A stretch of DNA of 63,686 bases, the filler included, from Rozella allomycis CSF55 (taxonomy: Eukaryota): assembly GCA_000442015.1 (NCBI GenBank). It is 10 parts of 10 records of this genome, joined end to end, with 100 filler letters (N's around TTAATTAATTAA, not from the genome) between each part and the next. Parts side by side here need not be neighbours in the genome. Positions count along the whole stretch, not along the records: positions 21,785 to 35,279 come from KE560811.1; 9 more parts are not named here. One strand, 5' to 3'. The position numbers and the translations under genes were made by a program. Below are positions 1 through 63,686 of this stretch, in pieces. The stretch's first letter is position 1; each line of letters begins with the position of its first letter. The notes under the pieces are model-generated. The model was not told the origin of the DNA. It ran no database searches and worked only from the letters and a program-made list of their open reading frames with translations.

Positions 1-173
1 GGCTGCTTTCTTGTAATAATGTCAACCCCATACTTTGTACATATTGATCTTAATACCAAAACTCTTTCATCCAGCGACAAATCATCCAACTTTGGAAACG
101 ATGATGCAGGAAACATGATATATCTCTTATACTTTTCGTATTTTCTTGAGCCTATAGCTTTAGCCAAGTCCAT
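1..173 (-). CDS. 5' end of a gene running off the window; product unknown (weak resemblance to the TYW2/Trm12 N-terminus)
   Basis: Open frame from ATG at 173 to the window edge: MDLAKAIGSRKYEKYKRYIMFPASSFPKLDDLSLDERVLVLRSICTKYGVDIITRKQ; head-to-head with the gene at 205. Confidence 0.3.
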   Translation of the reverse strand, partial: MDLAKAIGSRKYEKYKRYIMFPASSFPKLDDLSLDERVLVLRSICTKYGVDIITRKQ

Positions 174-204
174 TTCACAAAAAAGTATTTCCTAAATTTC
201 GGGA

Positions 205-657
205 ATGAATAAAGCAGAATTTGATAATGAAATAGGGCATATATCGGCGTTAAAAAGCACCATGGAAAAGCTGAACTGTTTTTTTGAAAAATTGGATAAC
301 CAAGTTAATGTAAGGAGGATGATGTTGGATGATAGGAAATGCTAACAGCAGTGCAACAAACTGAAGTAAATATGGATCAGTGGAATCATATGATGAAACG
401 AGCGGCTATGATATCAAAATTGACTGGTAATATAGAGAACTTTTCTCCTGCTGATATTGAAGAAAAGGTAAAAGATGGATGCATTTTAAACTTAGATTGA
501 AGAACTTAACTTGTCCAATAAAGACAATGACATACCTTTACAAGAAAACCAGATGAATACACAAAAATTAAGGGATACATCAGCAATACGAAAAGTGAAA
601 TCATCAATCAAGCATAACGGAAGAGCCCGACTGAAAACTAGAATGCAACGAAAATAA
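205..657 (+). CDS. Small multi-exon coiled-coil protein, possibly DASH complex subunit Duo1-like; 3' end approximate
   Basis: ATG preceded by aaatttcggga; MNKAEFDNEIGHISALKSTMEKLNCFFEKLDNQVN, short GT-AG intron, EMLTAVQQTEVNMDQWNHMMKRAAMISKL resembles the Duo1 heptad-plus-W pattern. Confidence 0.3.
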
Positions 658-673
658 CTCCAATTTATTCCTT

Positions 674-976
674 CTAATTTTGTTTAATAAAATTTTCCAC
701 CATATCCTGTAGATCTGGATCTCCCAGCACAACTCTTTTTCTTACATATATCAACTTACATTGTGCGAATGATGCAATGTCGGTTGGTTGCTCATTCAAG
801 ACTCTGCATAAAAAGTATTTCAAAATATGCCCGATTTCTGGATGAATCCGCATATAGTTTTCATTTTTGATTCGCAATTCGTTCTTTTATTAGATGATGA
901 TGCGATTTACTTTCTTTTTTGTTAGTTCTGATTGTTTTTCTTGGGAGAGGGCGCCTGTCATTAGCAACCGACTCAT
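674..976 (-). CDS. RIIAD1: RIIa domain-containing protein 1 (RIIAD1-like)
   Basis: Spliced MSRLLMTGALSQEKQSELTKKK/NELRIKNENYMRIHPEIGHILKYFLCRVLNEQPTDIASFAQ/FVLGDPDL matches the RIIAD1 pattern GALS..Q...RI.NE.YLR.H.E...P.DI..FA...F.DP.L; two 27-nt introns. Confidence 0.75.
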
Positions 977-1222
977 TCTGAAGGCGAGTAAACCAATGAC
1001 TGGTTAAATGAGAAAAATCAAATACATATCACATTAAAATTTAAAGCTCGAAATTTGAACACTAGGGGTCTCTTAATTCAATTTGATTATCAATTGGCAC
1101 TACATGAGTAAAAAGTCCATAGGTAATAAAAATATTAATAATTTGCTTTGTATAATAGAAAACATTGCTATTTTTATTTGAAAACTGTTAAACGAAAATC
1201 GTGGCTTGGCAATTTTGAAAAT

Positions 1223-2573
1223 ATGACTAACCAAGTATAAAATAATTTTTCGCATCATAAAAGAATCCCGAAGAAGAAACATATCAAGAAGAGTGTTTTA
1301 TAGATGAAAACGAAATCACAGAAATCATTTCTCCAGAGGAAGATATATGCATGGAAGATATAGAAGAATCCCAAGATATAGGAGATTATGATGACGGTGA
1401 GCAAGAAATGCAAGGTATATTTCAAAATTATATTTGACATAGAGCAAGTTACATTTGAGGATGATTCATGCCAAGGATTCTTTAATCACAGAGAGTCGGT
1501 GTATTCTGTGAGCTTGCATCCCGTTGATTCTAATATTGCAGTGAGCGCTGGAGGAGATGACAAGGCCCGAGTATGGAGAATTGATTCNTTGATACAGGAG
1601 AAGAATTGGCAGAGTTGGCTAGTATTATATATTATTGTTGGATATAAGGTCATTCAGATTCTGCGATTCAAGCGTCGTTTAATTTTGATGGCAGTTTTGT
1701 TGCATCAGGGGGGCTAGATGGAGTGATTAAAGTATTCAAAACAGAGAATTTTGAAAATGTTGTTAATTTGGAAGGTCCCAGTGAAGTTTCGGTAATAAAA
1801 TTAAAAATAATTGAAAAGTGGTTTCAGTGGCATAAGAAAGGCAATGTTATTTTGTGTGGATCTACAGATGGCACGTGTTGGATGTGGAATGTGCCATCAG
1901 GGCAGTGCATGAATGTTTTCAGTGGACATACGGCGTCTGTTCTGTGTGGAACATTTCTTCCTGATGGAAGGACGTTTATTACTGCAGATGAGATGGGCAC
2001 TCTGATTCAATGGGATCCAAAAACTGGAGAAATTTTAATGAAACTGCAAGCGTCGTCTGATTTCCAATTTCATGAAGAGGGGATTTTGTCTTTGGATGTT
2101 TCTAGAGATGGATCGTTGGTAGCGACGACTGGATCTGACCAAACGTGCAAATTGGTGAGTCTGCAAGCGAAGAAAGTTGTTGGAACATTGATGGGCCATG
2201 AGGATGCAGTTGAAGCTGTTAAATTTTCAAACTTTTTGCCATTTATTGCCACTGGAGGGATGGATGGAAATTTAATTGTTTGGGATGTTCAGTCATGCCA
2301 ACCAAGACAGAAAATGGTGCATGATGGTGGGATTGTTAAACTTGAATGGATTGAAGATTCGCCGTTGATTGTTTCAGTGTCAGTTGATTGCAATGTGCGT
2401 GTTTGGGATAGTAGAACTGGCGAATGTTTAAAAATATTTAAAGGCCACGAAAATACCATTTTGGATTTCGCCAAATCAAAGTAATCCATTTCGATAAAAT
2501 TAACGTTAGGGATGGCAAAACAATTGTTACTGCATCTGATGATGGAAATTGTCTAGTTTTTAAATGGGAATAA
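1223..2573 (+). CDS. SQT1: WD40 protein Sqt1/AAMP (uL16 chaperone)
   Basis: Acidic N-terminus, then FEDDSCQGFFNHRESVYSVSLHP...SAGGDDKARVW, WFQWHKKGNVILCGSTDGTCWMWNVPSGQCMNVFSGH, and a C-terminal IVTASDDGNCLVF; several short introns. Confidence 0.85.
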
Positions 2574-2638
2574 AATAAACCAAAATTTGTTCATCATTAA
2601 ATTGTTTTGTCTTTATTATCTAATCTCTATCGACTTTA

Positions 2639-3750
2639 TTAAAACCAATGACTGAGTGATATGCTGGGACTTAATGACTGCACATAATGCCACCACAAAG
2701 GGGGAATATAAAGAGCATCACCTGGCCCAAGTGTAACATCAATAAAAGGCACATTGTTGAATTTAGGATATTTTTCATAGTTAGGGTGCATCACATTAAT
2801 CTTTTATCAAGATAAACATATTAAACTACCTGGCTTGTGTTATACAGCTCTCCATCCATTGGATACAAACTTGAACTGAATTCAGGGTCAATTAATCGCA
2901 GAAATTTATAGCCAACAGCTTGAACAAGAATATTATTATAGTTATCATAATGTAGTGGGGATATTGTATTAGATCCACCAAACCAAACATTCATCATTGG
3001 CTCTTCAAGATGCGAACCTTCTGGGCTGTTCGGTACTGAAGCAAAACAAAATTCAAGTTGTTCTAAATCTTTTGCTAGTTCAGGAATTTGTTTCAATAAA
3101 TTGTGTTGCGCTATATAATTATTTGTTGTTTGAATGTCCTCTAGAAACGTTTCAATTTTGGTCAAAGACATTGACCATGATGGATCAGTGTAATCACTTC
3201 CTTTTTCTACAGGTACTATGCGATTATTATAACGTTGCCAGAAAGAAATGCAGCGCCATTTTTTGACACAGGGCCAGTCGGACGCTAAATTTCTTATAAC
3301 AAATGGCTTTCCAAGGGCAGCCAATTCTTCAAACTTTTTTATAGACATGACGCCATTCAATACTTTTAAATTTGAATTCAATTCATCTTTTAAAGGTAAT
3401 TCTTTGCAAATGTAATCGGATGTAGTATCAGAATGATTATGGGGTAGATTTGAACAAAATAGTCCAGCAAAAGTTTCAAAATAATGTGAAAACAAATGAT
3501 TTCCACACATTATCAATCCTATATCTATAAATTCAAGGGCCTTTGTTTCGGCATCAACGCTCAGTTTATCATTAATAGACGACATTATACCGAAACAGCA
3601 AGAATATAACAGTAATATAGAATTTTCGTCATTTGTTTCTGCAAGATTCAAGATTCCATCAATAGTTTCTTTACAGGCCTTTGTCAACTCTGAATGCTTT
3701 CCAGCCTCGAATAATTCTCTAAATCGGCATAAAAAATCTATCTCATTCAT
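2639..3750 (-). CDS. JMJD5: JmjC domain hydroxylase JMJD5/KDM8-like
   Basis: DWPCVKKW, RIVPVEKGSDYTDPSWS, YIAQHNLLKQIPELAKD, NVWFGGSNTISPLHYD, and a final exon with LYIPPLWWHYVQSLSPSISLSHWF. Confidence 0.85.
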
Positions 3751-4349
3751 ATGACATCCTTTTACCAAACTTTTTAGCTGTTTCCAAAACCTTCTCTTCA
3801 AATTCCTTCAAAACTTTATCTCCCATTCACACAGCCACCAAGTCCCTATTTGTTTGTTGATGGATAAATAATACTTTAAAAGGCATGTCAATCAAGGCCT
3901 GTAAATATAAATACGCACTGTTTACACATTTCTCGATTGTATACCCAGATGACTTTCACTGCTCCTTTAGAACAAGACCAATCTCTACTAGTTTTCGACC
4001 AGTCATTGCTACAACAGTACATGCAAGCATACCCAGAATCCAAATTGGTCACTGCAACACTTTTGATTCCAGCCTCCAGCCCCTTCAACTATTTAAACCA
4101 GCCAGTGCTTCCNTAATATAATTATTTAATCGATGGGATACTTTTAAAGATTTGCTACTCTAAGTGACGTTCTCTCATAGAACGGATAAGAAATAATTAA
4201 GTAATTTGTAAAAGTAATAACTAAAGTCAATGAGATCGAAATATTTATTGAATTGGTTTCCGTATCTTATCTTCACATTCTATTTGTAGATCTTTAATAA
4301 ATATCATCTTATGATTAATATCAGATGTTTCATCCATCTAATATCATCA

Positions 4350-5065
4350 TGTCATTAATATGTCTGGTACGACACTAAGGACTCAGAACTAAGTGTAACA
4401 AGCAAATCTCATGGCTCTAAAACGCTAATAAAGTAGATAAAACAAAAATCTATTATTTTAATTTAATTTATTTGTAAATAGACACAAATGTGCCATATTA
4501 ATGAGCAATCCCCTTCCAAAACTTCCGCCACCTATATGTCGGCAACTACCTTTACTATAGGGCTGAAAATAAATATTACTTTGTATATTGGGTGTTCTGA
4601 GTTCATAGACCAAATTTGGGAGAAAACGGAAGCAAAAAGTTGTTACATGCAAGACAGACAGACAGACAGACACACGCACACACACACACACACCACTCGA
4701 CAACCCCCCTGGTCAAAGAGGTAAATCCCTTAAAGTGAGTGTGTAATCGAGGTGAAAATAGTATTAACTCAACTTGCCAATAATCGTTTCTGAAGTCCGG
4801 GTCGTAAACTCCAACCCCACCCCCAACTGATGGCTTGGTAAGGCCTGAGTGGCTAAGCCACTTCGGAAATACAAGGAAGGACAAAGATTCTTTAGCCCGG
4901 GACAGCAATAAATAAGGACAAATTCATAATTGATAATTTGATATTATTCTATTTTTTAATATATTAAACGTAAAATAATCGCGAATTGCAAGTGGCAACC
5001 AAATTGAAAACTTCGCTTCCCTTTATCGTTCCGAATATTTGAGCTGATGATTTCAAAAAAAAATA
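4350..5065 (-). mobile_element. Non-autonomous dispersed repeat, DINE-1/HINE-like (copy A plus adjacent fragment)
   Basis: Contains a (GT)n(GTCT)n microsatellite; its reverse complement matches 63365-63686, 63210-63290 and 14719-14755 by eye; no coding capacity. Confidence 0.6.
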
Positions 5066-5318
5066 TNGTTGTTACATGCAAGACAGACAGACAGACAGAC
5101 ACACGCACACACACACACACACCACTCGACAACCCCCCTGGTCAAAGAGGTAAATCCCTTAAAGTGAGTGTGTAATCGAGGTGAAAATAGTATTAACTCN
5201 CCTTCCAAAACTTCCGCCACCTATATGTCGGCAACTACCTTTACTATAGGGCTGAAAATAAATATTACTTTGTATATTGGGTGTTCTGAGTTCATAGACC
5301 AAATTTGGGAGAAAACGN

Positions 5319-5567
5319 GTTGAGAGCCTCGTTTAACGAAAATGCGAATCCCGATGTAGGCACTATTCGGGCCTTGTCTGCGAGGATTATGAAAGATCCG
5401 CGGTGGGTGAATAATTGGTTCAAGGAGAACAGGAAAAATGTGTATGGGAGGAGAGGCTCGATTCAGATTTCGAGGCTGATGGAAAATAGAGGGAATCTTT
5501 CGAGGAGGTATTCGGAGCCAATTGTTTTCGGTGCTCAGGATAATGCACTTCCTCAGTTGGCTGATTT
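5319..5567 (+). CDS. Homeodomain protein fragment between two assembly junctions
   Basis: LRASFNENANPDVGTIRALSARIMKDPRWVNNWFKENRKN fits homeodomain helices 1-3 (L...F..N..P......L.......V..WF...R). Confidence 0.55.
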
Positions 5568-5599
5568 NTTCTAATGGTTAAAGAAATCTTAATTTAACA

Positions 5600-5725
5600 A
5601 ATATTTTTTATTTTTTGTAATTTTAAAAGTAAAATAATGGCAACTTGCAAATAACAAACAAAGTGGAAACTTCGGTTTCCTTTATCGTGCCGAATATTTG
5701 AGCTACTGAGTTCAAAAAAAATATT
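5600..5725 (-). repeat. Fragment of the same dispersed repeat family
   Basis: aaaataatggcaacttgcaa...gtggaaacttcggtttcctttatcgtgccgaatatttgagct is similar to 4940-5050 and to the reverse complement of 63580-63686. Confidence 0.6.
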
Positions 5726-5771
5726 GCTTCATATATCGTACATTCTCTATCGAATGGATTTGTGTTTGTAN

Positions 5772-7600
5772 TTCTTGCTGGTTTTATTGTTTCAAGTGAT
5801 TTTAGAGCTTGAGTGGCATAATCATTGATGGGAATGTTATTTTCTCGAAGCAACGTTAATAGCTTAAATCTAAGTCTGAAAAGCATCTTAAATACTTACC
5901 GGTTATCTTTAAAAAGATACGCATCATTGAAACTATGTGGATCAAAGTGAGAAAGTAAAGAGAAATCCTTTGTGGCAGATATCGCGTTTTTAAATGAAGC
6001 TGTTGCCTTTACTGCCCTTTTAGAGTCCCTTTAAAGGTTATAATTTTTAATTACCTCGAAACTTTTGGTGCAACTGATTCAATTATTTTTTGCAAGATCT
6101 TTTGTGACTGTAGTTGTTTTGATTCTTGCAATTCTTTATTCTCTTTAACTTTTTGGGCTTTTTGTAAATCTATTTCTTTTCTCGCTTGAATTCTTTTCAT
6201 GTTTTTCTTGTTTTGATGAGAAATAGAAACCTACAAGTTTAAGCTCTTGGGAACGCCTCCTTTGATTATCCTCGTCAATTTCCATTTCATTTAAATCCCT
6301 TCGAGCCTTTGCAATGCTTTCAATCTTCTTTTTTAAAATTAATTTTTCTTTATTAATTCTCGATTTCTCTTCACTCAGAATCTTTCTTTATTGCAACATG
6401 AAATTCTTACCGCCTTTGCTCCATTTCTTGGTAATGCTTCCAATAAACCCGAAGAACTTTTTAAAAGTGTTTTGATTTCTTTATTCTGAAGGTTAACATG
6501 GAGTTGATCACATTTATCGCTTTGTGCCAACTTTTCGAATGTTAGCCTCATTTTCTCTTCATTTTCCTTTTCATTTTTCTTTGTTAAATTTAAAGGTCAG
6601 TTACAGATAAAAATTGCTTCAATTGGTTAATCAAAAGTTCACGATGCCGTTTCCAACTTTCTATAATCTCCGCACGCTCTACAGATGGATCTTTTCTCAA
6701 AGCGGGAAGTTCTTTTGGAAAAGTCTTTTTTACATTCTTTCTAATTTCAATGGCATTTAAAAGTTTCAGTCTATGATTAGTTGGATATATTTCATGGTAT
6801 TCTTCAGGATTTAAAAGCCCATAAAGCTCCAAGAAAAACTGTCTTTCAAGACTATTTTCTCGTGACTTTTTTGTTTTTAAAAGATTAACAAATTCATTGT
6901 CTAATCAAGTCTACATTTTGAATGAATATTACTCTTCAATTGAATTTGAAAGAATCATTAAATTTTCTTTAAAATTATTAGCAGGTAAATTTGAAATTGT
7001 AACAACCAAAGAGAAATCTGATTCCAATTCACGTTGAAAATTTATCAGTTCATTCAATTGATTTTTTTCGTTGTCAAAACTATCAATTTCTAATTTTTCC
7101 AAGTGGTTTTTAATAATCTCTTCAATTTGAGCCTTGAAAATTTCAGCATTATTGCCCGATGAGCATCTTTCCGCTATTACCTTAATAGAATCTATAATTT
7201 CCTTGAGTTCTGGTATCAAGATAGTTGATTAATACCTTTAATTAAATTGTTCTTTTCCAAATTTAATGTATTCATCATCGAGACAAACTCATTCCGAATT
7301 TGGAGATAGTATTCTGCACAAGAATCATTAAGATTTGAATTCTCACACATAAAACTAAAATCCCTTTTTATTTCAGATATTAATTTCGACCTATCTAGTA
7401 AAAAGTCGCTGCGATTACTCTTCAACCTTCAATTTTAGGCCGAAATTTTGCCACAAGTATTTTTGATCCTTTTCTGTATTCTCAACATACACTGGCAGAG
7501 ATAATGTTTCTTGTTCTGTGATTTTATTTCTTTCAATTAATTTATTTGCTAAATTATAGTCGAAAGGTGCCAATTCTATGCAAACCAATAGCTATTTCTA
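5772..7600 (-). CDS. CCDC148: Multi-exon coiled-coil protein, CCDC148-like; ends approximate
   Basis: N-terminal APFDYNLANKLIE, long coiled coils, and a C-terminus RVAPKVSRDSKRAVKATAS...HSFNDAYLFKDNR/FRLKLLTLLRENNIPINDYATQAL resembling the CCDC148 tail (D.R.R.E..LRE.GL....YA). Confidence 0.55.
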
Positions 7601-7753
7601 CTTTTTGATTTTTGAGTTAGTTCTGTTAAATAATCAGTTTTAAATTTAGTTCTAATAGGAAAAGTTTCTCTGTATTGTTTATGATGACTAAGATTTCTTG
7701 TGGTCATTGGGAAATGTAAACATTTCAACAGGATTATTCGAAATTCCCAAAAA

Positions 7754-9457
7754 ATGATTGATGCTTTTTACATACTTGGAACAAGTGGTTTAATTCTCTT
7801 TTCTTACAATCTTGTTTCTTTAAAAGGAGATCCTCTTGGAACATTCTTGGACGAGTATATTAAAAATCGCTGTACTCAAACAAGTGTTGGTCCGTACACT
7901 GTAATGGCATCCATTGTATCTGAATTAAATCTGATATTTATTGCGGTATATCAGACATCTTTGCAACTTTCCTACATTCCAGAGTTACTCCAACAATCCA
8001 TTTTAAACTTTGGTGCTAAATGCTGTGAAGTGATCAATGAAATAAACAAAGGAATTGCGTTGGATTTACCCCTTTCTCTCGAAAAAGATTTCACCAATCT
8101 GTTACACAAGGTGGAAGACTCAAGCACTAGAATACAATCTCCAAAAGCCACTAACGATTCGGGAACTAAATCAAGCAAGTAATATTAATGGAATACACGA
8201 AACATAGATCTGGAAAGAAAATGAGAAAATGGGATGACAAGGTAACCAAAGAAGAAGCAGAGGCGTTGGATTACAGTGATAAATCTAAAGCAGCGGGAAA
8301 TGATCGATTTGACGACAAAGTAAGGAACTATAATATGCTATATAGATTAAAACTAGAGTGACGTTAAATAAAGATGGGATATACGAATTGACGGAAATGG
8401 AGACAGATACAACAGAAAAGAAAAGCACTGGGTTATTCAAATCAATAATTAGTTCATTTTCTGCACAAAAGACTTTAAATGAGGCAAACTTGAATCCAAT
8501 AAAGAATAAAATGAAAGATCATTTGATTTCGAAAAATGTTGCCTCGAACATTGCAGAGGTGATTTGCCAGTCTGTTGTCGATTCAATCAAAGGAAAACAA
8601 GTTGGAACTTTTTCAAGTAAAATTCTCTCTTTTAAATAAACAGGCATTTCAAAAATAGTCCAACAGAGTACCGAAGAAGTTGTTAGACAAATTTTGACAC
8701 CTTCAAACGCCCAAGACTTACTGGGAGAAATAAAGACATCGAAACAACAAAATAAAGTTTACTCTATTTGCTTCATTGGAGTGAATGGCGTTGGGAAAAG
8801 TACTAACCTTTCCAAAACATGCTTTTGGCTCTTGCAAAATAACTTGAAAGTTTTGATTGCGGCGTGCGATACCTTTAGATCTGGTGCAGTTGAACAGCTT
8901 AGAGTTCATGTTAAAAATCTAAGCAAGTTGAACAACAATTCCTCGGTTGAACTATTTGAAAAAGGGTATGGAAAAGATGCCGCTGCGATAGCTAAAAATG
9001 CGATTCAATATGGTAAAATATTGTTGTATTTCTAAATTAAGGGCAAAAGAATGGCTTTGATGTAGTTTTAATAGATACGGCGGGTAGAATGCAAGACAAC
9101 GAACCATTAATGCGATCATTGGCTAAATTAGTTAGTGATAATCAGCCAAACAAAATTGTGTTTGTTGGAGAAGCCCTTGTGGGGAATGAAGCTGTTGATC
9201 AGTTAACGAAATTCAATCAAGCCTTGAAAGATTATTCATTTTCTGATCATCCAAGACAAATAGACGGTATATTGCTTACCAAATTTGATACTATTGACGA
9301 TAAGGTAAAATGAAATTTGATATTGCAATAGGTTGGGGCAGCACTGTCAATGACGTTCACTTCAAAATCACCAATTTTATTTGTTGGTACAGGCCAAACG
9401 TACACCGACCTCAAGAAAGTCAATATAAAGAGCATAGTAGATACTCTATTTAGCTAA
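7754..9457 (+). CDS. SRPRA: Signal recognition particle receptor alpha subunit
   Basis: [16 protein letters not shown] longin domain; [49 protein letters not shown] and [14 protein letters not shown]-GTPase motifs. Confidence 0.95.
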
Positions 9458-9519
9458 ATAAAGACGCGTTATTTATTTAATTTACTCTTAAACATTACGC
9501 CACAGCGAAATTTTTGAGC

Positions 9520-11008
9520 ATGACGAATGTTTTCACACAGCTAGCCAGTTTTACCATTTCAGAAATAAACTTTTCTCAACAACAATTCCTGGAAATTATA
9601 GTAATTTTTATATATTAGCCACTATTAAGAATAGATGGACATTCCAAGATGCTGCAATAGTATATCCTTTTCTGGATAGAGCGGAAAGAAAAGAATTGGA
9701 TTTTTTACATGTAACAGAAGATACAAAAGAGATTTTACGAAAAGAACAAAGTTGCAATATTATAGATGTCGCAGAGCGTGTGATGTATCAGAAACGACTA
9801 AATTCAACAAGCCCAACTACTGAACCATTTCATCAACAAGTAGTAGTATATGAGACGATATCAAATGGTATTATACAGACCAATTCACATAATAGGCTCT
9901 TGCGTACTATATAAACCTCTTTACGACAAATCAAAGGTCATGCCATACTACGTATTGCCCGTAATAGTGTTTATTAATATTAAAAGATTGATTTTTTGAA
10001 ATATGAAATGAATGAAACACATATTTCAATATCCTGCATATTCAACGAAAAGGCAGATCAGTGGGCAATTGAGAAATCACATGCAGTACACAAAGATCTA
10101 TTGAAGAAACTAATAAAATGGTGCACTACGTCAATTGAAGGTTACAAGAAAAAAGGGAAGCATGATTTGACTGTTCCGAGATCTGCTTTTCAATCCGAGT
10201 ACATAAAATTGAAAGACAAGTATAAACATTGGGTAAAAGACTGGCCTGAATCCACTGACCCTCTTAAAATGATATACGAAGATATTGCAATCGCATCATT
10301 TCTGATTTGCTATTGGAGAGAGTAAGGATAATAATCACTAATCAAAGATCTAAGAAAGAAATAAGATTTGTAGACATGGGATGTGGAAATGGGTTTTTAA
10401 CGTACGTCTTAACTCAAGGTAATTCCAAGTAATTCTAAAGCAATAGAGGGCTATTCTGGATACGGAATTGATCAATCGAAAAGAAAAGTGTGGGACATGT
10501 ACCCCCAAAATGTAACGCTGATTGAGAAAACACTCTATCCAAAAGACATGAACGTTAATGCAAACTTTATCATAGGAAATCACGCTGATGAGCTGATTCC
10601 CTGGATCCCAATTTTGGCTCATAGGGCAAATGCATCTTTTATGGCTTTGCCATGCTGCTTTCATTTGCTCAATGGAAGGAAAATGACACATACAGACCAT
10701 TCCAAAACCCAATATCAACAATACTTACAATATGTTGAATCTATCATTGTAAACTGTGGCTATGTGTCTACTCAAGAGTCTTTGCGAATTCCTTCAACCA
10801 AGAATATTTGCTTTCTTGCAGATAAAAGATCTAAAGGTAAAACTATCATTTATGATTGTTAGACTATGATGAGGACAAAATAAATGCGAACATTGAGAAC
10901 ATGATTAATGAAATGGGTCAATTTGAGGCGCGGGTTCCCGATAGGGAAAAAACTAAACTTTGGTTTGAGAAGAGAAGTAAAAGATTTGCTGTCAAGCAAG
11001 CAGCATAA
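9520..11008 (+). CDS. TRM44: tRNA (uracil-44 2'-O)-methyltransferase Trm44
   Basis: WPESTDPLKMIYEDIAIASFL, FVDMGCGNGFL, FIIGNHADELIPWIP, LPCCFH and LRIPSTKN are typical Trm44 motifs. Confidence 0.9.
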
Positions 11009-11198
11009 TTCTAGGACCATAATTTACATGAAATAGGAATAAAGTAAGATTCTCGTTATTTAATTGCTTTCCATATCATTGAAAATTGTAATGCTTCTTA
11101 TATGCATCAAATCTTTGTACTCAACTCGCTTTGATTGGACATACAAGTCGAATGGCATTCGAAATTGTGATTCTCAAAATTTCAAAAAGTTGCCAAAT

Positions 11199-11723
11199 AT
11201 GAATGTCCCTATTAGTTTCATCAGTTATACAGGAAAGCCATTATTATCGCCTTTAAGTGGAATTTTATGCTCTCAGGTCCGCTATAAGAGAAAATTGACG
11301 CTAGCTGGATATGTAATTCCTTCAAAGCCAAGTGAAGGGAAAAGGTTGGGTGTCAAAATACTTTCTGGTAATAGCAAGTTTTCTAATTTTTAAGGGCAAT
11401 GGGCAAATCAAGGCGATATTATCATCAGACAACATGGGTACAAATACAAGCCGGCAAATCATGTAATCTTTAAGCTACGAACAATAAAAGGTCGCCACTG
11501 GGAAAGATCACACATTGTATGCCGAAAAATCTGGAATTGTTAAAATTCTTTATGATACGACGCTAAAGTAAAGGAATGTTTCCACTGGCAAAGGAAAAAA
11601 TATGTTTACATAAAGCGCCCAAAACAACCATCAAGCGAATCTTTTCTTTTAGAAGATATTACTCCAAATGATGAATCAATCACTCTAAAACTAAGGGGAG
11701 AAAGTGCTGAAAAGAAGAACTAG
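11199..11723 (+). CDS. Mitochondrial ribosomal protein bL27m (Mrp7-like)
   Basis: Presequence-like N-terminus; spliced SEGKRLGVKILS/GQWANQGDIIIRQHGYKYKPANH/VATGKDHTLYAEKSGIVK matches the L27 signature. Confidence 0.8.
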
Positions 11724-11748
11724 CGAATAATGAAATAAAGCAATAAAT

Positions 11749-12128
11749 TTAGTCTGGTCTAGTTTTTCTGTAATTGAGCCAATGAAAATATTGTTGTTGA
11801 TGCAGCAAGGTAATGGCTTCTGGCCGTTTGAGATACGCCGCCATTTCATCTGGTGCTTCATTCAGCTTGTCTAAAAAATACAATGCGTGGGGATATCTTT
11901 GATACAGAGGAGTTTCAATTACTGTATAAAACGGGAATATTCTGGTTTTTTCCAGTATGTGAGATATTTTAGATAGTTTCTAAAGGTAGGTTTCTCCAGG
12001 TACCCTTCTTGAGCCAAATCTAATGTTAGATTGTACTACAATGTACAATTTAAGTATGCAGGATTCGCTAAACACTGCAAGAATTCAAGTTCTACGATGA
12101 ACCTAGTCTTTTCTTCGTCATCATTCAT
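11749..12128 (-). CDS. MED31: Mediator subunit Med31 (Soh1); absent from the ORF track
   Basis: Spliced MNDDEEKTRFIVELEFLQCLANPAYLN/LAQEGYLEKPTFRNYLKYLTYWKKPEYSRFI/YPHALYFLDKL. Confidence 0.92.
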
Positions 12129-12142
12129 TTCGTAAAAATCGA

Positions 12143-12364
12143 ATGGCAGATGGCCACAGCTTAAAATGTGCGGACGTTCATCATGCTATTAAGGCATGCA
12201 TGATCCAAAATAACTTTAAACGACGAAAATGCAGTGAATATTTTTTGGCTTTCGATGATTGCTGCAAGAGGAATGGATATGTAGATTCAGTTTGTGTATC
12301 GCCCATGAAGCTCAAGCAAAAGTCACAGAGAAATACGCCAGGGAAGAAAATGGAGGAAAATTGA
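12143..12364 (+). CDS. CMC4: Twin CX9C mitochondrial intermembrane-space protein (Cmc4-like)
   Basis: C-ADVHHAIKA-C...C-SEYFLAFDD-CC...SVC: two CX9C motifs, a CC doublet and a further Cys; 73 aa. Confidence 0.7.
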   Translation: MADGHSLKCADVHHAIKACMIQNNFKRRKCSEYFLAFDDCCKRNGYVDSVCVSPMKLKQKSQRNTPGKKMEEN

Positions 12365-12439
12365 TTAATCAAAATTAACACAGGCCTTAACTATGCATAT
12401 TGTTTATTATAAATGTATTTAACTAAGGTTTATGTGAAC

Positions 12440-14207
12440 CTAACGCATTCCTTTTAATGTTTTGTCTAACTCGTCTTTGCATAGCGCCTAATCCTTCAGC
12501 AGCAAGATGCTCGATGTAGGGAGCATTCATGTCACGAACTGCTGGAGTGAGCATTGAAGGCTGCAAATCCATATTTGACCTAGCGATGATGTTGACCTTG
12601 CTTAATTTATCTGAAGATAATGGTGTGATTAAATGATAAAGACAATTCTTGTGATCAATTGAACGAATGAAACCTTTTCACATGAAATTAAATATAGTAC
12701 CGTAACCCAAACATTGAGACTCTCCAACTGCTTCGCATTCATTTCTTAAAAAACGAGGAAAGTTCTTTGGTGTAGAATTTTCATCAAAATGATAATTCGG
12801 ATTGTAAAGCAAGGCGACGAGTGAAGCGTTGAATGCAAGTAGATAATTTGACCTTTCAATCTAAAACATATTCTACATATTTCATTACTTTTTCAAAAGG
12901 AATACACAGGGCCACATCATTAAATGGAATTACAAAAGGAGGAACGCTACTCAATGGCCTTGGATCAAACGAAAGGGGATATTCTGGATTATGAGATAAA
13001 TAAAACATGAAACGCAAAGTCCTGTGATCAAAAGGTTGAAAACTAAATTGACTGGGAGAAGAAGACGAAAGTTCAATCAAGTTTGTATTTTCCAACACCA
13101 CAAAAGACTCAAGATCATTTTGAGATGATTTTGAAAATACCCTGGGAGTTGTAAATAGATCATCGAAGAATATTTTTGCGTCGTTTTGGCCATTCTGTGA
13201 AACTTGATTAGATTTTAGAAACACGAGGTGCGATGGAAGAGTGAGCATTACCAGCTCTTTAATGATTTCCAAGCCAATTCCTTTAATCCATCCAAGCGAA
13301 TTAAAAATTATTGGGTAGCGTTGTTTGCTTTGATTAATATAATTATGAACGCTAGTCATCACTGAGGTGCACGCTTTCAAGTATTCCAAAGGATTGTCGT
13401 TAATATTTAAAGTTCCAACGTATTTACACGATTCAAAGTCTTCATGATGGTTATTGCTAATTGCATGAGTAAAAGGCGGTCCGAAAACAGGTTTCGAAAT
13501 GACCCGAGCCGAGACAAGCCCTGGCGGTGTAAATTCAGGTTGGCCAACATCGAAATCTACATAAATAACTTTATCATAATTTGACAAGAAACCATTCAAC
13601 AAGCATCGACTAAATGTAGATTTCCCAACATTTTTTGAACCGCAAACAAACACAGAGTGTACTGAATTATTTAAATCTTGAAATGCTCTAATCCAGCTTT
13701 CTGTAATTTGAAGAGTCGGTAGAGGACTTTCTTCTGATGGATATATTTCCAACGTTTCCTTTTCACTCTGCAATAGACTGAACAATTTAATATTACTTTT
13801 CCAAATATGTATCGATATTCAGGATACTTGTGATGTATAGCATGGAAATCGAGTTTGTCTAAAAGTAGTACACAATTATTGCAGTCAAGTTTAATGTCAT
13901 TTGCATTTAAAACTTCCAAAATATCATTAGGAATTAAGGATTCGCCGCTAGGACCGCCATAAGTTAGAGAAATTAAACTGTTTGTTTTAGGCGAATATAT
14001 TCTTTGTGTATTTGCAGAGGGGTTCAGTTGAAAATTATTCACCCACACATTACCATGCAGTACTTGTAGATCAGCTAAACCATATATTGTTATAGACTTT
14101 AATTATCAATAAAGAGTAATTACCTTGTCAAAAACTATCAAAATTTTGTCTTTTGCAGTATCTGTTTGAAAAAACATTCAAAGCCACAATATTTTTTCAA
14201 CCCACAT
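12440..14207 (-). CDS. GRC3: Polynucleotide 5'-kinase Grc3/Nol9; start approximate
   Basis: FVCGSKNVGKSTFSRCLLN, DFDVGQPEFTPPG, IFNSLGWIKGIGLE, and C-terminal CLGYG/FIRSID. Confidence 0.88.
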
Positions 14208-14255
14208 CTCGAACAAAAGGATTTGTATTCTTACAACTAATTTTATTTAAAGTGT

Positions 14256-14450
14256 TTATGCCAGTCTTCTCAGAATCATGGATGCATTCCTTTTTGCTAA
14301 TGTGAAACTAATTTTTAATCTCAGCCTGTGATATACCACATTAGTTTCAATATTTTGCAGATTGGACACTGCATGCGCGATACTTTTAAGGAAAGCCAAA
14401 GAATCTACGTCCATTCCTCCAGTTGATTCCATACAGAAAGGATTTGTATT
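14256..14450 (-). mobile_element. 3' remnant of a non-LTR retrotransposon with a restriction-like endonuclease (CRE-like clade)
   Basis: PFCMESTGGMDVDSLAFLKSIA...RLRLKISFTLAKRNASMILRR matches the C-terminal P...E..G.......L......R.S..LQR.NA.MIL pattern of RLE-type elements; upstream parts are missing. Confidence 0.6.
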
Positions 14451-14716
14451 GTTTACTGAAATATGATATATTCCTGATTCCATCCACTATCCGGGAAAGA
14501 GATTTTAGTAAGATAATTCCCCCTCACATGTTTATTAAACCGCTTTCTTCTTCAACGGTTAAATACTAATTCCCACATGCCATTTATATTACAGACTTTC
14601 TATCTACAAGCTCAATAACATTAATTTTCTAAAGAGCCTGCGATTTTCGTTCACAGTCAGGTTGTAATTCATCAGTACACCTCTCATGAATGAGGCGCTT
14701 GGGTTTGATAATAATA

Positions 14717-14755
14717 ATTTTATCGGACGGGGAGTTTACGACCCGGACTTCAGAA
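14717..14755 (+). repeat. 5' terminus of the HINE-like dispersed repeat, truncated by a gap
   Basis: ttttatcggacggggagtttacgacccggacttcagaa matches 63365-63400 and the reverse complement of 4788-4812. Confidence 0.65.
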
Positions 14756-14856
14756 NNNNNNNNNNNNNNNNNNNNNNNNNNNNNNNNNNNNNNNNNNNNT
14801 TAATTAATTAANNNNNNNNNNNNNNNNNNNNNNNNNNNNNNNNNNNNNNNNNNNNT
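14756..14856. other. Assembly gap with artificial TTAATTAATTAA spacer (also near 17435, 21685, 35280, 53888, 55853, 58354, 60432 and 62016)
   Basis: The same N-run/12-mer/N-run layout occurs nine times; the 12-mer places stop codons in all six frames. Confidence 0.95.
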
Positions 14857-15477
14857 AGCAATAAAACTTGGGGTGTTGGCACACGAGTGTTTCTTTTAAG
14901 CTTATGAATAACAAGTCACAAAAGCGATATTGTGAGGAAACAAAACCTGATCCTGTTGCGTCTACATTAAACATAATTAACTTTGCCGAATGGTTAAAAC
15001 ATACAACCAAAAAGAACGGAGGTACATATTTTTATTATTATCATTTACAGGACATTATTCTGCTAATTCGATCAAGAGTTATACACAAGCCACTGTGGAC
15101 TTAAACAAGTTGCATTCAGCAGAAGGCAAGTGTACGTTAATTACACCTGAAGAACGAATGTTGCTTTCGCAAGCTAGCTGTCAACAATGCGAAACTTGAT
15201 GTTAAACGTCAGGCAGCCAAGTACGCATTACATTAAAAAAATTCTATAGACATTTAAAAGATAGACAAGGAGGACTCTCGATTTCTGAAGGTTATACTCT
15301 TGCGCAGCATACGCAAATGTGTATTTACGCGTTTTCGAAAGGGGATTGTACATATTTTTTTACATTTCTGTATTTTAATTTTTGGACTGAAACAATGGGC
15401 TGATCAAGTCGTGAGTCATCAATTGATTGGACGTGGAGACACGACAAGAAAAATTAGACTCGCCGACATAGGAATAC

Positions 15478-17221
15478 GGACCCCATCCTGTTACCTTTAA
15501 TATTTGTTATCAAATTATTAAATACAATAATGTTATAGTGCAACTTTCGTCATTATTATAGTGGCGGTCAAAACTAAAGCCGTTAAAAAGCCTACTCAGC
15601 ATTAACAGCCGCATGGTACCCCTTGGCGTTACCTCTCCGATACGCCTTAAACAATTATATAAATAACTATTGTAATACAGGATTATGCATTATTACAGTG
15701 GCGGTCGAAAATATAGCCGTTAAAGAGCCTACTCAGCATTAACAACCTCATAGGACCCCCTCCTGTTACCTCACGAAGTCCCCCGAAATTATTGAATAAA
15801 TATCTATTGTAATACAAGATTTTCCATTATTAGAGTGCCGATCGAAAATATAGCCTTTAAAGAGCCTCCTCAGAATTAACAGCCGCATGGTACCCCTTGG
15901 CGTTACCTCTCCGATACGCCTTAAACTATTAGATACATAACTATTGTAGTACCAAAGAATGCATTATTACAACTGCGGTCGAAAATGAAGCCGGAAAACC
16001 TACTACCCGCACTACCAAAGTGATGGTACACAGTACTTGCCAAACAGCTACACCATATGCGAATCGAAGACATCACACATGCGCATAATTAATATAGTGT
16101 ATAGAAATCGTTTTGAATTACTTCCTTGCCTATTCTTAAATACGCGACGCTGATTCTATCTTTATTCCANATTAATTTCACATGAAATAGCGGACTTATA
16201 GACCCCCTGCTGTTACCTTTAATATTTGTTATAAATTATCAAATACAATAATGTTATAGTGCAACTTTATTCATTATTATAGTAGCAGTCAAAAATAAAG
16301 CCGTTAAAAAGTTTACTCAGCATTAACAGCCGCATGGTACCCCTTGGCGTTACCTCTCCAATACGCCTTAAACAATTATATAAAGAACTATTGTAATACA
16401 GGATTATGCATTATTACAGTGGCGGTCGAAAATAAAGCCGTTAAAAAGCCTACTCAGCATTAACAACCTCATAGGACCCCTTGGCGTTACCTCTCCGATA
16501 CGCCTTAAACAATTATATAAAGAACTATTGTAATACAATATTTTTCATTATTACAGTGCCGATCGAAAATAAAGCCCTTAAAGAGCCTCCTCAGAATTAA
16601 CAGCCGCGTGGTACCCCTTGGCGTTACCTCTCCGATACGCCTTAAACTATTAGATACATAACTATTGTACTACCAAAGAATGCATTATTACAACTGCGGT
16701 CGAAAATGAAGCCGGCAAACCTACTACCCGCACTACCAAAGTGATGGTACACAGCACTTGCCAAACAGCTTACACCATATGAGAATCGAAGACATCACGC
16801 ATGCTCATAGTTAATATAGTGTATAGAAATCGTTTTGAAATCACTTCCTTGCCTATTCTTAAATACGCGACGCTGATTCTATTATTATTCCANGAAAATA
16901 AAGCCCTTAAAGAGCCTCCTCAGAATTAACAGCCGCGTGGTACCCCTTGGCGTTACCTCTCCGATACGCCTTAAACTATTAGATACATAACTATTGTACT
17001 ACCAAAGAATGCATTATTACAACTGCGGTCGAAAATGAAGCCGGAAAACCTACTACCCGCACTACCAAAGTGATGGTACACAGTACTTGCCAAACAGCTT
17101 ACACCATATGAGAATCGAAGACATCACGCATGCTCATAGTTAATATAGTGTATAGAAATCGTTTTGAAATCACTTCCTTGCCTATTCTTAAATACGCGAC
17201 GCTGATTCTATTATTATTCCA
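15478..17221. repeat. 137-bp tandem repeat organised in ~720-bp higher-order blocks
   Basis: The cattatta..gtggcggtc anchor occurs at 15551, 15688, 15825 and 15962, and again at 16272, 16409, 16546 and 16683. Each block ends in the same ~200-bp tail; a third partial block starts at 16894. Confidence 0.9.
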
Positions 17222-17534
17222 CTAAGGATGTACATAAATCAATCTATTCATTTAATAAAGTATTATCTAGCTATGTTTCTTGAAAATATTATATCGCAAT
17301 GTTAAACTAAACGGTTTGTCATTTCTATNCGCAATGTTAAACTAAACAGTTTGTCATTTCTATCTTTTTCCTGATTTAAAATCCGAAATTTCCTAAATGG
17401 TCCCGTCAATCAGCGACGATATCTTAACGCCGACNNNNNNNNNNNNNNNNNNNNNNNNNNNNNNNNNNNNNNNNNNNNTTAATTAATTAANNNNNNNNNN
17501 NNNNNNNNNNNNNNNNNNNNNNNNNNNNNNNNNN

Positions 17535-20386
17535 TACGAAAGTTATCCACTCAACAAATGGTGCGAGGAATTCCAAATTTTTCGGAAGGCGAACATTTAG
17601 CTTTTTGTGAAATTTGCGCACGGAATAAATCAAAGCGAGTCCCTTTCAAGGGCAAGAGACCTCAAGCAAAAGACATCGGAGAAGTATTGCATACAGATTT
17701 GTGTGGACCAATGCAAGTGGAAACGCCAAGTGGAAAAAGGTATGTGCATGTTGTCATTGATGATTTTTCAAGAATGTGTTGGATAAGATTGTTAAGGAAC
17801 AAAGCGGAAGCTAAAGTGACGTTAAGAGAAATCATTACATTTATTGAAACTCAGTCAGGACGGAAGGTCAAAACTGTTAGAAGCGATAGAGGGGGAGAGT
17901 TTGTTGATGGGGATTTACAGAAATATTTTACAGAAAAGGGAATCAAACATTATTTGACAGACAAATACACCCCGGAAATGAATGGAACGGCTGAACGGAA
18001 AAACGGATTGTTGATGGCTGCGGCACGTTGTTTGTTAAGGCAAGCAGGATTACCAGACACGTTTTGGGGAGAGATGGTGAATACAGCATGTTATTTACAA
18101 AATCGGACACCAACCAGCATACTAGGAAACATAACACCTGTGGAAGCATTTACAGGCGAGAAACCCTCGGTGGCACATTTAAGAACAATAGGGACAAAAT
18201 GTTTTGTCTATATTCCGAAAATAAAACGACAAAAATTAGACGAGCAAGCAGAGGAGCACACTTTAGTTGGTTATGACATATCCGAACGAAATTATAGATT
18301 ACGAGTTGGAAAGACAAATAGAGTAATTGTATCGACTCATGTTAAATTTACTAATATTCAACAAGAATTGAACAAAATGAAGTACACAAATTTAGAAGAT
18401 GATTTATTGGACAATGAAATTGATGAAGAAATTAAAATGAATCAAGAAACATCAACAAACAAACAGTATGATTTTAAAGAAGAATTAAACAAATTATTAA
18501 TTAATTCAAATATTCAAAAACATAATAAGAATAATGAGGAGAATACGAATGTTGAAAAAGAACCCATTCAACCCAGGCCACGAAATTTACGGAATTTAGA
18601 GCGAAAAGATTATGCCGAATTATCAAACTTCAAAGATGTGGCTTTACTAAGTACAGATAGAATTAGCGAGATTCCAAGGAATGTTAAGGAAGCTTTAAGT
18701 GGCGCAGAAGCTAATGAATGGAAACAAGCAATGGAAACGGAATACAAATCGCTAGAAGAGAACAAAACTTGGAAACTCTGTGAATTACCAGCATCAAGAA
18801 CAGCTGTTGGGTGCCGTTGGGTATTTGCAAAGAAATTCGATAGTGAAGGAAAGTTACAAAGATATAAGGCAAGACTAGTTGCACAGGGATTTTCGCAACG
18901 ACCAGGCATTGATGTCGAACAAACATATGCTCCGGTAACGCGGATTCAATCGGTAAGAATATTAATAGCATTAGGGGTGCAACTTGATTGGCATATGCAT
19001 CAAATGGATATGGTGACGGCATATCTAAATGGAACATTAGACACAATGATATATATGAAACAACCCGAAGGCTTTATTAAAGAAGGAAGCGAAAATTTGG
19101 TATGTGATCTTCAAAAGAGTTTATATGGATTAAAACAGTCGGGAAGATTATGGAATATTAAGATTGACTGCGATTTAAGGAAAAATGGATTTAAGAGATG
19201 TCGTGCAGATTGGTGCATTTATGTGAAACAAGAAAATGGAGTCATTATAGTTATTGCTATTTATGTGGATGATATTATAATAATGTCAAAAGAAATAGAG
19301 CTAATAAATAAAACAAAAGATTTATTGAAGACATTGTATAAAGTTAAGGACATGGGAAATATTGGTTGGTGCCTTGGAATAAAGATTAATAGAATTGGAG
19401 AAAACGTAACTGAATTAAGTCAGAAGCAATATATAAAAGAAAAATTGGAGATATTTGGAATGAGTGATTGTAAGCCAATCGGGACACCAATGGAAACCGG
19501 TATAAAATATGGAGCATGGATGTCACCAAAAACGCAAGCGGAAAAGGAAGAAATGAAAGATATTCCATATAGAGAAGCAGTGGGAAATTTACAGTGGTTG
19601 GCCAATATGACAAGACCAGATATCGCACAGGCAGTGGGGGTAGCAAGCAGATTCTGCCAGAATCCGGGAGTTCAACATTGGAAGTTAGTTAAGAGAATTT
19701 TTAGATATTTAGCTGGGACAATCAATAAAACTTTAATATTCAAGAAAGCCAAGAATGAGGGAGTTGCAAAGTTGGAACTGATTGGTTATTGTGATGCAGA
19801 TTGGGCATCAGATGTAGATTCGAGAAAATCAACCACGGGTTATATATTCTTTATTAATGGAAATGCTGTAACATGGAGATCCAGGATTCAAAGAACGAAT
19901 GCACTCTCATCTACAGAAGCAGAATATATGGCGATAACAGAAGCAGTGAAAGAAGGAAAATGGATACAAAAATTATTAAAAGAATTAAAAGTCTGGAAGA
20001 AACTACAAAATAAATTTATTAAGATCATGGAAGACAATCAAGGTGCAATTAAATTAGCAGAGAATCCAATTTCACATGATAGAACGAAACATATTGATAA
20101 TCAATTTCATTTAATTAGGGACTTAATAGAATGCAAGAAATTGAAAATAGAATATTTAAACACAAAGGAAATGATCGCAGATATTATGACAAAGGCTGTT
20201 TCAAAGTCAGATTATGAAAAACATGTAGAGTCAATGAATGTGAGAGAGGAAACGGTAGTAAAGAATAATAATTCAGCAAGTGGGGGAATCAGAGAATTGA
20301 ATACTAAATTACGATCCGATAAGAATACTGAATTATCATTGGTGAACAAGGAACCCTCCGATCAGATGATCAATTCTCCGAACTAA
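17535..20386 (+). mobile_element. Ty1/copia pol: integrase, RT, RNase H (5' end lost in the gap)
   Basis: CEIC zinc finger, HTDLCGP / RSDRGGEF / NGTAERKN integrase, RYKARLVAQGFSQ, LYGLKQSGR, YVDD, GYCDADWA, TEAEY and EDNQGA; uninterrupted 942-aa ORF. Confidence 0.97.
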
Positions 20387-20457
20387 TATATATAGGGCTT
20401 CGATATTCAATAAAGCATCCTTTATAAACTAATTAACGTTTTACTTTTCATATTTGA
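20289..20457 (+). repeat. Single ~169-bp LTR between a PPT and a PBS
   Basis: Follows the PPT aagtgggggaa (to 20288), precedes the PBS gttatgagcccag, and contains TATATATA and AATAAA. Confidence 0.7.
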
Positions 20458-20470
20458 GTTATGAGCCCAG
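20458..20470 (+). promoter_or_regulatory. Primer-binding site complementary to the tRNA-iMet anticodon arm (Ty5/Drosophila copia half-tRNA type)
   Basis: gttatgagcccag resembles the GGTTATG(A/G)GCCC PBS; the gag ATG lies inside it. Confidence 0.75.
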
Positions 20471-21684
20471 GAAACGTTAATAGTATTAGTAACAAGGTTA
20501 GGACGCTGGATGGAGCGAACACATATTTAGGATGGCTTAGTGACATCAAAGCATATTTAGCAGCAGTTGGGCTGGATGAAACATTGGATAGTACCAACAG
20601 GGCAATTGGGAAGCACGGAAGCCCAGAACACGAGAAGCTGATGAAGGATAGTAGAAAGGCCGGAGGCCTAATGAAGCTAACAATGGATATTATTGAAAGA
20701 GATGATGTTGACTCAATGGAATTTGCAGATCAAATCTGGGACTTTATGAAGAAGAAATATGGGCAAGAGTCAGCTAGGATGAAAATTACAAGCAGGAGGG
20801 CTTTGAGTAATTATAAGATGACGGACGACATGACCATTGAAGAATACTTGAGAAGACACACTATTTTGTATAATGAGTACAAGAAAGTTGGGGGTCGCAT
20901 AAATGATGAAGATCTAGTTGGTATTCTATTGGATGGGGTATCGGAAAAGTATAGCTTTAAAGTTGATGTATATTATGAACATTTAGAGGATAGCAAGAAA
21001 ACAGATTATGCAAGTGTAAAGCAAATGTTTGTGAAAATGGATATGGAAGATAAGGCAAGAAAAGAAAAGAGCAGCTTGGACGATCAATCACATGAGCTTG
21101 CAATGAATATCAAACACCGGAAAAACGAACATCAAAACAATTTGGCAAATGTTGAAACTAGAAAATGTTTTAATTGTGGAAAGCGGGGACATCTGTCAGA
21201 AACTGTAGATTGCCTAGGACAAATCGTGGAATGCACCAGGTAGACAAGACCAACATTGCAATGCAAGCGTCTATTGACACTAAATTTACTGAAATGAATT
21301 TTGAAGAGGTATATGAATGTGAAAGTGATGTTGGATGTTTTACTTTACTGGATACGGCGAATAGAAGTGCAGAAACGAGACTCAATAAAGACACCTGGAT
21401 TGTGGATTCTGGAGCTAGTGCGCACATGACAAACAATAGAGATTTAATGAGGGATTTTGTTGAAACATTTGACCGGCAAGTTATAATAGCAAACAATAAT
21501 GAACTTAAAGTTGAGGCTATTGGGGAAGTTGTCATGAGATTGAAAAATTCGAAGAGCAATGAAGAGAGTATTACANTTCGAAGAGCAATGAAGAAAGTAT
21601 TACATTACAAAATGTTCTTTATGTTCCTGAGTTATCTCCCAACCTATTTTCTGTATCATCGGCATTAAAGAATAAGAATGTGTC
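20461..21684 (+). mobile_element. Ty1/copia gag-protease (frameshift in the zinc knuckle; runs into a gap)
   Basis: Copia gag (LDGANTYLGW...IKAYL), CFNCGKRGH.../RNC knuckle split across two frames, and the WIVDSGASAHM protease motif. Confidence 0.9.
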
Positions 21685-22133
21685 NNNNNNNNNNNNNNNN
21701 NNNNNNNNNNNNNNNNNNNNNNNNNNNNTTAATTAATTAANNNNNNNNNNNNNNNNNNNNNNNNNNNNNNNNNNNNNNNNNNNNCAGGCGGGATGTGCAT
21801 GATCAGCAGGTGTCAATGTTCGTGCAGCATATTGTAAGGACAATCGTGCGCGAAATTTCTGAAAGGGGACCGTTTGCTAGATTCAGCATCAATCGCATGT
21901 TCGTTTGGAGAGCGAGATGGGAGAATTATGCGCCGGAGAATGTTAGATTCGTTGTTGTGCAGAGACCATCTATGCAGAAGAGGTGATCGGTTGGGCATTT
22001 TGATTCATGTTAATGAAACATTCGAAAATTAATTTAAATAAAGAGTTTCGTGGGTCAATTAGTTTTCTCAGAAAATATGTATCCGTTCAAATATGTTGTT
22101 TTGTTTGTTTATCATTACAATCATAAATTTTCA

Positions 22134-22671
22134 ATGGATGAGATGACAATAGACGAATTGGACCCTCGCATCCTCCCATCTCGAAAGTCCCACTGGATCC
22201 AAACCGAAATTGAGGACCTAAAACTGATATACGAGCAACGAGAAGCTTCTCTCAAGAAATCTTANAGCTTCTCTCAAGAAATCCTACGAAAAACAAATAA
22301 GAGAAATGCACAAGACACACAACACCAACATAGAGCGGCTCATAAAGGGAATCGAGACTTTGAAAACACAAAACCAAGCATTAACTGACAAAAACCAGCA
22401 ACTGCATGCAAAGTTGAGAGAGTATGAGAATTCGTTTAATCAGAGAATGGAATTGAAGCAAATCGAGACGGCGATTTTGAAATACCACCATCGGAAAGAT
22501 GAGCAGGAGGCTAGGCTGAGAAATGAGATAAGGGAGTTGAGGGAACATGTGAAATCGCTGCAAAACCAGATTGATGAGAGGAATGAAGAAAGCGATGAGA
22601 ATGAAATGGATGTGATGCAAGAAAAAACAAGAAATCAGATATTACAATTAATAAAACAGTTAAATGGATGA
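22134..22671 (+). CDS. Coiled-coil protein of unknown function, with an assembly 'n' duplication at 22265
   Basis: MDEMTIDELDPRILPSRKSHWIQTEIEDLKLIYEQREASLKKS joins the heptad-rich ORF 22306-22671 once the duplicated bases are removed. Confidence 0.5.
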
Positions 22672-23044
22672 ATTAGTGTGGGTCGTTAGAGAAAGATGTT
22701 TGTTAATCACGAGCATGGCAAGTGGAATAAAATTGTTTGCAGTTCAGATGTGGCCCTTTTTAAAGCAATGTAATTAAGGCTTGTTAGATTTAGCATCCTT
22801 AACAGACAACCCATCATGAAAAAAAGCTCGTTATAAAAATTAACAAATCTTGAGACTTGGACCTAGGTCGCCGGCGATGATCATGATAATCGTGTATTCG
22901 TGTGTTTATATCAACCTTTCTAAATATTTTTGTACAATGTTAATTGCTTCAAACGTTGATTTTCATGACAAGACGAAAATCCTAAATCTTTAGATAAGTA
23001 AATTTCGAAAAGTAGATCAAAAAGGCAAGACCCCTGACGTGAAA

Positions 23045-24477
23045 ATGAAGTTTTTATTTTATCATGCTATTNATGAATGTGTTTGGTAGCATGTTGGCCG
23101 TGGCAAATAAGGAGGAAAAGTATAAAAGTATTACGAAGCTCCTATCCAAGAAAATTAAGGGCGTGGAAAAAGTGTATTCTGAACTTCAAGAACTCGATGA
23201 AACTGTTACCAAATACGCGGAAAATTTTACGGGTTTAAAAACTGATATGAATGGGTTGAAGAAGAACATTGAGGACTTATGCTTAACAGAAAGAAACGAA
23301 TTAATGAATGGTTTCAGTGCTTGTTTCACTGAAATAACATTGAACGGGAAAAAACAAAGCATTAATAATCACTNTGGTGGTAACAACCAGCAGGTTCAAG
23401 AAGTTTTAAAGATAGTGGACGTAAGTGACGTAGGTAACTGTATTACATGAATGTTAGGTAGATAACAACGAAAATCTTAAAAATCTGGAACATATTCAGC
23501 AAGTGAAGCCAAGTTTTGTTAAAGCGTTGGATAAGTTTCGTGCAGTGACTTATGTGGATGGTGTCATTAAGCGGGACTCGGATGAAGCCAAGAAAATAGT
23601 TAGTATAGCTGAAAAATCAGATGAATTAATGAATGAATATTGTAAAATTGTGGTGCGCGAGGTTCATAAATCCTTGGATCTTTGCAAAGAAAGAATGTCT
23701 GCCATAATGAATGTGTTTGGTCGCATGTTGGTCGTGGCAAATGAGGAGGAAAAGTATAAATGTATTACGAAGCTCCTATCCAAGAAAATTATGGGCGTGG
23801 AAAAAGTGTATTCTGAATTTCAAGAACTCGATGAAACTGTTACCAAATACGCGGAAAATTTTACGGGTTTAAAAACTGATATGAATGGGTTGAAGAAGAA
23901 CATTGAGGACTTATGCTTAACAGAAAGAAACGAATTAATGAATGGTTTCAGTGCTTGTTTCACTGAAATAACATTGAACGGGAAAAAACAAAGCATTAAT
24001 AATCACTACGAAGAATGCAACGATAGAGGTGTTAGAGCTTTACTGTTGACTTTGGCTATCTATGTGAGAAAGAAGCGAATGGATGGAGAGAATGACTTTG
24101 CCTTGGATTTTGATCCAAAAGATGACTATGTTTTAGTAAATAATAATGGTGAAGCGGATTGTATTCCTTATTATGATCTTTCTAAAGCTTTACAATGTGT
24201 TACTGGCAACATTCCAGAAGTAGACGAATTCCTGGAAAATATATCAAATGTGAATTCACAAATTCGTCTACATAAAACTGCATTAAGCAGACTAATGATA
24301 AAGTGTAATACACTTATTCGTAACACCGAAGATTTTGTTGAAGATGACACAGACGAAAGTGAAATAGAAATCAGCCAGAGAATTAATGATATTGGAGATT
24401 TATGCAAAATTGCAGCAACCTCAATTTACTACAGCGATTTATTTCTAACGGCTTTGCAAAGTTTTACCGAACATTGA
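23045..24477 (+). CDS. Secreted helical protein family, copy 1 (5' part scrambled by assembly junctions)
   Basis: MKFLFYHA start; same intron position as copies 2 and 3; shared VTYVDGV.KR.S, GKKQ.IN.HY.E, ALLLTLAIYV, DG.NDF.LDF.PKDD and ALQCV..IPEVD motifs. Confidence 0.75.
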
Positions 24478-25051
24478 ACATTAATATTTAAATAAATTAA
24501 TATTCTATCTTTTAATTGTACCCCTTTTATATAAATGTTATCATTCTGGGATGAATGGCGATAAAATTTAACAACCCTGAATGAAGCCAAATCTAGCGAA
24601 CTGGAGTGCTATCTTTACATTTAGAGTGACAACACGACGAATGAGANCGACGTAGCCGACGCTTGGAAGTTAGCATGTACCAAAAAACATAGTTTTATCA
24701 CATATCTAACTTTTCAAAATGGTTAATTAGCAATGATTATTGGTTCGATTATTAACAGTTGAAGTGTGACGATCAATAGCATTACCTAATTGATATGTCC
24801 AGCCTCCCACTGTCCACAGTTATCCAAAATCGCTTCAAGGCCTCCCTTTATGTAATCGCAATGCTTTTTGGAAGAAAATAAGCGCATAAACTTCTAATTT
24901 CATAGCTCTTTCAAGTCATTTAAGCGGCTGTAGCCTGTAATTGATATGCTATGTACAGACTGCACTTTAGTAGTATTTCTGCATTATTTTAATTATAAAT
25001 TGAGGACTTTCAAGAAAACAAATCAATTAATAAAATAATTAAATGATAAAT

Positions 25052-26420
25052 TTATGTAAAATAGCCTAGAATTGAAATTTTGTCACCGACCGAAATGTCC
25101 TTGTCAGCAACTATTCTAATACGATGAGAGTCAGTGTATTCAATCTTGGCATTTGGAAATTCATCTTTGGCAAGAAAGTTTGAAAGTTCATAGAACCCAA
25201 CCCCAGCTACTTTGGAAAGATCAGGTGCTGCAACAGACAAATAGTTATCTAATTCCTTTGCGTTAGTGGCATCGCGAACTGGAGAATCATCAACGGAGAA
25301 GCCAATCATGTTTCCACTAACTAGACCTTTAACGATTAAGAAAGTCGTTGGTTCTAATAGAGCAGCAAAGTCTGGATTCTTCTTTGGATCAGTGAATCTA
25401 GACAAATCGCCAATCTTGCTGATTTCTTCTTCAAAGTTCAAATTTTGATCGAATTGCATTGTCTCTAAATGATTTGTCATTCTCATTTGAAGTTTTGGAG
25501 CTGAAAATTTAGCCAAGAACTTAAATGTCAAAGCTAAATCCAATGGAAGTCCAAAAACAGATTCATTTTCTTTATTAAAAGGCAACATCAACTTTTCATA
25601 ATCATCAAAGCTCTTCTTCATCACTTGTTCAGAAATGTAAAATCTACCATTTGGACTTTGCGCAGCGTTTTCTTTGTCCAACTTCATTTGAGTATCAAAG
25701 CAATATTCACTTTGATCAAGATCAGAACACAAAACAGACACAACTGGAACTTCTTCATACACCAACTCTCCTTGCTTAATATCTTTCGTTGCATGCATCG
25801 TAACAACGAGCTTCTTAAATTCAGACAAATCACTAAGCACTGTTTCATCGGTAGACAACTCAACATTCGCATTTGGAGGCACCAAACTGGCCAAGTACGT
25901 TCTCAACTGAAAAACCGTTTCGCTGCTAACTTTCGATGCAACACATTCAGACAAATCTCTTCCATAAGTTTGCTCAATCATTCTCAACAAATTAGGTGCA
26001 TCAGGAACCAGTCTCACTGCCTTGGCAATATACTCCGCAGCTTCCATGAACTTGCTAGGCCCCATCTGCGCAAACGTTTCTCCGATCGCCAAAAGCCTTT
26101 GCAAATACTCAACTCTTTCATTCTGAGACATTAACGCTATTTGCTCCATGCTAATTTCAAGAATTCCTTCAGTTCCTTTTCTTTCCTTTTCCTTTTTCGT
26201 TTGTTTCTTGGCATCTTTCTGCGCCTTCTCTTCGCTCTTCAACTTCTTTTTAGCTTTCTTCTTTTCCGCAGCTATGTAAATATTTGACAACACATATACC
26301 CAAGTTTGCACGATATTCAGGATCATTTCGGCGCTTATAGTCAAAATATGCTGCATAACCAATAGTAGCAGCTGCTGCTGCAAATATGGTCACTCCCGTA
26401 ATGGTTTTCCAATTCGCCAT
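25052..26420 (-). CDS. TOM20: Mitochondrial import receptor Tom20 fused to a C-terminal degenerate SET-like domain
   Basis: Exon 1 MANWKTITGVTIFAAAATIGYAAYFDYKRRNDPEYRANL carries the Tom20 signature; 28-nt intron at 26272-26299; TPR-like GETFAQMG...EAAEYIAKAVRLVP; then MHATKDIKQGELVYEEVP ... GVGFY...PNA ... IVADKDISVGDKISI. Confidence 0.85.
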
Positions 26421-26760
26421 CACCTGACCCTGGCTATTCCAAAATAGGGCATTAAAAGCAACTGATAAAAAATGTTCAAATATCCAACATCCTTTGGCTC
26501 ACAGTTCAATAAATTGAAAAACTAAGAAATCTAAGAATGAAAATAATATATAATTACAAGCTTTCTAAAATTTGTCATTCTTAAAGTTCTCGTTTATTTA
26601 ATGTTCCTTCTCAAGAGTCAAGATCTCATTGAAAGTTGAAAGTCGATATTTAAGGTCATGAAATGATTAAAAAATATGTAAGGATTATCCACTAAATTCC
26701 GACATTTAGATTTTTAGATCAACAATTTTCGGAAAGTGACCCTGGTTTAAACTTTTAAAG

Positions 26761-27934
26761 ATGACTTTTTTCTATTGTCGCGTCCTTATTGTCCTCGTTC
26801 TCGTTTATGTTCACGTTTCAGCGTTTCCAATGACACTAGACCTTCAAGAATATGCAGGTAATAACGAACAACTTAGACAAATTTTGCGAGCAGTGTCAGT
26901 TGACACAGGTAAATGGATTATTTCGATATCACGTAGATGATAACACCCCAAAACTGGAAAATGTGAGGCGAATCGAAAAAATCAAACCAGATTTTGTTGA
27001 AGCATTAAGAAATTTTCGCACCGTGACTTATGTGGATGGTGTTGTTAAAAGGGACTCTGATGTGGCCAAAAAAATAGTGAAAATAGCCAATGACGCAGAT
27101 TCATTAATGGATGATTATTGTTCTACGGTCGTATCGCGCCTTAGTGAATCCTTAGATCGTTGCAACTCAAAACTAAGGTCAATAATAGATGTCTTGGGCT
27201 GTATGCTGAACAACTTAAATGATGAAAAAGAGCTTCAGAAGTATACAAGAGCCCTACAAAAGAGGATACAGGGTGTGACACAATTATATTCTGATTTTGA
27301 AGATCACGATAAAACTGTTAGAATTTTTACAGGAAAATTCGAAAATGCCGCTGAATCGATGAATTCTCTGAAAAGAGAGGTTGATCAATTATGCCTTCAA
27401 GAAAGAAGCGATTTAATGAATAACTTCAAACGCCTTTTCACTGAAATAACATTGAACGGGAAAAAACAAAGCATTAATAATCACTACGAAGAATGCAACG
27501 ATAGAGGTGTTAGAGCTTTACTGTTGACTTTGGCCATCTATGTGAGTAAAAAACAAATGGATGGAGAGAATGACTTTGCCTTGGATTTTGATCCAAAAGA
27601 TGACTATGTTTTAGTAAATAATAATGGTGAAGCGGATTGTGTTCCTTATTATGATCTTTCTAAAGCTTTACAATGTGTTGATGGTAAAATCCCAGAGGTA
27701 GACATTTTTTTGAAAAATATATCAAACGTGAATTCAGAAATTCGGGTGCACAAAACTGCTATAAAAAAATTATCGACAAAGTTTAATACGCTTATTTGTG
27801 GCTCCAAAGATGCTATTGAAAACAGTATTGACATAACAGACTTCGAAATTAAAGATTTAGTTTTTGAGGCAGCATGTGCAAGATATCACGGCGAACTATT
27901 TCTTAAAGCATTACAACACTTTCATATGTGTTGA
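26761..27934 (+). CDS. Secreted helical protein family, copy 2 (~381 aa)
   Basis: Signal peptide MTFFYCRVLIVLVLVYVHVSA-FP; 28-nt intron at 26909-26936; intact frame. Confidence 0.8.
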
Positions 27935-28346
27935 GAGTGTTGATCAATATCAATAAAAACTAAATTCGCGATAATTTTTTTACATCTATTAGTTCTTCGT
28001 TAACTGGACGGAGTGTTTTTATGATTTAACTAGATATTCCACAAATTTTGATTTTGGATGCTTTTGAAAATTTAAAAAAATGAATATATGGACTATTCAT
28101 TAAATTTAAAATAGCAAATGAAAAGCCGTTGTGGCTGAGTTTATTTAAAAGTTTTTCTTCAGCCAGGGTACATGATTTCAGAATTTCCGGAATAGCAAAT
28201 AAAACAATATTCAAGATTGTTCACATTCTCCCCCCTCTTGTGGAATGAAGTCGGAAGGCATTCAGGGTCATCAGAGTCTTCATAGTTTAAATCATTTGGA
28301 TCAGANGATCCTTGAGTTTCAAAATTTTGCATCAACCCTGGCCAAG

Positions 28347-29532
28347 ATGAAGTTTTTCTATTGCCACGTCTTTATTATAATCGCGTATGTTCTTCATGTT
28401 TCTGGATTTCCTGCAGGTTTAGATCTGCAAGAATATGGTCGCAACAACCAGAAACTTAAAGAAGTGCTGAAAGACGTTACAATAAATTCAGCAGGTGATC
28501 GCATTTATGAAAATTTAGGTAGATGATGATGAACAACTCAAAAACGTCCAAGTCATTGAGCAGATCAAACCTTCATTTTCTAAAGCTCTAAAAGAGTTCC
28601 GTGCCGTGTCCTATGTCGATGGTGTCGTAAAACGGGGCTCACAGGAAGCAGCGGAAATAGAGAAAATAGCGAATGATGCTAATGATTTAATGGATAATTA
28701 TTGTAGTGTTGTAGTTAGCCAAGTTATGGAGGGTCTTGAATCTTGCATAGAAAATCTTCAAAACACATTAGTCATTCTTGGGCGATTTCTGGAAGCAGTA
28801 ATTGACCAAAAAAATTACCCAAAACTTTGTCAACAACTTACGTCGAGAATAAAAGATGTGGAAGATACCTATCATGAATTTGGCGACCTCGAGAAAACAG
28901 TCACCGAATACGTTAACAAATTTTCAAAGCTGGTAATTTCGATGGACAGTCTGAAAAGTGACATTGTAGCATTATGTCGCAAAGAAAGAGACCATATAAT
29001 GGATGATTTCTGTGGTACTTTCGAAGAAATCATATTGGACGGGAAAAAGCAAGCCATTAATAAGCATTACGTAGAATCGGACGATGACGGTAGAAAAGCT
29101 TTGTTGTTAACTTTGGCAATCTATGTGAAGAAAAAAGCGATGGATGGTGCTAATGATTTTAGCTTGGATTTCGAACCTAAAGATGACCACGTAGTAATAT
29201 TCAATGATGATCAAGCCGATTGCATTCCTTATCATGACGTTTGCAGAGCTTTACAATGTGTCACAAACAAGATTCCGGAAGTAGATGAGTTCTTGGAGAA
29301 ATTGAATGAAGTGTCTTCACATATCCGTGTTCATAAAAATGCAATCATGAGAGTAAAGAACAAGTGTAAACCATTGACGAGAATCGTCAAAAACGTTGCC
29401 AAAGAAAATGTGGAAACAAGTGATCGCGATGAAATTGAAGACGAAATCACCAGTGCTTGCCGCTTTACAGCGGCTATGATTCGTTACAGCGATATTTTTC
29501 TGAAGGCATTGGAAAACTTCAATAAGTTTTAA
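28347..29532 (+). CDS. Secreted helical protein family, copy 3 (~385 aa)
   Basis: Signal peptide MKFFYCHVFIIIAYVLHVSG-FP; 28-nt intron at 28495-28522; intact frame. Confidence 0.8.
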
Positions 29533-30107
29533 GAGAAATTAATAAAATATCTCTTCGGTGCATCACCATGCCTTATTCTTATTTCCTCATTGTTTGAAAC
29601 GTTGTACGAGACAATTTCAACGGTGAGAGAGGAGTACAAATTCAAAAAGATGACAAGGTTTCAGGCTCATGAAATGAGCTACCTTTTACATAATACATTC
29701 AGATATTCATTACTTATGTTTCTACTTTAGTAGTATTCATTACTTTATTAGAATAATATATATTATATTACATAATTTGATAAAAGTTTTCGATTCCGTT
29801 TAAGTTTTTGTTTGTTGATTATTAGTTCTTACATAAAGGATGTATCGATATCCTGCATCCACTTTTTCAGAAAAAATTAAAATATTATTAAATGTAGCTC
29901 CATGCACTATCCATAGGGGAAATATTTCTATTTTTCTCGAACGTCTTATGAACACAGTATTATAATTTAAGCACTTAGATTCTTAGCCGCCAATGACACA
30001 AACAATTAAAGTAAAACTTGTTTCCCAATGTTTCAACTATTCTGTAAATTTCGGAAAATTCCCGATGAAAAATTTTCAGAACGTGGCTTAACCCTCTACG
30101 CTCATCC

Positions 30108-30468
30108 ATGACTGTAAGTTTGATGATATTATTTTTATTTTTCCTTTGACTTTCTCTATTTCTGGTGTGTAGGATGGCCTAATATGTAGTTAGCTGTTGA
30201 CTTGTTGAACCCAACTGTTGCCTCTGAAGAACGCAAACACAAACTCAAGCGTTTGGTACAATCTCCAAACTCATACTTTATGGACGTCAAGTGTGAAGGT
30301 ATGTAGATTTAATATCTGACAATAACAGGTTGCTTTAAATTCACTACCATCTTTTCCCATGCTCAGACTGTCGTTGTTTGCTCTGGCTGCACCAACGTTT
30401 TATGCCAACCAACTGGAGGAAAAGTTCGTTTGACTGAAGGTTGCCAATTCCGTAAGAAGAGCAATTAA
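30108..30468 (+). CDS. RPS27: 40S ribosomal protein eS27; absent from the ORF track
   Basis: Spliced [84 protein letters not shown]. Confidence 0.97.
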
Positions 30469-30547
30469 ATAAATCATATTTGTTGTTTTCATAATCCATT
30501 ATCCAGTGCATTTATTTAAGTTATTGCAATTGTTTGTCATTGGCATA

Positions 30548-32319
30548 ATGAACTCTGATTCAATTTATTCTGCGAAATCAAAAAAAACTAAGTCTTTGTA
30601 ATACTAACCCTTGTCCGTGTTTTATGGAAAGGGATTTTGTGCTATCAAAAATACTACACGATAATGCAGATCCTTTTTTCACATCATTTTTGTTGAACGA
30701 TGGGAAATATCCCATAACTGAATATAGCTTGGTTGATAATGCCTACTACAAGGAGAAGGATCTACTATTTCAATCCGACGGGGATGATTTGGATATTGAG
30801 CTTAAATTGCCTTCAATGAACCAGGAAGAAAACGAATTTATTGAATCCTTTGATCTTAAATTAACGGAGTGGTTTCAAGATCGTCCAAAGCCTCAAATAA
30901 ATAAATTGAATCAGCATCGAGAAGAGCGTAAAAATGTTGTTTCAAGAAAAGAGAGCATGGAAGTGATCGATATAGAAGAATCTGACAAAGAGGAAACGGT
31001 GCAACAAAGACTAGCCAAGCAAGGTTGCGAGTTTAAAACTGCTAAACAGTTATATGTAATGGTCGAATAAATGTCAAATAGGATAAAAATATGAAATCCA
31101 AAAAGAAATCGTATAATCAAGAGGAATCGGAAAAGGAAAACAAAAGCGAACCAGTTAGGCGGGGTAGAAATTTGGGAATGATGAGATCTTCCCTTCACCC
31201 ATACATGAATAAAAAGAATGATGATAATGAAGAAACAGAGAGGTCACAACCAACTTCAATTTATGGTGGAAATAAACTTAAAAGATCTGTGAAGAGACCA
31301 AAAGTTGAAGAAGATGAAGAATGCGAAGACGAAAGATTAAAGAATATTGACCCTAAAATGGTTAAAATGATAGAAAATGAAGTAAATTTGTTTGTATCGT
31401 TTAAAAGATTATGGAAGTCGCCAATGCTGTGACTTGGGATGATATTGCAGGGCTTGACCATCCCAAAAAGACAATAAAAGAAATTGTGGTTTGGCCAATG
31501 CTTCGCCCTGATATATTTACGGGTTTGAGGGGTCCTCCAAAAGGAATTTTATTGTTTGGTCCACCAGGCACAGGAAAAACGATGTTTGGTAAATGTATTG
31601 CCAGTCAAGTCAACGCAACCTTCTTTTCTATCAGCGCATCTGCACTAACTTCCAAATGGATTGGAGAAGGCGAGAAAATGGTGCGTGCGCTGTTTGCTGT
31701 TGCAAGGGTTAAACAACCATCTGTCATATTCATTGATGAAATCGACTCTTTGCTCACACAAAGAACAGACAATGAAGTGGAAGCATCGCGCAGAATAAAA
31801 ACAGAATTTCTGATTCAGTTCGTAACTATCTTTTTCAAAATGAATAGGATGGTGCAGGCACTGATGCGAATGATAGGATTCTCTTGATAGGAGCAACAAA
31901 CAGGCCACATGAAATCGATGAGGCAGCGAGAAGGCGTTTGTCTAAAAGGCTGTATATCCCTCTGCCAGATGAAGTTGCTAGAGGAACTATTGTTAAAACA
32001 CTAATGAAAACTCAGCAATCTTCATTGTCTGATGCTGAGATTACTGAAATTGCAAAGAAAACCGAAGGATATTCAGGGTCAGATATGGCTAATCTTTGCA
32101 GAGAAGCTGCGTTGGGTAATAATGCGGTGTTGAGGCTATTTAGGTCCTATTCGATCTATTGATGATATTGAAAATATATCATTGGAGAATGTTAGACCTA
32201 TACAACTGTGCGACTTTATAAATGCTTTAGATCAAATTAGAGCGAGCGTTTCGGACAAAGATTTGGACATGTACGAAAAGTGGAACCAGGATTATGGATC
32301 GGTTAGTAAAATAAAGTAA
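30548..32319 (+). CDS. FIGNL1: Fidgetin-like AAA ATPase; start approximate
   Basis: FKTAKQL motif, [65 protein letters not shown] and [16 protein letters not shown]. Confidence 0.9.
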
Positions 32320-32420
32320 TACAGATATTTACAATTTTTTTTACTATTATCGAGTTACTTCCAGACTAATGAACTTAATCACTATCATTCATTGGTGACC
32401 AATTTGTTTACGAATTTTCG

Positions 32421-35173
32421 ATGAAATCAAAAATTGAGACCTGGAAACATACGCATAAAANCAAAAATTGAGACCTGGAAACATACGCATAAAATCAACA
32501 ACGCGTCATTCAAGAAGAAGGTTTATTTTTCAGATTCCAGGGGATATATTTGTTCCCTTTCCAAGTAGAAATGTTTTGAAGATTTTATAGCACCAATGAT
32601 AGTATCAGGTGTATTTCAAAGCAAGGAATTCAAATTAATTGTTTAAAAGAATTTAATTCTAACATTTTGATAGCCGGAATGTCAGACGGATCAGTTAGAA
32701 TAATTCAATCAGGTACTACATTGAAATTGATTTGAGAGAGAGTGGAAGTTTAATAGCAACTTTGAAAGGACATACATCTTCTGTGAACTATTTGGATTCA
32801 CATAGAGACCAGAGAACTTTACTGAGTGGATCGGAAAATGAATGTTTCCTGTGGGATATTATTGAAAAGAAAAAGAAACGGGTATTGATTGGCGCAGCTA
32901 GTGTTGGAATACATCATGTAAGTGAATGCAATGAATAGCTTAGGCCATTTTTTCACCCAGCGGAGACAAAGTGGTGACAATGTTCAAAGATAATGAGATT
33001 GCTGTTTGGAGCTTTGAAACGTTTTATTGCTTGTACAAGATTTCAATTGACGTGGGAATTGAAGCATTTCCGAGTGATCAAGAGTCTATTGACGTGGATA
33101 TAACGTTGCCAATCAGTCAATCAAAATTTCAGTTAATGCAACAACCACTTTGCTTTAGCAGTGATGGAACTTTGCTAGTGATTGTTTCAATTGTGTAATA
33201 CATGAGAATTTCTCAAATGAAAGGGATTCAAGTTTATTTGTTTGGAAATGGAATGAACAAAGTTTACATCAACAAATTGATATTCCATTATTCAAAGAAG
33301 CAAATGGGTTTAATACGCCAATTAAGCAAGCAAAGTTTATAGGAAATACAAAAGTATTTTGAATAGCAATGTTAAATGTAGTTGATTGGGATAGTGTCTT
33401 CGATTGGTCTATTCATAATCGTTGATGCTGAAACAGGCAAACTTGTTTATAAAATGCCCAAAACAGTTCTATTTGATTTTGTGGAATTTTCAAAAGATGG
33501 AAAGTTTTTATTAGGAGTTCCTTCAGAAGATCCTAAAGCGATTAAATTGATGAATCTAAAGGATTTTATCAAAGTAAATAGCTATTGTGGCTTTGAATAA
33601 ATAGCCAAAGGAAGAAACTTTTGTGAAAATAATAAATTCAGATGATAATGAAACAGGAATACAAATAAATGATCCGTTTACTGTTGAAAATCAAGGAAAC
33701 AAAATAAAACCAGAATTAAAAAAGAAAAAAGAATTAGAATGCATTAGCTTTTTAGATTTAATTGAATTGAATGAAAATAATACAAAAATTAACAAGAAAA
33801 AGCTGTTGAATTATTTAAGGAATTTTGGAGAATTTCCTGAAAAATACAGAATTTTGATTTGGCGGTTTTTGTTGAGACTTCCAGAAAACAGGCAGCCATT
33901 TCAGTCGTTATGCGACAAGGGACTACATCCAGCATTTGAAAAGATTAACAGAAAATATCCCATTAAAAGTTATCAAATGATTAAAACACTTGAACGAGTA
34001 TTGTCATGCTTAGGGCATTGGAGTCCATTGTTTGCAGAATGTGATTATTTCCCCAGTTTTGTGTTTCCTTTTGTAAATCTATTTAAAGGGTCTTGGAATA
34101 CTTTTACTTGTTTTGAACTTGTTTTAACAATCATTTTAAATTGGTGTCAACATTGGTTTGAATATTTTCCTTCAGCGCCTCTACATGTTCTTACAATGGT
34201 CCATGACTTGGTCAAATTCCATGACAAGAACCTTTTTAATCATTTAACTAAATTTAATATCAACGCTCAAGTATTTTGTTTCATCGTTTTCTTAATAAAA
34301 GATTTACGCTTGGCCAATTCTTCAAACTTTCTTTGCATCTCATTTTTCTTCTGATGAATGGGCTGTTTTGATGGATCATATTATAAGTGAAGATCCTTCA
34401 TTTATTTATTATTTGACTGTTGCTTACATTCGCTATCACAGAGAAACATTTCTAAACATGAAAACTATTCAAGAATTCAATGTAAAATTTATCGTTATCT
34501 TCAATAGAAATTTCATGAACAATCCATTCCTACAAATGTCAAAATGCTTTTAAAATCAGCTAAAAAGATTCAAACTTCAACACCAACAGAAATTGATATC
34601 CCCAAGGACATCATTGAACCTTTTAAACCGATTCCTAGATCTCCATCTGCTTATCCTCTCTTTTCAAACTACCCAGTCAAAATCGTTCATTTTCAAAAAA
34701 AAGTTCGAGATAAAATTAGAAGAGAAGAATTAGATTTTCTTCAACGAAAGTAACAATCATGATTATATTGCATTAAGAAAAGTTTTACATGAATTATCAC
34801 AACTACACCAAGACATTGAAACAGATGAAAGAAAATGGATAGACTATGACAATAAAGTTTCCACTATGATGGATGAATTTTGGGACAAACTAATCAAAGA
34901 CGAAAATGATCATCAAGAAAAAGTTTCAAAGTAATAATATCTTCATATAATCACAGAATCAATGCATTAGAAACTGAACAGCGAACAAAGTTGCTCAAAA
35001 ATATTCAAAAAGTTCGTCAAAACTTGGTTCATCAAAGTGACTCTTTTTTAAATAAACAAAAGGATTGGGAATTCAAGCTTGATACCGCTAGGGCTTCTTT
35101 ACGGGAAACCAAAATTGTGGGACACGAAGAATTTCAAAAGTTGATTGACGAGGAAAATGAAATTTTGAAATAA
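32421..35173 (+). CDS. TBC1D31: WD40 + Rab-GAP TBC + coiled-coil protein (TBC1D31/WDR67)
   Basis: WD repeats, then FGEFPEKYRILIWRFLLRLPEN, LERVLSCLGHWSPLF, NWCQHWFEYFPSAPL and YPLFSNYP. Confidence 0.85.
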
Positions 35174-35491
35174 ACAATTAGAAATTAGATAACGCATTTT
35201 AATTCTTTTCATGTAATAATTCTTTTGAATTGTGTTTGCGATGGGATGTATTCACATGGTGTCGTAGTACAAGATGCTGNNNNNNNNNNNNNNNNNNNNN
35301 NNNNNNNNNNNNNNNNNNNNNNNTTAATTAATTAANNNNNNNNNNNNNNNNNNNNNNNNNNNNNNNNNNNNNNNNNNNNAGAAGAAAAGACTGAAGAAAA
35401 GAAAGAAACAGAGGAATCAAAATAATTCTTTTAAAAATTAATTCATAAACATAATTATTTTTATAACATTAAAATTGTTTTAAAACTTTTA

Positions 35492-38464
35492 TTATTTTAA
35501 CATTTTAGCGATTGATTTACAAAATTCAGAGTCTTGTGAAGAACAAAGATTGGTATATTTTAGAGAGAGCCATTTGTAGTAATTTAATTCAATAGATTTT
35601 TGTTTGATTGAATTGAGTATTGAATTTAATTCGTTTATATTGTTTGAAATTGAATTAAAGTTTGGAGAAATGAATTCAAATCCACTTGAAGCGAATTCAT
35701 TGCCAAAAGGTTTATCTTCCAGAAATGGTGGGATTGGACGTTTAGAATAATAAAAGAAATAAATAGCAAGGATGGATATAAACAAGAAGAGAAAGAATGA
35801 AATTTTAAGGTAGAGAGTTGAATTGGATGTGTCGTTTGAAGACAAGGAAGGGATAGAATCACCTTGAGTGCCACCTGTAAGATCTATAGCAGCTTTTGAG
35901 AAATTTACTGCAAATTCAGAAAGTGGGGGAATTGAAGCATTTTTAATCATTCCTTTGAATAAAGTTGAAGTGGATTACCTTTCATCATTGTAGATTTTAT
36001 GAATTTGACGCCAAAAGTGATTTTGCACAGAGATTGATTTGAACCATTTTGAGTGATACAGAATCTACAAACAGTTTGAAAACAATCGCCATATGGGATG
36101 TCAGGGGTGCTACCACAGAAATCAACAATGACGCAACCTGAATCTTTTTTTAACAATTGCCACGTTTCATGACAAATTGTAGATTTAGCTTTAACGAATG
36201 GATTGTTTACAGGGACGCTAAAACTTAATTTTCTTTCATTATTAGACCAGGGTTTTAAATCGAAATCTTTTCTTATTTTAAAGAGAAATTTACCAAAACA
36301 ATTTGAAGGAGATTTTTCTCTTAAATCTTTAATAAAAGTAGAATCATCAGAAAATAACAATTTAAAAACTTGTAAAGGATTATTTGAAAGAGTTAAAGGT
36401 GCAGCTTGATTGTCATAATGATCATTGCATCCACAATCTTTAGAGAATCAATTTAGGAAATTTACCAATTTGATTTTGATTTATTTCTTGATTTGTTTCT
36501 AATCCTTTTAAAATTAAGTTTATTGATTCTGTTAATTCTCTTAATTGCTTTAATTGTTTATTTTTTGAAAGAAATTCCAAAACATCTGAATTTTTAACGT
36601 TATCAATAAACAACTTGAAATTAAACTAACAGATTACAAGGGTGGAATTACTTGATTGTCGAAAGAGTGAATTGTTAGAGAAGTGTAGAGGGAAGAATCT
36701 TTTCTTTCAATTAATTTAATCTTTTCATTTTCAATTATTAAAACTGTAATAAATCCAAGAATATTTGAATAAAAACAAATTCTATTTTGTGTTAAATATA
36801 TTCTCCCTTGCAAGAGAATATCTTTCTGAAGTGCACATGGGAAAGCTTTATTAAACATTTTATTAATTTACAATGCAAACAAATGTCACTCAAAGGAACA
36901 GATTTGAAATTCTCGTGAAGTTCATCATTTCTCTTTTTTAAACTTTCATTCACAATCTCAAAATTTATTTCTTCTTTATCTTCAATCTCAATCTCTTCTT
37001 TTTCAAACTGATCAATCGCTAATTCTTTACTCTTGATCACATTCTCTTCTTCTCCTCCACCTTCTTCAGCAAACACTGATTGCTGTTTAGCCCTCTCAAA
37101 TGTTTTTATCCATCCATCCATCTCCTCTTGTGACTCTGCTTGCAACGTTATCGATTTCTTTGATGAAATAACTTCAAAACAAAATCTTCTATCTTGCACC
37201 TCTATTGGCTTCACATGACACAACAACACATTAATCTCACTAGACTTGCAATGCTTTCCCTTTCTCTATATTTCCCATGATTTACCCTGGCTTTAGATGG
37301 AAAATAATAATAGAAATTTCCATTCTCTATCACAAAAAAACTTCTATTCCAAACAGTCGCTATCCCCTTTCCTTGCTTCTTCTTAAACAAATACCCCTTC
37401 TTGCTCCCAGTAACCCTTGCGGGTATCGCATCTGGCTTACTCTGCTCTACAAACACCTCTCATCCAACCAAAACTTCAATTACTTGCTCACTCAACTCTG
37501 CCTTTGCTTTAAACTCTGAATATTTCTCATTCAACAAATTCTCTTCCTACTTGAAATCTCTCCATCCATTTTACATGCTTCATCAACGGCTCAAGCTCAT
37601 CAAGAACTGGCACATACGTATTCAAAATATCAAACGAATTGGAATAATAATCAACATGATTCCGCAACGCAAAAATAAACTTTACAATCATCACATCCAT
37701 GTTACCTTGTTCAAAATTAGTGGATTAATCTTGCTCTTAAATTCCTCCAATTTCTTACAATGCGCAAACGACGCCTTTCCATACATCTTTCTATTCTCAT
37801 ACAACTGATACGCATCCTCCTTAATCTATTCATCTATCTTTACTTCCTTCAACGCAGATGCCTCTTTCAACTTTGAAAGCGTCGAAAACCTCAACAACGC
37901 ATTCTCATACTTTTCTTGCGCTCTTTCAAACGCCTTTCTGGATTCTCTCAGCTCTTTAATATCATTCTTTATAAATTCAGCCAACGGATTATACAACTGC
38001 TCTTCAAGCGACGTCGCCTACAAACCATCAACCACACACTTACCAGTCTTTTCTTAAACTGTGTCAGCGTCCCAAACAACTGCGATATAGTCTTTATCGT
38101 CGGCACAGTCTTGCTCCCATCTATATCTCCACCGAAATTTCCATANGTCTTGCTCCCATCTATATCCCCACCAAAATTTCCATACCCAGCAGTTCCGACA
38201 CCTGGCATTCCCCAAGCATTCCAACATAGCTGTCCTCCAATTCAAGCTTCCCTAAAACACCCAACTTTAACCCATACTCTTTTCATCATCGCATTTGCTC
38301 TTCAGCGTCTTGGCAATAGACTCTAACCACTTGACAATCTCATCAACCTCATCTTCTATCTTTTGCACACTCGCCCGGTACACTGGCGAATCGTACATCG
38401 GATCATCAACAGACAGTGATGTAGATGCTACAATCTCATGGAACTGCGTTGGAGAAGAGGTCAT
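35492..38464 (-). CDS. BAR-PH-GRAM-VASt-TM sterol transfer protein (Sip3/Lam1 type)
   Basis: DSPVYRASV (BAR start), KKGYLFKK...WNRSFF and DRRFCFEV...LQAES (PH), FPCALQKDILLQGRIYLTQNRICFYSNILG (GRAM), TPDIPYGDCF (VASt) and a C-terminal TM helix. Confidence 0.85.
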
Positions 38465-38488
38465 CCCGAATTTCTGTAAATATCGGAA

Positions 38489-39097
38489 ATGGAAAATAGG
38501 GCTCCAAGTGATTTATTGGCCAGAAATACACAGAGACTAGAGAATATTGATTGTCCTATGAGGGATCTCGAAAATAAAGATGTCCAGGAATGGGTCATTG
38601 ATTGGCTGATGAATAAACTTGGGCTGACACAGAAAACGTACTGGCATGGTGGAAATGTAGTGTTTTATTTTATTAATCAAATAGAGGTTGCAGAAAATTA
38701 GTGTATTGTTGGATTATATAGAGGTTTCAAAGGATAAAGATCAGAGGATTGGTATTCTGGATGCGATGAAAAATTCTACGGTTGATATTGAACCTTTACC
38801 GTCAGATTTATTGCTCTTGTCAAAGAATGCGTAAGAATTTGACGCTTGTTCAATAGTTCAACAGAAATTAATCATACAAATTTGGAAGATATAGACAACA
38901 TTGAACGCATAGAATCAATAGAGTTTCCTGATCTGCAACACTTGAATTCAATGCCAGAATTGCTGCAAAATTTGAACCATAAACTAAAACAAGCATCACC
39001 TTGGTTAAAATCATCAGGAATTCCGACATCAAGTGAAAACTACCCTGATCTTACAAACGTTTCAAAATACGTCAACTCCTTAAACATGTTTACATAA
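38489..39097 (+). CDS. Multi-exon protein of unknown function (weak HAUS7/augmin resemblance)
   Basis: ORFs 38489-38701 and 38846-39097 can be linked by short introns; RLENIDCP...VIDWLMNKL recalls HAUS7 KL..L.CP...LEW. Confidence 0.35.
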
Positions 39098-39107
39098 AAT
39101 TTATTAG

Positions 39108-39782
39108 TTAATCATCACCAGCATTCTTTAATTGATCATAATTAAACGAATGACGACTCTTTGTATTCGCAGCTTGTGACACTGATGCTTCCTTTTTCGT
39201 TACAAACTTTTTCATCGAGCCTGCCTTTGCATTAAACTTTTGCCAGCTCTGCTGCTTTTGGGCATGCTCCTTTTCTTTTGACTTGATATACGACATGTAC
39301 GTTGATTTTTTCTTCACGGTGCCTTGCTTCTTAGTATCAGCGTCTGGTGCAGCTGCTGCGACTGGATTCTTCTTTCGCTCCTCCTGCATTGCTTTTCGCC
39401 TTTCGAGGGCCTGTTTGGATAGTGGACGAATGTCTTTTGACGTTACGTTTTGTGTATCATCGTACCCGTTAAACAGAACAGTAAAAATGGACCGATCGGC
39501 CGCCATTGTCTGAATTGTAGCTTCGTACCATCTGCCATCCGCACTATACCTGGCTTCAATTATATCTCCTACTTTAAAGTCTGCATTCTTGATTTTCTTG
39601 TTTTCTTTAGGAACTGACGATGAGTTTTCCTTTGGTGCTGATGGTAATAGTTGTTTGGTTAATTCTATCACTTGTAATAAACTTGTTTTTAAATCTAATA
39701 ATTCTGCATTATCTGGATCAAGTTCTAGTGACTTTGATACTTGATCCAACTGGTATTTATAATTCTTGAGGTCTTCTTCCAT
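39108..39782 (-). CDS. SMNDC1: Tudor-domain splicing factor SPF30/SMNDC1
   Basis: DLKNYKYQLDQV..SLELDPDNAELLDLK, Tudor domain FKVGDIIEARYSADGRWYEATI, and KQQSWQKFNAK. Confidence 0.9.
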   Translation of the reverse strand: MEEDLKNYKYQLDQVSKSLELDPDNAELLDLKTSLLQVIELTKQLLPSAPKENSSSVPKENKKIKNADFKVGDIIEARYSADGRWYEATIQTMAADRSIFTVLFNGYDDTQNVTSKDIRPLSKQALERRKAMQEERKKNPVAAAAPDADTKKQGTVKKKSTYMSYIKSKEKEHAQKQQSWQKFNAKAGSMKKFVTKKEASVSQAANTKSRHSFNYDQLKNAGDD

Positions 39783-39854
39783 TCCCGAATTTTCTTATTG
39801 TCGTTCAAAAAGAAATAACCGATAGTAATGAAATAAATGCAAATCATGATTTTA

Positions 39855-41566
39855 TTAAAGCTTGCTAACGTGAGGTTGTTCTGTAATATTGATCAAGTTA
39901 TCGTAACAAAGAGTGGTGAGAAACTCATCATAATGATCGCCTTGAATTGTGGAAGAAAACAATCTTTTAGCCAAATCAAACTTGTTATTTGGTCTTTTTG
40001 GTAGTTTTGAAATTTCTTGTTCAATTAAGTGATTAATTAGTCCAGGAGTTACAATTTGGCCCTTGTCTGTTTTTACTTTATGTCTGACCCATTGCCATAA
40101 TTGGGATCTTGATATTTCAGCAGTAGCAGCGTCTTCCATTAAATTGAAGATAGGAACACATCCTTGTCCTCTTAACCAAGCTTCCATGTATTGGAGTCCA
40201 ACTGATATATTTGATCTCAAACCCTCTTCGGTTACATCACCTGGAACCTAGTGAAGGTTACCTTTAATGTTTACTCCCACGTTAAGTAAATCTTTTTGAG
40301 TAATTTGAACATCATCTCTTCTTTTAAAGATTTGATTCGGAAATGGCATATTTTCATCAAACACTCTTTTAGCGATTGGAACAAGGTCAGGATGAGCAAC
40401 CCATGTCCCATCATGACCTGCCTTGACTTCTCTTAATTTATCCATTTCAACTTTCTCCATTGCTTTTTTATTTGCTACAGGATCATTTTTAACTGGAATT
40501 TGAGCAGCCATTCCACCCATGGCGTGAACACCTCGTTTATGACAAGTCTTTATTAAAAGCTTTACATAGGAATCCATGAACGGACTCGTCATTGTAACAA
40601 GATTACGATCAGGAAGTATAAAATTTGGATTGTTTCTGAACTTCTTTATGGTAGAGAAAATGTAATCCCAACGACCACAATTAAGTCCTGAAGAATGTTC
40701 TTTCAATTCAAATAAAATTTCTTCCATTTCAAATGCGGCCATGATGGTTTCAATTAAGACTGTGGCTCTAATAGAACCTCGAGGTATTCTTAAGTAATCT
40801 TGTGATAAATTGAACACATCATTCCAAAGTCTATAATTTATCTCAATCCATTTTACCTGGCCTCCAAATGACTCTCCATCTTTGGCAAATAAAAGTATGG
40901 GCCAAACCCAGAGGAAATCAAGTTCTTTGCATTATGGAAAAAATAGAGCCCAAAATCAAATAGAGACGCAGAAATAGGTTCATTATTAACTAGGAAATGT
41001 TTCTCTTCCAAATGCCACCCTCTTGGCCGAACAAGCAATGTTGCTAATGAACCATCACTTTTCAATTTGTAAGATTTGCCATTTTCAGCAACAAAATCAA
41101 TGCAACGATTAATGGCATCACGTAAATTTATTTGACCTTCAATCATTACATTCCAAGTGGGTGAGCTTGAATCTATAATCAATTTGCCTCACGTATTACC
41201 CTCAAAGTCTGCCATAAACTGTGTAGCACCACTATTCATAGCATTGATAACCATTTTTCTTTCAGTGGGACCTATTTATACTTCAATTATAATTATCATA
41301 CCTGTGATTTCAACTCTCCTATCAACTAACCCAGGCGCTGGTGGTGCACATTTCCATGTTTCGTCTTGACGAATAGATTCAGTTTCACGAAGAAAGTTTG
41401 GAAAAATTCCACTGTCGATCTCATTTTGTCTTTTATGTCTATTCGCAAGTAACAATAATCTTCTATTGTTGAATGCCTTGTGGAGGATTCCTAGAAATCT
41501 CTGAGCGTCAATCGTTAAAACGGATTCCACGGCCTTATTGATGGGACCAAGAATAGTCGTATTCAT
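39855..41566 (-). CDS. MLS1: Malate synthase, peroxisomal (C-terminal SKL)
   Basis: [50 protein letters not shown] and [18 protein letters not shown]; ends HVSKL. Confidence 0.97.
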
Positions 41567-42054
41567 TTTGGAAATATCTAATCAGTAATGTCAAACTTTA
41601 AATCGAAATGGAAATTCTAAATAGAAAAATTAAGTGGCGATTCGGAGTTCAAATTAAGTTTATAAAAATCTAAACCATAAATGAATGAATAGTANCATAA
41701 CCATGATTATGATTTATGTGTAGGTTTAGTGTAATTGTAAACTCTATATACTCACTGGATGCAGGTCATAATTATCTTAATGACAACTGGTGGTATATTA
41801 GGACCCTTATTAGGACATTAATGTCCGTATTACCCTTATTTGGTCAGGTATGACAGACGGTACTTTGTGTTACCCGTTTTATAGTCTCAAGGGGAGTTTG
41901 AAAAGACTATTGGCATGTTGAGTTAATCGAATACTAGAACCATAAATGAATGAATAGTAATATGAACGCACGCAAAAAGGCCTGATATGTCATTCAATAT
42001 ATTTGGAAATCTTATTAAATTTTAGAGGCAATTGTACAACCTTTGACTTTATTT

Positions 42055-43835
42055 TTACATTATTACATAATCCCCGTTGATAACCCTTTTCTGAACGTTT
42101 TGCCAGTAAGGAAGAGGAGGAGCAACTCTTCGACCTGATTGAGAAATGTAGCAGTCTTCAATGCCTGGTCTGTTTTTAATTGGGGTATTCTAGTAAAGTA
42201 GATTACAGTTGATTACATGAGGTACAATTACATTAGTATTTCTGATGGGTTGTTTTTCCTCTTTATGATTTTCCATTGCTTTCTTTGTTTTAGCTCTACG
42301 ATTTAATGGCTCTACAGGTTTTTTGGCAACCGCTTCAATCTTCTTGGCCGTTCGTTTCGGTCTAGTTGGGAGTTTCTTTTGCATTGATTTCTCTTCTAAT
42401 TTCTTTTGAATTGATTTCTCTTCTGATTTCTTTTGGATTGCTTTCTTGCCTGATTTCTTTTTACTTAAAGTTGATTTTTTTGCTGCCTTTTTATTCTTAT
42501 TAATGTCTGGTCGTTCTATTTTATCAATTGGAATTGTGACTTCATCAAAAATTTCACAATCGTCGTAATTTTCATCTTTATTTGAATGTTCATTAAGAGA
42601 ATTAAAATAATCTTTTATAACATCTTTCCAATCCAAAGGAAATCCGTTGGTAAATTTCTTTATAAACATTTCGGAGAATTCTACTTCTGAATTGCAAAAT
42701 ATAAAATACCAGATTTCTCCATTTCCTCTTTATTTATTTTTCCCAACAATTTATAAATTTTTCCTGTGCATGTTTTCAAATGCATTGAATTGATTCTATC
42801 AACAATGTATGAGCTATGCCAAATCTAATGTTTACCCATGCAAATTTAAATACCAAAAAGTTTCCATCATCTCCAGTTTTTGTTCCTTCAATTAAAAACC
42901 AATATTTGCTTTCTTCTAAACTAACCCCTGTAAGCTAATAACTCAAGAAACCATTCAATTACTCTTGGCTCGTTATTTGTTACTAGAAAATACCAATCCG
43001 ATAAAGTTTCTGAAACATTTAATTCTTCCTTTTCTGAAATACTTAATTCTTTCCTTTCCTTTGAAACATTTATTTCTTCCTTTTCATCTTTATCATCAAC
43101 ACTTATTTCAGACTCCTCTGACGCTGAAAAATCAGAATCTGAAATACTCTGCCGCGTTTCAGTTTGACTTTTATCAATACTCTGAACACTCTTTTTAAAA
43201 TCTTTCAAAAACCCAATTTCTTCCTCTTCTGAATCTGAATCAAATAATCCTTTGAGTTTCTTCTTCTTTGTTGCCTTTTCTACAGAAGTACCGGGGCTAG
43301 TCAAAATTGGTGATGGCCGCCTCATACCAAAATTAAGCGTCTCTTGTGATAATGAATAATTAGATGTTTTGAAATCGCTACTATGAAGAGAATTGCAATT
43401 GTAATTCTCCTTGTAATTCTGTCTCGTCGGGGTTTTGTGTATCGCTTTTGGATACATCGGTGAAGGCTTTTTTATCAACACTGGGGATTCTTCAATAACT
43501 TGAGATTTATTTTCTTGACTGCTTGCGCTCCTTTTCGCCTCTCTATTCGGAGTCATTATCTTTGTCTGATTTCTTAGGGGCGAATGTTCAGTACTCAGCT
43601 CCTAGAATTCAAAAAAAATATTTTATGTTACTAGTAACATTTGCAAGTCTGATTTAGGCACTTTTGGGATAACTGAACGTCGTTTGATCTGGTAATCACT
43701 TTAAATAGAAATTACTTGGGTTGTTGGAGTGTTCAAAACATTTGATACTTTGGGAGGAACCGATCTAATTAAAGGCTCGTGCTTGGATGATTCTTGTGGG
43801 TGAAATTTCGGAGCTTCAAAGGGTAGAACAGGCAT
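42055..43835 (-). CDS. KNL2: KNL2/Mis18BP1-like CENP-A loading factor (SANTA domain + CENPC-k motif); start approximate
   Basis: TLSDWY...FLIEG...WHSSYIVDRINSMHLKTCTGKIYKLLGKIN...KKFTNGFPLDWKDVI is a SANTA domain; the last exon reads SQSGRRVAPPLPYWQN. Confidence 0.8.
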
Positions 43836-43953
43836 TAGAATTAATTCAACCCTGGTAAATTCAATACTTTGGATGTCAAATAAAATTAACACATGAAATC
43901 AATTTCTTTTCCCTTTGATAACTAATAGATTGTGAGTTTGACCCCTGCTGAAA

Positions 43954-44290
43954 ATGTCAACCACCATTTCCACAACAGCGACAACAACAGTAAACGAATC
44001 AAGTACTCTTGGAACTATTACAGTTTTGCCGCGTACGGATTCCAGAAGAGTTGTATTTGCAAGTGATACTGTGGATAATGAACATTTAAACAGAAAAAAG
44101 TCAAAAAGTAACAAAACCATTTTGACTCTAGTCTAGTATGCTGCATTTATCATAAAAGCCATAAAGATGGAGATTGCTCATCATCAGACACTTCGTCTGA
44201 ATCCGATTTAAGTGATTCAGGTCCAAATGCGTACGAAAGACAACCAAAACATGTAAGGAAACTTCAAAGTATTATAAATATTTATTTTTG
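43954..44290 (+). CDS. YPI1: PP1 inhibitor-3 (Ypi1/PPP1R11); 3' end approximate
   Basis: RRVVFASDTVDNEHLNRKKSK/CCIYHK...PNAYERQPK. Confidence 0.9.
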
Positions 44291-44324
44291 AATAAGAAAA
44301 GATGTCTGAAAATCGAAAAGATTC

Positions 44325-46075
44325 TCAAAAGAAAAGTGATCCCTTAACTGTGGAAGTAGATTCAGATTCACGCAACATATCCTTGTCAACCCAATGACCG
44401 TCTTCGATCATATCTTTTAATATTTGAGTTTTGTTTTCTGGAAATTCTTGCATCATGAATAAATAAAAACTTTCTAATAGCCGCTCCTTTTTAGATCGCT
44501 TCAAGTCCATGTATATTTTCCAGGCCAATGTTCGTTTCCCAAATTCTAACAAACGAGAAATTACGGCTTTTGCTATTTCAGGGCTGAAATCAGACAATTG
44601 AAATCCATCCATCAGTGCTGCCTTTTTGGCTTCAATTTTTGAATTAGTTTTGTACTTGATTGTTTCAAGGAATGCCATTATATCCTTTCATTTGTTTAAA
44701 TGATTATTACTTGCTTCTCATTTTTGGACAATAAGTCACATTCCTTTAAAGCCGCGTAGATTACAAGAACAAAGTTTTCTGCATTCGTTTCAGTCAAATT
44801 GACATTCTTCTTGGCGAAATCAACGAGAGAACGAAATAAATCTGTATTCCATGAAAGAATTCTACAAATATGATTTAAATTTGAAGAATCTAAAATAACT
44901 TTATGGTTTGAAAGATTTCTTAGAGAATAAAACAGACTTTCATGAAACGGATCATTAACAACGTGCCTTGAATATAAAACAGTCACGCCGTGGTTTCTAA
45001 AAGGCACAAAATTTGGAATCGCTTTTAAAATGTCTTTCGCNTGGTATCGATTTTAAAATATCTTTCGCCACAGCGTAATCAATTGATCTAGCGCAGAGTC
45101 TAACCAATTGACGTTGCATGCCAAACGTAATTTTATCTTCATTCGACAGTTTCTTTAAACATGCCAAAGCTAAAGAAGGCTATAACATGAAATTCAATCA
45201 ACTTACAAGATCAAATTCACATGCAAGAGATATCAAATTCTTGAAATCTTCACTCATAAACATTGAATGCTCTCTTTTCATTTCTGACATGAAAAACTCT
45301 AAAAGTTCTGGCATATTCGCCTTTACAGCAATTTCACTTAACATTAAAAACTTTCTTGAATCTAGCTTGATTCCTCTTCCATGGTAAGAGTTAACATTAC
45401 CTGATTGGATCATTTCTTCATAATACGATATACATCTTTCCTTTTGAAAACTTTTGGCGGCTTTATTGATTAAAATTTTATATAACTGAAAGGTTGGCTC
45501 CAATTGGAAAATGTCTCTCATTGCAATTAACAATTCTTCCAACTTTTCCAAAGTTAAAAATGGCGCAAACCTCTTTATTGTATATTAAACAATTTAGTTA
45601 CCGCCATACATATTTCAAATGTCATTGCATTAAATTCTCTCTTTTCTTCCATCATTTGTTTTAAAACCTCAATCACATTTTCAATTGATTTCGACTTTAT
45701 CAATTGCAAATTAGATTTATAAGAAGAGGCAACGTTTTCATCAAAATCATCAGCTTGAATGAGAAACTTTTTGTAATGAACTACAGCAGGCTGAGAGTAC
45801 TTTAAAATATCTTTCCCGCTAAACTTTGATTCTTTTTGAGAATTAAACATTGTGCCATAGTCTTTCAGTTTCGTTAAAAGTTTTCCAATAACCGTAACTC
45901 GCTCTCTCCTTGATTCATTTATTACAATTGGACTCGAAGTTTTAAGTTGATGCTCAATGCTACTTAATATTGTATTAAATCTATAGTAGCTGATAATTTT
46001 TATTACCTGGCATTTCCTTCATTGAACAATGCAATGCAACGATGCATATGGAAATTTGCAGAATGTAAAAATCCA
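44325..46075 (-). CDS. Multi-exon helical repeat protein, probably PPR-like (mitochondrial)
   Basis: Colinear ORFs with PPR-like units (EPTFQLYKILINKAAK...YYEEMIQSG; AWKIYMDLKR; ILKDMIEDG). Confidence 0.45.
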
Positions 46076-46164
46076 TTCTCATCAATTAAAATTAAAACGA
46101 CAAGGCAAAAAAGAATAATTGTTTTTAATTTTAAGTTACTTTTTTATTATAATATTTAATGTAT

Positions 46165-47016
46165 TTAACTGCTAGGACCGTATTGTTTCAAGATTGCATT
46201 TAAGAATCCATCAACACCTATTCAAACATTAATGAAATCATTACCAGGCAAATCAATATNCAATCCCAAATTGTGTTAGTATTGTTGGCAAATCTCCTTC
46301 TTGAAGGGCATGCTCCAAGAGTTGCACACTTTGGATAAACTGAGGGCTATTAAGATTCTCCTCCAGTTCTTTCTCAGTCTTTACAAATCCCTCGGGTAAA
46401 TATTCTAATAGCTTGTCTTGATACTTTTTGTTTTTGGCGATTGGAATTGTATTTTTTGGAGATAAAATCTTAGTCAATTGTCCTATAATCCTTCAATATT
46501 TTTGCTTACTGTTATTTCTTAAACTGGAATTACGAATCATATTCTGCAACATGTTTACTGCTTCGGAATTATCCAAACTATCAGAAGAACGCTTGTTGCT
46601 TGTGACAATTTCATTATCTTTATTGTCTTCCACTTCCTCCATTGACTCAATAGCAACGTTTCCTATAAATTTCAAGTTAAGAAAATACCTATTAATTCAT
46701 TAATTTTTGTGAATGTTTCTTCATCTTTGTCAACAAGTGGTTCTTGTATCCAAAAGAAATTCTTTTGATTTGAAGTTTGGAATTTTAACAGCCAGACTCT
46801 TCCTGTAGTACATTGTGGTACTTTAAATAGACAAGCGTCTTGGGGGAAAAGCAACAGATCGAGTTCTTTCTGCTCTTTATTTCTTTCTTTCCAAACCAAA
46901 TGAATAAGACTTTCTTCATCTTGTTCTATTATCAAAAAGCCTTTTCTTGGATCGGAAGTTACTATATTATTTTCATATTTGCAGATTCCTGCCTTGTATT
47001 GTAACAAAACAGTCAT
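46165..47016 (-). CDS. RPN13: Proteasome ubiquitin receptor Rpn13/ADRM1
   Basis: Pru domain YKAG...DPRKG...LIHLVWKER...KVPQCTTGRVWLLKF...FFWIQEP; C-terminal SPQFIQSVQLLEHAL. Confidence 0.92.
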
Positions 47017-47085
47017 TTCGTAAAATTCAAACAAAAATTTGAAAATGGCATTTAACATCAGTTTATTGCGAAAGGTAAGGAGACA

Positions 47086-47550
47086 TTAATAGTCATCTCC
47101 GTCTTGGTCATCACTTTCATCATCTCCATATCCCCCCTTTTCACACTTTCTACATTTTCTGCGTCTTCTTGGTGGACATGTTGGAGTGACAGTCATTGGT
47201 GGCAAAGTCTCAGTCTTTGTTACAGTTTCACATTGGAGAGTTGTAGTAATTGGACTCAATGTTTGGGTTTCCGTGATAGTATTCGTTCTAGTTTCACAAG
47301 TCTCGGTGATGGTATTGGTTTCACGTGGAAGAGTAGAGGTTTCAGTCAGCGTAGTAGTTTCAGTTCTTGACTCTGTGATTGGGGCCAAAGTTTCAGTCAC
47401 AGTAGATGTTTGCATAATGGTTTTGGTTTGTGACATTGTTTCGGTCATGGTCTTTCTTTTGCATCGACATTTGCCATCAATATCAAGAACAGATGGGGCA
47501 GCAAGCAAGTAAGAAGAGAGCGAAACGATTGTAAAGAAGATTGATTTCAT
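47086..47550 (-). CDS. Small secreted Thr-rich (mucin-like) protein with Cys/basic flanks and an acidic tail
   Basis: Signal peptide MKSIFFTIVSLSSYLLA-AP; repeated T.TET.TL.P units; CRCKRK and CPPRRRRKCRKC flanks. Confidence 0.7.
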   Translation of the reverse strand: MKSIFFTIVSLSSYLLAAPSVLDIDGKCRCKRKTMTETMSQTKTIMQTSTVTETLAPITESRTETTTLTETSTLPRETNTITETCETRTNTITETQTLSPITTTLQCETVTKTETLPPMTVTPTCPPRRRRKCRKCEKGGYGDDESDDQDGDDY

Positions 47551-47654
47551 GTTTGAATGAATGTGAGGTTTCAATGGATCTATATAACACCCAATGACAC
47601 TAATAATAATTGCTTTGGTAAATTAAAGTATTTAACAAAGTTTATTAAAATTTA

Positions 47655-49224
47655 TTACAAGATTCCTTGCCTTTGAAGGTCTTCATAAGTTTTCTTGTTG
47701 TACACATTTCCAGATTCATCTTCGAACTCTTCCATGTCTTCGGCGACAAAGTTTTCTTCTTTAGATTGCTTCTTTAATTTTTCCCATACTAAATAATGAT
47801 CTTCATTAACTGTTACAAGCTAAGGCTTCTTCAATCTTCACAATTTCATAAAAGTGTTTGCTGTTGGTGATGCCTAAACATTTAAGAGCATAAGTATGTC
47901 TCCATTCCTTTTAATGTACATTTATGAGAGTTACTGAAAAGTGCCTTTCAAAAGCCCTTCTGCCCATGTAAATGTAATTTCCACAAATTTCGCAAGGGAA
48001 TTGAAACCCAAGGCCATGAAGTTTGTAAAGCCAATATGGGATTGGTTTTCCGTCCCAACCAAGAGGCAACCCTTTATTTCATCAGAGAGAATTATTATTA
48101 CCTTTTGGATTATGAAGCTTCACATCTTCTTCTTCCTCCACTTCTTGTTCTTCTTCAATAACTTCTTCTTCCTCTTCCATATCCATCTTTAATTATAAGA
48201 ATCAATTCATTTTACTTCTCGTTCCTCAAAAGTTCTAGACTGTTTCCTTTCAATAAACGCTTTGGTGTCTTCAATAACTTCATGAAGCTCTTTAGCATAA
48301 AACGGCAGAAGAAATTCTTTAGCTGCAAAATCTTTTTCTTTTTGAATTTCTTCATTATACAATCTGTTTAAAGTTTCCTCTTTCTCTTCAATTGAAAGCT
48401 TTTTAGCGTCTAATTCAGCCTGAGCTTTCTTGTGCTTCTTTCCATTCAAATGAGAATCAAAAACTGAATTCTTAGAAAACAATTTAGAGCATGCCAAACA
48501 AAATAAATCTTTCGAAGTTTCATTTTGATAGTATTTTTCAAATTCTTCCAATCCAGAATTCTTGATTTGTTCAAAATTTATTAATGGTTTCGATTTTTTA
48601 AAGAATTCTTCAATGTAATCAGACAGATCGTTCACGTATCTTAAATTATCCACAATTTCCCTTTTTTACTTTACATAATCAGCGCCCTTCGGGAGTCCAT
48701 TTAAAATGTGAAATGAATCTAAATACTGCACATAATCCACCTTTTTAACGTCTTTAAAGTTATTAAAAACTAAATGGTGCATGTTCATATCCAAATATTT
48801 TCCAAATGATTCTTCTCCAGTAAACATTGTTTCAATATCTTTCACTCTCATTCTTTTGACGTCTTTCACTTCAAGCTCAAAGACATCTGCCAATTCATTT
48901 GGATTTCTTCTATGGAAATCTTTAATTTCTTTCAAACTACGATAGAACTCTGAAAGCTCAGAGGCTCCACTTATCATATCCATTTCTTGTCTCCTTTGTC
49001 CATCCTTATCATCATATGCGCAGATAATTTCCAAGCTGCGCGATTGAATTCTCTCCAAAACAGTTTTTACTTGATGTTCTTGCATTATTTTCTCCTTGTA
49101 CTACATTTAGCCAACAAAAATATAGTACTGTTTTTGCAGGATCCATAAATATATCAACAGCAAGTTTTTCAAGTCTCTCTATTTCTTCATGGCCATATCT
49201 TTGCTTCTCTAGAATAAAATCCAT
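47655..49224 (-). CDS. PRP9: U2 snRNP SF3a subunit Prp9/SF3A3
   Basis: [40 protein letters not shown]...[30 protein letters not shown] and [11 protein letters not shown]. Confidence 0.95.
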
Positions 49225-49245
49225 TCCGAAAATTCCTAAACAGAA

Positions 49246-49931
49246 ATGGTCCATACACCGTCGGTCACTGGCAGCACTGGGACAAAAAATGAACAGAATC
49301 AAATTCAAATGCCAAAAGATGCTCAGATTATTGCACTTTTACTCAAAAGTGTAGGTATAGATTCTTGTGAACCTGGCGTTATTCCACAGTTGCTGGAATT
49401 TTTGTATCGTATGATATCAACTCTCAAAAAATAAGGATATAGCACTGAAGTTTTGCAGGATGCTCAAATAATTGCCGACCACGCTGAAAGAGAAGATATT
49501 GAAGCCAAAGATGTTAGACTTGCCATTGCTCAAAAGGTTAATCATACATTCACACCTCCTCCAACAAGACAGGTAATTCAAAATTGATTTCTTTGTTTAG
49601 TTACTATTAGATTTGGCAGCTACCAGAAACGCCCAACCATTACCCGTCATTAACGAAAAACAAGGTATTCGATTACCGCCAGAAAGACATTGTCTGCTCT
49701 CATTAAATTATCAGGTAATACATGCTTATTTATTTTCATTAGGTTTTACCGAAGAAAGCTGAACCTTCAAAAATTAATCAGACTGCACCAACTAGAGCTT
49801 TGAATCCACCATCTGCTCTGCAGCACATAAGCCAACCTGCGCCCGTACCGATGAATGTAGTTCAGGCCATCAATTTTGCAGAAGAAGACGATTACGAAGA
49901 CGATGAAGGTGACATGGATGTTGATGATTAA
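49246..49931 (+). CDS. TAF9: TFIID subunit Taf9
   Basis: MPKDAQIIALLLKSVGI..EPGVIPQLLEFLY/RYSTEVLQDA...PPPTRQ...RNAQPLP...GIRLPPERHCL. Confidence 0.93.
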
Positions 49932-50209
49932 ATAAATTATAGTATTCCCATTATATTCACGACCGGAACTTTATTAGGTGTCATATTAAAATTTATAACT
50001 TATAGAAATACATAGTTTTAAAGGAACAAGATTTTCTCGTTTTATCATTTAATCTTCAATTGCACTTATGTTTTACTATTATTGGTCCATATCATTAAGA
50101 GTCTGAGACTGCGTCAAAATGTCAAACTCCCGAAGTGAACGACTTCAGATTTATATATTCATTTATTTCGTTTACTTACAATTCTGAAATTTGAAATTTC
50201 ATTTTTGCA

Positions 50210-50579
50210 ATGCTTGTACAATACATACTTTTAAGGGGTGATCTAAAATGGTCCCAGGGTGCTCTTATTGCACAAGCTTGTCACGCTTCCATAGCCTGCT
50301 TATTCAAATATAAGGATCATCCAAATGTTCTAAAATACACCAGTGACGAAAATTTAAATAGAATGCATAAAGTGGTGTTAAAAGTAGGTTCAGATATTAA
50401 CAGAAATAAAGGTTAAAGATGAGAATGAGCTTGAAGCTATTCATAAAACAATTTCAGACAAACATGATTGTTATTTGTGGCACGAACAGCCGGAAAACAT
50501 TCCTGTTTGTTTGGCTTGCTTGCCGTTAGAAAAGGATATCATACATCCATTGGTGAAGCATCTTCCGTTATTTAAATAA
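50210..50579 (+). CDS. PTRHD1: Peptidyl-tRNA hydrolase-domain protein PTRHD1
   Basis: MLVQYILLRGDLKWSQGALIAQACHAS, MHKVVLK, LWHEQPENIPVCLA and LPLFK. Confidence 0.9.
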
Positions 50580-50694
50580 ATTGTGCATTTCAATTGTTGT
50601 CAACTTGTCAGAGGAAAGAAAAAAGACCCAAGCGCGCACCCTATTAGGATTTTTGCAAAAAACACTATCTAATTATCGGTTTCACTTTCTATAT

Positions 50695-50900
50695 TGCTTG
50701 CAATGTTTCCTTTCACTTATCCATCATGTTTTTGAATAGCATTGAACTTCTAAATAGTGCCTAAAAAATCTCGTGTGTACAAGAGAGCCAAAAAATTTTT
50801 ACTTTGGAATCCGAAATCGTATGTACAAGAGGTTGCTGAACCACTTATGACTTAGGACTAATTTCACTAAACAAACTTTCTGTGATGAATTGGAAAAACT
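50695..50900 (+). pseudogene. Deleted, degenerate copy of the 51185-51460 gene start
   Basis: tgcttgc.atgtttcctttcactta, attgaacttc...agtgcctaaaaaatc and gtacaagagagcca.aaaa are shared with 51185-51460, with deletions. Confidence 0.6.
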
Positions 50901-51262
50901 GAAAATTATTGCAGACGATGAATCGATGACATGCTATGGCCTATGTGTCGCTCCATGCGCTTATAGTATCTTAATCCTCATAAATAATTTTAAAAGATAA
51001 ATGAGTAAAACGAATTTAGATTGAGAATGGATTATCTCAGTCTATGTATTGAATATGGTTCTTTCTATAAATAGTATACTCCTCTACGACACACCCTCCT
51101 ATTTGAATTTTTGTTAAAAAAAACTCAATTTTTTTATGCCCGAGGGCCGAGGTTGTATTTATTAGACAAAGAAACCAGTCTATATGCTTGCGATGTTTCC
51201 TTTCACTTAGAATGATTGACCATTTACGTGTCGATCAAGGTTTGCTTTGCCACTATTACTAA

Positions 51263-51543
51263 ATGCCTGTTTACAAATCCATCAAGCTATTAAATAGTAT
51301 TGAACTTCCAAGAGTAGTGCCTAAAAAATCACACACCGCCACTGATACTACGAACCCGGTGTATACAAGAGAGCCAGAAAAACTTTTACTTTGGGAATCG
51401 TTTGAACAAGAGGTTTCTGACACACTAAGGACTTATTTTACTAAAGATTCTTTATGTGATGAAGTAGGAGAAGAAATATTTATTAAACACAAAGATTTGC
51501 AATGTTCATGTGAAGCTGAAGTTGAATCGTATCTTTTCAGTTA
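51263..51543 (+). CDS. 5' fragment of a multicopy gene of unknown function, ending at the junction with a copia LTR
   Basis: ORF MPVYKSIKLLNSIELPRVVPKKSHT...REPEKLLLWESFEQEV...CSCEAEVESYLF stops at the 'n' at 51544. Confidence 0.45.
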
Positions 51544-51544
51544 N

Positions 51545-51655
51545 TGTTAGAAAATCAAGAAGGTAAGAATGAAAATTATTCAAGTACAAGGGTTTATTAA
51601 AAAAATATTTTCATATAATAAATTTCGGGCTAGCTGAAGAGTCTCTATTCTGACA
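51545..51655 (-). repeat. 3' LTR (111 bp) of the second copia element
   Basis: After the PPT cagggggaa it begins TGTCAGAA and ends TTCTAACA (7/8 inverted repeat); contains AATAAA. Confidence 0.8.
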
Positions 51656-53887
51656 TTCCCCCTGAATCTGAAGCTGCTTCTTTCAAATTGAGAAGGTTTG
51701 CAATGCTTTTGAATTTTGTAGGTCCCAAAGGTTTAGTAAGGATATCAGCTACCATTTCTTCTGAAGGACAGTATTCAATCTTTATCATTTGAGACTTGAC
51801 ATTTTCTTTTGTAAATTGGGCTTTGCAATCTAAATGTTTTGTTCTTGCATGGAAGTTGTCATTTGTAACAAGTTTAATTGTGCTTTGATTATCTTCTTGA
51901 ATGATGGTTGGCTCACTTTGCTGAAGTTGAATATCATGTAGAAGCGATCGAAACCAAAGGGCTTGTGTTGTTGCATGAGTTAATGCATGCCATTCTGCTT
52001 CACAACTCGATAGTGATACAGTCTTCTGAAGAGTGCTTTTCCATGAAATTGTTCCTGCTCCCAGCTTAAAGGTAAAACCTGTAGTAGATCGCCTTGAAGA
52101 AATGTCACCAGCCCAATCTGCATCCGCTGCTCCTTTAAGCACTAAGTCTTCTGTTCCACCAAGTACAACACCTTTTGACATGGATCCTCGTAAATATCTC
52201 AATAAATATTTTAATGCATTTAGATGAATGTTGTTCGGATTATCTTGAAAACGACATAATACACTCACAGCGAAGGCAATATCAGGTCTTGATCCAGTTA
52301 CCAAGTAAAGTAATGAGCCCATTATACTTCTGTAAGTTTGATTATTAATGTGAATTGTTAGGGGTGGACCTTCATATTTAACTAATTTTAAGCTTGCATC
52401 CATTGGAGTGTTTGTTGGTTTACAATCTAATAAATTGCATTTACTAAGCAAATCGCGCACATATCCATTTTGATGTAATATTATACTTCGTGAATCTCTA
52501 TTGCGTGTCACTTCAAGATTGAGAAAATAGTTAAGAGGGCCTAGATCAGTACAGTCAAAATGTTTAGAAATTTTTTCCTTGATGTAGTTAATGGCTGTTC
52601 TGCCCCCCCTAATGCGATATCATCAACGTATAAGTTAATGTAGCAAGGGCCCATATCTTTGAGATTCGCATAGTACAGACATGCATCCACTTTTGTTGAT
52701 TGAAAACCTAAATTCGTGAGAAAATTATTAATTTCTGTGTTCCATACATGGGGCGCCTGCTTCAATCCGTACAAACTTTTCTCCAATTTACACACTACTG
52801 ATGGACCGACTCCATCGACGCCTTCTGGAACTTTCATATAGATTTCATCATCCAAGGTTGGTATCAGAAAAGCCGTTTTTATGTCAACATGATCCATTTC
52901 TAAATTTTGTGAGGCACAGACAGTTAAAAGGATTCGAAACGTATTGTAAGTAGTTAAAGGGGTAAATGTTTCCTGAAACTCTAAACCTTCCGTTTGCATA
53001 TATCCTAAGGCCACTAGACGGGCTTTATATTTGTTGATAGATCCGTCAGCATTTCGCTTAATACGGAACACCCAACGAGAGCCAATAGCTTTTCGACTTT
53101 GAGGCAACACTTGAAGAGACCAAGTTCCGTTTGTTCTGTGGCTTTTCAATTCACTTTGGATAGCCTCCATCCATTTGTCTTCATCTGGTCGACCCTTAAT
53201 ATCTTTAAAATGAGCAGGAATTTCCGGAAATTTCTGGACTACGTTGAGAGCCCGTCGTGATCGCTTGGGGCCTTCAGGAAGAATATTGTTTTCTGATATT
53301 TTGGCGTTGTCATCGCTGCTGGTTCCGGGTGGAGCCACATTTGAAGGTTCATAGGTCCAACGTTCAGAAACAGGAATGTAGCGGTTTTGAGACTGAGGAG
53401 GATCATCTTCGTCCGAATTTTCGGACACATTGTCAAGATAATGATAAATTGCTTCGTTGTCAGATTCACTTTCATGTGTACTTTCATTATCTTGTTCCAC
53501 ATTGTTGTTGGGGATCCAGTTCTCTTTGACAATCAGTGTCGCCTCTGCCGCTGGAGGATCAAAATGAGCGTTTGGATTCTGCTGTATTGCTTCTGGTAGT
53601 TGTAGGGACTTCCGTTGAATTTCTTTGAATTGTTTCATTGGATTTTTCAAAAATGTAACGTCACGTGAAATAATAATTTCATTTGTTGATGGGTTGAGAA
53701 GTCTCCATGCTTTAGATTCCAAATCNGGTTGAAAAGTCTCCATGCTTTAGATTCCAAATCATAACCAACAAATAGAAGTTGGCGGGCGCGCGGTCCTAGT
53801 TTCTTTCGAGCATCCATGCGTGTATTTTCATCTAACCAATATCCTTTCAATTCCTTGGGCACATGTGCGAAGGCGATTTCTCCAAAN
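51545..53887 (-). mobile_element. Second Ty1/copia family element: integrase end, RT, RNase H and 3' LTR
   Basis: KKLGPRARQLLFVGY, YKARLVALG, LYGLKQAP, YVDD, GAADADWAGD, CEAEW and EDNQST; one frameshift near 52540-52600. Confidence 0.95.
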
Positions 53888-53987
53888 NNNNNNNNNNNNN
53901 NNNNNNNNNNNNNNNNNNNNNNNNNNNNNNTTAATTAATTAANNNNNNNNNNNNNNNNNNNNNNNNNNNNNNNNNNNNNNNNNNNNA

Positions 53988-55472
53988 TTGGCTTCCGAGA
54001 ACGGACATGCTGAAATCGTTAAAATTCTGCTTGCAGATCGAAGAGTAGATCCCAGTGACTGTAACAATATTGCTATTGCAGTGGCTTCCGAGAACGGGCA
54101 TTTAGAGGTTGTTAAAATTCTACTTGCAGATTCAAGAGTAGATCCAAGTGCAGATAAGAACTATTCCATTGGAGCGGCTTCCAGAAGAGGTCACGTAGAA
54201 GTTGTTAAAATTTTGCTTGCAGACCCAAGAGTAGATCCCAGTGACTGTAACAATATTGCTATTAAATTAGCTTCCGCGAACGGACATTTAGAAGTTGTTA
54301 ACATTCTTCTTGCAGATGCAAGAGTAGATCCCAGTGACTGTAACAATATTGCTATTGCAGTGGCTTCCGAGAACGGGCATTTAGAGGTTGTTAAAATTCT
54401 ACTTGCAGATTCAAGAGTAGATCCAAGTGCAGATAAGAACTATTCCATTGAAGCGGCTTCCGAGAACGGACATTTAGAAGTTGTTAAAATTTTGCTTGCA
54501 GACCCAAGAGTAGATCCCAGTGCAGATAAGAGCTATTCCATTGGAGCGGCTTCCAGAAGAAGTCACGTAGAAGTTGTTAAAATTCTCCTTGCAGATCCAA
54601 GAGTAGATCCAAGTGCAGATAAGAACTATTCCATTGGTGCGGCTTCCAGAAGAGGTCACGTAGAAGTTGTTAAAATTCTCCTTGCAGATCCAAGAGTAGA
54701 CCCAAGTGACTCTAACAATACTGCTTTTGAATTGGCTTCTGAATACGGGCAAGTAGAAGTTGTTAATATTTTGCTTGCCGACTCAAGAGTAGATCCTAGT
54801 GCAAATAAGAACTTTTCCATTCGAACAGCTACTGAAGAAGGCCACTCAGAAGTTGTGAAAATTTTACTGGAAGACCCTAGAGTGGACCCATGTGCAAAGA
54901 GAAATGAAGCTATTCGACGTGCATCATTTATCGGGCATGAAGAAATCGTTAGATTGTTGTTGGCAGACTCTAGAGTAGATCCAACTGCAAAAACAAATCA
55001 AGCTATTCGGCGTGCAGCTCTTTGCGGCAATAAAGAGGTTATTAAACTTTTGCTCAAAGACCCTAGAGTAGATCCAGGTGCAAAGAAAAATGATGCTATT
55101 CGAAAAGCTTGCCAGATAGGCTATGAAGACGTTTTGAAATTGTTGCTTGAAGACCCTAGAGTGGATCCCTGTGCAAAGAGAAATCAAGCTATTCGACGTG
55201 CATCTAAAAATGGACATGAAGAAATTGTGCAGATTTTGTTACAAGACGCTAGAGTAGATCCTGCTGCAAAGAAAAATTATGCTATTAGATCAGCTGCCGG
55301 GAATGGTCATACAGAAATTGTTAAATTGTTGCTTGAAGATCCTAGAGTGGATCCTGGTGCAAAGAGGAATCAAGCTATTCGACGTGCATCCAAAAATGGA
55401 CATGAAGAAATTGTGCAGATTTTGTTAAACGACAGTAGAGTAGATCCTAGTGCATTGAATTTGAGACGCTAG
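53988..55472 (+). CDS. Ankyrin repeat protein with ~16 tandem 31-aa repeats (5' end in the gap)
   Basis: Unit AS.NGH.EVVKILL.D.RVDPS...N.AI; 93-bp DNA period. Confidence 0.92.
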   Translation: MASENGHAEIVKILLADRRVDPSDCNNIAIAVASENGHLEVVKILLADSRVDPSADKNYSIGAASRRGHVEVVKILLADPRVDPSDCNNIAIKLASANGHLEVVNILLADARVDPSDCNNIAIAVASENGHLEVVKILLADSRVDPSADKNYSIEAASENGHLEVVKILLADPRVDPSADKSYSIGAASRRSHVEVVKILLADPRVDPSADKNYSIGAASRRGHVEVVKILLADPRVDPSDSNNTAFELASEYGQVEVVNILLADSRVDPSANKNFSIRTATEEGHSEVVKILLEDPRVDPCAKRNEAIRRASFIGHEEIVRLLLADSRVDPTAKTNQAIRRAALCGNKEVIKLLLKDPRVDPGAKKNDAIRKACQIGYEDVLKLLLEDPRVDPCAKRNQAIRRASKNGHEEIVQILLQDARVDPAAKKNYAIRSAAGNGHTEIVKLLLEDPRVDPGAKRNQAIRRASKNGHEEIVQILLNDSRVDPSALNLRR

Positions 55473-55675
55473 TTATCATTGAGGGGATTTCTTAAAACTT
55501 GCTATAATAAAAATTAATCTAGTTGTTACTGTTAATATTTAACCATATTTCTGTGCTCAATGTAGCTCATAGTAGGGATCTTTCACGTAAATTCTTTCAG
55601 CTATCGCCCTAGATATAAGTTATCCGGGGTGCATACAAGAACAGGCACGCTGAAATTGTCCAAATTTTGTTTACA

Positions 55676-55852
55676 TACAGTAGACTAGATCCTTTGGCAT
55701 TGAATGTGTAAAGCGAATTGTCTCCAATCGCAAAGAGGACTCGAGCTATTCGAGATACGATCAAGTATGGAAATGCAGAAATTGTGGAGATTTTATTGGA
55801 GTATAGCCTAGTTCATTGAATTTGAGAAGCTAACTATCATTGAGGGGATTAT
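55676..55852 (+). pseudogene. Degenerate copy of the ankyrin gene 3' end
   Basis: agtagactagatcct..gcattgaat and cattgaatttgaga.gcta...atcattgaggggatt mirror 55434-55488. Confidence 0.6.
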
Positions 55853-55953
55853 ANNNNNNNNNNNNNNNNNNNNNNNNNNNNNNNNNNNNNNNNNNNNTTA
55901 ATTAATTAANNNNNNNNNNNNNNNNNNNNNNNNNNNNNNNNNNNNNNNNNNNN

Positions 55954-56163
55954 CGACTTTTTCGACATAGTTGGTGAATTTTTATTATTTTCTATGCTAG
56001 TATCTATTTTTTCAGGCGTGCTGTTTGTTCTCACCAACTGATAAACACGAGGACTTCTTGAATGTCTATTTCTTGTTTCCAATTTTGGCGGAATAAATAT
56101 TTCAGATCTCATGGAAAAAATCATTCCAAAATACGAAAGTAACATTATAGCGCCCGAAAGCAT
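55954..56163 (-). CDS. 5' part of a possible secreted protein, truncated by a gap
   Basis: Hydrophobic N-terminus MLSGAIMLLSYFGMIFS; frame open into the gap. Confidence 0.3.
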
Positions 56164-56271
56164 CTTTTTGTGAAAAACACGTGGACCAGGGTGTAAACTA
56201 TACAGGTATTAGAAGGCACTTTGACACTATTACCGCAACTTTAAACTTAAATTTATTTTAACGTTAAAGTT

Positions 56272-57412
<1,141 letters not shown>

Positions 57413-57568
57413 TGTTCAATGCAAATTTGTTTACCAACTTGTATACCAAATTTACGAATTATCTAACGTTACTTTGCTCGCCTCCGTTTCTAAATTTAAA
57501 CTAGGGGCATGAGCTAAAAATAGCGGCTAATATAAAACCAACGAGACACTACCCCTAATTGTCACAAA

Positions 57569-58353
57569 ATGAAGTTTGCACTTCCTAGACTAGCTCTTTC
57601 CTTGGCATTCGCATTCGCTGTAAATTGTAAATATAAAACCAGCTCAATGCTTATAACCAGTAAAACACTGCTTGACATCATGGGGAAAGATTGTGGTAAA
57701 GCTTTGGCAGAATCTGAAGTTCACTCTATAGTCCCGTATGATGCAAAACTTGAAACTTTCAACTGCGCCAAAGATTTTGACTTGCTCAATAAAGCCGCCA
57801 AATCTTATAAGATTGATACAAATCCTAAAGCAATGGCAGCATACTTGACACATATCAAAATACAGTCCAAATCACTTCGTGTTAATAAAGATCACTATCC
57901 TGGAAGATTTGGGATTGGTACTCGCGGAATGATAAATCCATTCCACTTGTTGACGTTTTGGAAGGATCCTAAGAATAGAAATCTGATCCCAACAGACAAG
58001 AGAAATGATAAAGATTTCAAATCATTTCTCAATAATCTTGTTTTGACAGAGCAAATTGGAAAAATGGGTCTCGAATCGTCAATTGGCACGAAACTGCTTG
58101 AGCCTTTGTTAACAGGCAAGTACCAATTTCTCCCGACATGTTGGGTGGTTTCGGGAAAGATGAAAAAATCATCCTGCAAAGCAAAAGGTGCTGAAGATGC
58201 TGATACATGGGATAAGGCCAAAGAATTTTTTTCTGGTTGTTTAGACATCGAAGAAAGTAAACTACAAGAATATTCCAAAGAATGGAAAAAAATATACAAA
58301 AAACTTTCTTCTGGAGAGTCTACTGAAGAAAATCAGGATGACGAGGAAAATAC
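57569..58353 (+). CDS. Secreted protein with a lysozyme/GH19-like core (3' end in the gap)
   Basis: Signal peptide MKFALPRLALSLAFAFAVNC; LLNKAAKSYKIDTNPKAMAAYLTHIKIQSKSLRVNKDHYPGRFGIGTRGM. Confidence 0.55.
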
Positions 58354-58453
58354 NNNNNNNNNNNNNNNNNNNNNNNNNNNNNNNNNNNNNNNNNNNNTTA
58401 ATTAATTAANNNNNNNNNNNNNNNNNNNNNNNNNNNNNNNNNNNNNNNNNNNN

Positions 58454-59278
58454 CCCAAGGACTTCTCAATTGGAGGGTCATCAAGTGTCATCGGTATTGG
58501 GCTCTTGGAAATTTGCCTTTGCGAAAATGCCAGAGATAACAACAGTGGCCACTTTTATTACTATGATATATTTCCTAATGAACAGGTAGTATTTAATTGC
58601 ATACGAAACAACAGTTTTGGTGTGACAAAATATTGGAGCTTTCGAACAACTGGTAATGCATCGTATTTACCGTATTTAACTATGTTTATCAAGTAAATTT
58701 TATTAGAAACGCGTATAAAGTTGCATATGCTGGTTAAAATATGGATTGTTATTAGCAGATGAAGCTATGGTTTTGGTAAATGGATTTGGAAGTATTCTTG
58801 GACTGATTTGCATGTCTATTTACTATTATTTTTCACCGTATAAAGTAAAATATAGAAATTATTTTAATCCGTATGATGTTGAAAAGGCCTATTTTACATC
58901 CGGGCTATTTATACTTGGTCTATTTTATGGAACTGATTATATTGCCAAAAATTATTCATTTGTGAATGCTATGCATATTTTAGGACTATTTTGCTGTTTG
59001 ATGTCAGTGACCCTTTCAGGCTCCCCACTTGTTTCATTGGTAATTCTTGAAGTCATTTTAGACAGAAAAACTTTAAGAGGACAGGGAATAAAGGATCAAT
59101 GAATTATCCTGGCATTCTTTCTGCTGTTTTAGGAGGAATTTGGACGTATTATGGATATCAAATTAACGACCTTTTTGTTACAATTCCAAACCTTTTAGGT
59201 TTTTTAATATCAATGTTTCAAATTTATATAATATATGCATGGGGCAATCGATACACAAAATTAGAATCAAAAGAATAA
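58454..59278 (+). CDS. SWEET (MtN3/saliva) sugar transporter (5' end near the gap)
   Basis: RTTGNASYLPYLTMFIN/CICWLKYGLLLADEAMVLVNGFG, LSGSPLVSL and IWTYYGYQINDLFVTIPNLLGFLISMFQI form two MtN3 repeats. Confidence 0.88.
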
Positions 59279-59309
59279 AATACGAAATAATAAATGAAGT
59301 GCTTTTTAT

Positions 59310-60431
59310 TCATGATTTATCTTTCTTCTCCTTCTTCTCCTTCTTTTCTTTTTTATCTTTTTTATCTTTCTTTTCTTTCTTCTCTTTTTTGTCTTTCTTT
59401 TCCTTTTTCTTTTCTTCAGCCTTTGGAGATTCTTCGGTTTTTGGTTCAATCACTTCAATTTTAGGTTTCTTTACTTCAACAGGTTCAGATTCAGCAGGTC
59501 TCTTTTTAGAATTATCAAATTTAAAGTCATTAGATGAGTTGTAAGATTTTCCTGCATTCATGTTTTGACGTCCGACATTTGCCTTTCCACGGAATGATCC
59601 ACTTGTAGCGTTACGTGCTTGATTCTCTAATTGACGTAAACGATCTTCAACAGCAGCGCGATGTTCAGTTCCAATAGAAGCATCAGTGTTTTCTCCAAGT
59701 GCATCAACTCTAACAGACAACGCAGCCTTTGCCGCCAAAACTCTGGATATCTAAAATGCCGATATTTTTAAATTGGTTACCTTTCCTTTCAATTTTGGAG
59801 CAGCTTGGCCAATTAAGGTTGCGTGATAAATCAAACCATACTTTGGAGTGTTGTGTTTTGTCTTAAGAGCTCTAAAGAGAGCCTTTTCAGCACCGAGGAT
59901 TTGAACAGTAGAAGCAGGATGTTTAGCCAAGTTCATTAGAGATCCAGCGTTGGCAATCAAACGAGCACCAACCAATTCACCAACTAAGGCGGTAAGATTT
60001 GGAGCAATAGCCATCATTCTATTTTTAAGATATTCAAAGAGCTCAGTTCTGTATTCAGAAATGGTAATAACTTGGTCGGCCAACATCTTAATATTTTCCA
60101 TATCCTCTTCACTGATTTCAGTTCCCATTGAAATTTTCAAGGCTTCTTTCAATTCAATTTCAATATCCTCTGGAAGAATCTCTTTAAAGTCTAACTCTAA
60201 AGCGTTTTGACGCATTCCCATAAATTTTATAGTTTTTGCGTAAGCCACATTATCAACCAAGATTTTAGTCAATTCTGGAAAATGCCAGCCATACCATTCT
60301 TTCATTCTCATAGCATAAGTATTAACTTCCTTGTCCAAATCATCCAAGAGCATAATAGCTTGAACAATCATAGTGTCAACCTTGTCAGGTGAGAACTTGA
60401 TTTTGTAACGAGACAATGAATGAGACAAGCC
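59310..60431 (-). CDS. NOP58: Box C/D snoRNP protein Nop58 (5' part in the gap)
   Basis: [71 protein letters not shown], and a KKE/D tail. Confidence 0.95.
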
Positions 60432-60531
60432 NNNNNNNNNNNNNNNNNNNNNNNNNNNNNNNNNNNNNNNNNNNNTTAATTAATTAANNNNNNNNNNNNN
60501 NNNNNNNNNNNNNNNNNNNNNNNNNNNNNNN

Positions 60532-62015
60532 TAGTAATTATCGAAGAATCTTTGCTTATGCTATTAAAAACTAAGGATCGTTTGTCAGTTCAACAACCTC
60601 TGCAAATAAAGCGTGGAATTGAGCATCAAGGTCCTATTTATGAATCCAATTACCATGTCCCCTTTGAAAGTATTGAGATGTATAAGGAACTAATTGATCA
60701 GTTCAGTAGGGAAGGTGTTATTTCTATGCTTTATGGTCCCAGGCAGTACGGGAAAACATCCGTTGCACTAGCTTTAGCTCGTGAACTTTCCAGAAACCAG
60801 AATTTGAATGTTTGTTATATTATTTTTGAGTCAAGTTTGAGTAGAATCCCCAATTTCTGGACATATCTTGCGACCTATATAGTTCCCGACAATGAAAGTG
60901 AAGTTAATAGTAGTATAGACTTGCGTAGGCTTATGGGATTATCATATGCCAAAACTGGGAAGAAGTTACTTTTAATGATTGATGAATTTGATTTGTTATT
61001 GAAGTGTAATGTGCAACTATTCACAGATTTTGCAAATTTTCTTCGTTCTTCGATTGTCTCTGACTGGTTTTATGGCTTTCTTGGAATTGGCAATTATGAA
61101 TTATCCAATCTTGTTTTAAAAATGACTGGAAACTCAGGAGGCCCATTTAACGTGGACAAGACTGTTCTGGCTGTTCCATTCAACGAAAATCAAATGATGC
61201 AGTTCTTTCATAGTCTTCAGTGGAAGTTTCGTGAAGATATAATGAAGTTAATAATCGATTATTCAGGAGGAGCTCCCGGTGTCTTTGTTTCTTTGATCAA
61301 GTTTGCCATTGACTTTGGATATCATAGAAAGACGGTTAGGGACTGGGTCAATCACTTTCATTTTGAGGGAGTTAGTTCTGAATATTATGCCTGCTATAAC
61401 AAAACCTATATCAGAATTAAACAAGATATTGAAGATCGCCCATATTTGCTTGAATCTTTACGCAACGCTCTTAAAAGTAATAAAATTTTAGGCAGCGAAA
61501 GATCCCATTATCATGAACTATGGACTATTCATTAAATTTAAAATAGCAAATGAAAAGCCGTTGTGGCTGAGTTTATTTAAAAGTTTTTCTTCANTTCCAC
61601 AACATGAACCATATATTTGGTTTTCTTCGCCGATGATGTACTCTATGTGCTGCACTATTTTCAAGACTCGTGATATAAAATTTCAACATCCCCTTCCAGA
61701 AGATCCGGTTGAACTTCTTTCACTCTCAGTAAACTACATGGACTCTCATACCTTGATTGACAAAATGGCACAGAATTTAAAATCTCCAAGCGAGGCCGTA
61801 TTTCAGGTTGAATTATATTCTGTATTTCGCTCATTGTTTACTTCACAGAAGAATCTTTTCTATAAAGTAATTCCAGAAGCCAAAATCTTAAATGAAAGTC
61901 TACGTTGCGATTTACTTTTGAAAACCGGGAAGATATTTGCATATGAAATAAAGGTACATTTACTCACTATCAACGAAATATATTCTGCAGCGAAGCAAGC
62001 GCTCCATTACAAGTT
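60532..62015 (+). CDS. P-loop NTPase + PD-(D/E)xK nuclease protein, Crinkler/RHS-type architecture (partial, both ends in gaps)
   Basis: Walker A YGPRQYGKTS, Walker B LLLMIDEFD, YSGGAPG, then SEAVFQVELYS...PEAK...RCDLLL...AYEIK. Confidence 0.7.
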
Positions 62016-62210
62016 NNNNNNNNNNNNNNNNNNNNNNNNNNNNNNNNNNNNNNNNNNNNTTAATTAATTAANNNNNNNNNNNNNNNNNNNNNNNNNNNNN
62101 NNNNNNNNNNNNNNNTAATCTATGGCCGATAGATTATCTGGATATCTATCGCGAATAAATGTTTCAACTTCTTTTGTTAATATTTTTAATTGATATCATC
62201 TGAATTTTCC

Positions 62211-62998
62211 ATGTCCTCAAAAGAAGAGAAACTTATCTTTTCGAGGTATTCCAAAGAGTTTCTGCAAAATTACAAGAGTATTCTATCTTGCGATTATACC
62301 GATCTGTAAGATTTCTTTATATTATGGCAAGTAGATACACCATCAAACAGTTTCATGAAAACGTAGCGAAACATTTTGAAGCCAACGAATCTGAAAACCG
62401 TGATATTAGTTGGCAGACACGATCTTGGCTTAATCTTCCTGCATTGTACCAGTTGCAGGTGCCTTCTTTGGACACATGTAAAGAATTTCTGTCACTCCTA
62501 TTGCAATCATGTTTTTCTGGTAGAAATGTACTATATCTTAATACTCTGTTGCCAAGAAATGCCGTGTCTGCGACTCATACTGAACAGTTTCGGGGAGACT
62601 GGCATGATATTAAACAAAAGTTGCAATCAATTCTTAACGAGCACAGTGATGCCAAGTTCGATTTGATTATATTTTGCACGCCATCAATTATATGGCCACT
62701 GTATGCGCCGTTTAAGAATGTTATGAAATCAGAATGCGATGAAGTCGGATGCTTGCTTCGAAGGATGTGCATGGAATACAATTGTCCGATGCTTGTAAGA
62801 TTATTGTATTAGAATTATCAGGTTTGCGACTTTAAAGATATGAATAGTGATGTCTGGACTGATTCGTGCGGCGAAGCTTGGACTGGCCAATTCGAGAGCA
62901 TTGTTCGGTTGCGCCCTGGTGGGCTATTGATGTATGAATGTCCAGATTCGCCTCCTAAAATTATTTCATATCCCTGGAGCATGAGCTTTACAAAGTGA
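62211..62998 (+). CDS. Divergent RecA-fold protein, possibly a Rad51 paralogue (RAD51D/XRCC2-like) without a Walker A
   Basis: VLYLNT, FDLIIFCTPS, LLRRMCMEYNCPML/V and GEAWT occur in the order of the RecA-family VLYIDT, LIVIDS, L..LA..YN..V.V and GG..W elements. Confidence 0.4.
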
Positions 62999-63147
62999 TC
63001 AGACCATTGAATCTGAATTTTGCACTAGGGACGAGATTTTAACATTAACGAGCCCCCTTCACTATTATAAATGATTGATTTTAAATCTCGTAAAATAAAT
63101 ATTAACGTGATAGTATTAATATAATTGTAAATAAAATTGAAAATATA

Positions 63148-63686
63148 GTTTATCGGACGGGGAGGTACGACCCGGACTCCAGACACGATTATTGAANTGT
63201 CCGATAAATTGTTCTTTTATCTACTTTATTAGCGTTTTAGTGACATTAAAATAGCTTGTTACACTTAGTTTTGACTTTTGAGTCCCATAGACAGCATAGT
63301 GTGGCAAATCTTTAAAAGTATACAATTGTATAATTATTCTTATATTAATTTAAAGATAAATGTTTTTTATCGGACGGGGAGGTACGACCCGGACTCCAGA
63401 CACGATTATTGAAAATCGTGTTAACACCATTTTCACTTCGATTATACACTCACTTTAAGGGATTAATATCGTTGACCGGGGTAGTTGTCGAATGGTTTCT
63501 GTGGGTCTGTGTGTGTGTCTGTCTGTCCATGGCTTAGCAATGTCAGTTTTTCATCGTAAGGCCATGAAATCAAATCCATTTCAGCTCAAAAATTCGGCAG
63601 GATAAAGGAAACCAAGTTTCCACTTTTGTTGCAACTTGCAATCTGCCATTATTTTACTTTAAAATAATAAAAAATAGAATAATATT
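63148..63686 (+). mobile_element. DINE-1/HINE-like dispersed repeat (copy D, includes a junction duplicate)
   Basis: tttatcggac 5' end at ~63149 and ~63366; inverted gtccgataaa at 63199; hairpin cacgatt-attgaa-aatcgtg; (GT)n(GTCT)n tract; homology to 4350-5065. Confidence 0.65.

Follow-up and report, generated by a model that had tools for sequence, protein, structure and literature searches.

Structure of the Tom20-SET gene

A gene joining a Tom20 import receptor to an SET-like domain lies on the minus strand of the window (the whole stretch of Rozella allomycis CSF55 DNA that was analyzed, 63,686 nt with the filler between joined records), where it runs through two exons from a start ATG at 26420 to the end of its stop codon at 25052. 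The gene is O9G_005136, and a protein search returned P0003 (hypothetical protein O9G_005136, 456 aa) at 100% identity to the locus. The interval 25052..26420 assigned in the first-pass annotation, which had been drawn from the sequence alone, proves to be exact at both ends and on the minus strand. Exon 1 (26300..26420, minus strand; 40 codons plus 1 nt, 121 nt), translated as MANWKTITGVTIFAAAAATIGYAAYFDYKRRNDPEYRANL, encodes a short N-terminus, a transmembrane anchor and the basic YFDYKRRNDPEYR Tom20 signature, and its N-terminus aligns with those of the family members described below. It is followed by a 28-nt GT..AG intron (26272..26299, minus strand), the removal of which restores a reading frame that, unspliced, spans only 82 aa between stops. 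The predicted intron and P0003 agree on the splice junction, between RANL and AAEKKK, and relatives align over it without gaps. At 28 nt, the predicted intron (GTATAT...ACATAG) is unusually short for a fungus, its basis being the database model and these gap-free relatives.

Exon 2 (25052..26271, minus strand) stays open through 405 codons before its stop and encodes a charged linker, the Tom20 receptor and the SET-like part, so that the uninterrupted passage from receptor domain into SET part described in the first-pass annotation is borne out. The Lys/Glu-rich linker and the Tom20 (MAS20) cytosolic receptor domain occupy 25943..26251 (minus strand), as defined by the Pfam MAS20 and 9i7s_K matches. 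The SMYD-type split SET domain, which lacks both a post-SET region and a C-terminal domain, occupies 25055..25882 (minus strand; P0003 residues 181-456) and is delimited by Pfam SET, ESM Atlas, AF2, Foldseek and VIA. Within this domain, alignment to the family places the remnant of an MYND zinc finger insertion, with C241 as its sole Cys, at 25547..25717 (minus strand; P0003 residues 236-292), and the string AKDEFPN, which replaces the xHSCxPN cofactor/zinc motif of the family, at 25151..25171 (minus strand). In the same alignment, Tyr454 (25061..25063, minus strand) falls, with a one-residue MAFFT offset, on the terminal SY, or putative catalytic Tyr, position.

The database gene model contains an optional upstream mini-exon, MTNFRKL (26558..26578, minus strand), from which P0003 starts as MTNFRKLGQV; the borders of the corresponding intron are a GT at 26557-26556 and an AG at 26431-26430, and P0003 gains ten N-terminal residues. 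The status of this mini-exon is uncertain, since relatives begin about 10 residues ahead of the anchor, as does a protein starting at the ATG at 26420. The window contains 817 N characters, including paired 44-N runs (e.g., 14756-14799, 17435-17478, 21685-21728) and many single Ns (such as 24627), which indicates an assembly of draft quality. The Tom20-SET coding sequence is free of Ns.

The Tom20 portion

Both Pfam domains expected of such a fusion are found above their cut-offs (27 bits for MAS20, 22.4 bits for SET), as a profile check suggested in the first-pass annotation had anticipated. For MAS20 (PF02064), exon 1 scores 38.4 bits over profile positions 3-29, and exon 2 residues 7-109 score 34 bits over positions 26-129 of 132. 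These scores are low for the MAS20-SET family, in which 23 of the 49 matches exceed 120 bits. The anchor and basic segment, ITGVTIFAAAAATIGYAAYFDYKRRNDPEYR, are followed by a Lys/Glu-rich stretch, and AF2 predicts a single long helix across residues 12-88. Among solved structures, the fungal Tom20 chain 9i7s_K matches the single Rozella protein over query residues 6-124 (E 6.5e-4) and the family profile at an E-value of 1.8e-45. The reading as a Tom20 anchor and receptor is supported by the translation of exon 1, the MAS20 matches and the 9i7s_K matches. When queried with the single Rozella protein, the PDB sequence search returned Tom20 only, and SMYD proteins appeared only with the family profile.

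The Tom20 proteins of yeast, Neurospora-type fungi and animals (9i7s, 7vc9, 1om2) have in common with the Rozella protein an N-terminal anchor, a basic YFDYKRR segment, a charged linker and a helical receptor domain. The solved Tom20 proteins, however, are 145-185 residues long and end after the receptor domain, whereas the Rozella protein runs about 276 residues further. In Tom20, the membrane anchor is N-terminal and the remainder of the protein is cytosolic, a topology by which everything after residue ~40 of the Rozella protein, including the SET module, lies on the cytosolic side of the mitochondrial outer membrane. A search for shorter proteins yielded, from 141 candidates, a single metagenomic Tom20 fragment (88 aa) and no stand-alone Rozella Tom20, which is weak evidence that there is none.

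Predicted fold of the C-terminal portion

Residues 158-399 of exon 2 match Pfam SET narrowly above the cut-off (24.3 bits), and in ESM Atlas the C-terminal 282 residues group with SET clusters (0.93), including an msta cluster that has zf-MYND in 14% of its members. Using the 43-sequence family alignment, AF2 returns a model with a pLDDT of 86 and a pTM of 0.73, in which the domain junction (residues 151-190) is a continuous helix and strand at a pLDDT of 90-96. From the single sequence of the C-terminal 282 residues, the pLDDT is 34, and the shape of the MYND remnant in the AF2 model may be imposed by the family alignment. A complex prediction pairing the Tom20 receptor part with the SET part, run without the family alignment, scored 0.02, a value that speaks neither for nor against contact between them.

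In the PDB, Foldseek ranks 1-39 for this model are all SMYD1, SMYD2 or SMYD3, with SMYD3 and SMYD2 first (best E 5.8e-10). VIA-align superposes model residues 178-455 on residues 2-242 of the 430-residue SMYD2 chain 5wcg with a Z of 19.4 and an rmsd of 3.1 Å over 226 residues. Non-SMYD entries (a plastid RNA polymerase-associated SET protein, Rubisco LSMT, SETD6, SETD3) reach a Z of at most 14.4, the exception being one row with a Z of 16.1 at an rmsd of 23 Å. In the predicted model, the C-terminal domain is specifically SMYD-like, with N-SET, insertion, I-SET and core-SET in succession, and it ends where the post-SET of SMYD proteins starts. The SMYD-like SET fold put forward in the first-pass annotation is therefore the fold that is predicted (pLDDT 86; SMYD at Foldseek ranks 1-39; Z 19.4), and the objection named there, a C-terminal region devoid of an SET fold, is thereby removed.

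Human SMYD1, SMYD2 and SMYD3 (5wcg, 3mek, 3n71) superpose on the Rozella model across N-SET, insertion, I-SET and core-SET (Z 18-19.4, rmsd 3.0-3.8 Å, ~225 residues) with a sequence identity of only 14-18%. Unlike these enzymes, the Rozella module lacks the MYND zinc ligands, the NHSC motif and the post-SET, and it is membrane-anchored via Tom20. Since the structural alignment ends at residue 242 of the 430 of SMYD2, there is also no TPR-like C-terminal domain in Rozella, and this domain is missing from the whole MAS20-SET family. With SMYD fold present but MYND ligands, NHSC, post-SET cluster and C-terminal domain all absent, filing the Rozella protein as an SMYD methyltransferase is unwarranted. 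The relation of the family to SMYD proteins can also be followed in sequence: the family profile matches SMYD3 at an E-value of 4e-29, in a block aligned with SMYD3 VGVGLYPSISLLNHSCDPN ... GEELTICY ... CDCFRC that sets SMYD3 NHSCDPN against the xHSCxPN of the family.

A fungal family of MAS20-SET proteins

An HMMER scan of 1.84 billion representatives (query exon 2 residues 40-405, E <= 1e-3) retrieved 50 proteins including the Rozella protein, many of which match both halves of the query, the best spanning query residues 10-361. Among the 49 non-Rozella matches, MAS20 and SET occur together in 38, with zf-MYND as well in 18. Five have SET without MAS20 (four of them short, one with a hydrolase domain), another five have MAS20 without SET (e.g., the 263-aa Exobasidium protein P0055), and the one remaining is an unrelated TPR protein. 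Named members come from Cokeromyces recurvatus (Mucoromycota), Rhizoctonia solani (Basidiomycota) and Furculomyces boomerangus (Kickxellomycotina), and the taxonomic range given here for the family is that of these three named proteins together with the survey in PMC9692433. By every feature that can be tested, the Rozella gene is both a Tom20 and a member of this family.

The architecture itself is already known. In the available text of PMC9692433 (J Fungi 2022), "Group 25" SET genes are described in one sentence, with no function attached, as carrying MAS20 upstream of SET and as absent from Ascomycota, and the accessible Table S1 counts 88 Group 25 genes in total across 229 fungi. The Rozella row of that table, in the form available, gives 14 SET genes, 12 of them classified, with no Group 25 entry. 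These descriptions, and the 38 matches of 49 with both domains, substantiate the Tom20+SET annotations in non-ascomycete fungi that had been mentioned in the first-pass annotation. In a literature search covering sources outside the subscription journals, no functional study of a Tom20-SET fusion was found, and PMC9692433 was the sole mention of the architecture. What is new is the membership of Rozella, the extreme degeneration of its copy and the recurrence of loss across the family. The fungal MAS20-SET (Group 25) proteins present the same order as the Rozella protein in one polypeptide, namely anchor, Tom20 receptor domain and MYND-split SET. The Rozella protein differs from these relatives in being without HSC, without the post-SET CxCxxC and without the MYND cysteines that are common to 41 of the 42.

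Degeneration of the Rozella SET module

Family-wide comparisons were made on an alignment of Rozella and 42 family members, from which P0027, P0032, P0039, P0043, P0044, P0051 and P0052 were left out as having no SET domain or as non-members. The MAS20-SET consensus in this alignment reads GxGLYxxSSYLxHSCxPN ... GDELxxSY ... R..L ... CxCxxC, and its Rozella equivalent reads GVGFYELSNFLAKDEFPN ... GDKISILGYFT-stop. The SET-like strings picked out in the first-pass annotation (MHATKDIKQGELVYEEVP, GVGFYELSNFL, IVADKDISVGDKISILGY and AKDEFPN) are all present and fall on conserved SET blocks of the alignment, and its observation that the NHSC.PN position reads AKDEFPN is confirmed there, the His, Ser and Cys of HSC all being replaced. 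The post-SET CxCxxC, a zinc cluster on which that annotation had not remarked, is likewise absent from Rozella, where the chain stops two residues past Tyr454. A profile of the family C-terminal tail, run in three frames over 24400-25120 (650 nt downstream), gave nothing above -1 bit that could represent an overlooked exon encoding the post-SET cluster. Tyr454 itself lies at the SY position of the family, given a one-residue shift in the alignment, and the structural alignment finishes at SMYD2 residues 241-242. The Tyr closing the SET core is the residue that we take to be catalytic.

The MYND position had been described as retaining only isolated Cys, and a single one, C241, is in fact left in that region of the Rozella protein, against four to nine in 40 of the 42 relatives; of the other two, P0011 has two and P0029 is truncated inside the region. 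Positions C244, C263 and C267, kept in 41 of the 42 relatives, are changed in Rozella, and Pfam zf-MYND has no match in the Rozella protein. Among the 26 alignment columns conserved at >=85%, Rozella retains 17; three zinc cysteines and the HSC Ser are among the nine that differ. The core-fold positions retained are G218, E224, P226, H318, N371, G407, P423, N424, A439 and G446.

Leave-one-out profile scoring of the 38 alignment rows having both domains separates the two halves of the protein. The SET part of Rozella scores 109 bits (median 312), the lowest of the 38, and its Tom20 part 107 bits (median 182), the fourth lowest; the resulting SET/Tom20 ratio, 1.01, is again the lowest of the 38. 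As gauged by these scores, the whole Rozella protein is fast-evolving, and its SET half has decayed more than its Tom20 half. With its motif losses, Rozella is the most decayed member of the MAS20-SET family. The Rozella branch is also very long (2.61 changes per column), so its decay may be a general phenomenon and not a specific one.

Recurrent loss of catalytic and zinc motifs in the family

Degeneration is not confined to Rozella, a point that goes beyond the first-pass annotation. An intact HSC is found in 28 of the 43 alignment rows, 25 of which also have CxCxxC (the Cokeromyces protein P0053 being one of these), and three further rows retain the H and the C (HQC, HAC, HDC) together with CxCxxC. 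In the remaining 12 rows, Rozella included, H and/or C have been lost, and none of the 12 has CxCxxC. The full MYND C4-C2HC pattern persists in six of these 12, and the second MYND zinc site is gone in several members whose HSC is intact. The survey of NHSC retention proposed in the first-pass annotation thus finds the HSC core widely kept, but the motif of the family is xHSC and not NHSC: the canonical Asn ahead of HSC is present in only two of the 43 rows, its place being taken mostly by S, T, G or A. Given this scarcity of the canonical Asn, the HSC-intact Tom20-SET proteins may be regarded as candidate SAM binders and putative enzymes at most.

On the maximum-likelihood tree, the loss of H and/or C is accounted for by six changes, at least five of which are forced by well-supported branches. 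When motif loss was shuffled, the mean rose to 10.6 changes, and none of 500 shuffles gave a number as low as that observed. The position of Rozella on this tree is unreliable because the long branches of Rozella and P0036 attract each other. That catalytic and zinc parts were lost repeatedly while the domain persisted suggests a selected function that is, in part at least, non-catalytic.

Discussion

The Rozella Tom20 probably carries a cytosol-facing, SMYD-derived pseudo-methyltransferase that has been kept as a non-catalytic module. With the MYND zinc ligands, the H-S-C residues and the post-SET lid all lost, this module most likely neither binds SAM nor methylates, and we hold with considerable confidence, on the grounds of its motifs, that it is catalytically dead. 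Cofactor binding by SET domains relies in good part on backbone atoms, which counts against a motif-based call of lost SAM binding, and the retention in Rozella of Asn371 and of the Tyr that closes the core also speaks against a dead enzyme.

A mechanism for such a module would start from an old fungal family in which an N-terminally anchored presequence receptor, Tom20, extends into an MYND-split SET of SMYD type. In Rozella, the module would have kept the SMYD core fold after its zinc and cofactor sites had gone, and would have been retained as a non-catalytic part beside the presequence-binding domain. The remaining SET peptide cleft and the I-SET surface would then serve as the docking site for an extended stretch of a client or partner protein, and Tom20 would thereby acquire a second site of contact. 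The docking role of cleft and I-SET surface, the mechanism that we favor, is putative, as is the peptide- or chaperone-binding role suggested in the first-pass annotation, and we regard docking as a real possibility that falls somewhat short of being the expected outcome.

The main rival to a retained non-catalytic module is that the SET portion is a vestigial appendage of an ancestral Tom20-SMYD fusion, neutrally decayed in a fast-evolving parasite and harmless to Tom20, but functionless. Neutral decay would be consistent with the SET score and the SET/Tom20 ratio (1.01) of Rozella, both the lowest of 38, with its being the sole member of 43 without C244, C263 and C267, and with its very long branch; the occurrence of MAS20 without SET in five of 49 matches, such as Exobasidium P0055, indicates furthermore that the module can be lost. 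A functionless sequence is harder to reconcile, however, with 276 codons that have stayed open in DNA of 34.5% GC, for which base composition gives a chance of p ~1e-9, with the retention of 17 of 26 strongly conserved columns, core-fold positions among them, and with a fold that AF2 predicts confidently. In addition, one would expect a compact parasite genome to have shed dead sequence. On this evidence, we consider a vestigial module unlikely, if still to be reckoned with. The proposal that the fusion is an artefact of the gene model, and that the Tom20 and SET parts are separate products made, for instance, by internal polyadenylation or from an internal start, can appeal to a database record that annotates MAS20 alone on P0003. 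Both domains, however, are encoded in one exon with no intervening stop, the same domain order recurs within one protein in 38 of the 49 matches, and the junction is modeled confidently as a continuous helix and strand, which makes separate products the least probable of the explanations weighed here.

It might instead be argued that the module is a still-active lysine methyltransferase with a non-canonical cofactor pocket, whose substrates at the import site would be precursors, TOM subunits or chaperones. The fold, the terminal Tyr and Asn371 are retained, and 25 of the 43 family members possess both HSC and the post-SET cluster and, judged by these motifs, may be active. In Rozella, though, none of the motif's His, Ser and Cys survives (AKDE), the post-SET lid is absent, with the chain ending two residues past the Tyr, and 11 other members are defined by the same combined loss. 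An active Rozella enzyme is hence very improbable, and a non-catalytic module kept on the import receptor continues to be the explanation that we prefer.

Regarding the age of that non-catalytic module, Rozella represents an early-branching lineage, and its possession of the fusion would date the fusion to the last common ancestor of Fungi. The broader proposition that the fusion descends from that ancestor and that its selected role is that of a non-catalytic docking site for clients or chaperones on the import receptor, and not methylation, is advanced only tentatively, and we think it doubtful as a whole. Its signature would be the independent loss, at least five times over, of the catalytic and zinc apparatus from a domain that is itself retained. 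If it were true, most fungi outside the Ascomycota would have an additional recognition module on their TOM receptor, one that is missing from the yeast-based textbook model.

Tom20 is the textbook presequence receptor, and its standard description is based on the small proteins of yeast, Neurospora and mammals. The presence of an SMYD-type domain on Tom20 in many fungi outside the Ascomycota suggests that a further activity or a docking site exists where proteins enter mitochondria. The Rozella copy amounts to a natural experiment in which the catalytic and zinc apparatus is gone and the scaffold is kept, pointing to a non-catalytic role and defining a minimal module. With it, the SET family gains a likely pseudoenzyme, and the fusion is now placed in Cryptomycota, where the available portion of PMC9692433 does not list it.

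Neighboring genes

The Tom20-SET gene sits on the opposite strand within a tandem array on the plus strand, with copies at 23073-24477, 26840-27934 and 28429-29523. The array comprises at least three full paralogues and one fragment, encoding proteins of about 340-365 aa; relative to the copy at 26840, the full copies are 59% and 47% identical and the fragment 47%. The array proteins show a weak, sub-threshold resemblance to Pfam ATG17_like, at 22-29 bits against a cut-off of 43.
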